From the IMG/VR virus record IMGVR_UViG_3300010334_000053: a stretch of DNA of 64,000 nt; one strand, written 5' to 3'. The notes under the pieces are model-generated. The model searched no databases and was not told where the DNA came from. It saw nothing but the letters and a program-made list of their open reading frames with translations. The stretch is from an uncultured virus (IMG/VR IMGVR_UViG_3300010334_000053). Its lineage: Duplodnaviria > Heunggongvirae > Uroviricota > Caudoviricetes. The stretch's first letter is position 1, and every line of letters starts with the position of its first letter. The position numbers were made by a program, and so were the translations under genes. Positions 1 to 64,000 of the stretch are shown one piece after another.

Positions 1-608
1 ATCATTGCTTCTTTTATTTCGTCACGGATTTTCTTTCGATCTTCTTCCGAAATTGAAGGACCATCGTTATCTCCGTCACCGTCAAGGTGCTCATCTAAAA
101 GATCACCAAGGCTACTAATGTCAATTTTAGTAGCTTTTTCGTAAATGTCTTCATAGATTTGTTCAAATGACCATCCACGATACTTGTTATCTTGAAACAC
201 GCTTATAAATTTTGGAAATTCGCCTATCTTTTCGTCTTTGCAGATTTGATTAACTGCATAATCCATTGCAATGTTTGCAAGCTTTCTGTCACGGCTCTCA
301 CGGCGTCCCATATGATCAAATACATTATGAAGTACTTCGTGTGCAAAACCAAAGCTACATTCTTTGGAACTAAGCTTGTTAACAAATCCTACATTGTAAT
401 AAAAATGACGACCATCTGTTGCTAAAGTAGATAACCAGTCAGATGCATCAACGATTTTTAATCGAGTTGCCATGTTTCCAAAAAATGGATGACGGAGAAG
501 TAGTCCAATTCGTGCAGTGACTAACTTTTCCACCGCCGAGTGCTGCTCTTCGCGAGAATATTCTTTCTTTTCTGGCTTCTTGATTTTTTCTTGCTTCATA
601 ACAGACAT
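1..608 (-). CDS. DUF2201-type putative metallopeptidase/vWA partner of MoxR ATPase (runs off window start)
   Basis: Not in ORF track. Manual translation from ATG 608 (SD TAGGAG): MSVMKQEK...LLRHPFFG...LATDG...HEVLHNVFDH (HExxH). Adjacent to AAA ATPase. Confidence 0.8.
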   Translation of the reverse strand, partial: MSVMKQEKIKKPEKKEYSREEQHSAVEKLVTARIGLLLRHPFFGNMATRLKIVDASDWLSTLATDGRHFYYNVGFVNKLSSKECSFGFAHEVLHNVFDHMGRRESRDRKLANIAMDYAVNQICKDEKIGEFPKFISVFQDNKYRGWSFEQIYEDIYEKATKIDISSLGDLLDEHLDGDGDNDGPSISEEDRKKIRDEIKEAM

Positions 609-633
609 TGCAGACTCCTATTGTTATTCAACC

Positions 634-661
634 ATTATACACTAACATATTGAAATGTCAA
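634..661 (-). promoter_or_regulatory. sigma70-like promoter
   Basis: TTGACA-16-TATAAT. Confidence 0.65.
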
Positions 662-688
662 GGGGCCCATACGAGCCCCTTAACGGTA

Positions 689-1768
689 TTATTCCATTGA
701 CGAGATGATGTACTTGCCGTACCTTTCATGAAACTCATCAAAACTCGTGAGTTTCGCAGCATCAAAAGGCAGATTGTACTGAGTGAGTGCAACCTTTGCA
801 CCCATGACATTAAGCTCAGTAGGAAAATTGTTCATCATGAACTTGAAAAAGTTGTCTGCTTGGTTATTCCAGTCTTTTTCATTTCGCTCACTTGCTGCTA
901 ATAGTTCATAGCACATACTGATGGTCAATGAGTACATCGCGGAGATTTCTTTTACCTTCAGCTCGGTAACTTCGCCACTAAGAATCGATTCCGGCCTCGG
1001 TAATTTGCTAGCAATCTTGCGATGTGCCATAAACTTGACAGCAAGTCCGTCACCGATAGCGCCTGATACCAAGTCCGTGAGAGTGTTCTCTGGCAGATCA
1101 TCGTCTTCTAGGAGTTCAGCAACAAACGACCAAGAGCGAGGAGTGGCAAATGAGCGACTAGAACTACGAGGATCGAAGTCGTACAGATCCTGCTTTGCAA
1201 ATCCAATGTAACCGATTACCTGTTCATGAACATTGTTAGCAATTGCCCATTCTTGCCAATCACCGTGGTTTACCTTAATTTCAAGGTGAAGGAATCGGTT
1301 GGCAAGTGGCGCAGGCATTCGATAAGTAACGCCCTTGTCACTTTCACGATTGCCAGCGGCAATGATACTAACACCCTTGGGCAGATGATATGTACCGACT
1401 CGACGATTTAGAATCAACTGATATGCGGCTGCCTGTGTTGCAGGCGCAGCAGAGTTGAGTTCGTCAAGAAAAAGAATAGCAGTGGAATTAGGATCGCTAG
1501 GCAATTCAATAGGCGGTGCCCATGTCATTGCGCCCTTGTCTGGATTATAAAAGGGAATGCCCTTGATGTCAGTTGGTTCCCACAAAGAAAGTCGAACGTC
1601 AATGACTTCTCGGCCATTTTCAGCACCGACCTGATGAACGATATCTGACTTGCCAATGCCAGGAGGTCCCCACATGAATACAGGACGATTTACCTTAAAA
1701 CACTTACGGATTGCAGCCTTGGCCTCGGTTGGACTTTGGGTGCGATTAACACTGGATACATCTGCCAT
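689..1768 (-). CDS. MoxR-like AAA+ ATPase
   Basis: Walker A GPPGIGKS, Walker B LFLDE, AAGNR, LANRF. Confidence 0.85.
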   Translation of the reverse strand: MADVSSVNRTQSPTEAKAAIRKCFKVNRPVFMWGPPGIGKSDIVHQVGAENGREVIDVRLSLWEPTDIKGIPFYNPDKGAMTWAPPIELPSDPNSTAILFLDELNSAAPATQAAAYQLILNRRVGTYHLPKGVSIIAAGNRESDKGVTYRMPAPLANRFLHLEIKVNHGDWQEWAIANNVHEQVIGYIGFAKQDLYDFDPRSSSRSFATPRSWSFVAELLEDDDLPENTLTDLVSGAIGDGLAVKFMAHRKIASKLPRPESILSGEVTELKVKEISAMYSLTISMCYELLAASERNEKDWNNQADNFFKFMMNNFPTELNVMGAKVALTQYNLPFDAAKLTSFDEFHERYGKYIISSME

Positions 1769-1816
1769 TTTAAACCTCTATGAATTATTGTGAATGCAGC
1801 GTCTTGCTGTGATATA

Positions 1817-1845
1817 ATTCTAGCTGATTAAGTGCGCAGTGTCAA
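1817..1845 (-). promoter_or_regulatory. sigma70-like promoter
   Basis: TTGACA-17-TAGAAT. Confidence 0.65.
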
Positions 1846-1850
1846 TAGGT

Positions 1851-2243
1851 TTATTTTTCTTGTTCAGCCATTGCTCTGGCAATTCCATACTTTTGTATAT
1901 CGCCGTTGAATAATATTAATTGAACGGCCATTTTTTCTTTAAAAACCACTATTGAATTTTTATCAATATAATATGGACTATCAATGAATTTATCCAACCA
2001 TATCATGACTTGATTGGTAATTGTAGTTTCTTTGCAAAAATCAATGCTGTAGGATTTCAAATCCAATTCGTTTACAAGAAGTTGATATCCCTCTTCCGTA
2101 AGTCGTAAGCCACCTGATGATTTTTTTCTGGGATTTTGCCAAATGTAATTATATAACTTATCAAAAGACTCGGAGGGCTCGTTTTTTTCATTGATCACCA
2201 ACTGAGTGAGGTGTCGCTTGATGTCCATATTATTGCTTTTCAC
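1851..2243 (-). CDS. hypothetical phage protein
   Basis: ORF packed in operon; start may be the second Met. Confidence 0.65.
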   Translation of the reverse strand: MKSNNMDIKRHLTQLVINEKNEPSESFDKLYNYIWQNPRKKSSGGLRLTEEGYQLLVNELDLKSYSIDFCKETTITNQVMIWLDKFIDSPYYIDKNSIVVFKEKMAVQLILFNGDIQKYGIARAMAEQEK

Positions 2244-2511
2244 CGTTTATCAATTTATAAACGGAAAAATCCGAGCAATTAAACATTTTGTTCAATTTCT
2301 CAGATAAATTAAATGCATGTCCTTGATTTGAAAAGGATACTTTTTTATATTTTGTTCCTGATTGATGAGCAATCATACTTGTAGTTTTTAAATTTACCGG
2401 TTTACCTTTGTAAAATACTGCCCAAATAGCGTCAGCTTCCAATACTTGCTCAGTCTTATAAGTTTTTTTATTTGTAATTTCTAAAACTACATTAGGTTTT
2501 GGTCTAGACAT
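2230..2511 (-). CDS. hypothetical phage protein
   Basis: ORF packed in operon, downstream of ATAAATA motif at 2544-2550. Confidence 0.7.
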   Translation of the reverse strand: MSRPKPNVVLEITNKKTYKTEQVLEADAIWAVFYKGKPVNLKTTSMIAHQSGTKYKKVSFSNQGHAFNLSEKLNKMFNCSDFSVYKLINGEKQ

Positions 2512-2557
2512 GGTTGCATATATCTCACTCGGTTATATGCTATTATTTATTCAAAAT

Positions 2558-2782
2558 TTATAAATTGCCGCCGTCCATTTTGACAGTGACCTCTGTTTGT
2601 ACAGACGATCTTAGTGCAATTACATCTAATTCTCCTGCTAAACGAGTCATTACTACTGCCAATGATTCTTCGAGCATATTTGCTTCATTTATCGGCAAAT
2701 TTAGTGTTTTTTGACCGCTTTTTCGCGCAATTCTAGCTTTTTCCAAGAACATTTCGATAGGTAGAGTATTAAGACTATTCAT
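2558..2782 (-). CDS. hypothetical protein
   Basis: ORF overlapping neighbour start/stop. Confidence 0.65.
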   Translation of the reverse strand: MNSLNTLPIEMFLEKARIARKSGQKTLNLPINEANMLEESLAVVMTRLAGELDVIALRSSVQTEVTVKMDGGNL

Positions 2783-3263
2783 TGTTTGTTTCTCTGTTTA
2801 ATGAATTTATCATATTTTTTGCCTCTTCCTCAGTCTTAAACGGACCAATATATGGATATCTAGAAACTGTGATCAGTTTTGGACAAAATGATCTGATCCA
2901 GATTTTGGAAAATTTAACAGCATAGTATCCTGCGCAAAAAAAACATTTACTTCTACTAGTTTTTGTAAAAATAGGAAGTTTCTTCTTGACATCCCAAAGA
3001 GGATTAGTGGGTATACCTTTAGTGGGATATCCATATATTTCATTTTCCGGAGACAAAGTCTGAGATTCTTGTTGGATTGTTTCGTCTGGTATTACTATAC
3101 CAAATCGTTCTTTAATCTCATTTAATGTATCCACTTGAAATGTCTGACCACTACTGACCAGTCTGTAACCACTATTTTCTCTGTTGAGGGTTGCTATTTT
3201 ATTCCTGCCGTCATTTACTAGCCATGATTTGTTAGGAATGAGTACTTTTGCAGTAATATTCAT
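2775..3263 (-). CDS. hypothetical protein
   Basis: ORF with ATGA overlap. Confidence 0.7.
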   Translation of the reverse strand: MNITAKVLIPNKSWLVNDGRNKIATLNRENSGYRLVSSGQTFQVDTLNEIKERFGIVIPDETIQQESQTLSPENEIYGYPTKGIPTNPLWDVKKKLPIFTKTSRSKCFFCAGYYAVKFSKIWIRSFCPKLITVSRYPYIGPFKTEEEAKNMINSLNRETNNE

Positions 3264-4246
3264 TTATGATACCTTGCTGTTAATGGATCAGCATAGCTTT
3301 GAATTTGCTCGCTGATTTTTATTAAATCATGTTGGGCACAAAACTTTATTAATCTTATGCCTACCTGGCTGATATTTTTTTCTTTATTGAGTTCGTCAGC
3401 GACCGTATCTAGAATTTTCTGTTTGATATCAGATGGCTGAGCCTTGAGATCACACAAAATAACATTTCGATTATAATCTTCCAGAACTCGGTGCTCTTTG
3501 CCCTCACGATCTACCCATCGTTGTAACATAATATTGTTCCATGCCCACCCTTTAGAATTGCGATCAGCGAATGCTTCCTCTAGGCCTACCTTATTCTTGG
3601 TGCCTTTTTTGCGAACGCCTGGATACGCACTGAATACATTGTCGGAAGTATCACCTCTCATGCACTTTTCAAATAGCATCCACTCGGGATCTGGAGCTGG
3701 TTTAATCTCTCCAGTTTTTTTATCTTTGATGGGCTTATTTTTTTCATCAAAATATCCCTCATGGGTGATAGTCACTCCCATGATACCGTTGTATTGCCTG
3801 ACATTGGGTGCAATTAATTGTGCGAAGTCGCCATCAGTTGAAATAATAACATGATTATCATCAGGATGAGTTGAAATCCATCCTGCGATTAAGTCATCGG
3901 CTTCTAGATTAGAATGCTGCAACACGGTACAATTAGTCTTTTCTTTTAGAAATTCCTTAAATGTATCAAAAGTTTCCCAAAATAACTGGTCTTCTTCCGC
4001 CTCTCTTGGAGTAAGTGCATCACGAGCGGCACTTCGGTTTCGTTTGTATGGTTCATACACATCCTTTCGCCAGCTTCTGCCCTCGAGGCAAAATATGACA
4101 TGTTTACCCTCAAACTGTCTCCATGCCTTTCTTACTGAATCAAACATGATGTGGAGACACATGCCTACCCTTTCATCAGCAGATCCCCGAACTACATGCC
4201 GTGACCGAAAAAATGTGTTTGCAGCATCTACTATGATATAAGTCAT
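3260..4246 (-). CDS. rnh: RNase H / 5'-3' flap exonuclease (T4 rnh-like)
   Basis: IIVD at N-term, YKxNR, LEADDLIA, STDGDF, GDTSDN. Confidence 0.85.
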   Translation of the reverse strand: MTYIIVDAANTFFRSRHVVRGSADERVGMCLHIMFDSVRKAWRQFEGKHVIFCLEGRSWRKDVYEPYKRNRSAARDALTPREAEEDQLFWETFDTFKEFLKEKTNCTVLQHSNLEADDLIAGWISTHPDDNHVIISTDGDFAQLIAPNVRQYNGIMGVTITHEGYFDEKNKPIKDKKTGEIKPAPDPEWMLFEKCMRGDTSDNVFSAYPGVRKKGTKNKVGLEEAFADRNSKGWAWNNIMLQRWVDREGKEHRVLEDYNRNVILCDLKAQPSDIKQKILDTVADELNKEKNISQVGIRLIKFCAQHDLIKISEQIQSYADPLTARYHK

Positions 4247-4623
4247 TAACTAACCTCTGATTTTCCGTTGCCTAAATTATTTACATTGATGTATCCACTA
4301 AAACGTCGATCCATCATTACGCCTTCTTCGTTGCCAATTTCTCTACAAAGATCTTGGAACCATGAATCTACTAATTCTTCATCGGCTATTCCTGTATATC
4401 CATGACTTCGTAACATTACTATGAAATGCTCGTTCCAGTCAATATCAAAAAATCCATTTCTAGGGTTATCTGGATTAACATGCGTTTCTAAAACCGACAC
4501 CCAAGGTTCACCATTAGCAGTTGCCGCGGTTTTTGGATCAACTGGTTCTGATGTAACAGAATACTCTTTTGCTGTTTTATGAATCGAATTTCTTAATAAC
4601 CAATTTTTAATTAATTTAAACAT
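4246..4623 (-). CDS. hypothetical phage protein
   Basis: ORF coupled to rnh. Confidence 0.7.
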   Translation of the reverse strand: MFKLIKNWLLRNSIHKTAKEYSVTSEPVDPKTAATANGEPWVSVLETHVNPDNPRNGFFDIDWNEHFIVMLRSHGYTGIADEELVDSWFQDLCREIGNEEGVMMDRRFSGYINVNNLGNGKSEVS

Positions 4624-4629
4624 AATAAA

Positions 4630-4911
4630 TCACTCATATATATTTGACCATTTTTTCAATTTTTCAATTTTCTTTAAACAAGCATCGTTTACTTCTTCTG
4701 CTGATACAGTATTGGATGCAATTAATAAATTGATCATGCACTGGAGGTCACCCAGCTCTTCCGCAAGGTGTTCCCTATTATCCTTACTACTTGATGGATG
4801 ATAGCTTTCAAACCCAAATCTTCGAATTTTGCAAACTGCTTGTACGACTTCAACACATTCTTCTTGAAGAATGTTTAAAATCTCATCAATTTTCGTGTCT
4901 ACGCCGATCAT
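4630..4911 (-). CDS. MazG-like NTP pyrophosphohydrolase
   Basis: EECVEV...EELGDL. Confidence 0.7.
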   Translation of the reverse strand: MIGVDTKIDEILNILQEECVEVVQAVCKIRRFGFESYHPSSSKDNREHLAEELGDLQCMINLLIASNTVSAEEVNDACLKKIEKLKKWSNIYE

Positions 4912-4921
4912 TATAAATGCC

Positions 4922-5284
4922 TTATACTATTGAGTTGTTTTCTACCAGGGCAATTGTTGTTTTTAACTGGCTCTTTGCACGGTTGAAATTTTCAACGGCA
5001 ATACTGACCGCATTATTGTTTTTTGCCAACTCTGTTATTTTTTGTTCTTCTGCCATTTGTTTAGCTACATAATTAAGAAGAGCATCAGTATGTGCAGAAA
5101 GCTGAATATCATAATGTTTTTCAGGAATGGCAGTCCACGATCCATTTTCGAGTGCTTCCATTTTATTGATCGCACTATTATATCTTACATTCGGAAGAAA
5201 AGACACTGGTGAAAAATTATAACTGGAAGATTGTTTGTCATTAACGTGTATATGTGGACTATTTGAATATAAGTTAGTGTACAT
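4922..5284 (-). CDS. hypothetical protein
   Basis: ORF in operon. Confidence 0.6.
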   Translation of the reverse strand: MYTNLYSNSPHIHVNDKQSSSYNFSPVSFLPNVRYNSAINKMEALENGSWTAIPEKHYDIQLSAHTDALLNYVAKQMAEEQKITELAKNNNAVSIAVENFNRAKSQLKTTIALVENNSIV

Positions 5285-5305
5285 GTATTACCCATTCAAC
5301 AAGTG

Positions 5306-5524
5306 TCATGAAAAAGTTTTTACACCTTTAAATCTTGCCAAGTCAGCTTCCCATTGATTCTTTGCATCCTTGCCTTGGATGAATCGCTGATACTGCTTGA
5401 ATGAAAAACTTTTGTAATTAAACAAATCCTGTTCATTGAACTTGTATCCAAAATCACGACAAAATGTGCGATACTGCTCAAGTGACTTGAAGATATTGTT
5501 AACAGTTTGATTAGTAATTGGCAT
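5306..5524 (-). CDS. hypothetical protein
   Basis: ORF coupled to upstream stop. Confidence 0.65.
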   Translation of the reverse strand: MPITNQTVNNIFKSLEQYRTFCRDFGYKFNEQDLFNYKSFSFKQYQRFIQGKDAKNQWEADLARFKGVKTFS

Positions 5525-6510
5525 TATATTTCCTCTTGTGTGTTTGTTGTTGGATTGTTATTGGTAATATTATTTTCGACACACCACTCATCATAATTGG
5601 TGATTAGCTTCATGCCGTAATTGTCATATTTTTCTGGTAAAATTAGATTTGATTTTAATATTAAGTTATTTTTTTTAAATGAGCTATAATCTACATGGTG
5701 ATGCCATCTTCCGTACCTGAATACAACTGTTGCAACGTCGGGATGCAAATCAACTAACATCTGTGATTTTGCAATTGTTCCTGCAACATTATATCTTTCT
5801 TTAATTTCAAGATTTTCACTAGTAATTGCTACTCCGCTTTCATCCAGGCCTATTTCTTTGTGATAAAATTCAGCAGTGTTGCCACCAGACACCGTTTGTG
5901 TTGCAGCTTTGCCTTGTAAAAATGCATTAAACTGAATAGTACAATCACCGTCTTTTAGGACTCGTAAGCAAATATCTGTATCTTCGTTGTATCGTCCACG
6001 CCAACGATGCTTACAGTCATTTTTGATAAGCAATGTTGAATAAATGCGGCAATTCTTTGAGTATGGAGGATATTTTTGATTTGGTGCAATAAAGAATCTA
6101 TACTGAAAACCTGCAATTGGCACATTTTCGTACCTATCAACAAAGTCTTCTGCTGCTCGGAATATTGCACCAGATTCTACACGAATTCTTTCATTCTTGT
6201 ACAAGCGATAAAAATCTGCAATATTATCATCTAGGACCCAGTGACGTTCTGCTCCTAGAGCAATTGAGTGATCCCAGCACCAATTTCTAGCCCGCCCTGG
6301 ACCATCTCCATGATTACTAAAAGGAGCAATCAATAAAGTCACATATTCACGAATGCCAAAGATATCTAATGCAGATTCATAAAGTTCTTCATCCTGTGGC
6401 TCAATTGCAATATAATGAGGAACTCTCATGCGAGACAACGACCTTGAAGTCAACATTGACTCATGGCGACCTTTACTTATAATATATACGGGATATCTTG
6501 GATTTGTCAT
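5524..6510 (-). CDS. TET-associated/GREB1-like GT-A glycosyltransferase (putative DNA base glycosyltransferase)
   Basis: YPVYIISKGR, ARNW, HWVLDDNI, RYNEDTD, GGNT. Confidence 0.7.
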   Translation of the reverse strand: MTNPRYPVYIISKGRHESMLTSRSLSRMRVPHYIAIEPQDEELYESALDIFGIREYVTLLIAPFSNHGDGPGRARNWCWDHSIALGAERHWVLDDNIADFYRLYKNERIRVESGAIFRAAEDFVDRYENVPIAGFQYRFFIAPNQKYPPYSKNCRIYSTLLIKNDCKHRWRGRYNEDTDICLRVLKDGDCTIQFNAFLQGKAATQTVSGGNTAEFYHKEIGLDESGVAITSENLEIKERYNVAGTIAKSQMLVDLHPDVATVVFRYGRWHHHVDYSSFKKNNLILKSNLILPEKYDNYGMKLITNYDEWCVENNITNNNPTTNTQEEI

Positions 6511-7574
6511 CTAAAGCCTTTTTCAACCGTCAAAAATTTGTGTTTATAGTATTCTAACATTTCCAGTCTCTTGGACTCATTTGGCTTATCATACATGATA
6601 AGCGGGGTTAAATCAACATCAAATGAAATTTGAACATCAGAAATATTACACATTTCATTTATGATTGGTAAACAATTGTTATGCAATGATTCTATAAATC
6701 GATAAATTGAAAAACAGTGTTGATCATATGATGGAAGAACAAGTGTAAATTTTGATTTCTTAATATAGTCCAGATATGTGTCTCTATCAACCAGACTATC
6801 TTCGCCAGTTACATAGTTCTTGCAAAAAATATTTGTATTTGAAAAATAGGGAGACATTTGATCTACATAATCTAGTGCATAGTCTCTTTTGCTATTTTCA
6901 AGTACAGAGTATCCAAATGTTAGATCATATATCTTTTCTTCCTTGACTTCAAAAAGATCATTTTTATTGTTGAAGTGAAACTGAAGACTGTCTAGTCTTT
7001 TAGTATTATACTCTTTTATATCATATCCATGATATAAATGGTAGTTATTACTATTAGGAGCATAATCCTCGTGAACAAGATCTAATGACATTTCATTTGG
7101 ATCAAATGCTAATTCATGTAACGGAATATCATATGTCCTATGTGCCTTCAATAAAGCCAGTAAGTTTGTCAATATAACACCACATGATTGCCATTTTAGC
7201 TGTCCCCTGTCGAGTGGAAATACTCCATTTCTTTTACTTCCGCGAGTGAGATTTGACCTCCAGAGATCGACGCCTCCGATGATATACAAATTTTTATATT
7301 CACTCAGAGGTGATATATCTATGCTATCATAAACTTCTTTCCAATTTGACATATTGATCGCATTTTTTTCATAAAATTCACCAAAAATATTTAAATTTTT
7401 ATTAATATGAATATTTGCGTAGCTGGAAATAAACTTACTAGTTTTATCTGTTTTTTTACATGACAAGTAGTCAACGTTAGTACCATTGCTGCGAAGAATA
7501 CTCATATGAGCAACCACAGACTTGCCTTCCCTGCCTGTTATAGGCCTAGTTGTAAAAAAAAGACTGGAACTCAC
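6507..7574 (-). CDS. putative GT-B glycosyltransferase
   Basis: C-terminal YLDYIKKSKFTLVLPS...RFIESLHNNCLPI resembles GT-B donor-binding region. Confidence 0.5.
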   Translation of the reverse strand: MSSSLFFTTRPITGREGKSVVAHMSILRSNGTNVDYLSCKKTDKTSKFISSYANIHINKNLNIFGEFYEKNAINMSNWKEVYDSIDISPLSEYKNLYIIGGVDLWRSNLTRGSKRNGVFPLDRGQLKWQSCGVILTNLLALLKAHRTYDIPLHELAFDPNEMSLDLVHEDYAPNSNNYHLYHGYDIKEYNTKRLDSLQFHFNNKNDLFEVKEEKIYDLTFGYSVLENSKRDYALDYVDQMSPYFSNTNIFCKNYVTGEDSLVDRDTYLDYIKKSKFTLVLPSYDQHCFSIYRFIESLHNNCLPIINEMCNISDVQISFDVDLTPLIMYDKPNESKRLEMLEYYKHKFLTVEKGFR

Positions 7575-7918
7575 TCTTCAATCCATCGCTTAAGGAAATT
7601 CGCAGACCTATCAAGCTTTGGATACCAAATGCTTTTAGTCTTTTTAGAAAGATTTTGATCTACTAGCTTTGCAAATGCGTTATAGTCATCTTCGTTCCTA
7701 AAGCTGACATAAATTTTCATATATGGAGCATTGTCTTCCTGAACAAATTCAGGCATTCCCTTCCAATGTTTTTTCCATTCAGCTTCATCATCTTCGTCCC
7801 ATCCTTCGAATAGTGTATCTGCGGTGTTTTCTGGTTCCTCTAACGGAACTACTTTTCCAATACAATTTTCGTATTCAGTTGATTCTTCAACTGTAATTTT
7901 TGATGATTTGTCTGTCAT
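7571..7918 (-). CDS. small acidic protein in glycosyltransferase cluster
   Basis: WKGMPEF...F.NE.D..AF...TKSIWYP; coupled to glycosyltransferase genes. Confidence 0.65.
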   Translation of the reverse strand: MTDKSSKITVEESTEYENCIGKVVPLEEPENTADTLFEGWDEDDEAEWKKHWKGMPEFVQEDNAPYMKIYVSFRNEDDYNAFAKLVDQNLSKKTKSIWYPKLDRSANFLKRWIEE

Positions 7919-7922
7919 TGTA

Positions 7923-8657
7923 TTATTTTGCCTCCGCTGGAAGAAGGTATCGGTAGTCTGCTATTCCGCTGTCAACTGTAATTTCAACAGCGCCGCCATC
8001 AGAGAACTTGATAACTTTATTACCTGGTAGATCCATGATTGCCATAAAAACTTTTACAGGCCAGTTCCAAGATTTGGTCAAAACTCCATTTACATTACTT
8101 TGAAATACAAAATTTCCGTTATTTGTACCGACATCGCCAAAATAAAATCTCAAATCACCCTTATCAGTGCGAGCAACAAAGTTCAGTTCTTCATTGTTTG
8201 CTGATGCTTGTTTCTTCATTTTCTGAATACTAGTGATGGCAGGCACAAGTTCAACATTCCATGTTGCGCCCTTGAATATAACTGTTTTTATCTTGTCTTC
8301 GATTACTGATTTTGCCATGAGCCGATAATCGTTGACGAAATCGCCAACTTCTGTTTCAAAGTGAATGCTTATAGGAACATTCTTTTCTTCGCCCTTATCT
8401 TCACGAATGACGTTTATTTTTGCCTTATTATCGTATTCATCAAAACTTAAAATTGTCTTTAACTTTGAAAGATTTGGCATACCAAATGTTCCTTGAAGTT
8501 CAGCAATAGGAACTTTGGACACTCCAGAAACAATAACTTTTCTATCTTCTGAATATGCAGAAATCTTGGTCTCGGTAGTTGAACTTTCTACTTTTATAAG
8601 TTCAATTATGCCTAGGCTGTATGTATGTTGAATGAGATCTTGTAGAAAATTTTTCAT
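7923..8657 (-). CDS. putative DNA sliding clamp (gp45-like)
   Basis: 244 aa next to polymerase, C-terminal YRYLLPA, clamp loader in same window. Confidence 0.6.
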   Translation of the reverse strand: MKNFLQDLIQHTYSLGIIELIKVESSTTETKISAYSEDRKVIVSGVSKVPIAELQGTFGMPNLSKLKTILSFDEYDNKAKINVIREDKGEEKNVPISIHFETEVGDFVNDYRLMAKSVIEDKIKTVIFKGATWNVELVPAITSIQKMKKQASANNEELNFVARTDKGDLRFYFGDVGTNNGNFVFQSNVNGVLTKSWNWPVKVFMAIMDLPGNKVIKFSDGGAVEITVDSGIADYRYLLPAEAK

Positions 8658-8679
8658 TTTTATTATCCTTATTTCATTA

Positions 8680-8708
8680 ATTATACCGTAAATTTATTAA
8701 AAAGTCAA
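8680..8708 (-). promoter_or_regulatory. sigma70-like promoter
   Basis: TTGACT-17-TATAAT. Confidence 0.65.
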
Positions 8709-8713
8709 TAAAT

Positions 8714-11392
8714 TTATTCAAACGAGAATAAATCATTGATTGAACTGTTTGTGTTTATATCTGACTTTAAGTCCCAATTTAAGACTCCTAATAGATTTTC
8801 CAATTTTTGATCAACCAACGTCTCGATCATGCCGTTGTTATCAAATGGTAATTCTTTGAACCATTCTGGCAATCTTAACTGGTCAACAGGATATGATATT
8901 GATGTAAGTCTAAGTGGATTTTCTTTTAATTTACACACAACAATTTTAGATCCATCTACGATTTTTTGGCTGTAATTATCTCCATTTAATTTTCTAAGAT
9001 AATTATAATTCAATGAGGCACGTGCATGTCCTGGCATATTAGCTCTACCGGTCTTGCTGTTTGCTTCTAGAGATTCATAGTGCGCAAGTTTGTTAACAGA
9101 CTTAGGCGAACCCATTGTCCAGCTTGGTTGATCATACATCCAAACTTTGAATTCTATTATTTCTTTGACTATGCTATTTTTGTCTGAACCTGCGAGTAAC
9201 ATTTCAAGGATTTTCATTAGAAATTCTTGAACATATTTCGGTGTATCCGCTCTTTTTAGGTCAAGACCCATTGCCTTGACTTTGCCGTCCTTGCCATCTT
9301 TGTCCTGTCGTTTGCCTTCTTTATCGTAATACCTAACAGCATATCGTTTCTTGGTAATAAAAAGAGCACGATCTGCAACAATCTCTCGTCCAGCTTTTAT
9401 AACTTCACCTCTTGTTTTTGGACAATGAAATTGTTCGAGCATCATTTGTGGAAATGTAACGTTTACTTCTTCTGATATTTGATCATACAGTTGTATTACA
9501 GTGTCTTTGTTCCAAACAATTGATCCATTTTCAACTTCTTTTTTTAGGGTTGGCCATGCGGTAAAATACCCAGAATCAGTGTCACCGTATATTATACTAG
9601 TGCCAGCATGATCATACGAACCTGTGATAAATTCATTTATTTTTGCCGCCATATGTCGCGTGATTCTTCGACCAGATAGAGTTGTACTTTGGCCAATTCT
9701 TTTGTCAAAAAATCTGCAACCCGCATTGAGAATTGCACCATAGAGAGAATTTAGGTTAATCTTTTTCACCAACTGGCGTTTATCCCAATATTCTTCTTCA
9801 ATTGGATTTTCAGCTTTGATTGCGTCTTTTAGTTTGGCCTGCATTTCTTTTCGTTCTGCATACCAACGCTTTAGTAGGCCTGGAATAATACCTTCTTTTT
9901 CATAGGTAAATATTGTACCGTTTGCGCTAAGAATCCACTGTTTGTTACTTTTGAAAATTAATTGATATATTTCTGCACCGTTTGTTATAACAGTGCTTCC
10001 ATTTTCCCAGTCAATTATAATGTCATGCATGGTATCTTGGTTCATGACAAATTCATACTCGTTGCTGCCAAATTTACCTTCCCATGCCGCAGCAAAGCTC
10101 ATGCCTTTGGCCATTTTTGCTTCAATTTCTGAAGTAGTATAATCCTGACGCAATTGGCCGATGATAGTTTCTGGACCCATATTCAATGCGCGAATCGCTG
10201 ATGGATACAGCGAGTTAATATCCATTGATCCAATCCACTCATGTAGTCCTTTTTTAGGAACAGCTACATAAGCTCCTGCTGCTTGAGTGTCATCTCGGTC
10301 ATTTTTACGAGATCGACTTGGAACTATTAGACCATATCGATGCGCCTCATTTATAATTGCCTGTTCAGTGACAGCCACTGCGCCCATAGTTGTTTGAAGA
10401 AGAACGGTATTTTCATGCGCAATTGAACATGCTAAGTCTATGAATTTTAACTTTTTATCCAGTTTATCCAATAGTGCAGTATCTTGGCGGTTATATTCGA
10501 TGAACGTTCTAAAATCATTATTATAAAGTTGATCAAGTGTGCCTTCATATACTGTTTTATTTTCACCAATTTCTGCCTCGCCTATTGCATCTAGTCGATA
10601 TGAATGACGTTCTTCGTATGTGTATTTTTTATACAGTGATAGGCTGTCAAGGTGGACTCTGCCAACAAAATCATATGTTACGGCAGATTTTCCAAACTTC
10701 TCATATTCTCTTTTTTTTGGATATTGATTCCATAGGCATAATCTTTTTGTTGCTTCTTTGCCTAATGTCTTGCTTATTCTATTTACGGTATACGGAATAT
10801 CAAACCCTTCAGAATTCCATCCGCTAATAACATCAGCATCATCAATTAAGTTAAGAAATGTGTCTAACATTTCAGCTTCAGAGTCAAATAGAAATGTATT
10901 GGGAATATCTTTTATTAATTCATTTGCTGCATCCATTGTCAGCGTCTTTGGAGGAAGCGCAAGGCATACAAGCGTGTCTAGCCATTGTAGATGTACTGAT
11001 ATAGCGGTGATGGGCATGAATGCGTCTTCGGGACTTGCGTATCCTCTTTCTGGATCAAAGTCTACCTCAATATCGTAAAAGGCCACATTTAGTTTTGGCT
11101 CATCTTTTCCTAGATAGTTTTCTTCGAGGCATCGAAAAACAGCGTTCATGTCGCTTTCGTAGAGTTTATGACTGCCGTGAATCTTTTGTTCTTTGATGAA
11201 CTCTTTCCACGTTTTGCATTGTACTTTTGCTAATGGTTCATCAAAAATACTTTTATATTTTCCCTTTTGATCTGGATAATAAAAAACATATTTTGCAGGA
11301 TAATCACGATAAACTCTGCCTATTTTTGGATCACGTTCAACAACATGTATGGTATCGTTGTCTCTGTTCCAAATTGCATCAACATAGCTCAT
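8714..11392 (-). CDS. family B DNA polymerase (gp43-like)
   Basis: Exo DIEV, GWNSEGFD, YNRQD; pol DINSLYPS, KINLNSLYG, YGDTDS, KKRY. Confidence 0.97.
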   Translation of the reverse strand: MSYVDAIWNRDNDTIHVVERDPKIGRVYRDYPAKYVFYYPDQKGKYKSIFDEPLAKVQCKTWKEFIKEQKIHGSHKLYESDMNAVFRCLEENYLGKDEPKLNVAFYDIEVDFDPERGYASPEDAFMPITAISVHLQWLDTLVCLALPPKTLTMDAANELIKDIPNTFLFDSEAEMLDTFLNLIDDADVISGWNSEGFDIPYTVNRISKTLGKEATKRLCLWNQYPKKREYEKFGKSAVTYDFVGRVHLDSLSLYKKYTYEERHSYRLDAIGEAEIGENKTVYEGTLDQLYNNDFRTFIEYNRQDTALLDKLDKKLKFIDLACSIAHENTVLLQTTMGAVAVTEQAIINEAHRYGLIVPSRSRKNDRDDTQAAGAYVAVPKKGLHEWIGSMDINSLYPSAIRALNMGPETIIGQLRQDYTTSEIEAKMAKGMSFAAAWEGKFGSNEYEFVMNQDTMHDIIIDWENGSTVITNGAEIYQLIFKSNKQWILSANGTIFTYEKEGIIPGLLKRWYAERKEMQAKLKDAIKAENPIEEEYWDKRQLVKKINLNSLYGAILNAGCRFFDKRIGQSTTLSGRRITRHMAAKINEFITGSYDHAGTSIIYGDTDSGYFTAWPTLKKEVENGSIVWNKDTVIQLYDQISEEVNVTFPQMMLEQFHCPKTRGEVIKAGREIVADRALFITKKRYAVRYYDKEGKRQDKDGKDGKVKAMGLDLKRADTPKYVQEFLMKILEMLLAGSDKNSIVKEIIEFKVWMYDQPSWTMGSPKSVNKLAHYESLEANSKTGRANMPGHARASLNYNYLRKLNGDNYSQKIVDGSKIVVCKLKENPLRLTSISYPVDQLRLPEWFKELPFDNNGMIETLVDQKLENLLGVLNWDLKSDINTNSSINDLFSFE

Positions 11393-11514
11393 TCGGATTC
11401 TCCTCGAATGTCAGCAACATTTTCGTCTAATTGTTCTTGAAGTTTGCACCGCGTTGAGCAGTAATCTATGTCTATGCAAGATTCGCACAGAAATTCTCTT
11501 TGTTCTTTTATCAT
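11389..11514 (-). CDS. 41-aa Cys-rich small protein coupled to polymerase
   Basis: Manual: MIKEQREFLCESCIDIDYCSTRCKLQEQLDENVADIRGESE*; ATGA overlap with pol start. Confidence 0.5.
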   Translation of the reverse strand: MIKEQREFLCESCIDIDYCSTRCKLQEQLDENVADIRGESE

Positions 11515-11526
11515 TATAGTTCTTTC

Positions 11527-11582
11527 TTTCCGCTTGTGGCCGGAAAACCATCTTCATAATGATTTATGGCTCATCACACCAC
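11527..11582 (-). promoter_or_regulatory. tandem hairpin RNA motif upstream of DNA polymerase
   Basis: Two units TGGT-stem-GCCAYAA-stem. Confidence 0.45.
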
Positions 11583-11596
11583 GGCTCAAATATTAA

Positions 11597-11866
11597 TTAA
11601 ATTTGATCTCGGTTATCATGCCCGGTTATGCTAACAATCGATTCAAGTGTATCAAAGTCAGTGTAGACATCACTCCAGTTGCCATTTTGTGCAACTTTTA
11701 TAGCTCGCTTGATTAGTGCAGGCTTAATTTCTAATTCTTCAGCTACTGCCTTGATCGTGTCTTTTAAACCATTGGTTAGGTCTTCGATTTCCTGTAAAAC
11801 GGTAACGCCTTCCGAAATTAACTGCTTAAGCTTTGCTTGCTCTGCATTACCAAAAACTTTACTCAT
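11597..11866 (-). CDS. DsbA/GapR-like dsDNA-binding protein
   Basis: Coiled-coil LKQLI..EIEDL...LKDTIKAVAEELEIKPALIKRAIK pattern. Confidence 0.55.
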   Translation of the reverse strand: MSKVFGNAEQAKLKQLISEGVTVLQEIEDLTNGLKDTIKAVAEELEIKPALIKRAIKVAQNGNWSDVYTDFDTLESIVSITGHDNRDQI

Positions 11867-11886
11867 TATTTTTCTCCTTGACCAAC

Positions 11887-11915
11887 ATTATATGTGATTT
11901 ATTGTTGAAAGTCAA
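11887..11915 (-). promoter_or_regulatory. sigma70-like promoter
   Basis: TTGACT-17-TATAAT. Confidence 0.65.
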
Positions 11916-12358
11916 GAATTTGATCGCTTTATACTTGCTCTTAGCATCCAAGAATGTGTTCTATGAGCGTCCATTCTTTCAGCAAGGAAATTGGAGAATC
12001 CATGTTCGCCTTCTTGCTCAGCCAAGTCGTAAACTACCTTTAGTATTTTGACCATATGATCACTATCATTTAGTAGCACCTTTACCATTGTAATTTGATC
12101 TGGAATACCATTCTCGTCTTCTATTTGACTTAGAACGCTAAATTTTGAAAAGCTACCGGGAACATATGCGTCCAGTGATCTGATTTTTTCTGCAAAATTA
12201 TCAATATGATCTAAAACTTCCTCATAGATTTTTCCAAATAATTCATGATATTCAAAAAAGTCCGAGCTTTCAATATTCCAGTGATAATTGTGTGCTTTTA
12301 AATAAAACGCAAATTCTGATGAAAATGCAACCTTTGCTGCTTCTGTGAGATCACTCAT
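11912..12358 (-). CDS. dps: Dps/ferritin-like DNA protection protein
   Basis: KAHNYHWNI, F..YH..F..IYE, DNFAEKIR, WML. Confidence 0.9.
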   Translation of the reverse strand: MSDLTEAAKVAFSSEFAFYLKAHNYHWNIESSDFFEYHELFGKIYEEVLDHIDNFAEKIRSLDAYVPGSFSKFSVLSQIEDENGIPDQITMVKVLLNDSDHMVKILKVVYDLAEQEGEHGFSNFLAERMDAHRTHSWMLRASIKRSNS

Positions 12359-13485
12359 CTTTTTAATTTCCTATTTAAATTTCCCATTAGTTGATCCTCA
12401 TAAGTAAGTTCTTGTTCAAACAGCTTTGCAGCAAGAGAATCATGTGTCCATTCGTTTACAGGTTCTTCATAAACAGGACGTATTGTGTGTGCATATGAAC
12501 CGTATTCATTGTCTTTTTTGTCTAAAATTGTTCTAGCACGTTGTCTAGATTTAGCGCGACCAACAACTTTACCAGTAGGCTTACATACTACTTCATATCC
12601 AATCGGAGTTGAATCTGCTTCATAAACAGGATCAATTGGTTTGCCAGAATCATCACGTACTTCATCATCGGTTACTCTCAAATGATCTAATGTGACTTGA
12701 ATTCTGTGATCAAGTTCTTTTACTTTTTCCTCATCTCCCAACTTTATTGCACGTTCACGAAACTGCGCAAGTTTTGCTAGTTGTGGATCACTGCGCATGA
12801 GATGCTGTGCCTGCATATGATTAATTCCAGTAATAGATGCAATTAATGCAGCAGTGCCTAGGAGAGCTTTGCCCCATCCCTCGTTGATGCCTAAATTATG
12901 CTTGGCCTGCTCAATTGCTTCTTCTCTAGACGATGCTTCATCTGCGGGAATTCTTACAATTTTATTATCAATATGAACTTGCCATTCGTCGCCAATTCTC
13001 AAAACTTTAGTGGCGGATTTAGCTTCCATTGTGTATATTTCTCCACTTGCATGTTGACTTAGCATATAGTCTTTAGCAGTGATTAACATACTCTTTGATA
13101 TTGAAATCTTTTCTTCCACCCATTCAGGAAGATTTTCATTGGTTTTTAGAATTTCCAATAATTCTTTAATAGCATGTACCATTGTGATGAGGTTATTTTT
13201 AACCATTCCAACTTCGTCGTTGTATTCGCCACCGCCGCTGAAGTTTTCACTGGGTCTGTAATCTCCCATTCCAACGCCAGCCATCCTGTCTTGAAATTCT
13301 TTTAAGTTTTTGTTTAGGCGCCGATTCAGGTCTTCAAAATACTCTGTATTTTTATGTTTTGTTTCTCCGCGCTTCATTGCTGCTTTCTTGTCTTTATGCG
13401 TTCCAGCACCACTTTTCTGCATTGAACCTGCAACTGGATTTCTTGGCTTAACTGTGGGAACTTTGACTTTATTTGTTTTGCTCAT
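12355..13485 (-). CDS. modular hypothetical protein (probable internal virion protein)
   Basis: Unrelated segments separated by xxE motifs; basic N-terminus. Confidence 0.65.
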   Translation of the reverse strand: MSKTNKVKVPTVKPRNPVAGSMQKSGAGTHKDKKAAMKRGETKHKNTEYFEDLNRRLNKNLKEFQDRMAGVGMGDYRPSENFSGGGEYNDEVGMVKNNLITMVHAIKELLEILKTNENLPEWVEEKISISKSMLITAKDYMLSQHASGEIYTMEAKSATKVLRIGDEWQVHIDNKIVRIPADEASSREEAIEQAKHNLGINEGWGKALLGTAALIASITGINHMQAQHLMRSDPQLAKLAQFRERAIKLGDEEKVKELDHRIQVTLDHLRVTDDEVRDDSGKPIDPVYEADSTPIGYEVVCKPTGKVVGRAKSRQRARTILDKKDNEYGSYAHTIRPVYEEPVNEWTHDSLAAKLFEQELTYEDQLMGNLNRKLKR

Positions 13486-14963
13486 CTTTTTAACACCTTG
13501 GATTTTTTATTTTTTGATTTAGGTGCACCAACTGTACCGCCAAATAACCAGCCGCCGCCTTGTGCGGGCGCACTAGCAACTGATCCTGCCGAAGTGCCGC
13601 CTGAACTTGCGGATTCTTTAGCCATTATTGGATTCTGTTGAAATCGTGGATTAATCTCATCATTCTCCTCGACTGTAGAATCTTTTTCTGATGCGCCTAT
13701 AGTTAAACCTGGTCCAGCCATTCTTTTCATATCATTTTTGCTTAATGTTCTGGTATCTGGAACCATGATAAAAACTGAATTTCCATGTGAATCGTTATGA
13801 TCCTGATGAAGACCATATCTCATGTTTGGAATCAATCCTAATTTTTTCATTTCATTATGTGTTATATTAAAGTTATATCTAGTAGATTCGCCAGTTGTGT
13901 CTCGGTCATGAATAACTCTAAATCCTAGTTTTCTTAATTCATGGCTATTTTTACTATAATCGTGTGGTTTTGCCATGAGTAAAACAGGTTTGCCGCCCAT
14001 TAAATCTACTTTGAGATAACCACCAGACTCTTTATCATAATATTCTCGTGTGAATTGAGTATTAAGAACTATATTGAAATTTTTAAAATCATCAATATTT
14101 GCAGATCGTTCATTTGATCTATGAATTTGGTCAAATGCATTCTCTCTGGCTTCGCCTTGAGAATTTCCTATTCCATAATAAACTAATGATTTATTTTTTC
14201 GGTGTTGTGCAACTGCTACGAATTTTTTACCATTGCCAGTAATTTTTCCCATGGCAACTGGTTCTTTAGACATTTTTACAATCCATGTTGCATAATTTTC
14301 AATATCATATTCAGGAACATTTTTTGAAATATCTTCATTGGTCTCTTCATCATGGTCGTCATTATGACCACTTTTAGCTACTAATTTGCCAGTTGTGAGA
14401 TTCTTAGATTGCAACTCTTGAGGAACATGTTCTAATTCGCCTTTTAATATTTTTCGTGCTCTTGCTATGCCATCAACTATTTTTTCTAGGCCATCTTCGT
14501 CCGCTTGATATTTGATACCAATTCCGCCCTTGGCTTCCCATGCAGAAATATTGCTGCCACGATCATCAATTAGTATATTAGGAGTGCCATCTTTTTGAAC
14601 AGCATACTTTGCTTTATTTGGCGTTATTATAATAGATGCTGGTGCTGGACTTAGGTGCTTTTTAATCCAGATTTTTTTCTGATATTCTGAATTTTCATGA
14701 TCACCACGCAGCGGACTAGAACATATATGATAGCTTCCATATAGTTTGGTAACCATTTTGATAAGTTGATCCGCACTTGCAAATTTTGGCAATCTAGCAA
14801 AGAAATCTGTACCAATCATTTTATCCAAGGTTGGATCAGTTTTTGCCGGTGGAATATCTCGATAATTGCCTGATTTGATACCGGCCAGTTTGGCGTATTC
14901 GGCAAAAAAGTCTGCCAATACGCCGTCCATGTCCACATATACTTCTGGTCGTTTTTCTTTCAT
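13482..14963 (-). CDS. HAD 5'(3')-deoxyribonucleotidase domain fused to unknown modules
   Basis: YVDMDGVLADF, ILIDD, W..KGGIGI in first ~170 aa. Confidence 0.75.
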   Translation of the reverse strand: MKEKRPEVYVDMDGVLADFFAEYAKLAGIKSGNYRDIPPAKTDPTLDKMIGTDFFARLPKFASADQLIKMVTKLYGSYHICSSPLRGDHENSEYQKKIWIKKHLSPAPASIIITPNKAKYAVQKDGTPNILIDDRGSNISAWEAKGGIGIKYQADEDGLEKIVDGIARARKILKGELEHVPQELQSKNLTTGKLVAKSGHNDDHDEETNEDISKNVPEYDIENYATWIVKMSKEPVAMGKITGNGKKFVAVAQHRKNKSLVYYGIGNSQGEARENAFDQIHRSNERSANIDDFKNFNIVLNTQFTREYYDKESGGYLKVDLMGGKPVLLMAKPHDYSKNSHELRKLGFRVIHDRDTTGESTRYNFNITHNEMKKLGLIPNMRYGLHQDHNDSHGNSVFIMVPDTRTLSKNDMKRMAGPGLTIGASEKDSTVEENDEINPRFQQNPIMAKESASSGGTSAGSVASAPAQGGGWLFGGTVGAPKSKNKKSKVLKR

Positions 14964-15361
14964 GATTTCTTCTTTTTAGTTGAGTTGGAGTTTTTCATCC
15001 AGTCAGCAACTGGACTAACGGTGTTGGTATTACTTAATTCTTCACTGCGATTGCTAGTAAATCTTCTAACTTGTCCTGCTCCTACCATTTTTGCAGCAGC
15101 ATTGATGATTTCTAATTCTGCATCAGTATAAGTTGCAAGTAGTGGGTCGCCTGCAATTGCGCCAGCTGCTTGTGTTGGAAATTCAGGAGCCCCTGCAAGT
15201 GCTAGCCCGAATCTATATTGTTCATAAGGACTGCCGTTTTGTTTATTTATGCTTATGCCTGGCATACTAATACCGCCCTTTAGTGCTGCTGCCTGACTGG
15301 CATCCAGTTTTTTAGAATCTGAATGGTGATCGGTTTCGTTTATGAATTCTCGTGCTCTCAT
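14960..15361 (-). CDS. hypothetical protein with capsid-targeting-like N-terminus
   Basis: MRAREFINE. Confidence 0.65.
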   Translation of the reverse strand: MRAREFINETDHHSDSKKLDASQAAALKGGISMPGISINKQNGSPYEQYRFGLALAGAPEFPTQAAGAIAGDPLLATYTDAELEIINAAAKMVGAGQVRRFTSNRSEELSNTNTVSPVADWMKNSNSTKKKKS

Positions 15362-15636
15362 TTATTTTTTCCAAACCATAATTGAAACCATTCTGGATCT
15401 CCTGGTTTTATATTGTTATTGCGTTCAAACTGACGTTTTTCTAGACCAGACATAGAAATTTCAGCATTATTTATTTTGAGTTGGGTAGCTCTGTATTCTT
15501 CTAGTCGTGCTTCTGATCCCAGACCTCCAAGGTAGCTGGCTATTTTAAGTTCTTGAATCGGATCATCTGGTGATAGATGTGCATCATCTTCCGAATCTTG
15601 TAAAATATTTTCAGAAGTTATTCGATATTGTTTCAT
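15358..15636 (-). CDS. hypothetical protein
   Basis: ORF with ATGA overlaps. Confidence 0.65.
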   Translation of the reverse strand: MKQYRITSENILQDSEDDAHLSPDDPIQELKIASYLGGLGSEARLEEYRATQLKINNAEISMSGLEKRQFERNNNIKPGDPEWFQLWFGKNK

Positions 15637-16961
15637 TTTTGTTCCAATATTTTTATTAACCTTCTGAGTTCATTTTCATAAGATTCATCAACTGGCACAC
15701 AATTTGGAACAGTTCTGCCATTTTTTTCTTTAGTTCCAACTGGATGATATCCTTTCCAACAAGGATTTGTATTGCGCAAAGTTTTCTTCTTTGCTTCTTT
15801 TACTTCTGAATCTTTGCTTTCTTCGGCTACTTTGACACAGTTGCGTACTTGGCCGCCACTTCTGCCAGTTTTAGTACCTTTAGCTTGATAGCCAGGCCAA
15901 CATTTAGTAACGCCGTTTGAATCTTTTTGGCCCTTCTTAATTTCATTAAGATTGCCATGTGTTTTGCACATGCCACATTCCGGGCAAGTCATTTCCATTT
16001 CAACAGATTCATTGTGCTTCTTTTTGCCTGCACAATGCGCCTTTTGACTAAATCCTTTTGGGTGAGAGCAGTTGATTGATTTTTTATACTTGGCACTCCA
16101 TGATTCATTATATTTGTCGTGCTTGTCTCTGATTGTATCAAGTTCTTCTTCACTAGCGCCATCACGGCCTGCTTTTGCTAATGCCATCATACCTTGCTTG
16201 CCATATTTTTCATATCCCTTGGCTGCCCGGCTCATTCTTTTTTCGCTTTCCTCCATGTTATGTGGTTTTTTGCCTTTCTTCTTCATATTAATTGCAATGG
16301 CAGCTTGTTGTGCTGGATTAGCTGCTTCTTTTAACGCAGTTATTTTCAGTTCTGCATTAATGATCATGTCACGCATTTCTTCAATGCTTTCGCAGTGCCA
16401 GCGACGAAGTGACTTGTTGATTGGACTATTAGGATCACGCTTTGTCTTGGCACTCGCATGAGCTTTCTTCATGCCCTTCATTCTAGCACAAAATGATTTA
16501 CGGCGTTTTGCTGCCTTTGATCCCTTTTTTAATTTGCTTGGTTTGGTGGTTACCGCTGTGCTTAACTTAGAACCGGGATTTTCTCTACGATATGCCTTTA
16601 CTGCTTTTTTACTCATGCCTGGAGTTCTATCTTTTCGATTGGCTTTTTGCCAATCTTCATAGATTGATTCGCCAAAATACTTCTTGTCCATTTCCTCATA
16701 TGCATGACGAATTTGCTCAATATTCATTTCAAGTTCTTTCATGTGATGTGCAATTATTCGCCATTCTTCAGGACTAGCAGTTTGTGCTCGTTTAGCTAAC
16801 TCTGATAGCATCCATCTAGCTTGCTTTATTCTGTATGACAATTTTGCAGGATTTATTCCCAGATGACCTGTGATCATTGGATCATCTGGATTTTCTGAAT
16901 TATGCTCTATTGCCTCATCAGTGTCAGTGAAAAAAGTAAACTCGTTGGATCTCATATACAA
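15633..16961 (-). CDS. Lys/Cys-rich modular protein (probable internal virion polyprotein)
   Basis: Two CWxGY..GTK...VxNCV repeats and other short modules, each preceded by E. Confidence 0.7.
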   Translation of the reverse strand: MYMRSNEFTFFTDTDEAIEHNSENPDDPMITGHLGINPAKLSYRIKQARWMLSELAKRAQTASPEEWRIIAHHMKELEMNIEQIRHAYEEMDKKYFGESIYEDWQKANRKDRTPGMSKKAVKAYRRENPGSKLSTAVTTKPSKLKKGSKAAKRRKSFCARMKGMKKAHASAKTKRDPNSPINKSLRRWHCESIEEMRDMIINAELKITALKEAANPAQQAAIAINMKKKGKKPHNMEESEKRMSRAAKGYEKYGKQGMMALAKAGRDGASEEELDTIRDKHDKYNESWSAKYKKSINCSHPKGFSQKAHCAGKKKHNESVEMEMTCPECGMCKTHGNLNEIKKGQKDSNGVTKCWPGYQAKGTKTGRSGGQVRNCVKVAEESKDSEVKEAKKKTLRNTNPCWKGYHPVGTKEKNGRTVPNCVPVDESYENELRRLIKILEQK

Positions 16962-16970
16962 ATACTTCCT

Positions 16971-17522
16971 TTATAAAGGTATATTAGTACTTATCATTTC
17001 CATAAGAAATTTTACACGATTGTCATCCATAGTATCTGGAATCATCTTACGAAATGCTGCAAAATTGTCATCTAGTGCAGCTTTCCTAGCAGCAGTACCA
17101 CTTACGCCCTCTATGCCATCGCTATCAGGATCACGATTGCCGATCGACAATAGTTCAATTGAGTCGTAGTTGTAGTCAACGCCGTTTTGTTTCTCGATAA
17201 CACTGCCCAATGTGTCAATACGATCACCACCTGCAACGAATACTAAATTCTTGTATTTCTCATTTAGAAATTTAGCAGCCTCTACAGGAGTGCGAACAGT
17301 ATCGTTGCACTCGATAAAGTTAATACCGGGAAATATTTCACACAGAAACTCAATCTTAACATCAATTGTCAGCGGATTTTTCTTCTTGTCGTGTGTCTTG
17401 CTTACAAAGATTGCGTAGTCGGCATTTTCCGACGCAGCATAATTCTTAATCAGCTGAAACATCATTCCGTGCGCAATCGTAGGAGGCTGAAAGCGACCAA
17501 ATGCAAATACTATGCTAGACAT
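16971..17522 (-). CDS. cytidylyltransferase-family (HIGH-class) nucleotidyltransferase
   Basis: FGRFQPPTIAH, KNPL, GGDR, SGTAARK. Confidence 0.8.
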   Translation of the reverse strand: MSSIVFAFGRFQPPTIAHGMMFQLIKNYAASENADYAIFVSKTHDKKKNPLTIDVKIEFLCEIFPGINFIECNDTVRTPVEAAKFLNEKYKNLVFVAGGDRIDTLGSVIEKQNGVDYNYDSIELLSIGNRDPDSDGIEGVSGTAARKAALDDNFAAFRKMIPDTMDDNRVKFLMEMISTNIPL

Positions 17523-18379
17523 AAGATTACCTTTGACAATGCCTTTTCCTTGTTAGCACCTTTAGGTGTGCCAACTTCACCTGACTTAACTGTGACCATA
17601 CTCTTGAACAAGCCCATAATACGCTTTGCACTACGAGGATTTACAATAGTATTCTTTACATCTAATAGCAGTTGATCAAAGCTCTTGTCAAGATCGTAAT
17701 TATCTAATAGTGTGACTACATCATTCCAATTCTGACTGGTCCACATAACGTCATGCTCTATTTCTTCATACGTGCCTGGTTTGTAATGAACCAGGCGTAA
17801 CTCCAGTTTAGAACTGCTTAACGTGAATTCATATTCACGGTCACGCCAAGGCAACATGTAACCGGCAAGATCATTTAACTTTGAAAAAATTTCAACATAT
17901 GGCGTTTCAATGGCCTCAACCTTAACAAGACCTAGCACAAGACCCTGTTTTTCAGCAGGCATATCAAGAAACTGCCTCTTAAACTCCATTTCTTCTTCAG
18001 TTAGTGCAACGATAGTATCAATCTGCACAGAATATCCTAGTGTCTTGTTATGAAAACGAACAGATACAAGTTCACCAGTGTTGCTTGTACGCTTGCCGCG
18101 ATGCTTTTCTGAAGTGAACGGTACAATCACATCCTCAGGAAATTCCTGAAGATACTTAACTAGATTCTGTTTAAGTACTTGCTTAGTAAGACTTGTATGA
18201 ATATGAACAATCAAATCGATGTCACCAAACGTAGTCTTAGTAAGGTCGGAGTTATAGCTGCCGGATGTAACCATATCAACAAAGCCAGGAAAATCTCCCA
18301 TTACTTCACGAAACTCGTCAACAAACTGTGCAAAGTCTGCACGGTTACGAACACGCTCTGCACCAGTTACACCGCTCAT
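17510..18379 (-). CDS. Pol-beta superfamily nucleotidyltransferase
   Basis: SGSYN...GDIDL and third Asp in VQID. Confidence 0.7.
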   Translation of the reverse strand: MSGVTGAERVRNRADFAQFVDEFREVMGDFPGFVDMVTSGSYNSDLTKTTFGDIDLIVHIHTSLTKQVLKQNLVKYLQEFPEDVIVPFTSEKHRGKRTSNTGELVSVRFHNKTLGYSVQIDTIVALTEEEMEFKRQFLDMPAEKQGLVLGLVKVEAIETPYVEIFSKLNDLAGYMLPWRDREYEFTLSSSKLELRLVHYKPGTYEEIEHDVMWTSQNWNDVVTLLDNYDLDKSFDQLLLDVKNTIVNPRSAKRIMGLFKSMVTVKSGEVGTPKGANKEKALSKVILCLA

Positions 18380-19317
18380 ATAAACTCTTTCAGCTTAGAA
18401 GTCTCAGGCAGGAATTTGCCAGTCAACCCTAGTTCATCTTTGTAGTTCAGCCAATGATATGTTAAGTTGTCAGGAATGTCAACCCTTGTTGAATCCAGAA
18501 TCTTAAAGTAAGTACAAAGCAAGCGATACATTTGATCGGGATCAAGATTTTCAGCAAGCAACATGTAGAGCTTGTAATAATCCTCTGCATCGTCTTCGGT
18601 AATTTTAAATCCAAGATGTGAGCCAAGCACAGCTAATGCACCTGCTGGTGATACTGCCACTAACTCGCCTGTGTGCTTATCCTTAACGCCTGCGACATGC
18701 CCAAATGATAATCCTGCTATTTGAAACGCACTTAACATCAACTGTGTACGATGCAGACCTTTAACATTTGAATCTTCAGGATATGCAGCCGAGTAGTAGG
18801 AAAACTTCAGCCATTCAAGATTACCTACCATCCAGTCAATTTGTACACCTGTTCCTAAACTGGAGTTATTTTCATCAACCTGTGGATACAGTGTAAAGAT
18901 GTTACCATCTGTTACCTTCTTCCCGTCGCAGAAGATATGTTCAGCATGATCGTTAATGTACTTGGTCAACAACTTAAGAAACGCTTTAATGCGCAGTTGG
19001 TTATCATTACTAGATCGGGCCCGTTTCTTGAGTAGAATAAATTCATTCTCAAATTCTGCGGCAGCTAATCCCCACTCTTCTAAAGACTCATATACATCAT
19101 TCAGATTGAGAATATCGTCAATGCTAACGCCAAGATCAATATCACCACTTACAGCTTTCTTGCCGACAGAACCTAGGGCAATGAAGTGATCTGTATTAAA
19201 AATGTCTTTTTTAGCTGGAAATAAATTAGATAATTCAGCAAAATATGCTGTTAAAGTCGGAGTAATGTGTTCACGCTTGATGCTGCTTGTTTTATCAGCA
19301 AATACGTTTCCGCCCAT
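18376..19317 (-). CDS. Pol-beta superfamily nucleotidyltransferase
   Basis: LGSVGKK..SGDIDL, VQIDWM, KGLHR. Confidence 0.7.
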   Translation of the reverse strand: MGGNVFADKTSSIKREHITPTLTAYFAELSNLFPAKKDIFNTDHFIALGSVGKKAVSGDIDLGVSIDDILNLNDVYESLEEWGLAAAEFENEFILLKKRARSSNDNQLRIKAFLKLLTKYINDHAEHIFCDGKKVTDGNIFTLYPQVDENNSSLGTGVQIDWMVGNLEWLKFSYYSAAYPEDSNVKGLHRTQLMLSAFQIAGLSFGHVAGVKDKHTGELVAVSPAGALAVLGSHLGFKITEDDAEDYYKLYMLLAENLDPDQMYRLLCTYFKILDSTRVDIPDNLTYHWLNYKDELGLTGKFLPETSKLKEFI

Positions 19318-20629
19318 TTGATTTACTTTCTTCTAGTGGTTGAAAAGATAGATACTCAGGATACTCTTTATTAAAATGACGCATTACAATACCAGCAACC
19401 GCATTAGCCTCATTCTCTTCAGGCGATCCTGTGGTAGGATCGATGTCAATGTGTTGTTCATGTTGTTTTGCATGTGCCAATTCATGTGCCAATGTTCTTA
19501 GTATATCAACTGGCTGTCTATTTGCAATGGCTAATTCTAATGTGTATGAATCATTATGAAATCTGCCCATGGTAGGCTGATCACCCGAAGATAATGTCTT
19601 TTTAAGAACAATAGTTGGCATATTATCTAGATTAACAATTTTTTTAGCAAATGGCAAGAACTTTTTTAAGATTTCTTTGAAATCAGCAACATTAATTGAT
19701 TCAGAAATTCCATTTTTTTCGTGAGATGCTTGGCCCATTCCTATATCTGCCAAATCCATTATGTCTTTTTTAGGAACAAGATAAACATCTATCGTTTTTC
19801 GGTTCTCTAAACTTATGGCTTTTTTCATGCGGTTGAGCCCATCGGCAACCGTAAGATGACCATCATCATTCTGTAACACTAATAACGGATAGTTAGTATC
19901 TGCATTAGCCATTCTCTTACGCTGCTCTGGATTATCTTCCCACCAGTCTAAGTCATGCTGTAGTTTGCTTAGTGGAAAGTCTTTTTTGAAGTATACAGGA
20001 TTGCTCTTAGCAAAATCCAATACACTTTCTACGCTCCAAGTATTGCCTTCTTCGTCGCCAAACTTGCTGCCTCGAAAATAATCTTTTTGTTTTGGATGTT
20101 TATCATCTGCAAAGTTTTCATCAATTTTGTCATTCAAAAATGTATCCGCTAAAGCTTTACAGGCTTTTCTAAGATTTTCACTATTTGTTTCTTGTAGCGT
20201 AAATTGCCGAGTGTCGTGTTCATGTTGCGTAGGATCCATATATCCACAGTAAACTTTGTGAACAGGACTTTTGTTAATTAAATCAGTGCAACTTTCTCCA
20301 ACACGGTCATCCATGTGATCTGAGCACGGACTTAGTGTGGTGATAATAATACTGCCTTTGGGAATTTCACCATATTTTTTTGTATAAGCCATCATTGCCG
20401 CCCGCTCGGCGTGGATTCTTCGACCATCTTTTCCGGGAAAGTTTAACCTTGCAACAAGGTTATTGTCAGGATCTAGAACGGCAGCAGCGACCATTCCATA
20501 ATAGTCAGGATCTTTGTCCTGTCCTTGAATAACCATTTCAGCCAATTTTGTTAAAATTCTGTCAAGTTTATCGAGATTTTTAATTTCCCAATCGGCCTGA
20601 TCTTCGACAAAGAATTCTAGTAATTTCAT
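19295..20629 (-). CDS. fusion: Zn-deaminase + ParB-like + HExxH metallopeptidase
   Basis: HAE...TLSPC-x11-C; VADGLNR; LAHELAH..ENEAN; N-term MKLLEFFVE. Confidence 0.7.
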   Translation of the reverse strand: MKLLEFFVEDQADWEIKNLDKLDRILTKLAEMVIQGQDKDPDYYGMVAAAVLDPDNNLVARLNFPGKDGRRIHAERAAMMAYTKKYGEIPKGSIIITTLSPCSDHMDDRVGESCTDLINKSPVHKVYCGYMDPTQHEHDTRQFTLQETNSENLRKACKALADTFLNDKIDENFADDKHPKQKDYFRGSKFGDEEGNTWSVESVLDFAKSNPVYFKKDFPLSKLQHDLDWWEDNPEQRKRMANADTNYPLLVLQNDDGHLTVADGLNRMKKAISLENRKTIDVYLVPKKDIMDLADIGMGQASHEKNGISESINVADFKEILKKFLPFAKKIVNLDNMPTIVLKKTLSSGDQPTMGRFHNDSYTLELAIANRQPVDILRTLAHELAHAKQHEQHIDIDPTTGSPEENEANAVAGIVMRHFNKEYPEYLSFQPLEESKSNGRKRIC

Positions 20630-20630
20630 A

Positions 20631-21020
20631 TTACTTGCCTAAGTCGTATTCGTCTCCGACTACATCCTTGTGAAAGTGTTCAGCTAACCGTTTACATAAA
20701 TCAATTCGAAATTTTTTATTAAATATTTCTTTTGGATTTCCCGGAATATCATTTTCTTCGTAATATTTGATACATCCAGAGTTTACCATAGGTTTCCAAA
20801 CTTTGTAATCGTGAAGATCGTGCTCATCATCAAGTGTTTTTTTAAGCTCTCTGGCGATTGGCATAAAGTATTTTTTATATAAGTCATCGTCATCGATAAT
20901 AAACCAAAAAATCTCATCGGATAGTCGGTTTTCTTCTTCTTTATCCATTTTATTAGGATCTTTTTTTGTTTCTTTATTGGCGTCATGGGAGATATTGCCA
21001 AAAAATTCACAGAGTTTCAT
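20631..21020 (-). CDS. hypothetical protein with capsid-targeting-like N-terminus
   Basis: MKLCEFF; ATAAATA motif upstream. Confidence 0.7.
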   Translation of the reverse strand: MKLCEFFGNISHDANKETKKDPNKMDKEEENRLSDEIFWFIIDDDDLYKKYFMPIARELKKTLDDEHDLHDYKVWKPMVNSGCIKYYEENDIPGNPKEIFNKKFRIDLCKRLAEHFHKDVVGDEYDLGK

Positions 21021-21044
21021 AAAATTAACCTCGATTGATTTATA

Positions 21045-21051
21045 TATTTAT
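21045..21051 (-). promoter_or_regulatory. putative late promoter (ATAAATA, T4 TATAAATA-like)
   Basis: Same motif just upstream of many structural-type genes (also 21544, 25836, 27171, 33171, 35826, 38210, 40333, 60574; + strand 55624, 63180). Confidence 0.55.
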
Positions 21052-21056
21052 GTGAA

Positions 21057-21524
21057 TTAATAATTCAATCGTACCGATTGTAATGTGCCCTGTCGTATAT
21101 CAAGTCGTACTCTGCACCATGCATAGTCTCCTGTAAAAATAACAGCAGAAGTATAAGTTGGACGGCTAACTGCGCCACTAAATCCGCCACTAACTCCAGC
21201 ACTGCCAGTTGTTTCCAGGCCAGTGTAAGTGATTCTGGTAGCCGTTAAATCAGTCCAGTCATTTTCTCCTGGATTAGGAGTTGTCGTAACTTGGATCATA
21301 CATGAACCCTTGAATGATCCTTCAATGGTATAGGCAACATTATGCAATCTGCTGCCTAACCGAAAATATCCAGTACTACGAATGGGAGTACTGAATAGAG
21401 TGAGTGTGGTAGGAGGTCTTTGTCCATTTACCATTTGCGGCATGGTTATACTGCATTGGGTATTGTGACTATTTCTAGTCAACCATGGATTATAAAACTC
21501 AAATGCTTGACTTATTGATGGCAT
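21057..21524 (-). CDS. hypothetical, beta-rich probable structural protein
   Basis: Thr/Ser/Gly-rich, FTGDYAWCRVR C-terminus, late motif upstream. Confidence 0.6.
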   Translation of the reverse strand: MPSISQAFEFYNPWLTRNSHNTQCSITMPQMVNGQRPPTTLTLFSTPIRSTGYFRLGSRLHNVAYTIEGSFKGSCMIQVTTTPNPGENDWTDLTATRITYTGLETTGSAGVSGGFSGAVSRPTYTSAVIFTGDYAWCRVRLDIRQGTLQSVRLNY

Positions 21525-22219
21525 ATATCGTCCTCAGATACACTATTTATTAGTGTACTTCGGACAATATAGTGCTCTGTCTTTAATAAATTTTTACCTA
21601 AGTATAGTTGAATAAATGCCAAGGATTTATCATTTTCTATATCAAATGTTATGTAAGTTCGCCATCTCTTGATTCCTTGAAACCACTCTTTTGTGTAGTA
21701 AGGAATATCTATGCTATCTTCATAGTTGATTAACCAGTTGTGCATTTTCAATCGGTCATCCACTGGCATTAATTGATTTAGATAAACTCTATACTGAAAT
21801 TTACCACCTGGAAGTTTATTGCATAATTTAATATGCTTTTTTTCAAATAACTTGATCAATTCTTCATTACCGGTAGGCTCGGTGATCTCTGTTATCCAAG
21901 ATGATATAGCCGTGATGATTTTTTGATGAGTGTCATTATCTGCCGAATAAAACATGATATAACTGCCCTCACACCGTACTTTAATTGATTTATCGTTGAG
22001 AATATCTTCACTGTCATTGATAAACTTTAGTAGTTCCGCACGAGCATGTACACTGATATCATATCGTTTGTGAATCTCCATTACACTGGTTGGATCACAG
22101 TATTTTTTTGTCGATGCCAACCCAAGTACTCTAATCAAGTATATATTTTTAACTAATGCTTCTACTTTATACGGATATTTTCCGTAATACAGCTTTTTAG
22201 TCTTCTGATACTTCATCAA
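21512..22219 (-). CDS. hypothetical protein
   Basis: 235-aa ORF in operon. Confidence 0.65.
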   Translation of the reverse strand: MMKYQKTKKLYYGKYPYKVEALVKNIYLIRVLGLASTKKYCDPTSVMEIHKRYDISVHARAELLKFINDSEDILNDKSIKVRCEGSYIMFYSADNDTHQKIITAISSWITEITEPTGNEELIKLFEKKHIKLCNKLPGGKFQYRVYLNQLMPVDDRLKMHNWLINYEDSIDIPYYTKEWFQGIKRWRTYITFDIENDKSLAFIQLYLGKNLLKTEHYIVRSTLINSVSEDDICHQ

Positions 22220-24476
22220 TTTGTTCCTTTACTTTAGGAGTTTTCTTCGCAAGTACATCAATAAAATTAAATTCAAAGTCGTCATCTTTTGCAGTGATTT
22301 CCACTACTCCACCGTTTACTAGTTTACCAAACAGTATTTCTTTGCTCAGTGGCTTTTTGATAAACTCATCAATTGTACGACCAAGAGGTCTTGCGCCCAT
22401 TTTGCTATTGAATCCCTTCTTGATGAGTAATTCTACAGCATCCGGAGTTGGCTTGACAAACACATTCTTGTCCTTGATCTGTGCATTTAGGCTGTCAATA
22501 AATTTCTTGACAATTTTGATCATGACTATGTGATCTAACTTGCCAAATTCAACAATGCCATCTAGACGATTGCGGAATTCTGGTTTAAAGAAGCCATTAA
22601 CTGCGTTTGTTATTTCTCCAGTTCGATCTTGATTGCCAAATCCTACACCATTTTTCTCGGCATCACTTGCTCCTAGATTTGAGGTAAGAATAATTGTGCA
22701 ATTTCTACCGTCTGCCTTTTTGCCATTGGATCCTGTTACGATGCCACTGTCCATTAGACCAAGTAATATATTACTTACACTAGGATGTGCCTTCTCAATT
22801 TCATCAAACAGTAGTACGCAGTTAGGATGCTCCTGTAGTTTGGTTATCAATTGTCCAGCATTATCTTCAAATCCTGCATATCCTGGAGGAGCGCCGATAA
22901 ACTTAGCAACGGAGTGTGATTCTTGAAACTCACTCATGTCAAACCGTATAAGTTGTACGTTCAACGATTCCGCAAGTGCTTTTGCCGTTTCAGTTTTGCC
23001 GCATCCAGTTGGACCAACAAACAAAAAGCTACCTATTGGCTTATCATGTGCTTTTAATCCAGCTTGTGCAATAAAAATCTTATCTAATAGAATATCAATT
23101 GCATTGTCTTGTCCATACACTCTTGTGCGCATGTTCTTCTCAAGATTCTTGAGATTCTTGTTTTCTTTGGCAGCAATTTGTTCAACAGGCAAATTTGCCT
23201 GCTTTGCAACTTCAAAAACAATTTCATCGTGATCGACTATTCCACCAGTCTCGTCTCTGATTTTAAATCTAGCACATGCACTATCAATCAAGTCAATTGC
23301 CTTGTCTGGAAGATGCCGACCAGTTAGATATTTGGAACTATATGTCACGGCATCGGTGATTGCTTGATTTGTGATTTTAACGTCATGATGCTTTTCATAA
23401 AATTTCTTAAGTCCTTTGATGATTTTAATTGCCATTGTTTCGGATGGCTCATCAATAATGACTCGTTGAAATCTACGCATTAATGCACGATCTTTTTCAA
23501 AGTGCTTTCGGAATTCCTCCCACGTAGTTGATGCAATTACTTTGAGTGTTCCATTACTCAGTGCTGGCTTAATCATGTTACTCATATCATTGGGACCACC
23601 ACCAACTGCACCCGCTCCGCTCATCATGTGTGCCTCATCAATGAACACAATGCAGTTCTTTCGCTTTTCCAGTGCATTAATAACTGCCTTGAGACGCTCT
23701 TCAAAGTCACCTCGATATTTTGAACCTGCAAGCATTGCACTGATATCTAGGTTATAAATTGTATGATTTTTTATATAGTTTGGAACAGTGCCTTCGACGA
23801 TTTTACGAGCCAATCCTTCGGCGATTGCAGTTTTACCAACACCGGGTTCACCAATCATCATGACACTGGACTTTTGACGCCTTGCCAGTACAAGTAGAAT
23901 GTCATCAATTTCTTTTTCTCGACCAATTACTGGATCAATTTGCTTTTCAAGTACTTTGGCATTAAGATTTGTGCAAAACTGTACCAGAACTTTTTCAATT
24001 TGACTTAGGCTTGAATCCTCGTCAGTTTCGTTTGGTGTATCAAATGAGCTTTTATTCAGATAGCTGATAAATGCATCTTGATCTATATTTGCCAGTTTGA
24101 TGAAATGTACGGCATGACTTTTCTTTTCTGAAAATATTGCAAGAAAACAATCTCTTGGCTCAATTACCGTCCGACCAGCAAACAAAACTTGAGTGAATGC
24201 ACGATTAAGAACACGTTCAACGCTATTGGTCTTTCGTGGTCTTCCTTCAAGCTTTTCGACCTTGATGTCTCCAAGGTCGTTTTTAATATACTCATTCAAA
24301 TTGTTTTTTAGAGAATTCGTATCTACGCCAAAATCAATCAACAACTCATTAAATTTATTGTCGGTTACTATACTATGAAGCAAATGTTCTAACGTGACGT
24401 ATTCGTGTTTATTTTTGGTTGCATTTTTAATTGCTCGTTCAAAAATTGCAGCCAAATCTGGCGTTGGTTCTAACAT
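22197..24476 (-). CDS. clpA: ClpA-type ATP-dependent chaperone
   Basis: [11 protein letters not shown]-domain; GEPGVGKT and [15 protein letters not shown]; no ClpB middle domain. Confidence 0.92.
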
Positions 24477-24487
24477 TTAAACTCCTT

Positions 24488-25321
24488 TTAGTTTATGTTA
24501 ATGGTTTTTAGAAGATTCTTTTGATCTTCAGTCAATTTTGGTACGGTAATTTTTACTTTTACTAATAGTCTTCCTCTTTGAGAGGGATTATTAAAATTAG
24601 GCATACCGTGTCCTGATATTCCTAGGATAGTTTCATTTTGTACGCCGGAGGGAATAGTTGTTTCAAGGATCTTATTATCGATTCCTTCGACAGTTATGGT
24701 GCATCCAGTCATTGCATCAATGCAGTTAATCTCAACTTCCTGAATAAGATCATCGCCAGACCGTTTAAACTTTGCATGATTTTCAATATGCACAGTTAGG
24801 AGTATATCTCCCCTAGGCGCATTAGGAACTCGATCATCTCCTATTCCTGAAAGTTTGAGAGTTAATCCCTCATGAACTCCTCTTGGAATTTTTACATTAA
24901 TTTCCTGCTCTTTGCCACTTGGCAAGGTCACATTTGCAAATAATTCTTTGCCGTTAAACGCATCTTCCAGTGAAATTGAAGTTTGTAATTGAATATTTTG
25001 ATTAGTTGGACCACGTCTGTGAAAACCAAACATATCGCCGAATGGATTTCCATTTCCAAAAAACTGCTCAAACCCACCTGGTCCACCAAACTCAAAGTGA
25101 AATCCTCCGGGTCCTTGATGAAACTGTGATTGGGGAGAGTCATATTCTGTTCTTTTTTGAGGATCTCCTAGAACAGAATATGCTTCTTGAATTTTTTGAA
25201 ATTGTTCAGCATCACCGCCTCGATCTGGATGATGCTTCATTGCCAGTGAGCGAAAAGATTGTTTAATTTCTTGCTCACTGGCATTTTTACTTACGCCTAA
25301 AATTTCATAATAATCTGTCAT
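24488..25321 (-). CDS. DnaJ/CbpA-type co-chaperone (class B)
   Basis: J domain DYYEILGV..HPD, G/F region, no Zn finger. Confidence 0.92.
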   Translation of the reverse strand: MTDYYEILGVSKNASEQEIKQSFRSLAMKHHPDRGGDAEQFQKIQEAYSVLGDPQKRTEYDSPQSQFHQGPGGFHFEFGGPGGFEQFFGNGNPFGDMFGFHRRGPTNQNIQLQTSISLEDAFNGKELFANVTLPSGKEQEINVKIPRGVHEGLTLKLSGIGDDRVPNAPRGDILLTVHIENHAKFKRSGDDLIQEVEINCIDAMTGCTITVEGIDNKILETTIPSGVQNETILGISGHGMPNFNNPSQRGRLLVKVKITVPKLTEDQKNLLKTININ

Positions 25322-25349
25322 TTTTAAAATCCGTTATAATGTAATATTA

Positions 25350-25378
25350 ATTATACAGATTTTTACTAGCAATGTCAA
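25350..25378 (-). promoter_or_regulatory. sigma70-like promoter for dnaJ-clpA
   Basis: Perfect TTGACA-17-TATAAT. Confidence 0.75.
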
Positions 25379-25379
25379 A

Positions 25380-25775
25380 TTAAGAATTAATCAAAAATCC
25401 AGTATCAAGTAGCTCTAATTCATTTTCTCTATCAATGTATTTGTATTCTACTTTAGTAGGTTCAAATGGCTCAATTGCTGCAAATACATCCTGAATATTT
25501 AAAGCACTACACGTATATACATCTAGCTGCATCATTGCAGGCTCGCATTCGTCCCATACATGCATTGCAATATGGCTAGTTTCAATAATAGTCACGGCGG
25601 TCAGTCCGCGATTACCGACCATGTCAGAATATACAGCGTAGGGGCCCATTAAAATTTTCATATCGATTTGACCTACTAGATTTTTCATCCAGTCTTGAAT
25701 CGCTTCGGCACATTGTGGTGGATTATTTAACTCTGCTCTGACGATAAGATGCTTGTGTTCAAGTACTTTACCCAT
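25380..25775 (-). CDS. S-adenosylmethionine decarboxylase proenzyme (SpeD/SpeH-like)
   Basis: IETSHIAMHVW self-cleavage motif, LDVYTC; start reassigned to MGKVLEH. Confidence 0.8.
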   Translation of the reverse strand: MGKVLEHKHLIVRAELNNPPQCAEAIQDWMKNLVGQIDMKILMGPYAVYSDMVGNRGLTAVTIIETSHIAMHVWDECEPAMMQLDVYTCSALNIQDVFAAIEPFEPTKVEYKYIDRENELELLDTGFLINS

Positions 25776-25865
25776 TTCATACCTTCCCTGTTTAAATGGT
25801 GATATCCGCATGGATAGAAATCGTCCGCGGTGTTTTATTTATTCTTTTTTATAGATAAATTTAAT

Positions 25866-26627
25866 TTACCAAGTGTTTTTTGTAATTATAACAGCTTTTT
25901 CACCATTTCTGATCAAGAAATGGTCTTCTATTTTATGAATTTCATAGTTGCCTAAATACTTATTCAGGTATAATACTTGATTTTGACTCTGTTCGTCAAG
26001 TTGAATAGCACCTGAAAGTTCATTTTTTAATATGGCATATTCTCCAATTGCAACTACATTTGCTGTCAATAGTCCAGCATATGGTTTGTTAAAAGAGATA
26101 TTCCTATTTTCGTCAATTTCAACGGAATCAATTGCTCCTTGGTTGAAAAACTCGCCAATTTCAGAAACATCAGAATCTTTAGTTGCGGTGTTATATTTTT
26201 CCGGTGTTAACGGTACATATTTGGCAAATGTTTCTCTGTCAAAATCGTGACCAACTGCGTCCTTGTACCAACGAAATCGCCAGTTATCAATATCACATAG
26301 TTCTGATATTCCATTTAGTAATTCTGATACATACTTGGCAGCATCATCATTTCTTTCTATTTCTACAAAAACGCTATATGCACCGTTTTTCTCTTCTCCT
26401 GAGCTTATGTCAGAGTCCAATACGAATGCATATCCCTTTTCAATGAACTCCATCAAATCAATTGCAGGTTCTTTGTTAAATGCATGAAACTTTAAAACAA
26501 TAGTGTCTTCGTCGTTTCCCATTTTACTCTGATATTGATCTACCGTAAAAATTCGATTGATCGCATCACTGAGGTCTCCTGCATGAAGGCCTTCGGATAA
26601 ATTAGGAACTTTGTTCTGGGAGTTCAT
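25866..26627 (-). CDS. hypothetical phage protein
   Basis: Long ORF; start reassigned to MNSQNK to reduce overlap. Confidence 0.65.
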   Translation of the reverse strand: MNSQNKVPNLSEGLHAGDLSDAINRIFTVDQYQSKMGNDEDTIVLKFHAFNKEPAIDLMEFIEKGYAFVLDSDISSGEEKNGAYSVFVEIERNDDAAKYVSELLNGISELCDIDNWRFRWYKDAVGHDFDRETFAKYVPLTPEKYNTATKDSDVSEIGEFFNQGAIDSVEIDENRNISFNKPYAGLLTANVVAIGEYAILKNELSGAIQLDEQSQNQVLYLNKYLGNYEIHKIEDHFLIRNGEKAVIITKNTW

Positions 26628-27147
26628 TTGAGACTGGTTCATTGGGTAGAGCTTCCTGTGCTGCTTCATTTGGATTGATTGCTTCATTTTTGTCAATATC
26701 GATATGATCTTTGACATACTCGCTTTGTTGGCGTTTTTGGCCCTGGTATATGTCTTGCATTAATTTCTTTGGTATAGTTAATTTTACTAACCATATAGGC
26801 TGAGTGTCTATTTTGCCTTTTTTTGTTCCTGGACGAAAATCGTTGTGTGTATATATTTTTCTGGGAACCATAAGATTAGATTTTTGATAAGAGATTTTAC
26901 ATCCATAATCTAGAAGTCGTTCTCCTCCAACTGGATCTGGCATATTTTTTTCTGGCCACATGAAAGTGCATGACACTGTGTGCCTATGTACCTCTGGTCC
27001 CATCATCAATTCACCATCTTCCCAGTTTTTAAAAACATATATATCAAGATCGTCCAAGACTCTTTCAAAGTCCTTTAGGATCTTGAATGCATTGTCATTT
27101 GTGGTCAATGCTTCGATTGTTTTGATAATATCTACTATGTCATGCAT
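26602..27147 (-). CDS. hypothetical phage protein
   Basis: ORF with late motif upstream. Confidence 0.7.
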   Translation of the reverse strand: MHDIVDIIKTIEALTTNDNAFKILKDFERVLDDLDIYVFKNWEDGELMMGPEVHRHTVSCTFMWPEKNMPDPVGGERLLDYGCKISYQKSNLMVPRKIYTHNDFRPGTKKGKIDTQPIWLVKLTIPKKLMQDIYQGQKRQQSEYVKDHIDIDKNEAINPNEAAQEALPNEPVSNELPEQSS

Positions 27148-27263
27148 GGCGTTTCTCTTTTTTGTATCAATATTTATATAATTTCAAAAAAATGGTGTTT
27201 GGTTAGGTTTTTTAGAAATTCAGATAATTAAGTGTGCAGGTCGAAAACTTTAGGAGATACAAT

Positions 27264-28016
27264 TTGTCTAGACTAAAGAAACGCAATGGTACTTATAATA
27301 ACCAGACAAATTCGCAGCGCGATGAGTCACCTAATCTCATCGAAATTAAAAACTATATTAAGAAAAAACAGAATGTTCAAATTATTCCTCGTAACACTAG
27401 TCAGGAAAATTATTTAGAACTTTTGAGAAATCCCCGAAAATATATTATCTTTGCTATCGGTCCTGCCGGTACGGGTAAAACTATGCTCGGAGTACAGCAT
27501 GCCATCAAGCAATTCAAAGAGGGGGTGGTTGACAAAATAGTCATTACACGGCCTGCTGTATCAGTTGACGAAGAACATGGATTCTTGCCAGGAACATTAG
27601 AACAAAAAATGGAACCTTGGACAAGGCCTATATTTGATGTTTTTAAAGAATACTATCATCCAAAAGAAATTACTGCCATGTTAGAAAGTGGAGTGGTGGA
27701 AATAAGTCCACTTGCTTATATGCGCGGCAGAACATTTAAGGATGCATACATAGTAGCGGATGAAATGCAGAATGCTACTCCTAGCCAAATGAAAATGTTA
27801 CTTACTCGTATTGGCGAAAACAGTCGAATGATTGTTACTGGAGATTTGCAGCAGGCAGACAGGCCTACTACTAATGGTCTTTTAGATTTTATCGAAAGAA
27901 TCAAAGGACATTCCGGTCATAAAATGATCGATATCGCAAGATTTGAAACTAAAGATATTGAACGTCATCCTGCGGTAAAAGAAATATTATCAATCTATAA
28001 GGAGCTTGATGACTGA
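27264..28016 (+). CDS. phoH: PhoH-family ATPase
   Basis: GPAGTGKT, RPAV, RGRTF, DEMQN, TGDLQQ; TTG start after AGGAG. Confidence 0.93.
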   Translation: MSRLKKRNGTYNNQTNSQRDESPNLIEIKNYIKKKQNVQIIPRNTSQENYLELLRNPRKYIIFAIGPAGTGKTMLGVQHAIKQFKEGVVDKIVITRPAVSVDEEHGFLPGTLEQKMEPWTRPIFDVFKEYYHPKEITAMLESGVVEISPLAYMRGRTFKDAYIVADEMQNATPSQMKMLLTRIGENSRMIVTGDLQQADRPTTNGLLDFIERIKGHSGHKMIDIARFETKDIERHPAVKEILSIYKELDD

Positions 28017-28043
28017 TAAATTATAACCCCTAGCCGATATATG

Positions 28044-28087
28044 AAACCCGCGTAACAATCGACCTGCAAATCAAGTTACGCGGGTTT
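28044..28087. terminator. bidirectional terminator between convergent genes
   Basis: 13-bp inverted repeat AAACCCGCGTAAC/GTTACGCGGGTTT. Confidence 0.65.
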
Positions 28088-28090
28088 TCA

Positions 28091-29011
28091 TTATTGAAGT
28101 CTGGCTAGTTTTACTAAAGTTGCTGCTAGATTCAATTCTGGATCGGCAATAATTGTATGATCTACTAGTCCCTGTTTAATAATTAACAGAGCCTGGTCTT
28201 TAGTTTCATCGTCTTTGCCAAAAAGATCAAGATTATCATACATCCATCTGTAGATTTCTCCCATCTCTTCTGGTCGTGCAGTTCCACAAAGCAATTTACG
28301 GGCCGCCTGTATTTTTCCAGCTTTGAATAATTCAACCATTTCAATTTTATAATCACTTACGCCACTGTCACTATTATTTGCAACAATCAACTTTTTATTG
28401 CGAGTGTTTTGTTGAACAAAATTTATACACTTGCGAAGATCGGGATATGTTGCTTTGACATATGTATCTAGGGAATCAATATCAAAATCTACCTCTTCGG
28501 TGATGAGAATAGTGGCAACCCTAGCAGTGAATTCCGTTTGATCAATGCTACTAAAATGCATTTGTTGACATCTGCTATGAATCGCAGGTATGATCATATG
28601 AGGAGAATTGCATGTTAAAATGAATCTACTTGTATCTGAAAATTCTTCCATAACTCCTCTCAGTGAGGCCTGTGCAGGAGGAGTGAGATAATCAGCCTCA
28701 TCTAGGAGCACGACTTTGAATTTGCCAAATGGAATTGTGCTAATAAAAGAACTTATACGATCTCTCACCTCGTCAATTCCGCGTTGACGACTAGCGTTTA
28801 TTTCCATGATGTCATAGGGCTCGACGCCTAATTCATTTAAGAGAAGTTTTGCGAGTGTAGTCTTACCAATGCCTGGACTGCCACTGAGAAGTAGATGCGG
28901 AATAGATCCTTCTTTGATCCATGCTAGAATCTGTTTCTTCTGATTTTCGTCTCGGAAAACATAACCATCTACTGTATTTGGTCTATATTTTTCTACCCAA
29001 AGTTGATTCAT
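28091..29011 (-). CDS. clamp loader subunit (RFC small subunit/gp44-like)
   Basis: LWVEKYRP, GSPGIGKT, LDEAD, SRC. Confidence 0.92.
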   Translation of the reverse strand: MNQLWVEKYRPNTVDGYVFRDENQKKQILAWIKEGSIPHLLLSGSPGIGKTTLAKLLLNELGVEPYDIMEINASRQRGIDEVRDRISSFISTIPFGKFKVVLLDEADYLTPPAQASLRGVMEEFSDTSRFILTCNSPHMIIPAIHSRCQQMHFSSIDQTEFTARVATILITEEVDFDIDSLDTYVKATYPDLRKCINFVQQNTRNKKLIVANNSDSGVSDYKIEMVELFKAGKIQAARKLLCGTARPEEMGEIYRWMYDNLDLFGKDDETKDQALLIIKQGLVDHTIIADPELNLAATLVKLARLQ

Positions 29012-29436
29012 GTGTAATCCTTCTTTAATGCTGCAAAAGTTTTAATTTTTTCAATAAGTTTATCATATTCATCGTAAGTTAGGGCAGACAATTCTGGAAA
29101 TTGCTTTTCTAAGTATGCATCCCTATGATCTAATTTATATCTAATTGCTTGTGATTCACATAAATGTGGATCGCCTTCAAAATCGGTATATGGAGTCCTT
29201 GTTGTTCTTTCATTTATACTAAAGCTTAAATATTCTTTTTGAATAACAATTCTTCCATCACCTTTACACTGATTACAAGTATGTCGTTGTGTATAGTATT
29301 CACGCTTATGATAATCACCAAGTTCTTCCGTAGTATATGTGCCAATGCCCTTGCATCGATCACATGTAGTGACTTCATTTTTGCAATTAAAATATCCTGA
29401 AATCGACGGTGGCAACTTGTCGATAGGCATTGACAT
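29008..29436 (-). CDS. protein with DnaJ-type CxxCxGxG zinc finger
   Basis: CDRCKGIG and CNQCKGDG. Confidence 0.65.
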   Translation of the reverse strand: MSMPIDKLPPSISGYFNCKNEVTTCDRCKGIGTYTTEELGDYHKREYYTQRHTCNQCKGDGRIVIQKEYLSFSINERTTRTPYTDFEGDPHLCESQAIRYKLDHRDAYLEKQFPELSALTYDEYDKLIEKIKTFAALKKDYT

Positions 29437-29726
29437 TAAAAAATCTCTACATGTGTTGAATGATCAGGTTTATTTCTACCTTCTCTGTACCTCTTAATAG
29501 TAGTGGTAATTTTAATGTTACCATTTTCAAGACGCTCATATGTCTTTGATTCTTCTTGTAGCAGTGTAGTAGGTTGACTATGCGCGCCATGTGTGGGCCT
29601 CGCGGTTATAATAAGAGGCGGTGCGTCCGAAATATTGTTAGATGAAATGTGGTAATTGAAATCGTCGTCTAGTGGTTTATTCATAAAAAACTCCTTGATT
29701 TTTTGCAATTGTACATTAGAATACAA
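29436..29726 (-). CDS. hypothetical protein
   Basis: ORF in operon; start uncertain. Confidence 0.5.
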   Translation of the reverse strand: MYSNVQLQKIKEFFMNKPLDDDFNYHISSNNISDAPPLIITARPTHGAHSQPTTLLQEESKTYERLENGNIKITTTIKRYREGRNKPDHSTHVEIF

Positions 29727-29744
29727 AAAAAATCAAGGAGTTTA

Positions 29745-29945
29745 TTAAGGGTTTAGTACAAAATTAAAAAATTTGGTGTTATTTAATATTTCACTTCGTT
29801 CTGATTCGGATACCAGAAACAAATGAGATTCTTCATGATATTCATTAAATGGACAAGTCCAAGTTCCTTGCCTTTGAGGATTTTCATTAGGAGTATACTT
29901 GTGAAGTATTTTGCATTTAGTGCAAAAACTTGGACCTAACCCCAT
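29745..29945 (-). CDS. small Cys/His protein
   Basis: CxxC...CP..H. Confidence 0.5.
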   Translation of the reverse strand: MGLGPSFCTKCKILHKYTPNENPQRQGTWTCPFNEYHEESHLFLVSESERSEILNNTKFFNFVLNP

Positions 29946-30796
29946 GATCGATCTCTTTTATTTGTTTTACAATTCTCTTCGTCTAATTTTTCACTGTAAG
30001 TTTTATATAACATCTCCATCCAGACCTGTAATTCTGAAACAGTTGAATTATTAAGCAATTCAATTAGTCTTTTTTTTCGCTTTTCTAATTGATCGAGTCG
30101 TTGATTTTCTGACAGAATGCGAACTTTTCTTTCATATTCTAGCTCTGTCTTAGGTAAAACTAATCCTGGATTCGGCATTAGTCCCGGTTTAGATAAAATA
30201 ATTTTTTTATATAGCTTGTTATCTTTTACTCTTAAAAGATCTGCAAAATTCTTTATGCCATTTTTTTCTAAGTCTATTTTATTAACTTGTATGATATTAT
30301 GGGTTTCTTGAAATTTATAAAGTTTTTCTCGTAACCTTAACGCATAGTCTTCAGTCATTTGCCGAGATGTTAAATCATACGCTAACTCAGTCATATCTAG
30401 TGGCATGTATCTTTCTATAATTTCACCTAGCGGTGATTTAATAGAGATTCTTGGAATAATCCATTTTTTAGTCTGCCCACCGACCCATTTTGCTCCTAAG
30501 TTTTTAACTTTTCTTATAGCTGCCTCATGTCCCCTCGGAATTGATATCGCAATATCATTTGATCCCAGCATATATTTTTTTATTGCTATATCTGGATGAT
30601 ATACACACTCTACAAAAATATCGTAATCGAGTAAGTAAAAATCACAACGATGGAGTGAATTTTCAGAATACCGTTTTTGCGGCTCGTATTTAATATTATT
30701 CGGCAATAATATTCTATTAACAAATTCGGCTTCAAATTTACTGTTGTATTCTACGCCGTCGTTTGCAATAGTTTTAACTCCGAAGGGATTGGGCAT
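29936..30796 (-). CDS. putative PD-(D/E)xK endonuclease
   Basis: YNSKFEAEF, KYEPQ, RCDFYL...FVEC. Confidence 0.55.
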   Translation of the reverse strand: MPNPFGVKTIANDGVEYNSKFEAEFVNRILLPNNIKYEPQKRYSENSLHRCDFYLLDYDIFVECVYHPDIAIKKYMLGSNDIAISIPRGHEAAIRKVKNLGAKWVGGQTKKWIIPRISIKSPLGEIIERYMPLDMTELAYDLTSRQMTEDYALRLREKLYKFQETHNIIQVNKIDLEKNGIKNFADLLRVKDNKLYKKIILSKPGLMPNPGLVLPKTELEYERKVRILSENQRLDQLEKRKKRLIELLNNSTVSELQVWMEMLYKTYSEKLDEENCKTNKRDRSWG

Positions 30797-30819
30797 TATA
30801 GTAAACCTTTATTTTTAAC

Positions 30820-31257
30820 TTATAAATCGCCGTCTTTTCGATTCTCACTATAATGTGCATCAAATTTGCCGCCAGGATAACGAGCTTCTAGTTTACGAAC
30901 ATTTTCGGCAATAACATCATTAGGATCTAATCCTAATGCATTACAAGCATTTGTCCAATACCAGATTACATCGCCTAATTCACGCTTCATATGAAACAAT
31001 GCGTCTTCGTCCAATTGCTTGCCTTGAAAGAAAATTTTCTTTGGAATTTCACAGAATTCTCCTGTTTCAGCAGCCATTCCAATTGCAGAAGTTAGTAGCA
31101 ATGGCACATTAACGTCTGGACCATAACTCTGCGTCTTTGGATCAAATCCACTGTCTACTAGATCAAGTCTATCCATAAATGTGGTCAAATCTTTGCTAGG
31201 ATCGCTGCAAACTGCTAAAACGAATTCTTTATACTTGTTTAAATCAATTTTACTCAA
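30820..31257 (-). CDS. MazG-like nucleotide pyrophosphohydrolase
   Basis: AETGEFCEIPKK, RELGDVIWY, NVRKLEARYP. Confidence 0.85.
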   Translation of the reverse strand: MSKIDLNKYKEFVLAVCSDPSKDLTTFMDRLDLVDSGFDPKTQSYGPDVNVPLLLTSAIGMAAETGEFCEIPKKIFFQGKQLDEDALFHMKRELGDVIWYWTNACNALGLDPNDVIAENVRKLEARYPGGKFDAHYSENRKDGDL

Positions 31258-31266
31258 TGTTGCCTC

Positions 31267-31653
31267 TTATATAAAATCTTCTGGGCGATGTTGTACGCCA
31301 GGTGATGTGTCAATTTCGTCGCCAAATATAACATCAGAGTTTGGTTTCTCAGATTGCCATCCTAAAATACTTTCTGCTTCTACCATTCGAATCTCAGTAA
31401 CTCCGTTGCCTTCGTTTAGTTTAAATCCTCGTGTCCAGCGACCATGTTCTACTAGAATCCAGTCGCCGATTTTATATTCATCTTCATTCATGCGTCCTTT
31501 TGCGTGAACTTTTGCCCAACGGGGATAAATTCCTCGAGTTGATCCATCATCATCTTTAATGATAATACCACCTTTGGATTTCTGTTCACCAAAATACATG
31601 TCTGTGACAATTACACGATCAAGAACGGGAGTGAGTTTTCCATTAACTATCAT
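31267..31653 (-). CDS. GroES-like co-chaperonin
   Basis: LTPVLDRVIV, KSKGGIII, KIGDWILV. Confidence 0.75.
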   Translation of the reverse strand: MIVNGKLTPVLDRVIVTDMYFGEQKSKGGIIIKDDDGSTRGIYPRWAKVHAKGRMNEDEYKIGDWILVEHGRWTRGFKLNEGNGVTEIRMVEAESILGWQSEKPNSDVIFGDEIDTSPGVQHRPEDFI

Positions 31654-31661
31654 TGGTAACC

Positions 31662-31865
31662 TTACTGTTTTGGAGTTTGTTGATTGTAGTGATCGTTGAC
31701 AATATCTTCACGTTTGCGAATGATAGTACCGCCTGGTCCCAATTCATCTCCACGAGCGTTCATTCTGACATTTCCAACTGCTGGCATAGTTTCATTTCTT
31801 GCAGCCAATGATTCCATGTCAACTGTTTTACCTTGCATTGTTTTATAAATTTTGCGTTCGGCCAT
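31662..31865 (-). CDS. hypothetical phage protein
   Basis: AVGNVRMNARGD ORF. Confidence 0.7.
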   Translation of the reverse strand: MAERKIYKTMQGKTVDMESLAARNETMPAVGNVRMNARGDELGPGGTIIRKREDIVNDHYNQQTPKQ

Positions 31866-31877
31866 TTCATCTTTTCC

Positions 31878-32399
31878 TTATTTTAAAAATTCTTTGATGT
31901 CTAAATCATATTTTAAACTATCAATTTTGTGTACGTCTAAAAGATATAGACAGTAGCTTGCAACACTACTTCCTCTTCCTACGCCCCATACCACATTGTT
32001 GGAGCGCATTGTGTCTACTAAGTATTTAAGATATTTCAAAACATCAATGAGATTATGATGAATGAACATGGATAGTTCCATCTCAACACGGTCAATTTCT
32101 GTTCTAGTTTTGCATTTTGATATTAGAAAATTTTGAATATCAAATGACTTGTATTTCTCTGGCATGAACCAATTTTGCTGTTTACTGGCGTCAAACTCTG
32201 TTATGTCAACATCGGATGTTGTGAATACCTTTAAATGGGAAAATCTATCAGCATTGCTTTTACATGCTGAATTGAATTGATTTACTAGGCAGGGATCCTC
32301 AATATTTAATTGTGACAAATCATTGATAGTATCGGTATAAAGTCCTTTTAGGATGTCAGTATCGTCAACAATAATTTCGCCAAATTTATTTGATTTCAT
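31878..32399 (-). CDS. stand-alone DnaE (Pol III alpha)-like fragment
   Basis: RVEMEL..., VWGVGRGSSVASYCLYLL..HKIDSLKYDL; ends before catalytic DxD. Confidence 0.75.
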   Translation of the reverse strand: MKSNKFGEIIVDDTDILKGLYTDTINDLSQLNIEDPCLVNQFNSACKSNADRFSHLKVFTTSDVDITEFDASKQQNWFMPEKYKSFDIQNFLISKCKTRTEIDRVEMELSMFIHHNLIDVLKYLKYLVDTMRSNNVVWGVGRGSSVASYCLYLLDVHKIDSLKYDLDIKEFLK

Positions 32400-32405
32400 T
32401 AGTTA

Positions 32406-32434
32406 ATCATAGCAGAAAACACTACTCATGTCAA
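32406..32434 (-). promoter_or_regulatory. sigma70-like promoter
   Basis: TTGACA-17-TATGAT. Confidence 0.6.
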
Positions 32435-32673
32435 CCAACATTGATTAATCCGTCTAAGTCTTTATTTTGCTTTTCAAATAATCGCTTATTTGCATCAGCT
32501 TGTCTTTTTGTGATTTCTGCTCTAATTGCCTCGATAATGACAACTATTTGATGAGCAGCTCCGCTATTGCCCATTCTCATTGCAATGGTATATTTTTTGT
32601 TAAGATCGGTGAGCTTGTTATCTAGCTCCGTGTCTTTCAATGGTGAAAGGTCTTCTAATAAAGGATTAAACAT
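32431..32673 (-). CDS. hypothetical protein
   Basis: ORF in operon. Confidence 0.65.
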   Translation of the reverse strand: MFNPLLEDLSPLKDTELDNKLTDLNKKYTIAMRMGNSGAAHQIVVIIEAIRAEITKRQADANKRLFEKQNKDLDGLINVG

Positions 32674-33165
32674 TTAGATATTTCCAACAAAATACCACTT
32701 AGAGGTATCGTATATAAGGGGAGAATACCTAGATGATATTATCGTGCCTGTACTTGAAATATTTCCACTTGTAGTTATTGAAAACACTTGATTTGCACTT
32801 AGTGCCCTGATATATATTAGTTGGCCATTGGTTCCGTTTGTAATAGTTGATATTGAATCGGTGGGATTTAGAGAATAAACAGCGTATAGTGAGCTAGTAT
32901 TATTTACAGCTATGGTATTATTTGTGATTGGTATTGAGGTTGAACTACTTTGTATGTTTCCTAATACTAAATTAGTTAATGTTGATAGTGTGATTTGATT
33001 ATTAGATTGTATACTTTGAATATCTGTGATTTCAGTTGCTGCTACATTAAGTGCTGATCGTATTAGACTATAATTATCACGAAATCCCTGTGTGTCATTA
33101 TCTTGACCCTGAATAGGAAAGACAATGTTTATACTTGTGCTATAAGTTGTGATTGTTGAAGACAT
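32674..33165 (-). CDS. putative tail/baseplate structural protein
   Basis: N-term FP.QGQDN.TQGFRDN shared with 34855-35802; S/T/I/N-rich. Confidence 0.6.
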   Translation of the reverse strand: MSSTITTYSTSINIVFPIQGQDNDTQGFRDNYSLIRSALNVAATEITDIQSIQSNNQITLSTLTNLVLGNIQSSSTSIPITNNTIAVNNTSSLYAVYSLNPTDSISTITNGTNGQLIYIRALSANQVFSITTSGNISSTGTIISSRYSPLIYDTSKWYFVGNI

Positions 33166-33192
33166 GATGTTATTTATCTCAATTTTTAACAG

Positions 33193-34851
33193 TTATCGTT
33201 TTATTTTGGAACGAGGATACATTACACCTGTGCTAGGTCTAGTTTTTCTATTTGTTGAAGGATAAACATTTCCTGAACTGGGCCTTTCAATGTAGTAATA
33301 GAGATATCGATTATTTGATGCATCTCCTAGACTAAAATATGGCGAAGTATTAATTGTACCCGTTGAATCTATTTGTGATTTTTTAGAATATTGAACAACA
33401 TAGTCAAGTGCTTCGGACTGAGTTATTCGTGGATAAATTTCAGCTAAACACGCAATATATCCAGATACTTGCGGCGCAGACATACTAGTTCCACTGACAG
33501 CTCCTAAACTATAACTTGAATTTCTAGGATCGTTAGCCAATGTTATACCAAATTCAGTTGCTGCGGCAGAATTGTAAACTGAGCTGATGATGTTGACTCC
33601 TGGTGCCCAAATATCAACACGGCTTCCGTAATTACTAAAATTACCTTTAAATTCTTGTTTTTCTACTCCAATTGCACCTACGCAGATTACTCCTTCGGAG
33701 GATCCAGGGCTGGATCCTCTAGAATGATAAATTGTTGTTGTTCCGCTTGGAAATATTGCGACTATATTATTATTGTAGTTTGAATCAGATGGTGTTACTA
33801 TATTCCAATAACTATTCCCGGCAGACGCAACAACAATTACACCATCATTAATTGCGTCGATTACGTCAGCATTTAGCGCAGGATAGTAAGATGGAGTTCT
33901 AAGCAAAGATGTTCCCAGTGGAACTGGAACGCCATTTGCTTCTAAAATTGATTTTCTATTAAAGTCAATTCCGGTAACTGATGTGGTTGTTCCAAGATAA
34001 GTGACTGAGGTCACACTAGTAAGTGGTATACTATTAAACGAATATCCCCAGCTATGATTGGTCACGGTTGGATTACGAAGGCCGGTAACAGGATTAATTG
34101 GTTTATTTTTATGAAATGCTCTTAAATAATCAAAAATATACAGTTGCCAATTTGTTGGACTATTGGCTGCGGTATAATTAAATTCCATGTTAAAAATATT
34201 TGCATCTCTGGCCCATCCTTGAGTATTACCGGCAACTGTTCCAGCAACATGTGTTCCATGATTATTTAAAATAATGCTATAGCTGTAGCTGCCAGTTGTA
34301 ACGATGCCTACAATGTTACTAAGAGAAAACCAATTATATTGAATTACCCTAGATCCTCCAGTGCCGTTAATATTAACTGCAAATTCCGGATGATTTACAT
34401 TAATGTGTGCATCTACAATAACAACATCAACATTTTTTCCACTGTACGGAACAGATATAGTTGCAGTGGTCTGTGTAAAAGTGCCATTAGTGCCCCAGTC
34501 TGAAATTGAATTACCAGATGCCACCCTGAGTAATCCCCAGTTTTTGTCATTAGAGTCAATAACAGCTGATTTTTCAAAATTTCCAGTTTGAGTCCAATGT
34601 GGAACAACTTCTATGCCTAGTTCGGACGGCAATAGCTCTACTGCAAGTACTCTAGGATCTTGTCGTATAGATTCAGCTTCCTCACCGGTTAATAAGTAGT
34701 GTGTATTTCTACTCAATGGCCTGCGTTGAACCAAATCCACTTCTCTATCTGGTATAAACTCAGGTCCGCCAATAGTTTCCATGTCATTGTAAAATTCTTC
34801 AGAATCTGAAAAATTCTTTAATGTTACAATGTATTCTTTTAATTCTGACAT
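33193..34851 (-). CDS. subtilisin-like S8 serine protease
   Basis: VVIVD, HGTHVAGT, SAGN, GTSMSAPQV. Confidence 0.9.
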   Translation of the reverse strand: MSELKEYIVTLKNFSDSEEFYNDMETIGGPEFIPDREVDLVQRRPLSRNTHYLLTGEEAESIRQDPRVLAVELLPSELGIEVVPHWTQTGNFEKSAVIDSNDKNWGLLRVASGNSISDWGTNGTFTQTTATISVPYSGKNVDVVIVDAHINVNHPEFAVNINGTGGSRVIQYNWFSLSNIVGIVTTGSYSYSIILNNHGTHVAGTVAGNTQGWARDANIFNMEFNYTAANSPTNWQLYIFDYLRAFHKNKPINPVTGLRNPTVTNHSWGYSFNSIPLTSVTSVTYLGTTTSVTGIDFNRKSILEANGVPVPLGTSLLRTPSYYPALNADVIDAINDGVIVVASAGNSYWNIVTPSDSNYNNNIVAIFPSGTTTIYHSRGSSPGSSEGVICVGAIGVEKQEFKGNFSNYGSRVDIWAPGVNIISSVYNSAAATEFGITLANDPRNSSYSLGAVSGTSMSAPQVSGYIACLAEIYPRITQSEALDYVVQYSKKSQIDSTGTINTSPYFSLGDASNNRYLYYYIERPSSGNVYPSTNRKTRPSTGVMYPRSKIKR

Positions 34852-34854
34852 AAA

Positions 34855-35802
34855 TTATGCTTCTAGTTGCACGATGACTAACGACACTGTAACAGCAACG
34901 GTGGAATTACTTTGGTTAGTTACTGAAATTGGTATGGACGTAGTTGGCGATGTCTCATCATTAAATCCAAATACTCCTGGAGATACGAGTATTGGAGCAG
35001 TTGATGTTGTTATAAATTCTGCAATAACTCCGCTACTCGGCAATGGGTCGGTATTTATTGATCTTGTGGAGTCTGATGATCTTGCAGCATCACTGGAATA
35101 TAATCTAATCCAACTTGAAGTAGACGCAGTTATTTTATAAAGTATGTATCCTTTTTCACCTGCTATAAAGGTGGTTGCAGTAGAACCCGGTGATAACACT
35201 GAAGTAGCGGTTGATACTGTCTTTCTACTAGTTAATCCTAATCCTCCGCCGCCAGCCGCACTGATGGTTCCGTCTGCTGTTATAGAGATGCCTGTCCCTA
35301 TTTTTACTCCGCCTAGGGAGTTTGATGTTGCAGTAGTAAGTATATAATTTCCAGGAGGAACACTGATCATTCCTTCTGCATCTACTGATATTCCTGATCC
35401 TATTTTGACACCTCCTAGAACACTAGCAGTTGCACGAGGCAGATTGTAGACATATGTTGCACTTAGAGTTCCGTTTCCGGTAATTGATAATCCCGAACCG
35501 ACTCTAACTCCACCTAGAGAGTTTGATGTTGCAGTAGTAAGTGTGTAATTTCCAGCAGAAACACTAATTACGCCGTTATTGTTTACATTGATTCCTGAGC
35601 CAATTTTTACAATACCAGCTGTTATTGTAGAGGCAATTGATATTCCAGCCGGAAAACTTTGTAAATTTGTTATCTCATTGGCGGCAATGTTTAGTGCCTG
35701 TGTTATGTATCCAAAATTATCCCTAAATCCTTGGCTAGGATTGTCTTTTCCCTGAGCAGGAAAATTGGTATTAATATTCACAGTGCTTATATTGCTGGCC
35801 AT
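34855..35802 (-). CDS. putative tail fibre protein with repeats
   Basis: Four AT/AS..(L)GGVKIGSGISV/I repeats; shared N-term domain. Confidence 0.65.
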   Translation of the reverse strand: MASNISTVNINTNFPAQGKDNPSQGFRDNFGYITQALNIAANEITNLQSFPAGISIASTITAGIVKIGSGINVNNNGVISVSAGNYTLTTATSNSLGGVRVGSGLSITGNGTLSATYVYNLPRATASVLGGVKIGSGISVDAEGMISVPPGNYILTTATSNSLGGVKIGTGISITADGTISAAGGGGLGLTSRKTVSTATSVLSPGSTATTFIAGEKGYILYKITASTSSWIRLYSSDAARSSDSTRSINTDPLPSSGVIAEFITTSTAPILVSPGVFGFNDETSPTTSIPISVTNQSNSTVAVTVSLVIVQLEA

Positions 35803-35831
35803 AGTTTAAACCCTTGTTTATATAATATTTA

Positions 35832-38186
35832 TTATCTTTCAGTTGGATAAAATAGCCAACCACTTTGATCGGAATCCAACGGAGTCTCTACAATTATTCT
35901 GTCTGTGTCAAAATTGAATTGTAGAAAGTCAAATTTACTACTTTTTATTCTGGAAATTATTTTTGCCGAATTTCCTGGTAACGCATAGCATAACACCACT
36001 GCCTTGATAAACCCTAGAGGCACACCGTTAGATTTAAGGGTATTCATATACCTGGGTCTAAGGGCCTCGTCGGTCGATATATTTTCGTCAGAAATCATAA
36101 TTGATTCTAATTGAAATTGTATGTTTCCAAGAGAATTCACGGTCGATGGGCTGTATGTTCCTATCATTTGGTCATCAATTATGTCAATATATACTAGTTC
36201 ATAAATGATATTGCCTAGGTCATCGGTTGCATTAACACTTTTAACCTCTCCAAAGTAAAACTTTTTTCTATAGAAATAAGAATTTAAGGCAGGAGAATAA
36301 TCATCCAGACTAAGTTTCTGTATGCCAGTTTCAAGTAACATTTTTATTTCTTTTTGTGATCCAAATTCTAAATCGTTTGGTCTATAAAGAAGAGACGGAT
36401 CAAATATAGTAGAATCATTTATAAATTCTTCATAAATTGCTCTTTTATTAACTGGCATAAATGGTTTTACAAACATTCTAGTGTATTCAGTTCTTGAATT
36501 TTCTAAAATAGTTATACTAAACTCTTGATCAATTAGATTAGATCGGTAAACATCAGATGCTCGGACAGTAAACTTCCAATTTTTATCAACAGTAGTAGTG
36601 CCTCCATCCATCATGAGTGATGATAGTGAATTAGTAGAACTGAAGTCAAATATAGTTTGAGAATTGTAATTAATTTTGCCTTGAATATTACCATCTGGCA
36701 ACAGTGTTAGACCAGAAGGCAAATTACCTCCAATTAATGAATATTGAATGGAATACTCTGAATTGACATTTTTGGCAATAACCGATAACTCGCTTATCTG
36801 GCCAGGCATTAAAGTGCCTAGTGATCCAGTACTAACAAATTGAATATAACTATCAATGTCTCCTTTTATTCTTAGTAAAAATATCTGAGGAGTGACACTA
36901 GATGACGACGATGCGGTATCAGTTTTATTGAGGTCTACCGTAAACTTATAATCTATACTGTATGATGGCTGATATGGTATTTGTCCATATAGAACGCCAC
37001 TGCTAGTGTCAAGTGATATGCCTGGAGGATGAACGCTCAGTGAACCTACAAAAATCATTAGATTATTGGGAATAGTTCCAAAAAGAGGTTTATCAATATT
37101 GATAAATCCTTCTGTGTCTCCTGTTTTAACAACTCCAGTTATTTGATAAGTTGTTGAATTAAATCCATCAACATACAAATTTAGTTGAACGGCCATTCCC
37201 ACAATGGGAAAGATTACAGTGTTATTAAAATATATAGAAGTTGATCCCTGGAGATTTTTAGTAGAATTTTTACTATCTGTAATCAACCTGATTTCTGGAT
37301 TGACTGTTCTTTCCCAATTCCAGACAAGTGGACCAGAATATGGATAGGGATCATACTCGTTCAATTCTATCACAAGTGGTTTATTTGCTCGGACAGTTCC
37401 TAAATTTGCAGTTTTTGACAATCTTCCGCCATATGGATCAAGCCATATTGGCTGAGGAATCAGTCCTTCGCCTAGATTAGCAGGATCTACTACTTCAATA
37501 CCGAATAGTCTATCTATTCCTTGAACTCCGTCGGTCACCGTTACTTGAAATTGATACAGTCTATTGACAGCTTTTGGAATAAATGCAGTAGTAACATTGC
37601 TTACCATTGCATGATCATAGGGATATTGATCGTATCGCTCATCATCGTACCCACCGGATTCACTTACTTCCCAGTCTAATTGAAGTTGATCTGCAACAAT
37701 TCCGTATATTCTTCCTGATGATGTCAATGTCAGGCCAGGAGGTAATGTTCCTTTGCCATCTGCTATATAATATTTTAAAGAATTTCCGCCAGTGAGTAAT
37801 ATATTTTCTGCACGAAGTTGAAAATCCACATATTCTAAGTTTATCGTGTAATATTCGCCGTTAAGGCCTACTGGCAATAGTCCATTAGTTGTTATCCAAT
37901 TTGGTAAATTTGATCCAGTAACTAATAAGGAGAACGATCGGTCTTTTATTCCATGTGTATTTGAGGCGCGGGTCACAAATGTTGATAATGTTTCAACAGA
38001 AACAGAAACGGGTGTACCTGATATGATTCCAGTGGATGAATTTAGATATATACCCTGTGGGACTTCTCCAGAAATTATTGAATATGAAATACCCGTCCCA
38101 GTTGCAAAGACAGCAGTAGACGTACTCCTTAGTTGAGTAAGTGTGCCTAAAAACCCTGACGGGGTGATCCATACTGGAGAGGTCAT
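35832..38186 (-). CDS. large Ig-like-repeat structural protein
   Basis: Repeated G.LPPGL.L..SG.I.G and F.V.A motifs. Confidence 0.7.
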   Translation of the reverse strand: MTSPVWITPSGFLGTLTQLRSTSTAVFATGTGISYSIISGEVPQGIYLNSSTGIISGTPVSVSVETLSTFVTRASNTHGIKDRSFSLLVTGSNLPNWITTNGLLPVGLNGEYYTINLEYVDFQLRAENILLTGGNSLKYYIADGKGTLPPGLTLTSSGRIYGIVADQLQLDWEVSESGGYDDERYDQYPYDHAMVSNVTTAFIPKAVNRLYQFQVTVTDGVQGIDRLFGIEVVDPANLGEGLIPQPIWLDPYGGRLSKTANLGTVRANKPLVIELNEYDPYPYSGPLVWNWERTVNPEIRLITDSKNSTKNLQGSTSIYFNNTVIFPIVGMAVQLNLYVDGFNSTTYQITGVVKTGDTEGFINIDKPLFGTIPNNLMIFVGSLSVHPPGISLDTSSGVLYGQIPYQPSYSIDYKFTVDLNKTDTASSSSSVTPQIFLLRIKGDIDSYIQFVSTGSLGTLMPGQISELSVIAKNVNSEYSIQYSLIGGNLPSGLTLLPDGNIQGKINYNSQTIFDFSSTNSLSSLMMDGGTTTVDKNWKFTVRASDVYRSNLIDQEFSITILENSRTEYTRMFVKPFMPVNKRAIYEEFINDSTIFDPSLLYRPNDLEFGSQKEIKMLLETGIQKLSLDDYSPALNSYFYRKKFYFGEVKSVNATDDLGNIIYELVYIDIIDDQMIGTYSPSTVNSLGNIQFQLESIMISDENISTDEALRPRYMNTLKSNGVPLGFIKAVVLCYALPGNSAKIISRIKSSKFDFLQFNFDTDRIIVETPLDSDQSGWLFYPTER

Positions 38187-38223
38187 TCATGTTTCCTATA
38201 GCTGTGTGCTATTTATTCAAATT

Positions 38224-39045
38224 TTAATCAAAAAGCTGTTCAATTTCTTGTACTAAATCAGGATCACTTGTAGATCCTATTATTTTGCCACGGTGTTTGC
38301 CAATTAACATTTCTCTAGCAGCAATCTCACTCATGCCGCGTGTCTGTAAGTAATAGATTTTTTCTGCGTCTAAGTAATCGGTACTTGTTATGCAATTTAT
38401 TCTGGCAGATTCGGTTACATTATATGATTCAGGAATACTATGACATTTGCCGCCTGGTTCAGTAATTAAATTTGCCAAGTCCATGCTAATTTGTGTGTGT
38501 CTTGAATGTTCCGCGACACTCGACATGCAATGAACAACTGTTTGGCTTTTTGATCCAGCCTCACATGAAATCATTTGATTACTTGCACTATAGCTACCTT
38601 GATGATCTATCTTGGTAATTATTTCACAATCTCCTCCAGATCTACTCATAATGTATCCATAGGAATTAAAGGTAGCCAAATCGTCTAGAGTGACTTCAAA
38701 AATATGCTTATTAAGCTTTCCACCTTTGATAAACATTCCCATATTTAATGTTGCGCCATCCCTCAGAATGATATCATATATAAAGACCTGTTGAAGTTTA
38801 TCAAAAGCATCATTTATAATAGTAAGATCCAATGAAGCACCTTCTCTGACATCAATTTTGATATGTTTTGCCAACAACTCACGTTCATTAGGAGATTGGC
38901 GCAATACCATATATTCTGTCTTGTTCGGTCCAAGTTCTAATAAACTTGCATCTACTATTTTAAATTCTTTATCAAAATACTGATCTGGAGTAAACGCCCA
39001 ATCAGGATCGCCTTTTTTTGCCTTAAGAAAGCTCTGAATACCCAT
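38224..39045 (-). CDS. SufB/SufD-like beta-helix protein (divergent)
   Basis: C-term YYLQTRGMSE..AREML; adjacent to SufC-like gene. Confidence 0.7.
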   Translation of the reverse strand: MGIQSFLKAKKGDPDWAFTPDQYFDKEFKIVDASLLELGPNKTEYMVLRQSPNERELLAKHIKIDVREGASLDLTIINDAFDKLQQVFIYDIILRDGATLNMGMFIKGGKLNKHIFEVTLDDLATFNSYGYIMSRSGGDCEIITKIDHQGSYSASNQMISCEAGSKSQTVVHCMSSVAEHSRHTQISMDLANLITEPGGKCHSIPESYNVTESARINCITSTDYLDAEKIYYLQTRGMSEIAAREMLIGKHRGKIIGSTSDPDLVQEIEQLFD

Positions 39046-39745
39046 TTTCTACGATCCTCTTACATAATTCGCCATCGCCAGACATGGTAATTTTTCCCGA
39101 GGTCATTACATGAATATGCGTGGGGTTTATTAAACTTAAAAATAATTGATTTCTTGTAATGATCAATGCACTGCATTTATTAATTGCGATTGCTTCGTTG
39201 ACTACATTTGCAAATAATTTGACCTCATTTTCTGAAAGGCCGTCATCAATTTCGTCTAAAATGATTAATTTTGGATCTGACATTAACATATGAACTATTT
39301 CATTGTATTTGAAATGAGATAATAACATTGGACCATCGATGTTAATTTTATCACCATGTGATTCCGTTAATCCCATCATCTGGCAACATGCTAAATATCC
39401 AGCTTGCATCTTGTCTATGTCTTGTAAAGATGCCTTGATAAAATTTTCAAATAGTTCCCAGTTGGTAAAATTCTCAAAGTCTGGTGGATTTTGAAAACCG
39501 ATAAAAATCCCACGCTTGCTTCGTTCTTGTGCTGAAAGTTTATTGATTTTTTTTCTGTCAAATTTGATATTGCCACTTTCAATGACCAGACTTGGATGTC
39601 CAGTAATAATGTGTGCCAATGCTGATTTTCCGCTATGAACTGGTCCAGTTACTACATGGATTTCTCCAGAATTTATAGATAAATTTATATCAGTTAATAA
39701 TGGCTGATTTTCTGCAACTACAAATAAGTTGTTAATTTTTAACAT
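39023..39745 (-). CDS. SufC-like ABC ATPase (degenerate)
   Basis: GEIHVVTGPVHSGKS, ITGHP, ERSKRGIFIGFQNP, ILDEID, PTHIHVM. Confidence 0.8.
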   Translation of the reverse strand: MLKINNLFVVAENQPLLTDINLSINSGEIHVVTGPVHSGKSALAHIITGHPSLVIESGNIKFDRKKINKLSAQERSKRGIFIGFQNPPDFENFTNWELFENFIKASLQDIDKMQAGYLACCQMMGLTESHGDKINIDGPMLLSHFKYNEIVHMLMSDPKLIILDEIDDGLSENEVKLFANVVNEAIAINKCSALIITRNQLFLSLINPTHIHVMTSGKITMSGDGELCKRIVENGYSELS

Positions 39746-39748
39746 AAT

Positions 39749-40327
39749 TTATCTTGAAATCCCTAATTCTGGCATCCTTTGCTCAATTGATTCCCAGTTA
39801 ATTATCTTCCAAATATTTTTTAGATATCTTGCCTTATCTGATTGATAATCCAGTGCCCATGCATGTTCCCACCAATCTATCAAAATTACTATATCTGACC
39901 TAATTTCATGATTTTTAATTGTTTTTATTTTTCCAGTCGTGGACAAATATACCCATCCTGAACCCTGGATAGACATCGCTTCTTCCTCAAACGTTTTCTT
40001 TAATTCATCAAAATCAGAAAAATGTTTATTAATGAAATTTGAAATTTTCTCTGTAGGCTTATTTGATCCTGAAGGTGCATGAAATTGACCAAAATATATG
40101 TTATGTAAAAATGCACCCGCCTTGTTAAACTTCAAATCGCCTTCACTTTTGTTATACCGTTCAACATAAGATTTGTAAAGTTTGCCGTAATGATAGTCCA
40201 TGGTGCTTTCTGACATTATTGGATCTAATTCATCTCGGGAATATGATAATTTTAATTGCGTTAAAATTTCACCATCTGATGATTTTGATTCTTGTAAAAT
40301 AAAATCTTTTATGAAGTTTTGAGTCAT
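39749..40327 (-). CDS. Fe/Mn superoxide dismutase
   Basis: MDYHY, FLHNIYF, GSGW, DWWEHAW. Confidence 0.88.
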   Translation of the reverse strand: MTQNFIKDFILQESKSSDGEILTQLKLSYSRDELDPIMSESTMDYHYGKLYKSYVERYNKSEGDLKFNKAGAFLHNIYFGQFHAPSGSNKPTEKISNFINKHFSDFDELKKTFEEEAMSIQGSGWVYLSTTGKIKTIKNHEIRSDIVILIDWWEHAWALDYQSDKARYLKNIWKIINWESIEQRMPELGISR

Positions 40328-40389
40328 GTATATATTTATGGGATTAAATACATGAGCGCAGTATTTTAGCGCATAAAAGGAGATTATTA

Positions 40390-40704
40390 ATGTTTGAATT
40401 TTTAAAAAAATTGTTTGGATTTAATAAATCGGCACCTCTGTCAGAAGCAGTTGCACCGATTATTAAAGATATTGAAGATAAGTTTGCTGATAAAATTGAA
40501 GAGCTAGTTGTGCCTGTTATTGAAGGAAAGATTGCGAACGCTATAGTAAAAGTTGAAGAAGCGGTTCCCGCACTTGAACCTATTGTTGAAAAGATTGCCG
40601 AAACTGTAGAACACGCTGTTCCCGCACTTGAACCTGTTGTTGAAGAGGTAATGAAAAAAGTGCGTAAACCTCGTGCTCCACGTAAGCCAAAAACTCCTAA
40701 GTAA
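40390..40704 (+). CDS. hypothetical protein with internal repeat and basic tail
   Basis: SD AAGGAG; AVPALEP(I/V)VE twice; Lys/Arg-rich C-term. Confidence 0.7.
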   Translation: MFEFLKKLFGFNKSAPLSEAVAPIIKDIEDKFADKIEELVVPVIEGKIANAIVKVEEAVPALEPIVEKIAETVEHAVPALEPVVEEVMKKVRKPRAPRKPKTPK

Positions 40705-41710
40705 CTAGGTTGGCTAGCGCAAAACTAGCCAAGTTCTTACCCTTGCTTTCGCACATGATGTCATGTGTGTCTAGAAAACTCAGTGCCCATTGATTTACGG
40801 AATTATTCCAGAAAAAATCAGAATGGGCCCTGAGTTTACCTTTTTTAAAGCCAGTTTCTAACAGTGCGTTAAGATCGGGTCTAGTGTCCCTGCAGTGGTC
40901 AACGAGCAAGTCTTCTCTGGAAACTGAGTAATGACAAACAGGACGCACACCGCGCCAGCTATCAATAATCCTTTTAACACGATCATCAGTATTTTCAATG
41001 TATTCTCCTGTGGCTACCCAATGATGATGTATGTCTAGGACTAATGCACAATCATTGACTAATTCAAGACTGTGATCTACTCCCCACGACATTTCATCAT
41101 TCTCAATCGTAATCATGTTACGTGCCTCTGCCGAGAGCCTTGGCAAAGCAGCACGAATGCCGTCCGGACCTAAGCGACCAGAAACATGAACATTAATTTT
41201 GAAGTCTTGAAAAGTTTTGCCATATCCCATCCACCTGGCAACATCTGTGTGATATTCAAACTCTTCAATACTGCTATCTACAATTCTAGGATTATCGGAT
41301 GCCAAAACTGTAAACTGCCCTGGATGCATCGATAGACGCACATCATGTTTTCTTGCAATTTCTCCAATTAATGCAAGATTTTTTTCACAATAGTCTATGA
41401 CATCAGGTCTTTTATAGAACCATGACCAGTCAGTGTGTGTATAAACTGGAAAAACATCACTTGTAAGACGAACCATGCGCAAGTTTGGATCTAGCGTGGC
41501 AACCTTACTAACAAGATTCTTGATTGAGTCAATGTTTTGTACCATTATATCCCAAAGTCGTTCTTCGGCAATATCACGGGATTGCCTACTAAGCCATGCG
41601 ACAGTGGTTGTACCACTGTTATACTTTTTGCATTCATCAGTAGATTTAATTCCATTAACCTGCTCTGGAAAATCAATATACTTACAAGCAAATCCGATAC
41701 GTTTAGTCAT
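40697..41710 (-). CDS. uvsE: UV damage endonuclease
   Basis: RIGFACK, RLSMHPGQF, INVH, IENDE, LDIHHH, RAHSD. Confidence 0.9.
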   Translation of the reverse strand: MTKRIGFACKYIDFPEQVNGIKSTDECKKYNSGTTTVAWLSRQSRDIAEERLWDIMVQNIDSIKNLVSKVATLDPNLRMVRLTSDVFPVYTHTDWSWFYKRPDVIDYCEKNLALIGEIARKHDVRLSMHPGQFTVLASDNPRIVDSSIEEFEYHTDVARWMGYGKTFQDFKINVHVSGRLGPDGIRAALPRLSAEARNMITIENDEMSWGVDHSLELVNDCALVLDIHHHWVATGEYIENTDDRVKRIIDSWRGVRPVCHYSVSREDLLVDHCRDTRPDLNALLETGFKKGKLRAHSDFFWNNSVNQWALSFLDTHDIMCESKGKNLASFALANLVT

Positions 41711-41922
41711 AATTTTTTAAGAATCCTAAAGATGGAATAATAGGTATTTTGTGTTTGTTGTAATGCCCAGTTTAACTGTTTTGCAGGCATTTTGTCAACT
41801 ACTAAATTGATATCTTTGTCCAAATCAAAAGGAGAGTACATTCGCATAAAGATATTGCGATTACCATCAGTCAACTTGGGAAGGATGCGTTTAATTTCAG
41901 TCCGCTTCTGCTTCGGGGTCAT
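41707..41922 (-). CDS. hypothetical protein
   Basis: ORF with ATGA overlap. Confidence 0.55.
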   Translation of the reverse strand: MTPKQKRTEIKRILPKLTDGNRNIFMRMYSPFDLDKDINLVVDKMPAKQLNWALQQTQNTYYSIFRILKKL

Positions 41923-41958
41923 CTTTGAGTTACTTGCTTCTGCATAGTAAAGTAATCT

Positions 41959-42135
41959 TTAAGCAGTTTCATCGTCAGCCTTTCTTAGTGTCCAAGAGCC
42001 ATCTTCATTGTCGAGCCATTCAAGAGTATCTCCCTCTTGCCAGCCTACACTTTCGAGTAAGCCGTTAGGAAAGGGAAGAACAATATCTTCTCCATCTTCT
42101 ATTACTGTTACTGTCCATGTTGTAGTATTTGTCAT
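41959..42135 (-). CDS. AbrB/MazE-like small DNA-binding protein
   Basis: Manual 58 aa: ...DIVLPFPNGLLESVGWQEGDTLEW..DGSWTLRK; promoter TTGACA-17-TATACT at 42142-42170. Confidence 0.6.
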   Translation of the reverse strand: MTNTTTWTVTVIEDGEDIVLPFPNGLLESVGWQEGDTLEWLDNEDGSWTLRKADDETA

Positions 42136-42166
42136 GTTGCAAGTATAGCAACATTATTGTAGAGTG

Positions 42167-42376
42167 TCAAGTGAACCTGGCCACGGTGATTATACCATAG
42201 CGATACATTTCGGTTATACATCCGATTCTTTGTGTGACCAAATTTACCAATGAGATCATTTTAGGGCTATTGCCACATATAATTGTAAGTGGAAAACTTC
42301 CCTGGTTTAATAGGATGAAGTTTTCCACTATCATATCTACATCTTGGTGTTTAACGCCATGAAGGTCAAGCTTCAT
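42167..42376 (-). CDS. small Smr-domain-like protein
   Basis: MKLDLHG...IICG. Confidence 0.6.
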   Translation of the reverse strand: MKLDLHGVKHQDVDMIVENFILLNQGSFPLTIICGNSPKMISLVNLVTQRIGCITEMYRYGIITVARFT

Positions 42377-42378
42377 TT

Positions 42379-42690
42379 TTATAGCTTGTTGAAATCATTT
42401 TTAATGTCATTAATAGCCTTGCCAGCTTCTATTAATTGTTCTATTTCCGTCTGACGATATGTCAGCATTAATTTAACAGTGCGCATTACCCAAAACCACC
42501 ATGCACTGGTTAGTAAGATTCCCAAACTCGCAACAATCCATTCGGAATTATAATATGAAATATCATTCCATTTATAGATAATAATTAAAATTATTAATGA
42601 GACAATTCCACTTGATCTGATCCAAAACTGATACTCGCTATTCAGTTTTTTAAGAGTGAGGAGTATGTATTCAGGTGACATTTTTTTCAT
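42379..42690 (-). CDS. membrane protein (2 TM)
   Basis: Two hydrophobic helices. Confidence 0.6.
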   Translation of the reverse strand: MKKMSPEYILLTLKKLNSEYQFWIRSSGIVSLIILIIIYKWNDISYYNSEWIVASLGILLTSAWWFWVMRTVKLMLTYRQTEIEQLIEAGKAINDIKNDFNKL

Positions 42691-42759
42691 ATCGCACCTC
42701 CTACTAGTTTCTCAATAGTAATTATCTTGAGTTTATATATTATTAACTTGATATAGATT

Positions 42760-43362
42760 TTAAGACCTTTTATTGACAACCTGGTCAATCAATCCATAAT
42801 CAAGCGCCTCTTGGGAATTCATAAAGGTGTCACGATCCATATCTCGCTCAAATTCTTCGTATGTTTTTCCCTTTGAATTATGATTAACATAAATTTGAGT
42901 AAGCTCTTGCTTCATTTTAGTGATTTCTTTGTATTGTATCTCAATGTCACTCTGCATGCCACTTGCACCTCCTGATGGTTGGTGAATCATGTGCCGTGCA
43001 TATGGCAACATAAATCTTTTGCCAGGAGCTCCGGCTTGTGCAAGTAGAGATCCCATTGAACATGCTTGGCCCATGACATATGTTGCAACATCTGGTCCAA
43101 TAAATTGCATAGTATCATAAATGCTCATTCCCGCAGTGACAACGCCACCCGGCGAGTTAATATAAAAGTTAATATCTCTGCTACTGTCCTCGCTCTCTAG
43201 GTGAAGTAACTGTGCAACAATTAGGTTTGCGCTATAATCATCTACGGGCCCATTAAGGAATATAATTCTGTTATTGAGAAGCCTGCTATAAATGTCAAAT
43301 GCACGTTCGCCCGTGCTGGTCTTTTCAATAACCATTGGTACTAGACTGTTATTCATATTCAT
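42760..43362 (-). CDS. clpP: ClpP protease
   Basis: DIYSRLL, YINSPGG, ACSMG, MIHQP, DRD. Confidence 0.95.
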
Positions 43363-43365
43363 TCC

Positions 43366-43740
43366 TTATACTAGATTTGCTAACATTTTATACTGTTCCC
43401 ATGCTTTTTTGACAGCAGGATTCTCATCTTTTACTTCATTGGTAAGAATTAAATCATACCAAATCTCTCTTGACCTGCTTGCATATGCACCAAACTTTCG
43501 AGGCTGATGTATTTGGCCATTGTCATACATTCGCTTAGTTAACTCATGAAATTCCTGTTCACGATCCTCGTATCCTGACCATTCTCGCATGGTAGTATAT
43601 CCGAGCCAGATTCCTGACCATTGCTTGTCATCATGTGGGTTAAAATCAGTTCGTGTAACGATTACCATTACATCTTCTTCATCAACTTTACCATCAATGA
43701 TATCGAGAATGCAACGGCTATATGATGTCCCAATTTTCAT
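43366..43740 (-). CDS. hypothetical protein
   Basis: ORF in operon. Confidence 0.7.
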   Translation of the reverse strand: MKIGTSYSRCILDIIDGKVDEEDVMVIVTRTDFNPHDDKQWSGIWLGYTTMREWSGYEDREQEFHELTKRMYDNGQIHQPRKFGAYASRSREIWYDLILTNEVKDENPAVKKAWEQYKMLANLV

Positions 43741-44981
43741 TTGTATGCCTTTAAAATCATAACTTCGGAGTTGATGCGTCCGTTCATTGTTGTGCCGATT
43801 GTTTTAATACCGTCAAACCAGGTCTGTGTTCGCTTTTGTGTACCAATCGCTTTCAATTCTTTAATTTGAATTTCTGGCTTACGCAATGTCTTTTGAATGC
43901 TCGTCCTCTCATCAAATCCGATAATGGTTGACCCTTTGACCGCCAGTACCTGTGCTCCTTTATCTGCATAGTACACACCGATTTTTCGAGTTTTTGTGTT
44001 AAGTACTACTACAGTAGACGCGCCAATAATCTGAGAAGGAGGAACACTAGCAATACCGTACCGATCATCAGTTGCTTTAAACTTGATATTCTTAGTTTGA
44101 TCTTCTGGACTTTTTACCTTGATCTTACGAGGCAAACGTGTGATTTTAGCCTCGCCTGCAATTTGATCACATGCGTTAGTAATTTGTGTCAGAAAGTCGT
44201 GAAACTTCTTGATATTCTTTTTGCCATAAACCGTATAACCTTCCATCAAATCTTTGGGACAATCTGGACTTACAAGTTGAGTATATTCTTCTAGGTCCTT
44301 GATGTAAAGACTTTTAATCAACCGCGCATGGCCTGCTTTGGTTTGTTTACCACGTAATGTTGCCGCAATCTTGTAAGATGCAGGATCAAATGTCTCGGGA
44401 TCAATAATGTATGAATCAATTGCTTCTTCGATAAACTCGGACATTTCATGCGCGACTTCTCTCATACGTTCTTGAATTGAAGGAATATAAATATTCTTCT
44501 TTTTCTTTTCAGTACTGGATTCTTTGATTACCATGCTATTGCCTCGTTCGATTGAATGAGCAATGTGCAATTTAATAAATTCTGAATGAGGCTTTACAAT
44601 GCCAGAAGTGCCAGGCAAAGATTCCCAATATGCAGCATATGCAGCATTGTAGTCAGGCATTCCGTCTCGAAGAAGCTTGCAAGTAATTCCTACAGACATG
44701 CTAATACCATACGCCTTAGCATATTTGATATCGTTCGTAGTATATTCTTGAGTCCTCATCCATTCCCATACATCCGGTTCAAGATCGGCAGGTTGATAGT
44801 TTTCATAATAAAAATCACGCGCCTTCTGTTGATTTTTCATGTAATCACTAGGAGGCCATGTTTCCCAACCATCAAAGCTAGGTCCAATCTTTTTACCATT
44901 GCGGCGAGCAACTGGTAATTTTGCAGTTTTCTTTTTGCGTACAGTAAGGCCTTTTGGTGCTGCTTTGGCTCTGAGTGCCAT
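43737..44981 (-). CDS. hypothetical phage protein
   Basis: 414-aa ORF with SD; perfect promoter upstream. Confidence 0.75.
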   Translation of the reverse strand: MALRAKAAPKGLTVRKKKTAKLPVARRNGKKIGPSFDGWETWPPSDYMKNQQKARDFYYENYQPADLEPDVWEWMRTQEYTTNDIKYAKAYGISMSVGITCKLLRDGMPDYNAAYAAYWESLPGTSGIVKPHSEFIKLHIAHSIERGNSMVIKESSTEKKKKNIYIPSIQERMREVAHEMSEFIEEAIDSYIIDPETFDPASYKIAATLRGKQTKAGHARLIKSLYIKDLEEYTQLVSPDCPKDLMEGYTVYGKKNIKKFHDFLTQITNACDQIAGEAKITRLPRKIKVKSPEDQTKNIKFKATDDRYGIASVPPSQIIGASTVVVLNTKTRKIGVYYADKGAQVLAVKGSTIIGFDERTSIQKTLRKPEIQIKELKAIGTQKRTQTWFDGIKTIGTTMNGRINSEVMILKAYK

Positions 44982-45010
44982 GATTTGTCCTTTAAATTAA
45001 ATGATTTTCT

Positions 45011-45039
45011 ATTATATTACAATCAATCTGTGATGTCAA
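45011..45039 (-). promoter_or_regulatory. sigma70-like promoter
   Basis: TTGACA-17-TATAAT. Confidence 0.7.
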
Positions 45040-45511
45040 TAGTTGGAATTGTCCAACCTAGTTGCTTAAAGTCTTCTTTGATTTCGCCTGTTACTGTACC
45101 TTCGTCGCCTGTAAAGTACCAATCGATATAGTCACCTTCTTGGCGCATGTGCGCAATAATGCCACCTGCATATCTCCAACTACATGACCATTTTCTTTCT
45201 TTAAGAATAGACCATAGATCTAATTTTATAAAATCATTGTTGCACAATGCGGCATACAAATCTTTTGCATAACTATCAGAATTGCGAACTTTTTCTAAAA
45301 TCCACTGAGTAGAACGGAGATCATATTCTAAACTGTATTCTCTCCATTCCGATGTGCTTTCTTTAATAATTTGCCTAGTATGAATGTCTTTATACATTTG
45401 AATAATAGAATCGTCTACTGGTAAATCCCGTTCTTGTTGATTTTTAATGTAACAATCTAATTGAAATGTATCTCTGTCCGGACTAGTACTGATATCCAGG
45501 TTCTTCGTCAT
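45023..45511 (-). CDS. hypothetical phage protein
   Basis: LYAALCNN, WSCSWR.AGG; start reassigned to MTKNL. Confidence 0.65.
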   Translation of the reverse strand: MTKNLDISTSPDRDTFQLDCYIKNQQERDLPVDDSIIQMYKDIHTRQIIKESTSEWREYSLEYDLRSTQWILEKVRNSDSYAKDLYAALCNNDFIKLDLWSILKERKWSCSWRYAGGIIAHMRQEGDYIDWYFTGDEGTVTGEIKEDFKQLGWTIPTIDITD

Positions 45512-46163
45512 AATCTTCTGGACCTTCGTAAATTTCAGTTTCATTATCTTTGAGAACTTTGATAAACGTGAATATAACATCTTCGCCCTCGACATAAAAC
45601 CCACCGTCGTCTTCAAGCTCGTCTCCGTTATAAGAAATTCCGGAAAATAGATACCATCCTTCGATCTCACTATACATAATAGAAAGTTTTGATGGATCAA
45701 ACGGCACTTTAAGGTCTATCTCTTTTTCAAAGAATGTGCCCTTCATGTCACTTTGACCGTAAAATACCGTTGTTTCTGGAGAAAGGTCCTCAACCATGCA
45801 CTCATTGACACAGTCAACATTGCATCCAGCTTCTTCAAGGACATCTGGAGACATCGCGCTTGACCAAATAGTTTCACCTTCAGAATTTCTAACTTCTATA
45901 AATGATTTTTCATCCATTTCTGCACCGTGCTCGTGTGCAATGTCATTGCATTCAAGCCAATTGTGTGGAGCATACGGTTGAAACTCAGTAGGAACGCTTA
46001 CTGCGTGAATATCATATGAATACTCAAAAATATCAATTGAGTTGTTCTTGAAGTATTCATATGTCCCAGGTGAAATAGTTCCTATAACTACCTCGCCTCC
46101 GTTTCCATGTATAGTAATAGTATGAATTTTAGAAGATTCTATTTGTGCTTCATGAGTTGTCAT
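45483..46163 (-). CDS. acidic hypothetical protein
   Basis: 226-aa strongly acidic ORF. Confidence 0.65.
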   Translation of the reverse strand: MTTHEAQIESSKIHTITIHGNGGEVVIGTISPGTYEYFKNNSIDIFEYSYDIHAVSVPTEFQPYAPHNWLECNDIAHEHGAEMDEKSFIEVRNSEGETIWSSAMSPDVLEEAGCNVDCVNECMVEDLSPETTVFYGQSDMKGTFFEKEIDLKVPFDPSKLSIMYSEIEGWYLFSGISYNGDELEDDGGFYVEGEDVIFTFIKVLKDNETEIYEGPEDYDEEPGYQY

Positions 46164-46167
46164 TTCT

Positions 46168-46527
46168 TTACCTTTCGTTACGGTGCAAAATTAATGTCTT
46201 TAATTCTTCAAATGGAACAATTTTCCAATCAGTGTTGGATGCAATCCCTCCCCTATCTGTTACCAGAAATACATGATCTGGAAATCTAGACTTTATTACG
46301 GAAATAACTTCATCGTCATTTTTACCCTGTGCTAAAAACAATGACTTATCAATATCAAACCAATAATCAATTCCATCAATTTTTTCTATGCTCACTGAAT
46401 GAACAATGTTATTAAGATAATCAATTAATTGAGTTTTTCTAGTACTATTGGCCGTGTGATACAAGTGTATGATATAAAATACTGTGAAAACTATAATCGC
46501 GCAAGTTATAAATGCCATCAAGTCCAT
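46168..46527 (-). CDS. hypothetical protein, N-terminal TM
   Basis: Hydrophobic N-term. Confidence 0.6.
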   Translation of the reverse strand: MDLMAFITCAIIVFTVFYIIHLYHTANSTRKTQLIDYLNNIVHSVSIEKIDGIDYWFDIDKSLFLAQGKNDDEVISVIKSRFPDHVFLVTDRGGIASNTDWKIVPFEELKTLILHRNER

Positions 46528-47333
46528 AATCCGTTCCTAACTTTAATAAGTCGGATAAGCATTTCTTCATCTTCTGCTTCATATTTTGCTTCGAGGTCGT
46601 GTAGTGTATTTAAAAGCCTGCGAGATTCTTCCTTATTCTCCAGCGGATCGGTTTCAAGAACATCTATACCGCGCTTGCGCTTTTCATCACAGTATGCACT
46701 CCATCCACTTACGTCAAATGGATCAGGACGATTAGGATATACCTCAGTCCACCAAAGGTAAAGCGCCTTGATCTCTTTTGCTTGAATTGCCTGTCGAGTA
46801 GGTGTGCCGTAGATGGGATCGTCCTTGCTGATCCATTCATCGCTGTGCGTTAGGCTTGCAGCCCAATCAAGGTGTGCAAGTCCTGCGTCACGACTGCGCC
46901 AGGTACGCCAGCCCTGACGACGGAGCCATGAAGTCTTGTACTTCTTACGTGCCTCCTCGTCCCAAACGACGTTCATCCACGCCGTTTCGATTTCAACAAA
47001 GTCAACCAACTCATTAAATAGGCAAGGAAGGAATCTATCCCCCACATCACGCCAACTACCAGGACAAATATCCCGGCGATGAGCAGTAAGAGCATGGCTC
47101 CTAGTAATAAACCGATTGTTAATATAATATCGAACACTGCGAATTTTATCCGGGACATACATGTAAACATCTTGTAAATAATCTAACCCCTCTTCTGCAA
47201 TCCACCATCGAATAGGATGTGCTGCCTTGGCCTTGATCTTCCATTCTTTCCAATCGTCGCCTGTGCCCCATTTAGGCTTGGCGGTGCCACGCAGCCAGTC
47301 AGCAAATTTTGAACACGTCCAATAATTTCTCAT
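46518..47333 (-). CDS. Trp-rich hypothetical phage protein
   Basis: 271-aa ORF. Confidence 0.7.
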   Translation of the reverse strand: MRNYWTCSKFADWLRGTAKPKWGTGDDWKEWKIKAKAAHPIRWWIAEEGLDYLQDVYMYVPDKIRSVRYYINNRFITRSHALTAHRRDICPGSWRDVGDRFLPCLFNELVDFVEIETAWMNVVWDEEARKKYKTSWLRRQGWRTWRSRDAGLAHLDWAASLTHSDEWISKDDPIYGTPTRQAIQAKEIKALYLWWTEVYPNRPDPFDVSGWSAYCDEKRKRGIDVLETDPLENKEESRRLLNTLHDLEAKYEAEDEEMLIRLIKVRNGLWT

Positions 47334-47659
47334 CGTTTAAACTCCTTGACATCGGTGATTGCTCGTTTAAGTGCCTCTGCGTAATTCAGTGCCTGCTGCT
47401 CACGCATAATAAGTGCAACATTATATTTAATGGTACCTTTTGTTAAAAGTTGCCAAATCAACTTCCAACGAGAAATTTTCCACGTCGGAGTTTCAGCAGT
47501 TGTCCAAATTTCTACAGTAATTCCAAAATCTTCGTCAGCTGATACATCTACAGTATGTGCATGGTTAGGATCAGTACATTCACATTCAACGTGGTAGGTT
47601 TTAGCATTACCCCAATCTTGTTGGAGTAAAATACCTTCTGCCGGTAATTGCGAGTTCAT
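47330..47659 (-). CDS. hypothetical protein
   Basis: CEC..H motif; start reassigned to MNSQ after AAGGA. Confidence 0.6.
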   Translation of the reverse strand: MNSQLPAEGILLQQDWGNAKTYHVECECTDPNHAHTVDVSADEDFGITVEIWTTAETPTWKISRWKLIWQLLTKGTIKYNVALIMREQQALNYAEALKRAITDVKEFKR

Positions 47660-47669
47660 CGTGGATTCC

Positions 47670-47879
47670 TTAATTGATTGTTTTAGGAGACTTGTTAAAA
47701 ATTTCTCTAATCTCTTCTGCCTCGTCATCTTCAATGATTTCGACATTATCATCATTCAATTTGCTCAAAAAGCCATCACTACTGAGCAATTCTGTGATCT
47801 TGGCAACAAATACATCCAGTTCCGACTGAGTACCTTCAAAATCATCAAATGATCCTGGCTCAAATATAATTTTAGTCAT
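47670..47879 (-). CDS. small acidic protein
   Basis: ORF in operon. Confidence 0.6.
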   Translation of the reverse strand: MTKIIFEPGSFDDFEGTQSELDVFVAKITELLSSDGFLSKLNDDNVEIIEDDEAEEIREIFNKSPKTIN

Positions 47880-47881
47880 TA

Positions 47882-48421
47882 TTAAAAACTCCCACTACGC
47901 ATTAAGTATAACATATGATTATATATCCTAAAAGTATTTTCTGCATCCGTTTGTGCATCGTGTGCTTCACCTTGGAATTTTAGACCAAATCGTTTCATGG
48001 TAGTACTAAGTCCGCCACTGAGTACTCGATCCTCGCGAACGATCATTCTGGTCACTGCAACAGTTTTTGCATCAATCCACCTACGCCCAAAACACCAATC
48101 AGCGCGAACAGTAGGATCAAGCTGATCAAATAACTCTTGACTATCAGCACCGCCCCATGTCACTGGATTAATAAAGTCCGCATTTTTGTGAAAATCTTTT
48201 AATTGAATGTATGCTTCTTCTAAACTTAGACCATTATCAACTTGCTCTTGTGAGATTTTACACAAATTTATAATATCTGGATTAAGGAGCTCGTTGGGAT
48301 TTACATAAATTCGAAGTCGCCCAGAAATAACTCCAGAACTGGTGTCGCCAATAACGGCACCAATTTGAATTATCTTGCCACTTGGCTGATTCATTTCAAG
48401 GTCTAGACAGGTTAGTTTCAT
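47882..48421 (-). CDS. DEDDh 3'-5' exonuclease
   Basis: LDLE, IIQIGAV, HDAQTDA. Confidence 0.85.
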   Translation of the reverse strand: MKLTCLDLEMNQPSGKIIQIGAVIGDTSSGVISGRLRIYVNPNELLNPDIINLCKISQEQVDNGLSLEEAYIQLKDFHKNADFINPVTWGGADSQELFDQLDPTVRADWCFGRRWIDAKTVAVTRMIVREDRVLSGGLSTTMKRFGLKFQGEAHDAQTDAENTFRIYNHMLYLMRSGSF

Positions 48422-48457
48422 CTAGGTATTTTAACAACTAATGTATTGTAAGTCAAG

Positions 48458-48787
48458 CTATTTCCATTTAAGATAATACATGGTCTTTGTAGGTTCAGAG
48501 AACGTTGCTACGATTTTGAATTGTTCTCCATTGCGATCATATTCTTTATAGCTATTGTACCATAGGTCATTATATGAGTTTTCTAGAACCCATTTACCTT
48601 TGTCAGAATTTAGAAACGTGTTAAACATTTCTGCAATATGATTGAGAGAATTAAAATTTCTAACATCATCAGGAACAAAAAACTGGTAGACAACACATTG
48701 ACTCAATTTAATTAGTCGGTTGTCTACCAGTTTATATTCTTTGAATTCACTTGCATTACGCCAATGTATTAGCGATTTTTCTTTCAT
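48458..48787 (-). CDS. hypothetical protein
   Basis: ORF ending LKWK. Confidence 0.6.
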   Translation of the reverse strand: MKEKSLIHWRNASEFKEYKLVDNRLIKLSQCVVYQFFVPDDVRNFNSLNHIAEMFNTFLNSDKGKWVLENSYNDLWYNSYKEYDRNGEQFKIVATFSEPTKTMYYLKWK

Positions 48788-49200
48788 TAAGATGATTTTT
48801 TCTTCTTACGATAATAGTGTTTTTTATTATTTTTAGGAAGAACTGTGGTCGAAGTGTTTGCAGATTTGGTAGTATTTGAATCATGCCATTCCTCAAATTG
48901 AGGAATTGGCAATCCTACTTTTCGTAGAAAACGATTGGCGCCTACTAATCCCTCTCTACGAAAAAGTGCAATTGGTCCCTGAGAATCTGGACTAATTTGC
49001 GCAAATTCTCTGACTTCATATACTGGATCGATTCCAGTTTGTACTTGAATTACATAAAATTCGTTGTCTGGACTATGTCCCTCATTGAGATGCTCAAAGT
49101 CGATAATCTCAACAATACGACCTTTGGTGAGTTTTTTCTCTCCCATATGAATCCAGACTGTGTCTTTAATGTTATATTCTTTTTTTATAATATCAGGCAT
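48787..49200 (-). CDS. hypothetical protein (SH3/KOW-like N-terminus)
   Basis: KDTVWI...GRIVEI. Confidence 0.6.
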   Translation of the reverse strand: MPDIIKKEYNIKDTVWIHMGEKKLTKGRIVEIIDFEHLNEGHSPDNEFYVIQVQTGIDPVYEVREFAQISPDSQGPIALFRREGLVGANRFLRKVGLPIPQFEEWHDSNTTKSANTSTTVLPKNNKKHYYRKKKKSS

Positions 49201-49351
49201 CGTCTAATACTTTCCCTTCGAGTAAATCTTTGACAAATTTTAGTGCTTTTTTTGTAGTATCAAACACGTATTCATCGTCCTCGTCGATGGTGCGCAAAGC
49301 AATAACGACGCCATTTTTGACTTTACGCAACTCGACTGATTCAAACTCCAT
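49193..49351 (-). CDS. small hypothetical protein
   Basis: Manual 52 aa MEFESVELRKVKNG...; fills gap between neighbours. Confidence 0.55.
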   Translation of the reverse strand: MEFESVELRKVKNGVVIALRTIDEDDEYVFDTTKKALKFVKDLLEGKVLDDA

Positions 49352-49360
49352 ATAGGATCC

Positions 49361-50083
49361 TTATTGTGGAACTGATAAATTATAATTAAAGTGAAAAATT
49401 CCAATATGTGAAATTTCTTTGCTTAACTCGTGGTCACACCACACTTGGAATCCATTTTCTCTGGCTTTCCTGCAGAAATAAATGTCTTCTCCAATTTCAA
49501 GATTCATATCTGGTACAAAGTCCTGAATATAATGAGGCTGTGGAATTTTTTCATATACTGAGCGGTGCACCAAAACACATCCGTGTGGAAGCACATCAAC
49601 GTCTTGCATTGCGGGGCTATTGTCGTCGGTAATCAGTTCTTGGAAGTTACCAGGCTGACCCATCATTCCAGTAAATCCTGGATTTGGAAATCTACGGCGA
49701 CGATAATTAGCTCCAACTAGTGGAACATTACGATTTAATAGACGAATTGGCGCGTCGATTGGAAACTTCATGTCTGAGTCTACCCACCATGCATAGTCAA
49801 AATCACTTTTCATAAAAATGTCAGTGAGGTTTCGTCTTGCAATTGTAATCACACTTCCGATATTAAATGCACAATTAATTTTAATTCCGTTTGCAACTAG
49901 ATTGGCACATGCCATGGCAAGATGCTGTGCAAACTCTGCGTTTACCATTTCCATTGCAGGAACCAGTATCATTACGCTAGGTTGTTTGTTATTCTGAGGT
50001 TGCATTACGGGATTAGGAGTGGCCGCTTGCGGAACTGGTGAAGCTTTGCGAGCGGGAATTTGTAGTTTGCCTTTGTTTTTCAT
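49361..50083 (-). CDS. GT-A fold glycosyltransferase-like protein
   Basis: ARRNL, WVDSDM (DxD), GEDIYFC, HIG. Confidence 0.75.
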   Translation of the reverse strand: MKNKGKLQIPARKASPVPQAATPNPVMQPQNNKQPSVMILVPAMEMVNAEFAQHLAMACANLVANGIKINCAFNIGSVITIARRNLTDIFMKSDFDYAWWVDSDMKFPIDAPIRLLNRNVPLVGANYRRRRFPNPGFTGMMGQPGNFQELITDDNSPAMQDVDVLPHGCVLVHRSVYEKIPQPHYIQDFVPDMNLEIGEDIYFCRKARENGFQVWCDHELSKEISHIGIFHFNYNLSVPQ

Positions 50084-50126
50084 GTTAGTCCTTTTTTAAC
50101 ATTCTATTATCTTAAACCAAATCTGT

Positions 50127-50804
50127 CTATTTGTCAAGCTTTTTGTATACTTTTTTGAGTAATCGTCGTAAAATTGGCTGTGTTAAATCACTTCCAAACA
50201 CATTAAAATATACCCAGAGATTTATACTTTCTTTAATGGTTATTTTTGACGGTTGATTTAATTTTTCTAAAATTATTGCACTGTCATTCAATTCGGTTGC
50301 AATATTATGTGCATATGCGTCAATTTCATCTGGATTTGCTAGATATTCAAACCCTTCATCGGAATAATATTGGCATCGATGATCTATTTCAATAAAATCT
50401 CTTGTTCTTGCCTGTTTCATATGAATCAGTTCATGAGCAAGTGCATCTGATAAATTGTTGACAAATCGTTGATAACACTCTTTGTCAAAAATTATACATG
50501 TTTCTCTGGGATGTGTTATCAAAACAATATCTATAGAAATTTTACATGCTTCATCTTCCTCAGAGTCATAGTATGCGTTTAAATTAACATCTCCTGGATC
50601 AACTTCTGGAGATGTGGCACAAAAAACGTTTACACTAAACCTGTTGGCAATAAATTCACCAATTTCTTTGACAAAATCATCGACCGCAAAAACTCGATTT
50701 ATTGCCAGATCTTTGATATCATTGAATACGTTATGTATAATTTCTCTTGTGGGAATTTTTACACGCTCATCAAATTTTGGTGCACAATTAAATCTAGTCG
50801 CCAT
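50127..50804 (-). CDS. putative zincin metallopeptidase
   Basis: LAHELIHMKQ...EIDAYA. Confidence 0.6.
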   Translation of the reverse strand: MATRFNCAPKFDERVKIPTREIIHNVFNDIKDLAINRVFAVDDFVKEIGEFIANRFSVNVFCATSPEVDPGDVNLNAYYDSEEDEACKISIDIVLITHPRETCIIFDKECYQRFVNNLSDALAHELIHMKQARTRDFIEIDHRCQYYSDEGFEYLANPDEIDAYAHNIATELNDSAIILEKLNQPSKITIKESINLWVYFNVFGSDLTQPILRRLLKKVYKKLDK

Positions 50805-51224
50805 TTAAAGTTTCTCTACAGATACATTAGACTTTTTTAAGAATTGAATTCCGGAGTCGTCTCTATATACCGTTTTATAATAAACACTTTTGATACCAGA
50901 TTGAAGAATCAATTTCGCACAATCAAGGCAAGGACTTAGCGTAATATAAAGATCCGCATTCTCGCCTGATTCAGTGGATTTTGCCAATTTTGCAATACAG
51001 TTGCTTTCTGCGTGAAGTACTTCTGGTCGTGTTAGTAAAGAACCATCATCTAATTCAATTTCGCAGTTATTATCCCATCCACTAGGCATTCCGTTCCACC
51101 CAGTTGATATAATTCTACCATTTTTGACAATAATAGATCCTACTTTACGCCTACGTGCATGACTTTCTTGTGCAACTCGTTCCGCAATATCAATGTACAG
51201 AGAGTGCCTGGGTCTATCGGTCAT
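50805..51224 (-). CDS. dCMP deaminase
   Basis: GWNG, HAESN, TLSPCLDC; start reassigned to MTDRP (avoids tRNA-like gene). Confidence 0.9.
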   Translation of the reverse strand: MTDRPRHSLYIDIAERVAQESHARRRKVGSIIVKNGRIISTGWNGMPSGWDNNCEIELDDGSLLTRPEVLHAESNCIAKLAKSTESGENADLYITLSPCLDCAKLILQSGIKSVYYKTVYRDDSGIQFLKKSNVSVEKL

Positions 51225-51239
51225 TTTATACCTTTGTAA

Positions 51240-51343
51240 TGGTGCGGCCGGGAGGGCTTGAACCTCCAAGGACTGTGTCTAAGACGTTGTCCCATCCTCG
51301 TCCAGAAGGATCGAGAGCTTTGCCATAATTTGCTCACGGCCGC
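51240..51343 (-). ncRNA. non-canonical 104-nt tRNA-like RNA
   Basis: 7-bp acceptor GCGGCCG/CGGCCGC + ACCA, D arm, T arm GGAGG-TTCAAGC-CCTCC; two irregular hairpins in the middle. Confidence 0.75.
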
Positions 51344-51373
51344 ATATAATATATAATTATACAAAATTTTACT

Positions 51374-51745
51374 TTAATCCGCAAGTGATTTTTGACTATC
51401 GCCTGGCATTACGCGATAATTGTCTTCGACACTATCTGGAGTACTTACTTCAATGATTGTTCCTGCTTCGATACAAGTAACTCGGTGTGGAACTAATGGA
51501 GGAATGTGTTGTGTATTGCCTTCGATCAGCGTAATTTTTCTTATACTAGCATCTTTTGTATCAATCATTTCTACTTCAAATACGCCACTTAGTACAAACC
51601 AAGTTTCATCTTTTTCACAGTGAAAGTGCATGGAAAATTTTGAACCTTTATTAAATTCCATCATTTTTCCGCAATACTTGTCGTTAGTTGCCCATATTAA
51701 TTCATGGCCCCACCCTTTTTTTACAAAACCTTCTAACCGAGTCAT
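51374..51745 (-). CDS. cupin (sugar isomerase-like)
   Basis: KGWGHE, SMHFH..KDETW, H.V, EVST. Confidence 0.8.
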   Translation of the reverse strand: MTRLEGFVKKGWGHELIWATNDKYCGKMMEFNKGSKFSMHFHCEKDETWFVLSGVFEVEMIDTKDASIRKITLIEGNTQHIPPLVPHRVTCIEAGTIIEVSTPDSVEDNYRVMPGDSQKSLAD

Positions 51746-52515
51746 TTTATTTCCTTTAATTTAGGTGCATATACTCCGGGATGTTGTACTGTGAGAGCAC
51801 TAGCACGATTTGCAAAATCCATGGAGTCTGCTATGCTATTAGTATTTAAATAGCTGTAAACTATGGCAGCTAAAAATGTATCGCCAGCACCGCATACATC
51901 AACTACTTCGGTAGGAGCAGCAGCATAAATCTTTCCTTGGTATTCAGAACCACGATCTCCTAGTGTAGTGATAATATTACTACATATACTTGTAGCCGCT
52001 GCCCGTTCTTTTTCATTTATTTTAACGTAGCAACCTTCAAAATATTCCAAATCTGTTTTTTTAGTGTCAACAAAAATAGGACCGGCGAATGTATCTCGTA
52101 AATCTCGTATTGAAGTATACCCTATAAATCCTTTGTTATAATCACTGATAACTATGGCATCAAAATCATGTATATTACTGATTTTAGATTCAATGTATTC
52201 AATAGTCACCGGATCACTAGCAACATCATCGTCTAATCTTAATAAATGTTGTCCTGACCTACTGTCGATCATTCTAGTTTTTTTACTGGAGTTTCCAGTA
52301 ATACAAACAACATTGCAATTTAAATTTAATAGATTAATTTCTACATTACTTGCCATTCCTGGCAAAGTATATTCATGTGTAAATTTAAATACAGGAACAG
52401 GTGCTTCTGGACTAATTCTGTCCACAACTCCGTACTTGTATACATCTAAACACGTATCACCTAGAAGTAATATCCTGAATTTTTTTGGTTGTTGAAAAAT
52501 GCTCAAGTCGCTCAT
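51742..52515 (-). CDS. HldE/RfaE domain I-like heptose phosphate kinase (PfkB)
   Basis: RISPEAPVPV, ISDYNKG, DVCGAGDTF; start uncertain. Confidence 0.85.
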   Translation of the reverse strand: MSDLSIFQQPKKFRILLLGDTCLDVYKYGVVDRISPEAPVPVFKFTHEYTLPGMASNVEINLLNLNCNVVCITGNSSKKTRMIDSRSGQHLLRLDDDVASDPVTIEYIESKISNIHDFDAIVISDYNKGFIGYTSIRDLRDTFAGPIFVDTKKTDLEYFEGCYVKINEKERAAATSICSNIITTLGDRGSEYQGKIYAAAPTEVVDVCGAGDTFLAAIVYSYLNTNSIADSMDFANRASALTVQHPGVYAPKLKEIK

Positions 52516-52861
52516 AAAAATAAATTTCTTTACAGTATTCTGCACCTAAAATCATGGTGCCACGATAATCACTGCCTTTTACCATTACGTCTGGATCAAA
52601 TGCACGAATATTAGCAACGAGTTCATCGTCACTGTCAAAAGTATTTACATAGTCAACATACCTTAGTGCCAATAACATGATTTTACGTTCTTCGGCAGTA
52701 TTGATTGGTCTGCTCGGACCCTTGAGTTCGCTGACTCTTCTATCTGAATCAATTAAAACCAATACTCCTGAATTGGGATATGCAGTTTTTGCATGTCGGA
52801 GCAATTCAAGATGTCCGACATGCAAAATATCAAAGGTACCGTTTACTACAACTCTAGTCAT
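52457..52861 (-). CDS. HldE/RfaE domain II-like nucleotidyltransferase
   Basis: NGTFDILHVGH, KGPSRPIN, KGSDY, STT. Confidence 0.85.
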   Translation of the reverse strand: MTRVVVNGTFDILHVGHLELLRHAKTAYPNSGVLVLIDSDRRVSELKGPSRPINTAEERKIMLLALRYVDYVNTFDSDDELVANIRAFDPDVMVKGSDYRGTMILGAEYCKEIYFYERLEHFSTTKKIQDITSR

Positions 52862-53351
52862 TGCCTAGTACTAGGCCCTTAAGGATATCTAAGGTTTCTA
52901 ACAGATCGCCTGTGTGCAAGATGCCATTGCCGTCAACTTCTCCCCATTCAATGATATTGCTAGGCTTGTCATCAATTAAGATGTCGCCGGGTTTGCAATG
53001 CACTTTCTTGTCTTTAGCAAACGGTCCAAAATGGACAGGAATATCTGGAAAATATTTCTGAGCCCAAAGCACCTTGTCGTAAAATGCCCAATGAACATCG
53101 TTACCTTTAGGCACAGCAGTTAAGAACAGCAGTTCGTAGTTGCGAGTGTCTCTAAGATAGCGACAGTATTCAACCAACGCATCCGCTTCCTTGGTCTTCT
53201 CTAACAGAAAGTAGATGCGCGGATCACGGATAATGCTGGACCAAACTTCATTTGGCCATCGGCCATTGGGCGCTGGCTGTCCAAGAACCTTGCTGGCATA
53301 GCCGTCAAAGTCGGCAACTACGCCGTCCATGTCCAGAAAAATAGTAGTCAT
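52854..53351 (-). CDS. HAD 5'(3')-deoxyribonucleotidase
   Basis: FLDMDGVVADF, ILIDD. Confidence 0.8.
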   Translation of the reverse strand: MTTIFLDMDGVVADFDGYASKVLGQPAPNGRWPNEVWSSIIRDPRIYFLLEKTKEADALVEYCRYLRDTRNYELLFLTAVPKGNDVHWAFYDKVLWAQKYFPDIPVHFGPFAKDKKVHCKPGDILIDDKPSNIIEWGEVDGNGILHTGDLLETLDILKGLVLGND

Positions 53352-53353
53352 TT

Positions 53354-53863
53354 TTAATTACCTTCTAAAACTTCTATATCTGCAAAAGAATTCACTACCG
53401 TGATTTCACGAAATCCCTCGTCATGCGTAGGAAACTGAAACGATGCAAACATGGACTGAATAACATTTTCCGGAATAGTCTTACCCGGCCGAGAGATCAA
53501 ACGACGATTCCATTCCAAACGATCTTCAGGAACATCAAACACTACGGCATTGAAAGTGTATCCGTACTTTGTAAGAAAATCAATAAACTTGCGACGGCTT
53601 TTGCGGCTCATGTTAGTACGATCAATGATAATTGGATCACCGTCTTCGGCGGTCATCTTAAGATCATTCCACATGACTTTGTCAGCAAATCCAACAAGTT
53701 CTTTGAACCCTTCGTCATAGGTCATGCCATATTCATGAGCGATATCCTCAATGACGGTGTCAGTAGATGCAATGTAGGTATTTTCAATCCACTGCAAGTT
53801 GTCAACCCAGGTGCTTTTGCCCGAGCAAGGAGCGCCGACGAGAATAGTACAAATCTTAGTCAT
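53354..53863 (-). CDS. P-loop kinase (AAA_33, polynucleotide-kinase-like)
   Basis: GAPCSGKST, STD, IDRTN, P...EGF. Confidence 0.8.
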   Translation of the reverse strand: MTKICTILVGAPCSGKSTWVDNLQWIENTYIASTDTVIEDIAHEYGMTYDEGFKELVGFADKVMWNDLKMTAEDGDPIIIDRTNMSRKSRRKFIDFLTKYGYTFNAVVFDVPEDRLEWNRRLISRPGKTIPENVIQSMFASFQFPTHDEGFREITVVNSFADIEVLEGN

Positions 53864-53926
53864 CTTACTTCCTTTTTGTTGGTTGTTAGTGTATTATACA
53901 CACTTTCTATTGAGAATACAAATAGT

Positions 53927-54082
53927 TTATTGAGACTCGTCTATTGCCTTCATGAGAATTTTTAGAGCAGTTTCCCTGCGCTGCATTGCAAACTCATAAG
54001 TGGGTCCCCAACTGAAATCTTGTTCGTCAGGAACACACTCACTCAATGAGTCATAAACTTGTTGAAGTTCTTCAATCGTCAT
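53927..54082 (-). CDS. small hypothetical protein
   Basis: Manual 51 aa MTIEELQQ... Confidence 0.45.
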   Translation of the reverse strand: MTIEELQQVYDSLSECVPDEQDFSWGPTYEFAMQRRETALKILMKAIDESQ

Positions 54083-54380
54083 ATCCGTCACCCCATTCTT
54101 CTCGCAGTTGTTGACGAATTCTTTGTTCTCGTAGTTGTTCTTCTTCGGCCCACTTGCGCTGCATCATGTCTTTGTAGACTTTGTTGGCACCGCCTCCCCA
54201 ATAGTCACACTCTAATCCACAATCAGGGCAGTATTCACGAGACAGTGTTTCTTTGAATCTGCTGCTTTTGCATTTGGGACACTTGCGATTGGTAATCTTC
54301 TTACCGTTATCGACCCAGCCGTTACGTTCGTTGTAATAATTAGCCAACAGGACCACCCATTGATTCAACGCCGTCTGCAC
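54072..54380 (-). CDS. Zn-ribbon hypothetical protein
   Basis: CPKC...CPDC; start uncertain. Confidence 0.55.
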   Translation of the reverse strand: MQTALNQWVVLLANYYNERNGWVDNGKKITNRKCPKCKSSRFKETLSREYCPDCGLECDYWGGGANKVYKDMMQRKWAEEEQLREQRIRQQLREEWGDGYDD

Positions 54381-54628
54381 GGCCTGCTTCCCATGCTGCT
54401 TTTGCTACTTGTGAGTAGCTGTCATTTTCTAAATCAGGCTTACTGCCATATTCTTGTTCAAACCATTCTTCAAAAGTCATTGCTTATCCTTGAAAAGTTG
54501 CTTGCGAAGCCAGTCGTAATGCTCCTGTTGTTGAGCATGGAGTTTCATCCACTTATGAAAAGTGAAGCGCCAAAATACATCAAATAAAACAGCACCGCAG
54601 GCAAATCCTGCAACGAAACTCCATGTCA

Positions 54629-55519
54629 TTACATAGTCTCCAACGATTCACGAACCCAAGCAAGTCGGGCTTGCTCGTCCATTTCAGTGTACTCAACGAT
54701 ATTAGCGCGGATCTTGTCGATCAGCGGATAATACTCTTCGTCAATTTGCTGCTTGATCTGATCACTCATCAGCTTGTCAGTACGCGGATTGCGAGCAACC
54801 CACTTGCTGGTCAAGTAATACGGCGACTTGATCTTAGCAGCAATACCGTCTTCAGTGTAGAACACAAACCCTTCGTGCTTGACGTTCTTCACAGCCTTGA
54901 GAAGTTCACCTACCGTAGTACGCACACCCAGAACAGGCAGGCAACCAAACTGAATACCAAACACAGCAAGAGCATGTGAATCCAACCTCACCGGGCTATC
55001 CCATTCCTTCAAACGGTAGCCGATCAAGTACATGCCTTCTTCTTCAGGAACAATATGCGGATCATTGCGATGCACACATTCAAACATGAAAGTTAGGCGA
55101 GGATTTGCACGGCAAATTTCACGATACACATCCACGTCAATAAGCTCACGAGCCATTGCACAGAAGTCGCTGTCCAGGCTACCGGTAGTGCTCACAAGGA
55201 TATCTCCATTGTGCCAGGTAACCGAAACCATGAAGCCGTTGATCTTGCGATAAGCGTCAACAACAGTGTCGTCGCTTAACTTAGGAGCCTTCTTTTCGAC
55301 ACCGTAGTTGTAGACCTTGGTAAAGGGACGAGAAACAATGTTGAAGTCCTGGTCGATCACAGTGCCGCGGCATTCCTCAAGGAAGCGATTCCACAGATCG
55401 TCGTAAAATACGCGCTTGGTGTACTTGAGCACAAACAAACCTGGATATGCTTCACTTTCACGCATTTTAACCAGCTTGGGATTCTTTTCAACCCAATTCT
55501 TAAGTTCGATCTTGTTCAT
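54629..55519 (-). CDS. RNA ligase (Rnl1-like)
   Basis: ECRG, RPFTK, motif I RKING, MFE, EGFV, KIKS. Confidence 0.8.
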   Translation of the reverse strand: MNKIELKNWVEKNPKLVKMRESEAYPGLFVLKYTKRVFYDDLWNRFLEECRGTVIDQDFNIVSRPFTKVYNYGVEKKAPKLSDDTVVDAYRKINGFMVSVTWHNGDILVSTTGSLDSDFCAMARELIDVDVYREICRANPRLTFMFECVHRNDPHIVPEEEGMYLIGYRLKEWDSPVRLDSHALAVFGIQFGCLPVLGVRTTVGELLKAVKNVKHEGFVFYTEDGIAAKIKSPYYLTSKWVARNPRTDKLMSDQIKQQIDEEYYPLIDKIRANIVEYTEMDEQARLAWVRESLETM

Positions 55520-55624
55520 GTCTGTGTCCTTGTGTGTTTAACTTACACACAAAGTATATAAGTTTTATTAGGTGAAGTCAATTGTTCTTGGGGAAAATAA
55601 TGTGACAGGGCAGATTTTTCTGCA

Positions 55625-55692
55625 TAAATAAGAGTGTGAGCCACGATGCTACCAACATCCGCTCACTCTAATGCTATATAGGAGCAATCAGC
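55625..55692 (+). promoter_or_regulatory. structured leader of homing endonuclease gene (copy A)
   Basis: TAAATA, nested hairpin, TCTAA, SD-occluding hairpin; covaries with 57585-57654. Confidence 0.6.
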
Positions 55693-56613
55693 ATGAATAT
55701 TTATACACCAATTACAATCACAGAGGAAATTAGAAAACGATTTAAACCAACTAGACTTGCCATTAAGGAACTTAATGGAGTAAAATATTTTTGCAAATCA
55801 GTTAGAAAAGATATTGAAAAATACACCGGAAGTGGAGTCAGATGGACTAACCATGTTAAAAAGCATGGAAGGGAACATATCAGAACGTTGTGGATAAGTG
55901 AGTGGTTTTACTGTCCTGAACGTTTGCAGTTTTTTGCTCTTGAATTCAGTAAACAACACAATATAGTCGAGAGCAGTGAATGGGCAAATCTTATACCAGA
56001 AAATGGATTAACTGGTAACACCGGTTCTAAAAAAGGCCACATGGCAGGGATTCCAAAACCAAAAAGCAATATGCATCGCGATTCAATTAGCAAAACTCTC
56101 ACGGGAATTACGTTAGAATACCGACACGGCAAAGAAAAAGCTGATGAGATTAGATCAAAAATGTCTTTAGCCAAGATTGGAAACAAAAAATCGAAAGAAA
56201 CTATCGAAAAAACAAGACAGACTCATTTAGGAAGTAAACGTGGCAAAGAAACTAAACAAAGAATGAAAGAAGCGCAGACAAGACGAGTACCACTAGTATG
56301 TGAACACTGTGGTAAATCTGTCTTGCCCGGCAACTTTCATAGATGGCACGGTGATTGTTGTTTATCCAATCCCAAACATTTGAAAAGAAAAGTTAATACT
56401 ACTAACTCGTGTAAAAATCGATCAAAAAAAGTAGTAATAAACGAAAAAGTGTACGCCTCGTTAAAAGAAGCATACACTTTGTTAAACTTGCCCAGAAATT
56501 TACTAGGAAATATGCTAAAGAAAAATATTACCAGTAATTCTAAATGGGGAATTGTTTCTTTTGAAATTATCAATGATGAGACATTGGATCAACAAGTTTC
56601 ATCTTCTGAATAA
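55693..56613 (+). CDS. GIY-YIG-related homing endonuclease with NUMOD-like repeats
   Basis: KYFCK..KYTGSG, basic S.ET..K repeats, CEHCG..RWHGD; inverted relative to neighbours. Confidence 0.7.
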   Translation: MNIYTPITITEEIRKRFKPTRLAIKELNGVKYFCKSVRKDIEKYTGSGVRWTNHVKKHGREHIRTLWISEWFYCPERLQFFALEFSKQHNIVESSEWANLIPENGLTGNTGSKKGHMAGIPKPKSNMHRDSISKTLTGITLEYRHGKEKADEIRSKMSLAKIGNKKSKETIEKTRQTHLGSKRGKETKQRMKEAQTRRVPLVCEHCGKSVLPGNFHRWHGDCCLSNPKHLKRKVNTTNSCKNRSKKVVINEKVYASLKEAYTLLNLPRNLLGNMLKKNITSNSKWGIVSFEIINDETLDQQVSSSE

Positions 56614-57106
56614 CTTCATCTAACTCAACTACAATTTTTCCAGTTGCATCATATCCTACATCCATAATCCTTCCTGGAATACCAGTGGGCTGACCATGAC
56701 GGTGACCATGTAACATAATGCTACCATGCCCTGCTCGATTATGATCAAATACTGGATAGTGGAACATCACTACAAAAGTCTTGTTATAAGTCATTTCATA
56801 ATAAACATGAACTTCTTTAAAGCAACGACGGAACACAGGATCCTTGAGCAACTTCCGATCGTGATTGCCTTCAATCAGGATCTTATCACCATTCAGCTGA
56901 TTCAAGATTGCCACGGCTTTGTTCGAAGGCAGAAAGGCAAAATCACCTAGAATATAGACAGTGTCATCTGGATTAACCTTAGCATTCCACTCGGAAATCA
57001 TACTCTGATTCATATCTTCAACGTCCGCGAACTTGCGAGTCTCAGGACAGAACTTCATAATATTCGCGTGTCCAAAATGGAGATCACTTGATACCCAGGT
57101 CTTCAT
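56570..57106 (-). CDS. calcineurin-like metallophosphoesterase
   Basis: SDLHFGH, LGD, GNHD, HYP, HGHRH. Confidence 0.9.
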   Translation of the reverse strand: MKTWVSSDLHFGHANIMKFCPETRKFADVEDMNQSMISEWNAKVNPDDTVYILGDFAFLPSNKAVAILNQLNGDKILIEGNHDRKLLKDPVFRRCFKEVHVYYEMTYNKTFVVMFHYPVFDHNRAGHGSIMLHGHRHGQPTGIPGRIMDVGYDATGKIVVELDEVIQKMKLVDPMSHH

Positions 57107-57208
57107 TATCTAATTCCTTAATCTACAATCTTGCAGTAGCGAACCTGAAAGCCGAATGCATCCTTACGCATCTTGCCAAACTTTGATTCGTGCCACACAT
57201 AATCTTCG

Positions 57209-57493
57209 TTAATTTCTACGATAGTCACTAGACCCGCTGTCATAGCTAGATCCATTATCGTAGGAGGAAGTATCAGTGCTCATAATGCTGCTAATAACTT
57301 CTGCTGCAATGATTGTATCAATGATTGTATCGACAATATCTGGACCGGAATCATAATTTGAGTTAGACTCTACGTGAGCAACATATATGCTGCGAGTGGT
57401 AGTTGTTTTAACAGCAGTGCCACCTGTAGGAGGCATAGTAGGCGCTGCGGACAACTTCTTGTATTCCTTGTTACGCTTAAAAAATGAAAACAT
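57209..57493 (-). CDS. hypothetical protein, Ser/Asp-rich tail
   Basis: SD AAAGGA; promoter TTGACT-17-TATACT at 57521-57549. Confidence 0.55.
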   Translation of the reverse strand: MFSFFKRNKEYKKLSAAPTMPPTGGTAVKTTTTRSIYVAHVESNSNYDSGPDIVDTIIDTIIAAEVISSIMSTDTSSYDNGSSYDSGSSDYRRN

Positions 57494-57558
57494 AAATGTT
57501 CCTTTGTTGTTTACTCATATAGTATACAAAACTTATTACATGGAGTCAAGACAAAAAA

Positions 57559-57586
57559 TAGCTCTGGCAAATTAATGCCAGAGCTA
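57559..57586 (-). terminator. intrinsic terminator
   Basis: 11-bp stem TAGCTCTGGCA/TGCCAGAGCTA followed by T-run on minus strand. Confidence 0.6.
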
Positions 57587-57654
57587 AATAATGGTGCGAA
57601 TCGCGACAGTGGGGATTGTCCATTCGCTCTAACAGTTTAGAAGGAACTATCAGT
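57585..57654 (+). promoter_or_regulatory. structured leader of homing endonuclease gene (copy B)
   Basis: Same architecture as 55625-55692. Confidence 0.6.
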
Positions 57655-58281
57655 ATGAATATTTATTACGTCTATGCTTATCTCCGTAAGAAAGATCTCA
57701 CACCATATTATATCGGTAAAGGTAAAGATAATCGTGCTTATCGCAAACATAATGTACCTGTACCAAGGGATAGGTCTATGATTGTTTTTCTAGAAACAGG
57801 ATTAACCAATATTGGTGCCTGCGCATTAGAACGACGCTATATCAGGTGGTATGGACGAAAAGATTTAGGTACAGGAATATTGCGAAATAGAACTGATGGC
57901 GGCGACGGTATACCGGGAATCTTGCACACAGTTGAACGAAATCAAAAAATTAGTAAAAAACTAAAAGGTAAATTTGTATCAGAAACTACTAGAAAAAGAC
58001 TTAGTGATTCTCATATAGGAAAACAAACAGGATCTAATAATGGAATGTTTGGTAAAACTCATTCTGAAAAAGTAAAGAATGATCATAGATTGCGTATGAT
58101 AGGTAATAAAAATAGTCTAGGAAATAAGCATACCGAAGAAGCTAGATTAAAGCAATCACTACGTGCTAAGAATAGGGAAATTAAAATATGTCCCCACTGT
58201 GGATTTGGATGTACTGGATCAAATTATACAAGATGGCATGGGGATAATTGTAAAAAATTAGGTCAAAAAAATATTGGGTAG
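57655..58281 (+). CDS. GIY-YIG homing endonuclease with NUMOD3 repeats
   Basis: YYVYAY..PYYIGKG..RA, NRTDGG, GKTHSE, KHTEE, CPHCG..RWHGDNC; start after AAGGA. Confidence 0.8.
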
Positions 58282-58303
58282 ACGCTAATCTACCCAATAT
58301 TTT
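58268..58303. terminator. bidirectional terminator
   Basis: 15-bp inverted repeat between convergent genes. Confidence 0.7.
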
Positions 58304-58313
58304 AAGTTATGTA

Positions 58314-59738
58314 TTAGATGTCGTATCGTGGATCCATGATAGTTGACATCATAATTCCCACCGGCGTAAATTTATCCATTTCTGCTGACAGTATGGACTT
58401 CATAATAGCCGGAGAAAATCCGCTCACAAGTGCCGCACCGCTCTTGTCTGCCTTCACAGGAACATTATCTGAACTGTTAAGATTCCAAAATACTATTGCA
58501 GGAACCTGATATCCCGCTTCTGCGTACTTGCGTTCAATCATTTCCATAGCAGAATCATCATTTCTGATGCACTGATTGAACTGCATATCACTGAGCACCA
58601 AAAGGATCTCAGGCATTTCACTCTGAGGTACACCGTTCTTGACTGCAACATCAAGAATCTTGTTGAATGCAGCGTGTAGGTTAGTACTCATGCCCCATTC
58701 GCTCTTGACCATCTGTGCAGCCTTTTCAACAACATTGCCCTTGAGAGTAACTAGCTGAGGACTGGAACTGAAAGTAAGGAAAGTGTCCTTGAACTTGCCA
58801 GTGTTCTTGTCCGCAAGATAGAGACCCAGTGAAACTGCAACGTCAAGGCAAGTAACCTCACTCTTAGAAGAGCTACCACCTGCACGACAAGTCATAGAAC
58901 CCGAAACGTCAACCAGTGGAAGGATGTTTGCATCCCCAACGTAGTTAGGAAGCGCATTCCACTGTGCCACAACATGGTCAAGTTCAGTCTTACCAAGTGC
59001 TACGCGACTGTAAGGATTGATTACACCCTTGAGAACGTCATACGGATACACTGCGCCAGCGTTGACCTTTACAGTAGGATCACCCTTTACCAGCTTGGCA
59101 ACATACTCGGCAAACTTTGGAGTATTGCGAGTAAAAGCCTTCTTGTAGCGCGAAGCTGCAAGACTAGGAACATGGTTAAAGTTGATGTTATCCCAATCCT
59201 TAGAACACATCTGAGTTTCAACAACCCGGGTCAGGTTAACCAGCGTCTTACGATACTGCTTAGGGCTCATACCAAGTGCAGATCGAAGTTCTGCTGCCAC
59301 TGCGCCCTTGCGAGGCATCCACTTGGCGCAAAGACCATTGCCACTGGCAAGTGCATCTGCGATCAGTGCGTATGCTTCGGTCTTGAGATCGATGGTTTCA
59401 AAGACGAGTAGATCGTCCCATCGACCAATTTCTGGTACCTTTGCAAGAAGTGCCTTTGCTGCATCGGTGTCAGTCTTTTCCAGCTGAACAAGGATGTCAC
59501 GGAAAATCTTACGTTCGCCTGCACCGCCACGAGCGTCACGCGCCCACTGTGCAACGCGCAGTGCAATTTCTCGATTTTCCACGAATGCGCCAGTGAAGGC
59601 AGGCACGATGTCCTTGCCACGCGATCCGCCAACGGCAAAGAAAAGGTCGACGTTCTTGGACGCTGACGACTTAAGAGCCTTCATACCATTTGCAGTCCTT
59701 GCAGATTGATTTGCAACCGCTTCAATAAAAGTAGACAT
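58314..59738 (-). CDS. Ro60/TROVE-like vWA protein (DUF2828-type)
   Basis: TANG, RDARGGAGER, GRWDDL, AKWMPR, MIDAS DVSGSM, SDMQF, FWNL, SGFSP. Confidence 0.8.
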   Translation of the reverse strand: MSTFIEAVANQSARTANGMKALKSSASKNVDLFFAVGGSRGKDIVPAFTGAFVENREIALRVAQWARDARGGAGERKIFRDILVQLEKTDTDAAKALLAKVPEIGRWDDLLVFETIDLKTEAYALIADALASGNGLCAKWMPRKGAVAAELRSALGMSPKQYRKTLVNLTRVVETQMCSKDWDNINFNHVPSLAASRYKKAFTRNTPKFAEYVAKLVKGDPTVKVNAGAVYPYDVLKGVINPYSRVALGKTELDHVVAQWNALPNYVGDANILPLVDVSGSMTCRAGGSSSKSEVTCLDVAVSLGLYLADKNTGKFKDTFLTFSSSPQLVTLKGNVVEKAAQMVKSEWGMSTNLHAAFNKILDVAVKNGVPQSEMPEILLVLSDMQFNQCIRNDDSAMEMIERKYAEAGYQVPAIVFWNLNSSDNVPVKADKSGAALVSGFSPAIMKSILSAEMDKFTPVGIMMSTIMDPRYDI

Positions 59739-59751
59739 AGTTATTTCCCTT

Positions 59752-59785
59752 CAGTTTAGGTTAAAAAATTGCTGTTACTAAACTT
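59752..59785 (-). ncRNA. CAGCAA stem element in 5' UTR of TROVE-like gene
   Basis: AGTTTAG-TAA-CAGCAA-TTTTTTAAC-CTAAACT abutting the SD. Confidence 0.55.
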
Positions 59786-59798
59786 TATTTGTTCTCAC

Positions 59799-59827
59799 AT
59801 TATATACAAAAATTATTTTTGTGTCAA
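59799..59827 (-). promoter_or_regulatory. sigma70-like promoter of TROVE-like gene
   Basis: Perfect TTGACA-17-TATAAT. Confidence 0.75.
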
Positions 59828-60556
59828 TCGTTTTTTTGCTATTTTAGAAGTTATTCCGACATAGTCCCAATTTTCTTTAGGTCCTGTTTGTGACCAAAAT
59901 ACGGTTTTTGGCACTCTTATACAATTTCCTTGCCTATCAACAACGGATACTGTTTCTTTTATTTCCAGCCAATTGTGGGTACCTTTTGCTACCCTATCTG
60001 ATGCTACAGAGGTGCCATCTGCACGTTTTAATAAATTATGAGTGCCATTTTTAACACGCTTATTATTAAGATCAGTTGAGTGCTGTGAACCTTTTTCGCC
60101 TTGAAAATTATGTCTTCCTTCTTTAACTAACTTGGCAGTTCGTTCTTTTGCAAATTTTGAACCTGTTTCTCCCTGCCACGGGTGTGTTCCGTTTTCGACC
60201 ATTTTTCTTGCTTTAATTGAAGAAGCAATTTTCATATTTTTAGTATTGTGTTTCTTGTGGCCTTTGTCACTTCCTCCATCAATACCGTTTTCTATTTTAA
60301 AATTTGCCCATTCCTTTGATTCAACAATATTATTATTTTTTGAAAACGTTGATGCAGCTTTTATGCATTCATTTTTGTCTTCAAAGAATCCAATAATTTC
60401 GGTTTCAAATAATTTACCATGTTTTCGTAAATGTGCCAGCCAATATTCACCAGATCCAGTATATTTGTATGGATCAGAACTAATAGTTTTTCCAAAATAC
60501 TTTAAGCCAGTTATTGTGTGGGTTTTAACATAAAGATATGTAGGTTTAAAAGACAT
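59813..60556 (-). CDS. GIY-YIG-related homing endonuclease with GTH(N/P) repeats
   Basis: YLYVK.H..TGLKYFGKT..YTGSG; four GTH/GRH repeats. Confidence 0.75.
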   Translation of the reverse strand: MSFKPTYLYVKTHTITGLKYFGKTISSDPYKYTGSGEYWLAHLRKHGKLFETEIIGFFEDKNECIKAASTFSKNNNIVESKEWANFKIENGIDGGSDKGHKKHNTKNMKIASSIKARKMVENGTHPWQGETGSKFAKERTAKLVKEGRHNFQGEKGSQHSTDLNNKRVKNGTHNLLKRADGTSVASDRVAKGTHNWLEIKETVSVVDRQGNCIRVPKTVFWSQTGPKENWDYVGITSKIAKKRLTQK

Positions 60557-60606
60557 AAAAACTCCTTTTTAAGTATTTATGTCTAGTACGCGCTTCTTGA
60601 TTAAAA

Positions 60607-60713
60607 CAGGATGTTGTGACATTAAAAGACCGGGAGTCGAACCCATTGTCACTGTCCCCACTGGACTGGCCCGCTAGTTTTGGCAGCGAATAATGATTGC
60701 GGTAATCATCCTA
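60607..60713 (-). ncRNA. Y-RNA-like/tRNA-mimic element 1
   Basis: TAGGATG/CATCCTG closing stem, CCGCAA, D-like GTCC-AGTGG-GGAC, T arm GGG-TTCGACT-CCC. Confidence 0.6.
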
Positions 60714-60732
60714 AAATATGATTTGAATTAAA

Positions 60733-60797
60733 CAGGATGCCTTTTTTGCTTTTTTGATTACAAGTCAAGTGCATAAAGGTTTGCTGAAAGCATCCTA
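60733..60797 (-). ncRNA. Y-RNA-like/anticodon-mimic element 2
   Basis: TAGGATGC/GCATCCTG stem, CAGCAA, TTGA-CTTGTAA-TCAA loop. Confidence 0.6.
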
Positions 60798-60807
60798 AAA
60801 CTTAATT

Positions 60808-60993
60808 TTAGATTGTTTGTTCGTGTTGTTCTATTAATCTATCTATCCAAAAAATCCACCAAGCCTGTTGCAATGCTTTATATAACTCTATTGCAGCAGG
60901 ATCTTTTTGAATATGTACTAAATCAGATTCGGTCGGGTGTGTTTCTCTATACCAAGAAGCAAACGTAGTCGAATCATGTTGTCTTTTTTTCAT
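60808..60993 (-). CDS. hypothetical protein
   Basis: ATGA overlap with pth2. Confidence 0.5.
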   Translation of the reverse strand: MKKRQHDSTTFASWYRETHPTESDLVHIQKDPAAIELYKALQQAWWIFWIDRLIEQHEQTI

Positions 60994-61388
60994 GTAAACG
61001 TCTTTAACGCTTTGATATCGTCACCAATATTTTCTTCTGCAATTGGACCAAGTCCTAAACAGGTCGTGGTCGGCTCGTCGAACACAGTAAATGCAGCATC
61101 AGTTACAAGACTAGTACCACAGATATCCTTGTACTTGTCTTGCAGCACACGTAGTTCTTCTACAGTGTCTACAATCAGCGTGATCTTATAAGCCCGATCG
61201 CCATTCTGGTACTTTTCTGCATCACTAGGTCCGTCACTGGCAAATCCATGTTCACCAGGAAATCTTTTTACAGAATCCCAAAAACTGTGAAGGTAGGCGT
61301 GTCCTGCCTGAGTACACATCTTACCACGAATGCCGTTCATTTTCTTTACCGATTCAAGGGCAAAGATACAGTACATTTTAACTTTCAT
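60990..61388 (-). CDS. peptidyl-tRNA hydrolase, Pth2 family
   Basis: GKMCTQAGHA, KITL, VTDAAFTVF, TTTCLGLGP; start reassigned to MKVK. Confidence 0.85.
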   Translation of the reverse strand: MKVKMYCIFALESVKKMNGIRGKMCTQAGHAYLHSFWDSVKRFPGEHGFASDGPSDAEKYQNGDRAYKITLIVDTVEELRVLQDKYKDICGTSLVTDAAFTVFDEPTTTCLGLGPIAEENIGDDIKALKTFT

Positions 61389-61406
61389 ATCTCTACCTTT
61401 CAAAAT

Positions 61407-61484
61407 TGGAGCGCCGGGCGTGATTCGAACACGCGGTGTTACTGCTTTGCAGGCAGTTGCATTGGGCCTCTCTGCCACCGACGC
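61407..61484 (-). tRNA. tRNA-Cys(GCA)
   Basis: ACTGC-CTGCAAA-GCAGT; TTCGAAT; U73-CCA. Confidence 0.9.
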
Positions 61485-61497
61485 ATTATTTAAATTC

Positions 61498-61585
61498 TGG
61501 CGGAGCGTGTGGGAATCGAACCCACTCTACCCATTTAGGTAGTACAGATTAGCAGTCTGCTGCATTACCGGCCTGCCCACGCTCC
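61498..61585 (-). tRNA. tRNA-Ser(GCT)
   Basis: GCAGA-CTGCTAA-TCTGT, long variable arm, G73-CCA. Confidence 0.92.
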
Positions 61586-61600
61586 GTATTTGTTGTTGCA

Positions 61601-61629
61601 ATTATAGTACTATTTATTAGCAGTGTCAA
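61601..61629 (-). promoter_or_regulatory. sigma70-like promoter for tRNA-pth2-ncRNA unit
   Basis: TTGACA-17-TATAAT. Confidence 0.7.
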
Positions 61630-61637
61630 CGCTAAAT

Positions 61638-62054
61638 TTACAATCCTGCCTTTTTTACTAACTCTTTATATCCAGCCCAGCTAGGATGAATATGATCAGG
61701 TTGTACACGCTTAGTTGCAATAATCTGATCGCCATGTTCGTGTGCTAGTTTCTCAACAATTGCATTTACATTTTCTTTACAAAACTTTTCATTGCACGGC
61801 GGCATAATCCATACAACACGACTTGAGTGGACACGATTTCGCATCTTACGAAGTTCTGCTTCAGTATGAATGAACTGATGATCATTAGTGCCAAGACTAA
61901 TGACAACTAGCTTAGAATCAAGAGCAGTATTGCCCCATTTCTTGTTCCACTGCCACGTGTTATATCCACCTTTAGCATATGAAACACATTGCTTAGGTGC
62001 AAACATTTCAGTACCAACGGCGATACTATCGCCGATAATTAAACATTCCAACAT
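61638..62054 (-). CDS. SGNH/GDSL hydrolase
   Basis: IGDSI, LGTND, DHIHP. Confidence 0.8.
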   Translation of the reverse strand: MLECLIIGDSIAVGTEMFAPKQCVSYAKGGYNTWQWNKKWGNTALDSKLVVISLGTNDHQFIHTEAELRKMRNRVHSSRVVWIMPPCNEKFCKENVNAIVEKLAHEHGDQIIATKRVQPDHIHPSWAGYKELVKKAGL

Positions 62055-62374
62055 TAATCACCCTTTACTGTTTTTGCCTTACCATCTTGTACTAGCTTGT
62101 GACGCGCTTTATTCACCCTGGGAGTAGGAGCATCGCCACCGGCAAATTCATGCTTGGTAAGCAATAGGTCTTTATGTTGAATAAATTCTTCCATTATTTT
62201 AAAATCGCAATCAGCAGCAATATAAATGCCATTATGGGATGTGAAGGGAAAATCACAAATGCAATAATTAACAACAAACAGTCCACTATTACCTCCGCAT
62301 CTTTGCAATTTCTTCCGCGTCACTTTGTTCAAAAATCGGCACCATATTTGATTTATGCATCGTGCCAATTCCAA
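62054..62374 (-). CDS. hypothetical protein (true start probably downstream)
   Basis: Stop coupled to SGNH start; 5' part overlaps neighbour. Confidence 0.35.
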   Translation of the reverse strand: MELARCINQIWCRFLNKVTRKKLQRCGGNSGLFVVNYCICDFPFTSHNGIYIAADCDFKIMEEFIQHKDLLLTKHEFAGGDAPTPRVNKARHKLVQDGKAKTVKGD

Positions 62375-62696
62375 TTAGTTTGCGCGCACCTGAATATTGC
62401 ATTGGCGCCTTGGCAAATCCATTACCCACGCCGTTGCCGCTGGAGATCACAGGACTTGGTCGACGGTATGTTTCTGTTTTGAATGGATCTTTGACGATCT
62501 TAGATGTATACTTACTCTTGCCCTGTTTGTAGGCAATGTACTCATCAACCGTCTTTTCCTTGAGACCAAGTCTGCGCATCTGCTTGTTGTAAGTGCGAAA
62601 CTCTTCTGCAAGTTTTGCAGTTATTGTAACAGGCTTAGACTTCTTACGTTTAGTAGAAGTAGTTGATAATCCTGGTCCACAAAGATGCATACTCAT
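62289..62696 (-). CDS. hypothetical basic phage protein
   Basis: GIGTMHKSNMVPIF...IAKMRR. Confidence 0.7.
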   Translation of the reverse strand: MSMHLCGPGLSTTSTKRKKSKPVTITAKLAEEFRTYNKQMRRLGLKEKTVDEYIAYKQGKSKYTSKIVKDPFKTETYRRPSPVISSGNGVGNGFAKAPMQYSGARKLIGIGTMHKSNMVPIFEQSDAEEIAKMRR

Positions 62697-62716
62697 AAAA
62701 ATTCCTATTTAAAAAT

Positions 62717-62794
62717 TGGTGATGCCAGTAGGACTCGAACCTACGACCTAAAGATTAGAAGTCTTTTGCTCTATTCCAGCTGAGCTATGGCACC
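62717..62794 (-). tRNA. tRNA-Arg(TCT)
   Basis: AAAGA-CTTCTAA-TCTTT; CCA encoded. Confidence 0.93.
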
Positions 62795-62803
62795 ATAATT
62801 TTG

Positions 62804-62992
62804 TTAAGCCTGACCGTTTTTCCAGTCATCTTCGGTGATTTCAAAGTCGGCATTTTTAACAGACTTAATGGCTCTAAACACGGTTACTACACCTAAACAC
62901 ACAGCACCGGTTACACCAAATACTGCAAGAAATGCAATTTTTGGACCTAGAATTCTTGCCTGCTCATATACTGCATGTTTGATCTGTTTCAT
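62804..62992 (-). CDS. small membrane protein
   Basis: One TM helix; SD AAGG. Confidence 0.6.
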   Translation of the reverse strand: MKQIKHAVYEQARILGPKIAFLAVFGVTGAVCLGVVTVFRAIKSVKNADFEITEDDWKNGQA

Positions 62993-63116
62993 TGTGGTAG
63001 CCTTATTTACTCATCAAGTAAAACACACCAAATACTGCAAGAATTGCAATCTTTGGACCTAAAATTCTTGCTTGTTCATATACTGCATGTTTGATCTGTT
63101 TCATTGTGGTAGCCTT
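62913..63116. repeat. 92-bp direct repeat (62913-63004, 63025-63116)
   Basis: 5 mismatches, period 112. Confidence 0.9.
63003..63104 (-). CDS. 33-aa paralog of downstream membrane protein
   Basis: MKQIKHAVYEQARILGPKIAILAVFGVFYLMSK*. Confidence 0.5.
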   Translation of the reverse strand: MKQIKHAVYEQARILGPKIAILAVFGVFYLMSK

Positions 63117-63214
63117 TGTAATTGCTATTTACTTGACAAGTATAAAACACCATGATGTTATTGTCAATATTAAAAATTAATAAATAATATGGTTACTTTG
63201 GAGAAATATGTACC

Positions 63215-63691
63215 ATGAATATTAAAGAACTTCTTAACATTTCCGAAGGAGAAATTGTTGATTTTGATGCTGCAAAGCAAGATAAAGAGTTGAAGGGATT
63301 TCACAAAGATTTCATGGGAAAAGTTCAACAACGTGCCAGTGGCATGAATGCAGTAATGTCAGCGATGAAAGAAAAAGGAATCTTTGATGATCTTCCTGTT
63401 GGAACTAGAATTCGTCTATCAAAAGGCGGAAGTTACAAAGTTATCCGACATGGCGTAACACGTTCAAAAACTGGCATGGAAAACTCATTTTCAGCAAATT
63501 TTCGAAAAGATCATGGATTCGGACCAGCTTATTTTTTGCCTACGGAAGACGGATTCTATACACCACTAGTGTATCTTAGGAAAGAAGAATCAAACGGCGA
63601 TTATGAAGAAAGTGGTTTCCATCTTGATAAACTTATGAATTTTGAAACTGGTGAAAAACGTTACACTAAGTTTACCGGTCCGCAACGTTAA
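63215..63691 (+). CDS. hypothetical protein with capsid-targeting-like N-terminus
   Basis: MNIKELLNISE; ATAAATA at 63180; SD GGAG. Confidence 0.7.
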   Translation: MNIKELLNISEGEIVDFDAAKQDKELKGFHKDFMGKVQQRASGMNAVMSAMKEKGIFDDLPVGTRIRLSKGGSYKVIRHGVTRSKTGMENSFSANFRKDHGFGPAYFLPTEDGFYTPLVYLRKEESNGDYEESGFHLDKLMNFETGEKRYTKFTGPQR

Positions 63692-63692
63692 T

Positions 63693-63769
63693 TGGTGCTC
63701 CTAACAGGATTCGAACCTGTGGCCTCAAGATTAGGAATCGTGCGCTCTATCCTGCTGAGCTATAGGAGC
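63693..63769 (-). tRNA. tRNA-Arg(CCT)
   Basis: TT-CCT-AA loop, one stem mismatch, CCA. Confidence 0.88.
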
Positions 63770-63771
63770 AT

Positions 63772-63845
63772 TGGTGCCTCATGACAGGATCGAACTGCCG
63801 TACTCTGATTACGAAACAGATGTAATACCACTATACGAATGAGGC
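63772..63845 (-). tRNA. tRNA-Thr(CGT)
   Basis: TT-CGT-AA loop; GCCTCAT acceptor; CCA. Confidence 0.88.
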
Positions 63846-63846
63846 G

Positions 63847-63932
63847 TGGTACGGGCGACAGGACTCGAACCTGCACTAGCGTAACTAACTGAGGCTTAAA
63901 CTCAGCGGGTCTACCAATTCCCCCACGCCCGC
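63847..63932 (-). tRNA. tRNA-Leu(TAA)
   Basis: CTGAG-TTTAAGC-CTCAG; long variable arm; CCA. Confidence 0.92.
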
Positions 63933-63949
63933 ACATACTACTATTTAAC

Positions 63950-64000
63950 TGGAGGAAGATGATGGCATCGAACCATTGACCTTTCAGTCACTACTGCTTT
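63950..64000 (-). tRNA. tRNA 3' half, probably Ser (truncated by window)
   Basis: Long variable arm, T arm, CCA; anticodon ends in A. Confidence 0.65.

Follow-up and report, generated by a model that had tools for sequence, protein, structure and literature searches.

A portable leader cassette of homing endonuclease genes in freshwater phages and its probable role as a cis-antisense control module

Two endonuclease genes with a common leader

The window, which is the whole stretch of 64,000 nucleotides analysed here from an uncultured virus of the Caudoviricetes (IMG/VR IMGVR_UViG_3300010334_000053), carries two predicted homing endonuclease genes, A and B, each headed by a copy of the same structured leader. 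The features of the two loci are listed below, the antisense RNAs being predicted from the boxes, the strand of the fold and the U-rich tail.

55625-55630, plus strand: copy A box TAAATA, sense late-promoter box; predicted mRNA start near 55636
55625..55692, minus strand: predicted antisense RNA A, about 68 nt
55636..55666, minus strand: copy A bulged hairpin, the 3′ hairpin of antisense RNA A (predicted), with the U-rich tail after it
55668..55691, minus strand: 5′ hairpin of antisense RNA A (predicted), with complementarity to the Shine–Dalgarno (SD) region
55693..56613, plus strand: endonuclease A, 306 aa, predicted to be a degenerate Seg-like GIY-YIG-type enzyme with a C-terminal CxxC finger
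55698..55703, minus strand: reverse box of copy A, TAAATA, a late-promoter box within codons 2-4 of endonuclease A
57559..57586, minus strand: intrinsic terminator of the host, also seen in the empty allele; its edge is where the cassette-B insertion begins
57585-57590, plus strand: copy B box TAAATA, sense late-promoter box, within which the insertion has its left junction (after 57586)
57585..57654, minus strand: predicted antisense RNA B, about 70 nt
57596..57627, minus strand: bulged hairpin of antisense RNA B (predicted), from the Model R1 match and the antisense fold
57629..57653, minus strand: 5′ hairpin of antisense RNA B (predicted), over the SD region
57655..58281, plus strand: endonuclease B, 208 aa, predicted GIY-YIG-type (YVYAY..YYIGKG) with NUMOD3 and a C-terminal CxxC finger
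57660..57665, minus strand: reverse box of copy B, TAAATA, a late-promoter box within codons 2-4 of endonuclease B

An earlier note on this DNA had described the leader as a covarying structure shared by the two genes, and the parts it named are all present. Copy A contains GTGAGC (55636-55641), CAC, GATG (55645-55648), the loop CTACCAA, CATC (55656-55659), C and GCTCAC (55661-55666), and downstream of these TCTAA (55667-55671), TGCT/AGCA, ATCAGC and the ATG at 55693. The corresponding parts of copy B are GCGAAT (57596-57601), CGC, GACA (57605-57608), the loop GTGGGGAT, TGTC, C and ATTCGC (57622-57627), followed by TCTAA (57628-57632), AGTT/AACT, ATCAGT and the ATG at 57655. Both ORFs likewise start MNIY, carry CxHCG..RWHGD and lie on the plus strand between minus-strand genes. 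These neighbours have TTGACT-17-TATACT promoters of their own.

Endonuclease A matches PHROG 314 (homing endonuclease, E 8e-10) and has an N-terminus akin to that of the third endonuclease of the window; its relatives are one near-identical record and three weak C-terminal matches. Nucleases A and B align over the C-terminal zinc-finger region only (31% over 78 aa). Two alleles with homologous flanking genes retained are empty, L252 of both nucleases and L253 of B, and the leader is missing from both, which bears out the suggestion that it is part of the insertion; there is no residual element at the empty site and no second copy 3′ of either gene. Judged by this presence and absence, cassette and nuclease together appear to form a free-standing homing endonuclease cassette.

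The cassette family

Copies A and B are members of a family of cassettes of approximately 80 bases that is common in uncultured freshwater giant phages, with 201 distinct elements fetched and about 2,400 viral stretches estimated, the counts being uncorrected for relatedness. The upstream hairpin, absent from the search pattern, is present in 101 of 102 distinct matches (100 loci and the two window copies), and Model R1 matches copy A at 55633-55692 (71.5 bits) and copy B at 57593-57654 (58.9 bits). The proposal that the leader travels with endonucleases holds, as the cassette is present at 77 of 80 loci that had been chosen by the copy-B protein. It heads GIY-YIG, HNH and other endonuclease genes: the 119 nucleases scanned for domains include HNH_3 (14), HNH (10), GIY-YIG-type (9) and DUF7487 (1), the remainder having NUMOD3 only, weak unrelated matches or none. 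The zinc finger does not characterise the family, being found in 34 of 121 complete ORFs, and on that count it was ruled out as an RNA partner.

No Rfam 15 match was found over the elements, in window positions 54000-62000 (E<=5) or in 20 loci (E<=1). A blastn search of cultured phages with one typical copy returned three 28-nt chance matches and no cultured carrier. Bacterial genomes gave 120 pattern matches, 100 of which were scored with the model; two were real, both in metagenome-assembled genomes, and are probably stray phage contigs. The complete genome G002 has 13 copies with loops that are nearly all different; the record nearest to the window (G001, 23% complete) has no element and no gp55 match, and a gp55-like sigma factor was found in four of five records searched. 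Contigs of two lake metatranscriptomes cover neighbouring genes, along with the 3′ portion of nuclease A, and neither element; as such contigs reveal neither strand nor ends, they are neutral on an antisense RNA.

No published description of the element was found among the papers listed by searches on candidate structured RNAs and on huge phages, or in the main text of Weinberg 2017 (PMC5737381); the papers cited here are drawn on in excerpt. The element may be among the uncharacterised candidates of Fremin 2023, where DNAVirus_1557, also from IMG/VR, comprises 59 sequences, all from freshwater, eight of them upstream of GIY-YIG genes (PMC10690425). That motif resembles the cassette in its 58 nt and its habitat, a comparison made by description only, and the Fremin 2023 text examined contains no analysis of its function or strand (PMC10690425). 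The part consulted of PMC12619734 concerns a different lineage and protein-based control.

Strand of the conserved fold

The pattern of base pairing indicates that the conserved fold of the cassette is that of the strand opposite the gene. Across 126 distinct stems, the loop-closing pair excluded, the non-canonical pairs on the gene strand are 64 A·C against no G·U, and 57 leaders picked by protein show 12 A·C and no G·U on the mRNA strand; A·C without G·U on the gene strand points to the antisense strand as the one whose structure is conserved. In the protein-picked set the count for the outermost 5′-hairpin pair (10 C·A) was set aside as a probable parsing error, the model-fitted alignment being used instead. 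An alignment of 95 copies has 99.5% of its cells paired, with both-sided changes at 10 of the 11 pairs of the bulged hairpin, and RNAalifold recovers the same 16 pairs from the antisense alignment. Five of the eight pairs of the 5′ hairpin also vary on both sides (model-fitted alignment, n=59), and across 95 copies the variation of this hairpin stays within pairs that the antisense strand permits (U·G 58, U-A 26, C-G 10). The compensatory changes reported earlier are borne out in the bulged and last hairpins as both-sided changes, but they belong to the antisense fold rather than to the mRNA.

Read on the antisense strand, the structure opens with a 5′ hairpin that spans the ribosome site; a second hairpin, from which two Gs bulge, and a U-rich tail follow. 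The bulged hairpin of copy A has 6 bp, a bulged G, 1 bp, a bulged G, 4 bp and the 7-nt loop UUGGUAG (minus strand), and its 5′ hairpin is closed by G·U pairs whose counterparts on the mRNA are A·C; the 5′ hairpin of copy B has 9 bp including G·U pairs (minus-strand folding z -2.65). What had been taken for a CRC/C internal loop is instead a bulge-one pair-bulge arrangement, because the R pairs with the opposite Y (on the antisense strand G-C 66, G·U 16, A-U 13). Both bulges are C on the gene strand in 57/57 protein-picked leaders, though unscored there. The two bulged Gs and the CU/AG pairs are invariant, which is more conservation than plain antisense pairing requires and counts against an antisense reading. 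Folding energy was dropped as a strand test, confounded as it is by composition: the antisense advantage in 177/198 members is largely compositional (147/198 after shuffling), and single-copy folding on the plus strand is modest (z about -1 to -1.5 for copies A and B).

The earlier note had likened the leader to the hairpin at the ribosome-binding site (RBS) of I-TevI, in which case the last hairpin would sequester the SD on the mRNA and the upstream hairpin would be a 5′ stabiliser or protein site. The SD does overlap the last hairpin, with its both-sided changes, and the helices, at 94-99% Watson-Crick, can form on either strand. However, we consider this account decidedly unlikely given the 64 A·C and no G·U on the mRNA strand, a promoter geometry unlike that of I-TevI (PMC2988022, in excerpt), the lack of loop-to-RBS covariation in 177 pairs, and the reverse TAAATA box, which was overlooked and is left unexplained. 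Nor is the SD predicted to be buried as supposed: the last hairpin has about 4 pairs on the mRNA strand with most of the SD in its loop, and the SD is mostly predicted open in the window copies (unpaired 0.55-0.96 in copy A, 0.33-0.96 in copy B), SD exposure being mixed among 12 G002 copies in the same mRNA-strand prediction.

TAAATA boxes and the U-rich tail

NATAAATA is described as a T4-type late promoter (PMC2984593, in excerpt). A sense box lies upstream of the whole element in 190/198 family members, 5 nt from the first helix in 151/198, and the 3 nt that follow it are 72% A, compared with 32% at 70 other gene-proximal boxes. At the other end, a reverse TAAATA/TAAGTA box stands 4-7 nt from the end of the element in 185/198 (152 at 5 nt), a spacing independent of the ATG offset over three offsets. 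The reverse box is found at 110 of 129 element-linked starts versus 22 of 1,168 other ORF starts, and in G002 at 11/11 element-bearing and 0/8 element-free nuclease-like ORFs (2/388 other ORFs). Its position in codons 2-4 accounts for the shared MNIY start, and the third base of codon 2 is T in 164/164. An opposite-strand promoter reading across the SD is in this sense present, as a sequence motif. Within the window TAAATA is upstream of 14 of 85 ORFs versus three on the other strand, and other AT-rich permutations also reach 14, so that the window lends slight support to TAAATA acting as a promoter there. The antisense U-rich tail is enriched and begins 2 nt past the stem, a terminator scan gives no call, and host terminators lie beyond the element in 8/127. 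Both predicted promoters are of the late class, which was counted against antisense control.

The boxes and tail could instead insulate the nuclease, with the minus-strand hairpin and U-tract terminating or processing host read-through and the reverse box re-supplying displaced downstream genes. The U-tract is present, promoters embedded in T4 seg/mob genes are known (PMC2988022, in excerpt), and the inversion of nucleases relative to their neighbours, mentioned in the earlier note, is indeed common (69/121), as in G002, where 8/11 element-bearing nucleases are inverted and 6/8 element-free ones co-oriented. Yet inversion is not required (24 co-oriented, 15 mixed, 13 with one side unknown), and the reverse box is kept with a divergent upstream neighbour (80/88) and a co-oriented one (36/39) alike, the fold bias also persisting in the latter (14 A·C, 0 G·U). 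The window neighbours have their own promoters, copy B adjoins a host terminator, and a promoter with a terminator 60 nt further on would serve no downstream gene. We regard insulation as unlikely.

Loops

Recognition loops of 5-8 nt with YUNR on one partner are a mark of cis-encoded antisense control RNAs. Of 74 distinct loops, 37 carry YUNR at their 5′ end on one strand, where shuffling gives 9.1, and the other half lack it; part of the UU loop signal may be a U·G closing pair. Loops whose reverse complement is also present number 18/74 (0.8 by shuffling), CGCCAA/UUGGCG being an example and CGCCAA the commonest antisense loop, although such pairs can arise neutrally by micro-inversion of a hairpin. 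Runs of three G/C are not enriched in the loops (22 of 74, 20.7 by shuffling), and intramolecular loop-to-RBS pairing and self-complementary loops gave no signal and were rejected. Identical loops occur on unrelated proteins, and different loops on proteins that are 86% identical. We take the copy A loop pair to equal a ColE1 RNA I/RNA II loop pair. Among predicted duplexes some non-cognate pairs reach -60 kcal/mol, against -83 for cognate ones.

Exchange between nucleases

Nuclease pairs at least 60% identical share a flank in 9/9 cases, as in site-faithful homing, and seven locus pairs share both flanks with nucleases less than 30% identical, some of their leaders being near-identical. The second observation would suit a single-stranded DNA hairpin (bottom strand, extrahelical Gs, attC-like) for capture or exchange of nuclease cassettes, as would the copy B junction at the cassette edge and the tolerance of G·T on one strand, which fits DNA as well. 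However, YUNR loops, a U-tract and promoter-like boxes spaced from both ends as for a start site are features of RNA, and the empty site has no copy, nor does either gene have a second one at its 3′ side; we hold this hairpin to be very improbable, and the DNA ‘mobile-element end’ of the earlier note less likely than an RNA. An integron attC-like site was also rejected: attC sites have invariant AAC/GTT core sites, lie 3′ of the ORF and come with a linked integrase, whereas here the element is 5′ of the ORF and the base after CTCTAA varies (C in 66 and T in 34 of 101 elements).

An antisense RNA might also have a job of its own as a protein-binding decoy, as a nuclease scaffold or guide (TnpB/IscB-like, with a flank-derived 3′ end) or as a catalytic RNA, the two bulged Gs being a recognition site. 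This would fit bulges that are invariant even where unscored (57/57), one RNA common to unrelated nucleases and a 3′ end abutting the insertion junction, but it is made distinctly unlikely by the absence of a common protein domain among the 119 scanned (zinc finger 34/121), by the 9/9 close pairs that share a flank, and by few conserved unpaired bases with no Rfam ribozyme or guide match. OMEGA/HEARO systems have one RNA-binding nuclease family (IscB/TnpB) and retarget to unrelated sites, and were set aside since the carriers are unrelated GIY-YIG and HNH families and close pairs share a flank (9/9); HDV-like, hammerhead, twister and Y-RNA resemblances, judged by eye against consensus structures, do not fit in helix order or conserved cores.

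A candidate cis-antisense module and its closest relatives

A fold on the opposite strand most likely means a small antisense RNA that holds the nuclease down, and we think it rather probable that the cassette is a portable cis-antisense module of the same kind as RNA-OUT, art200 or CopA, restricting endonuclease translation. The cassette would then be a portable control of free-standing homing endonuclease genes in large T4-like freshwater phages, with two convergent TAAATA late-promoter boxes flanking an element of about 58 nt. From the forward box the nuclease mRNA would be made, and from the reverse box, within the first codons, an antisense RNA of about 70 nt that would cover the whole 5′ leader including the SD, fold into two stable hairpins and probably end in the U-rich tail; for RNA A the 5′ end is placed 5 nt past the reverse box and the 3′ end in that tail. 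The mRNA helices are loosened by A·C mismatches, so the SD would be usable until the antisense RNA binds. Pairing probably begins by loop-loop kissing at the 6-7-nt loop and would then run through the two bulges, blocking the ribosome. We infer promoter activity, the existence of the RNA and its termination there, kissing and repression from this arrangement, in which divergent loops would make the many copies of a genome largely independent.

The closest parallels, again from excerpts, are RNA-OUT/RNA-IN of IS10 and art200/tnpA of IS200, in which, as proposed for the cassette, a mobile element encodes its own small structured cis-antisense RNA, which overlies the 5′ UTR and SD of the gene for its enzyme and starts to pair from a loop; art200 is 90 nt and requires loop complementarity (PMC4513863). 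Unlike these, the cassette is known here from sequence alone, serves homing endonucleases of several unrelated families, is swapped between genes and has phage late boxes as its predicted promoters. Among plasmid replication antisense RNAs, CopA/CopT and RNA1 of pSA564 share with it two hairpins, of which the 3′ one doubles as terminator in the plasmid systems and may do so in the cassette. Further common features are a loop of 6-7 nt containing CGCCAA or YUNR, bulges beneath the upper part of the stem, and loop variants that could define specificity groups (PMC10798244, PMC8129170, PMC4485353). CGCCAA is the kissing loop of the pSA564 RNA1 hairpin that doubles as terminator (PMC8129170), and YUNR is general in loop-loop antisense systems (PMC4485353). 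The cassette differs from CopA and RNA1 in its predicted target, a phage nuclease rather than a Rep protein, and has no sequence homology to them (no Rfam match).

Among phages, T4 I-TevI/II/III, segB and Aeh1 mobE also combine a late promoter with a hairpin at the nuclease ribosome site, but the I-TevI-type fold is on the mRNA and its promoter is positioned so that late transcripts lack the hairpin, whereas in the cassette the promoter precedes the element and the fold is antisense (PMC2988022, in excerpt). CfrI, an antisense RNA of the T4-like cyanophage S-PM2, is, like the predicted RNA, opposite a homing endonuclease gene; at about 225 nt and tied to psbA, it is not a short portable module found with many nucleases (PMC2984593, in excerpt).

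Potential significance

As cargo, homing endonucleases are toxic, and T4-like phages are known to control them through the choice of promoter, hairpins in the mRNA and autorepression by the protein. The function of the cassette is deduced from sequence, but if it is as proposed, hundreds of nuclease genes unrelated to one another would draw on one compact antisense module as a further route of control, and phage mobile genes would converge on the design of plasmids and insertion sequences. The shared M-x-I-Y starts, a protein-level oddity, would be explained as a hidden promoter, and natural variation in the family would supply a library of antisense/target pairs that are short, probably orthogonal and readily tested with reporters.

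A more tentative extension, which we rate as possible yet doubtful, is that loop-and-upper-stem alleles are incompatibility groups, a small set of kissing loops being reused and shuffled between loci and nuclease families so that antisense RNAs silence matching nuclease mRNAs in trans, while a dedicated phage or host protein would bind the two invariant bulged Gs. A resident phage could then mute the homing nucleases of an invader during co-infection. The loop diversity within G002, the reuse of loops on unrelated proteins and the energies of the non-cognate duplexes are compatible with this extension.

Distribution of the element

The window comes from a large T4-like phage, with 77 of its 85 ORFs on the minus strand and six tRNAs. 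Two copies of a structured element of ~80 bases sit in a cluster with genes for an RNA ligase, a phosphoesterase, a DUF2828 protein and a PTH2 protein, each heading a nuclease gene:

55625 onwards: element, copy A
55693..56613 (+): nuclease A, 306 aa
57585 onwards: element, copy B
57655..58281 (+): nuclease B, 208 aa

All leader features that an earlier note had listed for copies A and B are present where it placed them, and a model trained on 95 members of the family picks out exactly these two in the window, at 71.5 and 58.9 bits (next 10.6). Both nucleases are homing-endonuclease-like by their matches (PHROG 314/655, NUMOD3); they do carry the CxHCG...RWHGD motif noted earlier, and their similarity is limited to the C-terminal finger region.

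The 3'-half pattern alone occurs in 122 viral stretches (~560 estimated), the upstream bulged hairpin being present as well in 101 of 102 distinct matches, window copies counted in, and the 5'-half pattern in 128 (~2,400 estimated). Pooling gives 201 distinct elements, 198 with a downstream YCAGY. The proposed linkage to endonucleases is borne out, as the element immediately precedes the gene in 77 of the 80 nuclease-B relatives selected by protein, a share biased upward because most were found via an N-terminal peptide that overlaps the reverse box (described below). The ORFs behind the element belong to unrelated families: the 119 scanned comprise 14 HNH_3, 10 HNH, 9 GIY-YIG-type and one DUF7487, the remainder having NUMOD3 only, weak unrelated matches or none, many with GIY-YIG-like N-termini by eye. 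Five large records carry 13, 8, 3, 2 and 0 copies; related records with the element reach sizes of up to 259-364 kb, and a gp55-like late sigma factor is encoded in four of five records searched. The gp55-like matches of L489 and L490 fall within reading frames of ~300-324 aa, far longer than T4 gp55 (185 aa).

The conserved fold and its strand

The covariation reported earlier is confirmed for the bulged hairpin, where 10 of 11 pairs change on both sides (326 cells against 91 shuffled) in 95 copies read antisense; 99.5% of cells are paired, and RNAalifold on this reading predicts the same 16 pairs. Watson-Crick covariation is blind to strand, and it is the wobble pairs that are informative. 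With the loop-closing pair (12 G·U and 7 A·C among 201) set aside, 126 distinct stems read on the mRNA strand show 64 A·C and not one G·U, and the protein-selected set holds 12 A·C and no G·U. Judged by these pairs, the conserved fold is on the strand opposite the gene.

That the element is instead an mRNA leader seems quite unlikely. TCTAA and ATCAG are indeed conserved, as first observed, but they pair with each other in a second antisense hairpin, whose closing pairs are C-G, U-A, G·U and A-U/G·U. The suggestion that the last hairpin buries the SD is not supported: on the mRNA its closing pairs are mismatched, ~4 pairs are left, and the SD is mostly predicted open in copies A and B. Nor does the likeness to the I-TevI hairpin survive, two of that hairpin's defining features being missing from the element. 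Folding energy favours antisense, yet it is given no weight because shuffled controls show the same preference. A single-stranded DNA site is a very improbable alternative.

Convergent boxes and the MNIY start

Of 198 elements, 190 have TAAATA ahead of them, 151 with a spacing of 5 nt, and 185 have TATTTA or TACTTA behind them, 152 with that same spacing. This reverse box, within codons 2-4 of the nuclease, keeps its position at each of three offsets of the ATG, and is found at 22 of 1,168 other ORF starts. All 164 M-x-[I/T]-Y starts have T as the last base of codon 2, which argues for constraint at the DNA level; the shared MNIY start is thus read as the shadow of a putative reverse promoter box. 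In the complete genome G002, which has 19 nuclease-like ORFs, the script flagged the element at nine and two more coincide with model matches; the reverse box is at 11 of 11 element-bearing and 0 of 8 other nuclease-like ORFs.

T4-like phages are described as having NATAAATA for their late promoter (PMC2984593), and we infer that the boxes are active as late promoters here; TAAATA is weakly enriched ahead of the genes of the window. Directly after the sense box, A makes up 72% of three positions (32% elsewhere), which would give the predicted antisense RNA a U-rich tail. That the element is a transcription insulator is unlikely.

Loops and a candidate antisense brake

Most loops have 6-7 nt and are drawn from a recurring set found in both orientations. 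YUNR, described as a general mark of loop-loop antisense systems (PMC4485353, PMC10798244), stands at the loop start on one strand in 37 of 74 distinct loops (9.1 expected), and for 18 of the 74 the reverse complement also occurs (0.8 expected); G/C runs in these 74 are not enriched. CGCCAA, the antisense loop seen most often, is the reported kissing loop of pSA564 RNA1 (PMC8129170). The loops show neither self-complementarity nor covariation with the ribosome site of the same copy. Of the 12 copies parsed in G002, just two have upper stem and loop in common.

The simplest reading, which we hold to be probable, is a brake acting in cis through antisense RNA, like RNA-OUT and art200 (PMC4513863). 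A stable antisense RNA would be made from the element, the target mRNA would be more loosely folded, pairing would begin at the loop, and the ribosome would be excluded. The analysis rests directly on the wobble count, the reverse-box spacing and codon tests, the loop statistics and an empty-allele junction. That the predicted RNA has its own protein partner or a guide role is, like the mRNA leader, quite doubtful; an invariant pair of bulged Gs is accounted for neither by the brake nor by any of the four alternatives.

On this reading the element would work like known antisense systems, and it belongs to none by homology; an Rfam search gave no match. No description was found in the literature, as searched short of the alignments of Fremin 2023 and the supplement of Weinberg 2017. 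Fremin 2023 (PMC10690425) lists, without naming it, a freshwater candidate of 58 nt that precedes GIY-YIG genes and that may, compared by description only, be this element.

Empty alleles and spread

The leader is part of the insertion, as had been asked: the related locus L252, whose phosphoesterase is 90% identical, is without both nucleases and both elements, though elements heading other nucleases occur in it at two different places, and L253 is without nuclease B. Against L253 the copy-B insertion starts after window 57586, within the TAAATA box and bordering a host terminator. All nine nuclease pairs at least 60% identical have a flank in common, against 42 of 6,771 pairs below 30%; spread therefore looks site-faithful. 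Seven pairs below 30% have both flanks in common; ORFs have thus been swapped behind the cassette.

An element variant whose P1 is of the GTCCTT/AAGGAC type (L252, L253, L308; matches L039, L079, L101, L112) abuts the -35 box of the divergent gene and is without an adjacent sense TAAATA; L252, L253 and L308 have a box ~35-40 nt further upstream; the reverse box is retained wherever visible. Truncated elements in L143 and L250 keep promoter box and bulged hairpin and have lost the SD hairpin and nuclease start.

Genomic neighbourhood

Three further features surround the copies:

52854-61585: RNA ligase, kinase-like, HAD-like and phosphoesterase genes with DUF2828, PTH2 and tRNAs
59813-60556 (-): third GIY-YIG-type endonuclease, oriented as its neighbours
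60603-60805 (-): non-coding stretch, 97.5% identical in L253

The first, suggestive of RNA repair, recurs in related phages and is a site where nucleases often insert. The third endonuclease has a TAAATA box, without element or reverse box; it is missing from L253, and in L252 an inverted element-bearing nuclease takes its place. Elsewhere, a tmRNA gene (permuted/betaproteobacterial models) adjoins an element-bearing nuclease at L002:2264-2635. The non-coding stretch, with no ARAGORN call or Rfam match, has two tandem units, each closed by AGGATG...CATCCTG, the second with tRNA-like arms; its L253 counterpart lies directly upstream of the DUF2828 gene. The stretch may resemble the paired Y-RNA-like RNAs next to Ro60/TROVE genes.

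What the first reader, a model, noticed from the sequence alone, without database searches (positions are those of the whole stretch)
60733..60797. Isolated Thr(UGU)-like anticodon stem-loop on a non-tRNA scaffold
Seen: UUGA-CUUGUAA-UCAA is a canonical 7-nt anticodon loop (C32 U33 UGU A37 A38). It caps an irregular rod (CCUUU/AAAGG, UGC/GCA) with no acceptor stem, T arm or CCA. It lies downstream of the tRNA-Ser/tRNA-Cys/pth2 promoter. Inference: a decoy or sensor for host anticodon nucleases or tRNA-modifying enzymes.
Basis: partly seen in the sequence, partly recalled or inferred. Interest (0 to 1): 0.7.

Follow-up and report, generated by a model that had tools for sequence, protein, structure and literature searches.

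The report
Phage Y-RNA-like anticodon-arm mimic
This is a small phage RNA gene that displays a copy of a tRNA anticodon arm on a conserved stem, one of a large undescribed family that sits in phage tRNA clusters beside a Ro60-like RNA-binding protein and may help phages deal with host enzymes that attack or modify tRNAs.

Summary
The stem-loop is real and lies on the minus strand (60796-60734). On its own it is not beyond chance. The comparative evidence is what makes it real.

The element has three parts:
- a 7-bp terminal helix that starts AG and ends CU;
- a single-stranded C-N-GCAA motif (CAGCAA here);
- a payload that varies between elements.

In 170 distinct short elements, 78 carry a 7-nt Y-U-NNN-R-N loop on a 4-bp stem, against 2.6 in shuffled payloads. 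C32, U33, A37 and A38 are nearly invariant, while the triplet varies (UUU, UGU, UGA, GUU and others).

Other elements on the same scaffold carry T-arm/closed-acceptor/D-arm modules laid out as I recall YrlA's, or near-complete tRNAs.

Elements lie in phage tRNA arrays, always co-oriented with the tRNAs. They co-occur with a DUF2828/DUF7788 protein whose predicted fold is Ro60. In 67 of 75 loci one element ends 10-28 nt before that gene's start codon. The window holds three elements (A, B, C).

Best reading: a new Y-RNA-like family bound by the Ro-like protein, with element A presenting an anticodon-arm mimic. Binding, processing and any decoy role are inferred, not shown. Rfam holds no matching family, and my five literature searches found no description.

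The parts
60734..60796 (-). Element A: scaffold RNA with an anticodon-arm payload. U60797 and G60733 are the conserved flanks.
   Evidence: model R1, 77.6 bits, E 8e-17. Homologues.
60790..60796 (-). P1 5' strand, AGGAUGC
   Evidence: Pairs with 60734-60740. Covariation.
60734..60740 (-). P1 3' strand, GCAUCCU
60781..60786 (-). Conserved single-stranded motif CAGCAA (family consensus C-N-GCAA)
   Evidence: C12, G14, C15 and A16 are invariant in A2. The four element-B copies have CCGCAA, CGGCAA or CUGCAA. The motif is kept in cultured phages whose P1 differs.
60771..60773 (-). P2 5' strand, UGC. Pairs with GCA at 60747-60749.
   Evidence: 3 of 3 pairs show changes on both sides, for example G-C to A-U in 12 rows.
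60754..60768 (-). Anticodon-arm mimic: stem UUGA/UCAA and 7-nt loop CUUGUAA (60764-60758). UGU at 60762-60760.
60608..60712 (-). Element B: same scaffold (AGGAUG...CAUCCU, motif CCGCAA) with a payload of about 80 nt. The payload holds a D-arm-like hairpin (GUCC-AGUGG-GGAC) and a hairpin with the loop UUCGACU, which I read as T-loop-like from recall.
   Evidence: 18 bits, E 0.068, scaffold ends aligned. (4 copies, one compensatory G-C to A-U change). The tRNA-like reading is not established.
59753..59784 (-). Element C: minimal scaffold (AGUUUAG...CUAAACU plus CAGCAA) with almost no payload. It ends 14 nt before the start codon of the Ro-like gene and directly precedes GAAGGGA, which I read as the ribosome-binding site.
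   Evidence: 14.6 bits, E 0.48, weak alone; the same position is held in 67 of 75 loci.
59799..59827 (-). Sigma-70 consensus promoter (12 of 12) in front of element C and the Ro-like gene
   Evidence: This is a consensus match only.
58314..59738 (-). 474-aa DUF2828/DUF7788 protein with a predicted Ro60 (TROVE + vWA) fold. The proposed partner of the scaffold.
   Evidence: Pfam; pLDDT 84.8, pTM 0.82; all 13 matches with E <= 0.001 are Ro60/TROVE. D277, S279 and S281 are invariant in A1; I read D-x-S-x-S as the vWA MIDAS motif from recall.
59813..60556 (-). 247-aa ORF between elements B and C. Homing-endonuclease-like by eye, with no Pfam hit. Absent from a relative.
   Evidence: run X5 contig joins 59679 to 60606 with 188 other letters between.
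61601..61629 (-). Sigma-70 consensus promoter (12 of 12) in front of tRNA-Ser, tRNA-Cys, PTH2, a 61-aa ORF and elements A and B
   Evidence: tRNAs. PTH2.

Best explanation
Element A is a small non-coding RNA gene of a previously undescribed phage family that is built like a Y RNA.

Each member has a constant scaffold:
- a 7-bp helix formed by its 5' and 3' ends, starting A-U and G-C;
- a U before the helix and a G after it;
- a single-stranded C-N-GCAA motif after the 5' strand;
- an A-rich 3' side.

Each member also has an exchangeable payload. In element A the payload is an anticodon arm: a 4-5 bp stem and a 7-nt loop, C32 U33 UGU A37 A38.

Proposed mechanism:
1. The elements are transcribed with the phage tRNA genes.
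2. They are cut out as RNAs of about 60 nt.
3. The adjacent Ro60-fold protein (DUF2828/DUF7788) binds them through the scaffold.
4. The particle presents the tRNA part to a host or phage factor that reads anticodon loops. That factor could be an anticodon nuclease, a modifying enzyme or a repair enzyme. The particle would act as a tether or as a decoy.
5. A payload-less copy (element C) next to the ribosome-binding site of the Ro-like gene lets the protein repress its own translation.

Shown here: the anatomy, conservation and covariation; anticodon-loop geometry with a varying triplet; position in tRNA arrays; co-occurrence with the Ro-like gene; the Ro60 fold.

Inferred: transcription and processing, protein binding, autoregulation, and the target of the mimic.
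For: Family and scaffold
- A motif-plus-closing-helix scan finds 164 elements in 66 of 81 sources that encode the protein, in arrays of 2-6.
- The window has three: A, B and C.

Structure
- On the MAFFT alignment A2 (31 rows): 92.7% of cells pair against 79.0% shuffled; 11 of 15 pairs show changes on both sides; covariation is 0.337 against 0.108 (0 of 500 shuffles reach it); slid controls give 0.02-0.11.
- On 107 distinct model hits: 87.8% against 67.9%; 16 of 17 pairs show double changes; covariation 0.401 against 0.114.

Anticodon mimicry
- 76 of 107 rows have a 7-nt loop. C32 is kept in 73 of 76, U33 in 73, A37 in 75 and A38 in 69. Triplets: UUU 23, UGU 14, UGA 11, GUU 8, UCU 4, GUA 3, GGA 3.
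- Without the model: 78 of 170 distinct short elements against 2.6 +/- 1.5 (maximum 8) in 200 shuffles.
- The same UUGA/UCAA arm occurs in genuine tRNA-Lys(CUU) and tRNA-Asn genes of related contigs.
- Other elements on the same scaffold hold partial or whole tRNA matches.

An RNA, made with the tRNAs
- 122 closed elements sit among a mean of 10.0 same-strand tRNAs and 0 on the opposite strand. 43 unclosed motif hits have 0.2.
- G-U pairs are tolerated in the helices.

Link to the Ro-like protein
- The predicted fold is Ro60.
- 67 of 75 loci have an element ending 10-28 nt before its start codon.
- The gene is found in 46 of 77 records holding a closed element, and in 4 of the 5 that are at least 90% complete. 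It is found in 8 of 40 records with an unclosed motif, and in 0 of the 8 complete ones.
- Model R1 hits 5 of 6 cultured phage genomes that have the gene and 0 of 2 without it.
- In Felixounavirus AYO145A the helix is AGACC.../...GGUCU, yet CAGCAA is kept.

Precedent
- Bacterial and phage Ro60 genes have Y RNAs with tRNA-like modules next to them on the same strand (PMC4201824, passages and Table S2).
- phiLo Ro60 binds two upstream Y-like RNAs (PMC12135203, passages).
Against: - No experiment or read-level data shows the RNA, its ends or its binding. The only RNA-library evidence is one low-depth assembled contig covering 60655-60964, and that could be carried-over DNA.
- The scaffold lacks the GNCGAA/CGAA motif of known Y RNAs. 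It is not matched by Rfam YrlA or Y_RNA, while YrlA does score a known phage YrlA at 32.5 bits.
- The protein matches DUF2828/DUF7788 in Pfam, not TROVE. It shares 11-16% identity with Ro60 structures at TM 0.5-0.6. An RNA-binding mode like Ro60's is therefore an extrapolation.
- RNAalifold on A2 recovers only the terminal helix.
- The A2 rows were picked because they had a hairpin, and A3 is fitted to the model. The percentages paired are inflated in both.
- Elements often lie several kb from the gene: only 19 of 96 motif-found loci had it within the fetched flank. 31 of 77 records with elements show no gene, though most of those are small fragments.
- Counts of distinct sequences are not independent evolutionary events.
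Confidence: 0.6

Rival explanations
1. A free-standing anticodon-arm decoy or sensor. The RNA acts alone. The conserved scaffold serves only for excision from the tRNA precursor and for stability. The Ro-like gene is a neighbour in the same RNA-repair region, not a partner.
For: - The loop keeps anticodon geometry while the triplet varies.
- The commonest triplets (UUU, UGU, UGA, GUU) differ from the commonest anticodons of genuine tRNAs in the same loci: CAU 41, GCU 29, UAC 27, UCC 27, and UUU only 9 of 565.
- From recall, tRNA-Lys(UUU) and the Q34 tRNAs are classic anticodon-nuclease targets.
- A T4 Rnl1-like RNA ligase lies nearby at 54629-55519.
- Many elements lie kilobases from the Ro-like gene.
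Against: - It does not explain why a payload-less or short element sits 10-28 nt before the Ro-like start codon in 67 of 75 loci.
- It does not explain why a 6-nt single-stranded motif is conserved across phage families whose helix sequence differs.
- It does not explain the genome-level co-occurrence.
Confidence: 0.17
2. Processing or regulatory punctuation. The elements are cis-acting structures that direct RNase cleavage of polycistronic tRNA transcripts, or that set the 5' end and translation of the Ro-like mRNA. The payload hairpins have no function in trans.
For: - They always lie in tRNA arrays on the tRNA strand, separated by short U-rich spacers.
- The helix ends are conserved (U before AG, G after CU).
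- One copy directly precedes the sequence I read as the ribosome-binding site.
Against: - Payloads are elaborate and selected: anticodon geometry, modules with a T arm, closed acceptor stem and D arm, and conserved domains of 100-200 nt.
- Element A+B is kept at 5 differences in 199 nt in a relative that lacks both flanking ORFs.
Confidence: 0.12
3. Decayed tRNA genes or DNA-level repeats (miniature inverted-repeat elements or homing-endonuclease debris) with no RNA function.
For: - They have terminal inverted repeats.
- Homing-endonuclease-like ORFs are interspersed.
- Some elements contain tRNA fragments.
Against: - Strand bias is strict relative to tRNAs: 0 opposite-strand tRNAs for 122 elements.
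- Compensatory changes and G-U pairs keep RNA helices.
- The single-stranded motif is conserved, and so is the position before the Ro-like gene.
Confidence: 0.04

Closest known systems
YrlA and other bacterial Y RNAs with Rsr/Ro60 (Chen et al. 2014, PMC4201824; Rfam RF02553)
   Same: - The 5' and 3' ends pair into a stem next to a short conserved single-stranded motif.
- The module beyond the stem mimics tRNA.
- They are encoded next to a Ro60-fold protein gene on the same strand, sometimes several in tandem.
- They also occur in phages (22 listed in Table S2).
   Different: - The motif is C-N-GCAA, not GNCGAA.
- There is no match to RF02553 or RF00019.
- The partner protein is Pfam DUF2828/DUF7788, not TROVE.
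- Payloads are exchangeable. They include bare anticodon arms, which YrlA does not display as far as I recall.
- Arrays are embedded in tRNA clusters.
- An extra copy sits in the mRNA leader of the protein gene.
Thermus phage phiLo Ro60 with Yrl1 and Yrl2 (PMC12135203; PDB 9L5Y and 9KOP)
   Same: - A phage Ro60-fold protein with two small RNAs encoded just upstream.
- It is the best Foldseek match of the window's protein (E 1e-7, TM 0.56).
- The RNAs have a 5'-3' stem flanking a bulge with a short motif (passages).
   Different: - The phiLo RNAs carry CGAA and no tRNA-part payload is reported.
- Sequence identity of the proteins is 16%.
- That system was shown to bind PNPase in vitro. Nothing is shown here.
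Bas63 gp130, a Ro60-like protein that counters the Ppl defence (preprint 10.1101/2024.10.10.617714, passages)
   Same: - Bas63 is a Felixounavirus.
- In Felixounavirus AYO145A the DUF2828 homologue (40% identity) lies directly upstream of the tRNA stretch, as described for gp130.
- The authors guessed that some annotated tRNAs might be Y RNAs.
   Different: - They identified no RNA.
- Here four scaffold elements are placed in AYO145A between the tRNAs: L223 5755-5821, 5922-5975, 6338-6408 and 6428-6553.
- I did not check by sequence that gp130 is the homologue.
Phage tRNAs that replace or evade cleaved host tRNAs, for example T5 tRNA-Lys against PARIS (PMC11464382, search listing and abstract only)
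   Same: Phage-encoded RNAs in tRNA clusters whose anticodon loops matter for conflict with host nucleases.
   Different: Those are complete, chargeable tRNAs. Element A has no D arm, T arm or CCA and cannot decode.
T4 stable RNAs rnaC and rnaD (species 1 and 2)
   Same: Small stable RNAs of unknown function inside a T4-type tRNA cluster, next to a GIY-YIG homing endonuclease gene.
   Different: - There is no scaffold in that T4 region by the relaxed pattern scan, whose only hits there lie under annotated protein genes, and none in the whole T4 genome by model R1.
- T4 has no homologue of the protein.

Membership tests
Y RNA / YrlA | The 5' and 3' ends pair into a terminal stem that carries the protein-binding site | tested here: met
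   7-bp P1, 98.5% paired, 5 of 7 pairs with double changes. RNAalifold predicts 6 of its pairs. Binding itself was not tested.
Y RNA / YrlA | Conserved GNCGAAN0-1G (bacteria) or GGUCCGA (animals) near the 5' end (PMC4201824) | tested here: not met
   The corresponding place holds C-N-GCAA: CAGCAA in A and C, CCGCAA in B.
Y RNA / YrlA | Match to the Rfam covariance models RF02553 or RF00019 | tested here: not met
   No match at E <= 10 in 58000-64000 or at E <= 1 in L222, L223 and L082. The control, Bxz1 YrlA, scores 32.5 bits at E 0.0016.
Y RNA / YrlA | Encoded within about 4 kb of a Ro60 orthologue, on the same strand | tested here: met
   Element A ends 995 nt upstream of the start of the Ro60-fold gene, on the same strand. 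The protein is not a Pfam TROVE member.
Y RNA / YrlA | tRNA-like domain with D and T arms | tested here: not met
   Element A carries only an anticodon arm. Sister elements such as L010:685-803 and L223:6428-6553 do have a T arm, closed acceptor stem and D arm. Element B is inconclusive.
Y RNA / YrlA | Bound by Ro60 in cells | not testable with these tools
   Needs immunoprecipitation or gel shift.
tRNA (RF00005) | Cloverleaf with acceptor stem, D arm, T arm and 3' CCA or discriminator | tested here: not met
   ARAGORN and cmscan find none at 60733-60797.
tRNA (RF00005) | 7-nt anticodon loop with U33 and purine 37 on a 5-bp stem | tested here: met
   Loop CUUGUAA on a stem of 4 bp plus a C-A mismatch. 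In homologues the stem has 5 bp; U33 is kept in 73 of 76 and A37 in 75 of 76.
Ro60 / TROVE proteins (the neighbouring gene) | Helical-repeat ring plus a C-terminal vWA domain with a MIDAS motif | tested here: met
   AlphaFold2 pLDDT 84.8. All 13 Foldseek matches with E <= 0.001 are Ro60/TROVE and cover the whole length. D277, S279 and S281 are invariant in A1; the D-x-S-x-S label is from recall.
Ro60 / TROVE proteins (the neighbouring gene) | Sequence membership of Pfam TROVE | tested here: not met
   Pfam gives DUF7788 (2.8e-49) and DUF2828 (2.5e-20) only. phmmer against PDB sequences finds nothing relevant.

The most novel reading that the evidence does not exclude
Phages of many families carry a library of interchangeable tRNA-part mimics, borne by a Ro-like protein. 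The parts include bare anticodon arms of Lys, Thr, Ser, Asn and Tyr type, elbow modules and whole tRNA bodies, all mounted on one protein-binding scaffold. The library works as an RNA-based counter-defence: the particles intercept or sense anticodon nucleases and other tRNA-targeting immune effectors. The varying triplet at positions 34-36 records which host nucleases each phage lineage meets.
Probability: 0.25. Interest if true: 0.9.

Novelty: new variant of a known kind. Interest (0 to 1): 0.78.

Why it matters
Ro60 and its Y RNAs are conserved from bacteria to humans, yet the purpose of the tRNA-like part of bacterial Y RNAs is still open.

Here the same logic (a protein-binding stem plus a tRNA mimic) appears in a second, unrecognised RNA family with a distant Ro60-fold partner. 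That partner is found in 710 phage records. They include Felixounavirus, T4-like phages, phages listed under Listeria, Staphylococcus and Campylobacter, and Cluster L1-type mycobacteriophages such as LeBron.

The payloads are modular, and many are reduced to a single anticodon arm. That points to what the particle is meant to touch.

It also gives a concrete RNA candidate for a reported result: a Ro60-like protein of phage Bas63 counters a bacterial defence system.

The family offers many natural variants for testing how anticodon nucleases, modification enzymes or repair enzymes recognise anticodon loops.

For annotation, it explains the odd tRNA-OTHER and pseudo-tRNA calls and the unannotated gaps in phage tRNA clusters.

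Tried and rejected
- **Similarity to cultured phages.** blastn of 60400-61000 against 50,697 phage records gave no match.
- **Nearest held virus record.** G001 has no copy of the intergenic region. The window's own assembly is not held.
- **Rfam.** The only match at element A is a Dictyostelium Class I RNA model at 23.2 bits, E 0.68, below its gathering score of 41.5. I take it as chance. At gathering thresholds the listed rows for 18 loci were all tRNA; 4 lower-scoring rows were not shown.
- **Folding.** The whole 254-nt intergenic stretch is no more stable than shuffles, z 0.17. Element B alone gives z -0.46. RNAalifold on A2 recovers only P1.
- **Relaxed pattern.** Any 7-bp closure plus C-[ACG]-GCA gives 329 candidates on the gene strand and 215 on the opposite strand. 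That is too many false positives, so I did not use it for counts.
- **T4 rnaC and rnaD as relatives.** There is no scaffold in that T4 region and no model hit in the T4 genome.
- **Expression.** One metatranscriptome run (X3, assembled contigs only) holds a contig identical to 60655-60964 at depth 3.8. It ends in adapter sequence inside element B. This shows neither transcription nor RNA ends.
- **Earlier findings of this scan.** Three look-ups returned nothing.
- **Element B as a YrlA-type tRNA elbow.** It is plausible by eye, but it has only 4 near-identical copies and no tRNA model match.
- **Protein-RNA complex prediction.** I did not try it, because the tool takes no RNA chain.
- **Literature.** Five searches found no description of these RNAs. 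bioRxiv supplements were not consulted.
Full report
**What is at the coordinates**

The genes of this part of the window run on the minus strand. Read on that strand, the order is:
1. A perfect sigma-70 consensus at 61629-61601.
2. tRNA-Ser(GCU) and tRNA-Cys(GCA).
3. A PTH2-family ORF and a 61-aa ORF.
4. A 250-nt non-coding stretch.
5. A 247-aa ORF that looks like a homing endonuclease but has no Pfam hit.
6. A second perfect promoter consensus at 59827-59799.
7. A 474-aa ORF at 59738-58314.

The finding is the first structured unit of the non-coding stretch. In order it reads U, AGGAUGC, UUU, CAGCAA, 7 nt, UGC, AC, UUGA, CUUGUAA, UCAA, AAAA, GCA, 6 A/G, GCAUCCU, G (60797-60733).

No tRNA finder or Rfam model calls the element a tRNA.

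**Is it more than chance?**

Taken alone, no.
- A 4-bp stem closing a CU-NNN-R-A loop occurs 19 times in the window, against 5.25 +/- 2.3 in shuffles.
- The minimum-energy fold of the element (-15 kcal/mol, z -2.4) does not even draw that hairpin.

The case rests on comparison with related sequences.

**A repeated scaffold**

About 20 nt downstream lies a second unit, element B (60712-60608). It begins AGGAUGAUUACCGCAA and ends CAUCCU.

A covariance model built later also picks up a third, minimal unit, element C (59784-59753). It reads AGUUUAG-UAA-CAGCAA...CUAAACU and ends 14 nt before the start codon of the 474-aa ORF.

**Relatives**

I used the 474-aa protein to fetch 80 loci from 320 viral contigs. 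A scan for the 5' motif plus a closing 7-bp complement found 164 elements in 66 of 81 sources. They lie in tandem arrays of 2-6 on the protein's strand.

All share three features:
- a terminal helix that starts A-U, G-C;
- a 2-4 nt spacer;
- C-N-GCA(A).

What lies between the helix strands differs. The payload types are:
- bare hairpins with 7-nt loops;
- modules with a T arm, a closed acceptor stem and a D arm, an order that I recall as YrlA's;
- a D arm, anticodon arm and T arm that score as partial or whole tRNA (L018 925-988, L021 3058-3113, L022 3733-3805);
- conserved domains of 100-220 nt of unknown kind.

**Structure support**

On a MAFFT alignment of 31 anticodon-arm-type elements (A2), my three-helix structure gives:
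- 92.7% of cells paired, against 79.0% in shuffles;
- 11 of 15 pairs with changes on both sides;
- a covariation score of 0.337 against 0.108 (0 of 500 shuffles reach it);
- 0.02-0.11 when partners are slid.

A model built from A2 (R1) found 110 matches at E <= 0.001 in 68 sources. On those, 87.8% of cells pair against 67.9%, 16 of 17 pairs show double changes, and the anticodon-like stem is 93% paired with all five pairs covarying.

Limits:
- A2's rows were chosen because a hairpin was seen, and A3 is fitted to the model.
- RNAalifold on A2 predicts only six pairs of the terminal helix.
- The three pairs that would extend P1 inward are paired in only about 55-65% of rows. I do not count them.
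Its 5' stretch is variable in A2.

- Of 107 distinct model hits, 76 have a 7-nt loop.
- In those 76, C32 is kept in 73, U33 in 73, A37 in 75 and A38 in 69.
- Positions 34-36 vary: UUU 23, UGU 14, UGA 11, GUU 8, UCU 4, GUA 3, GGA 3, others 10.

The model favours its own loop consensus, so I repeated the count without it. Of 170 distinct short elements defined only by the scaffold, 78 have a Y-U-NNN-R-N loop on a 4-bp stem, and 63 of these are CU-NNN-AA. Payload shuffles give 2.6 +/- 1.5, with a maximum of 8 in 200.

The arm UUGA/UCAA is one that genuine tRNA-Lys(CUU) and tRNA-Asn genes of related contigs use. The triplet spectrum of the mimics differs from that of the 565 genuine tRNAs in the same loci: CAU 41, GCU 29, UAC 27, UCC 27, UUU 9. 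These are counts of sequences, not of independent events.

**Where the elements live**

A collection scan for one exact form of the 5' motif returned 138 loci.
- Of 165 motif hits, 122 have the closing helix.
- The closed ones sit among a mean of 10.0 tRNA genes on the same strand and none on the opposite strand, and 111 of 122 have at least one.
- The 43 unclosed hits, which I take mostly as chance matches, have a mean of 0.2, and 3 of 43 have any.

The elements are therefore components of phage tRNA arrays and have a strand. Together with the tolerated G-U pairs, that argues for an RNA and against a DNA repeat.

**The neighbouring protein**

- Pfam gives DUF7788 and DUF2828.
- A sequence search of PDB finds nothing relevant.
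- An AlphaFold2 model from 44 homologues has pLDDT 84.8 and pTM 0.82.
- All 13 of its Foldseek matches with E <= 0.001 are Ro60/TROVE structures: Thermus phage phiLo, Xenopus, human and Deinococcus. They have TM 0.5-0.63 over the whole length, and isolated vWA domains follow.
- D277, S279 and S281 are invariant in the alignment. I read D-x-S-x-S as the vWA MIDAS motif from recall.

The family is in 710 of 50,697 phage records, all below 60% identity. Some depositors call it RNA-binding or Ro-like.

**Link between RNA and protein**

- In 67 of 75 loci with enough upstream sequence, a scaffold element ends 10-28 nt before the protein's start codon. In most it is directly followed by an AAAGGA-like or GGAG-like stretch that I read as the ribosome-binding site. 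The window's element C is one of these.
- The protein gene is present in 46 of 77 records that hold a closed element, although most of those records are fragments under 30% complete. It is present in 4 of the 5 that are at least 90% complete. The fifth, G046, has a 199-nt 'element' with no tRNA nearby and looks like a chance hit. Among records with only an unclosed motif the figures are 8 of 40, and 0 of 8 complete ones.
- R1 finds elements in 5 of 6 cultured phage genomes that have the gene, on the gene's strand and within about 10 kb. It finds none in 2 genomes without the gene: T4, and Bxz1, which has a canonical TROVE Ro.
- The sixth cultured genome, Felixounavirus AYO145A, has four elements found by pattern whose helix is AGACC.../...GGUCU while CAGCAA is kept. 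The helix covaries and the motif does not.
- In Cronobacter S13 and Citrobacter Ci1 the same helix-plus-motif appears closed by a tetraloop. It is inserted where the anticodon arm should be in odd 113-121-nt 'tRNA-OTHER' genes just downstream of the protein gene. That is a circular permutation of the same idea.

**Comparison with the known**

Chen et al. 2014 (PMC4201824; passages and Table S2 read) showed that bacterial Ro60 genes, and those of 22 phages, are flanked on the same strand by YrlA RNAs. These have a stem with a GNCGAAN0-1G motif plus a tRNA-like domain.

The phiLo paper (PMC12135203, passages) shows a phage Ro60 binding two upstream Y-like RNAs with a CGAA motif.

The present family has the same logic but fails the tests that define YrlA:
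- the motif is different;
- there is no hit to RF02553 or RF00019;
- RF02553 does score the Bxz1 control at 32.5 bits, but none of the elements in L222, L223 or L082 at E <= 1.

The partner is also a different Pfam family. I therefore file it as working like a Y RNA, not as a member of YrlA.

A preprint on phage Bas63, a Felixounavirus (passages), reports that its Ro60-like gp130 counters the Ppl defence and guesses that some neighbouring 'tRNAs' are Y RNAs. No RNA is identified there. I did not check by sequence that gp130 is the DUF2828 homologue.

Five full-text searches found no description of these RNAs.

**Mechanism, with odds**

- Most likely (0.6): the scaffold is the binding site of the Ro-like protein. 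Elements A and B are cut from the tRNA-Ser/Cys/PTH2 transcript and form particles that present a tRNA part. Element C lets the protein control its own translation.
- What the anticodon arm touches is open. A decoy or sensor for anticodon nucleases is attractive, because an Rnl1-like ligase lies nearby at 54629-55519 and the mimic triplets are skewed. I put it at about 0.25.
- Rivals: a protein-independent decoy (0.17), processing or leader structures only (0.12), and relics or DNA repeats (0.04).

**Other evidence of conservation and expression**

A relative's DNA contig (run X5) keeps elements A and B with 5 differences in 199 nt. It lacks both the 247-aa ORF (joint 59679 to 60606) and the 61-aa ORF (joint 60804 to 60994).

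One RNA-library contig (run X3) covers 60655-60964 identically at depth 3.8. Assembled contigs from an RNA library cannot show transcription or RNA ends.

**Verdict**

Noticed in passing
window 59813-60556 (-), 57616-58281 (+), 55693-56613 (+): Three ORFs look like homing endonucleases. They share the word GKKHTEE-type repeats. The 221-aa one has a NUMOD3 hit and a GIY-YIG-like N-terminus by eye. The 247-aa one splits the scaffold array between elements B and C and is absent from a relative (run X5).
   Followed up: partly
L082 4896-5016 and 5026-5138; L081 about 4890-5125; L222 5711-5824: In Cronobacter phage S13, Citrobacter phage Ci1 and Synechococcus phage BUCT-ZZ01 there are oversized tRNA genes, annotated tRNA-Ser or tRNA-OTHER/pseudo in S13 and Ci1. 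In S13 and Ci1 they have normal acceptor, D and T arms, but the anticodon arm is replaced by the scaffold helix closed with a tetraloop and followed by UAUUCAGCA. This is a permuted form of the same module. I did not inspect the 114-nt BUCT-ZZ01 gene for the insertion.
   Followed up: partly
window 54629-55519 (-) and 56570-57106 (-): A T4 Rnl1-type RNA ligase (Pfam RNA_lig_T4_1, E 7.8e-13) lies a few kb downstream of the Ro-like gene. So does a 178-aa ORF with metallophosphoesterase-like histidine motifs by eye and no Pfam hit. Together they look like an RNA-repair neighbourhood.
   Followed up: no
window 60808-60993 (-): The 61-aa ORF between PTH2 and element A has no family match. A related contig skips it exactly (run X5 joint 60804 to 60994, with 4 other letters between).
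   Followed up: no
L015:3732-3855, L021:2681-2899, L042:1532-1734, L057:1749-1941, L104:1983-2120 and similar: Several conserved payload classes of 100-220 nt on the same scaffold resemble neither tRNA nor any Rfam family. They may be further effector-binding modules.
   Followed up: no
L221 2909-3172 (T4 rnaC, rnaD): T4's two stable RNAs of unknown function lie in the equivalent place of its tRNA cluster, next to segB. They lack the scaffold, and T4 lacks the protein. rnaD does contain CACAGCAGAAA near its 3' end, which may be coincidence.
   Followed up: partly
L039:3929-3981, L030:3927-3979, L028:3924-3980, L021:3927-3980 and similar: The element that abuts the start of the Ro-like gene often has its own helix class (AGAUUCA/UGAAUCU, motif CCGCAA) and a CUUGAAA loop (triplet UGA). 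That suggests a specialised leader subtype.
   Followed up: no
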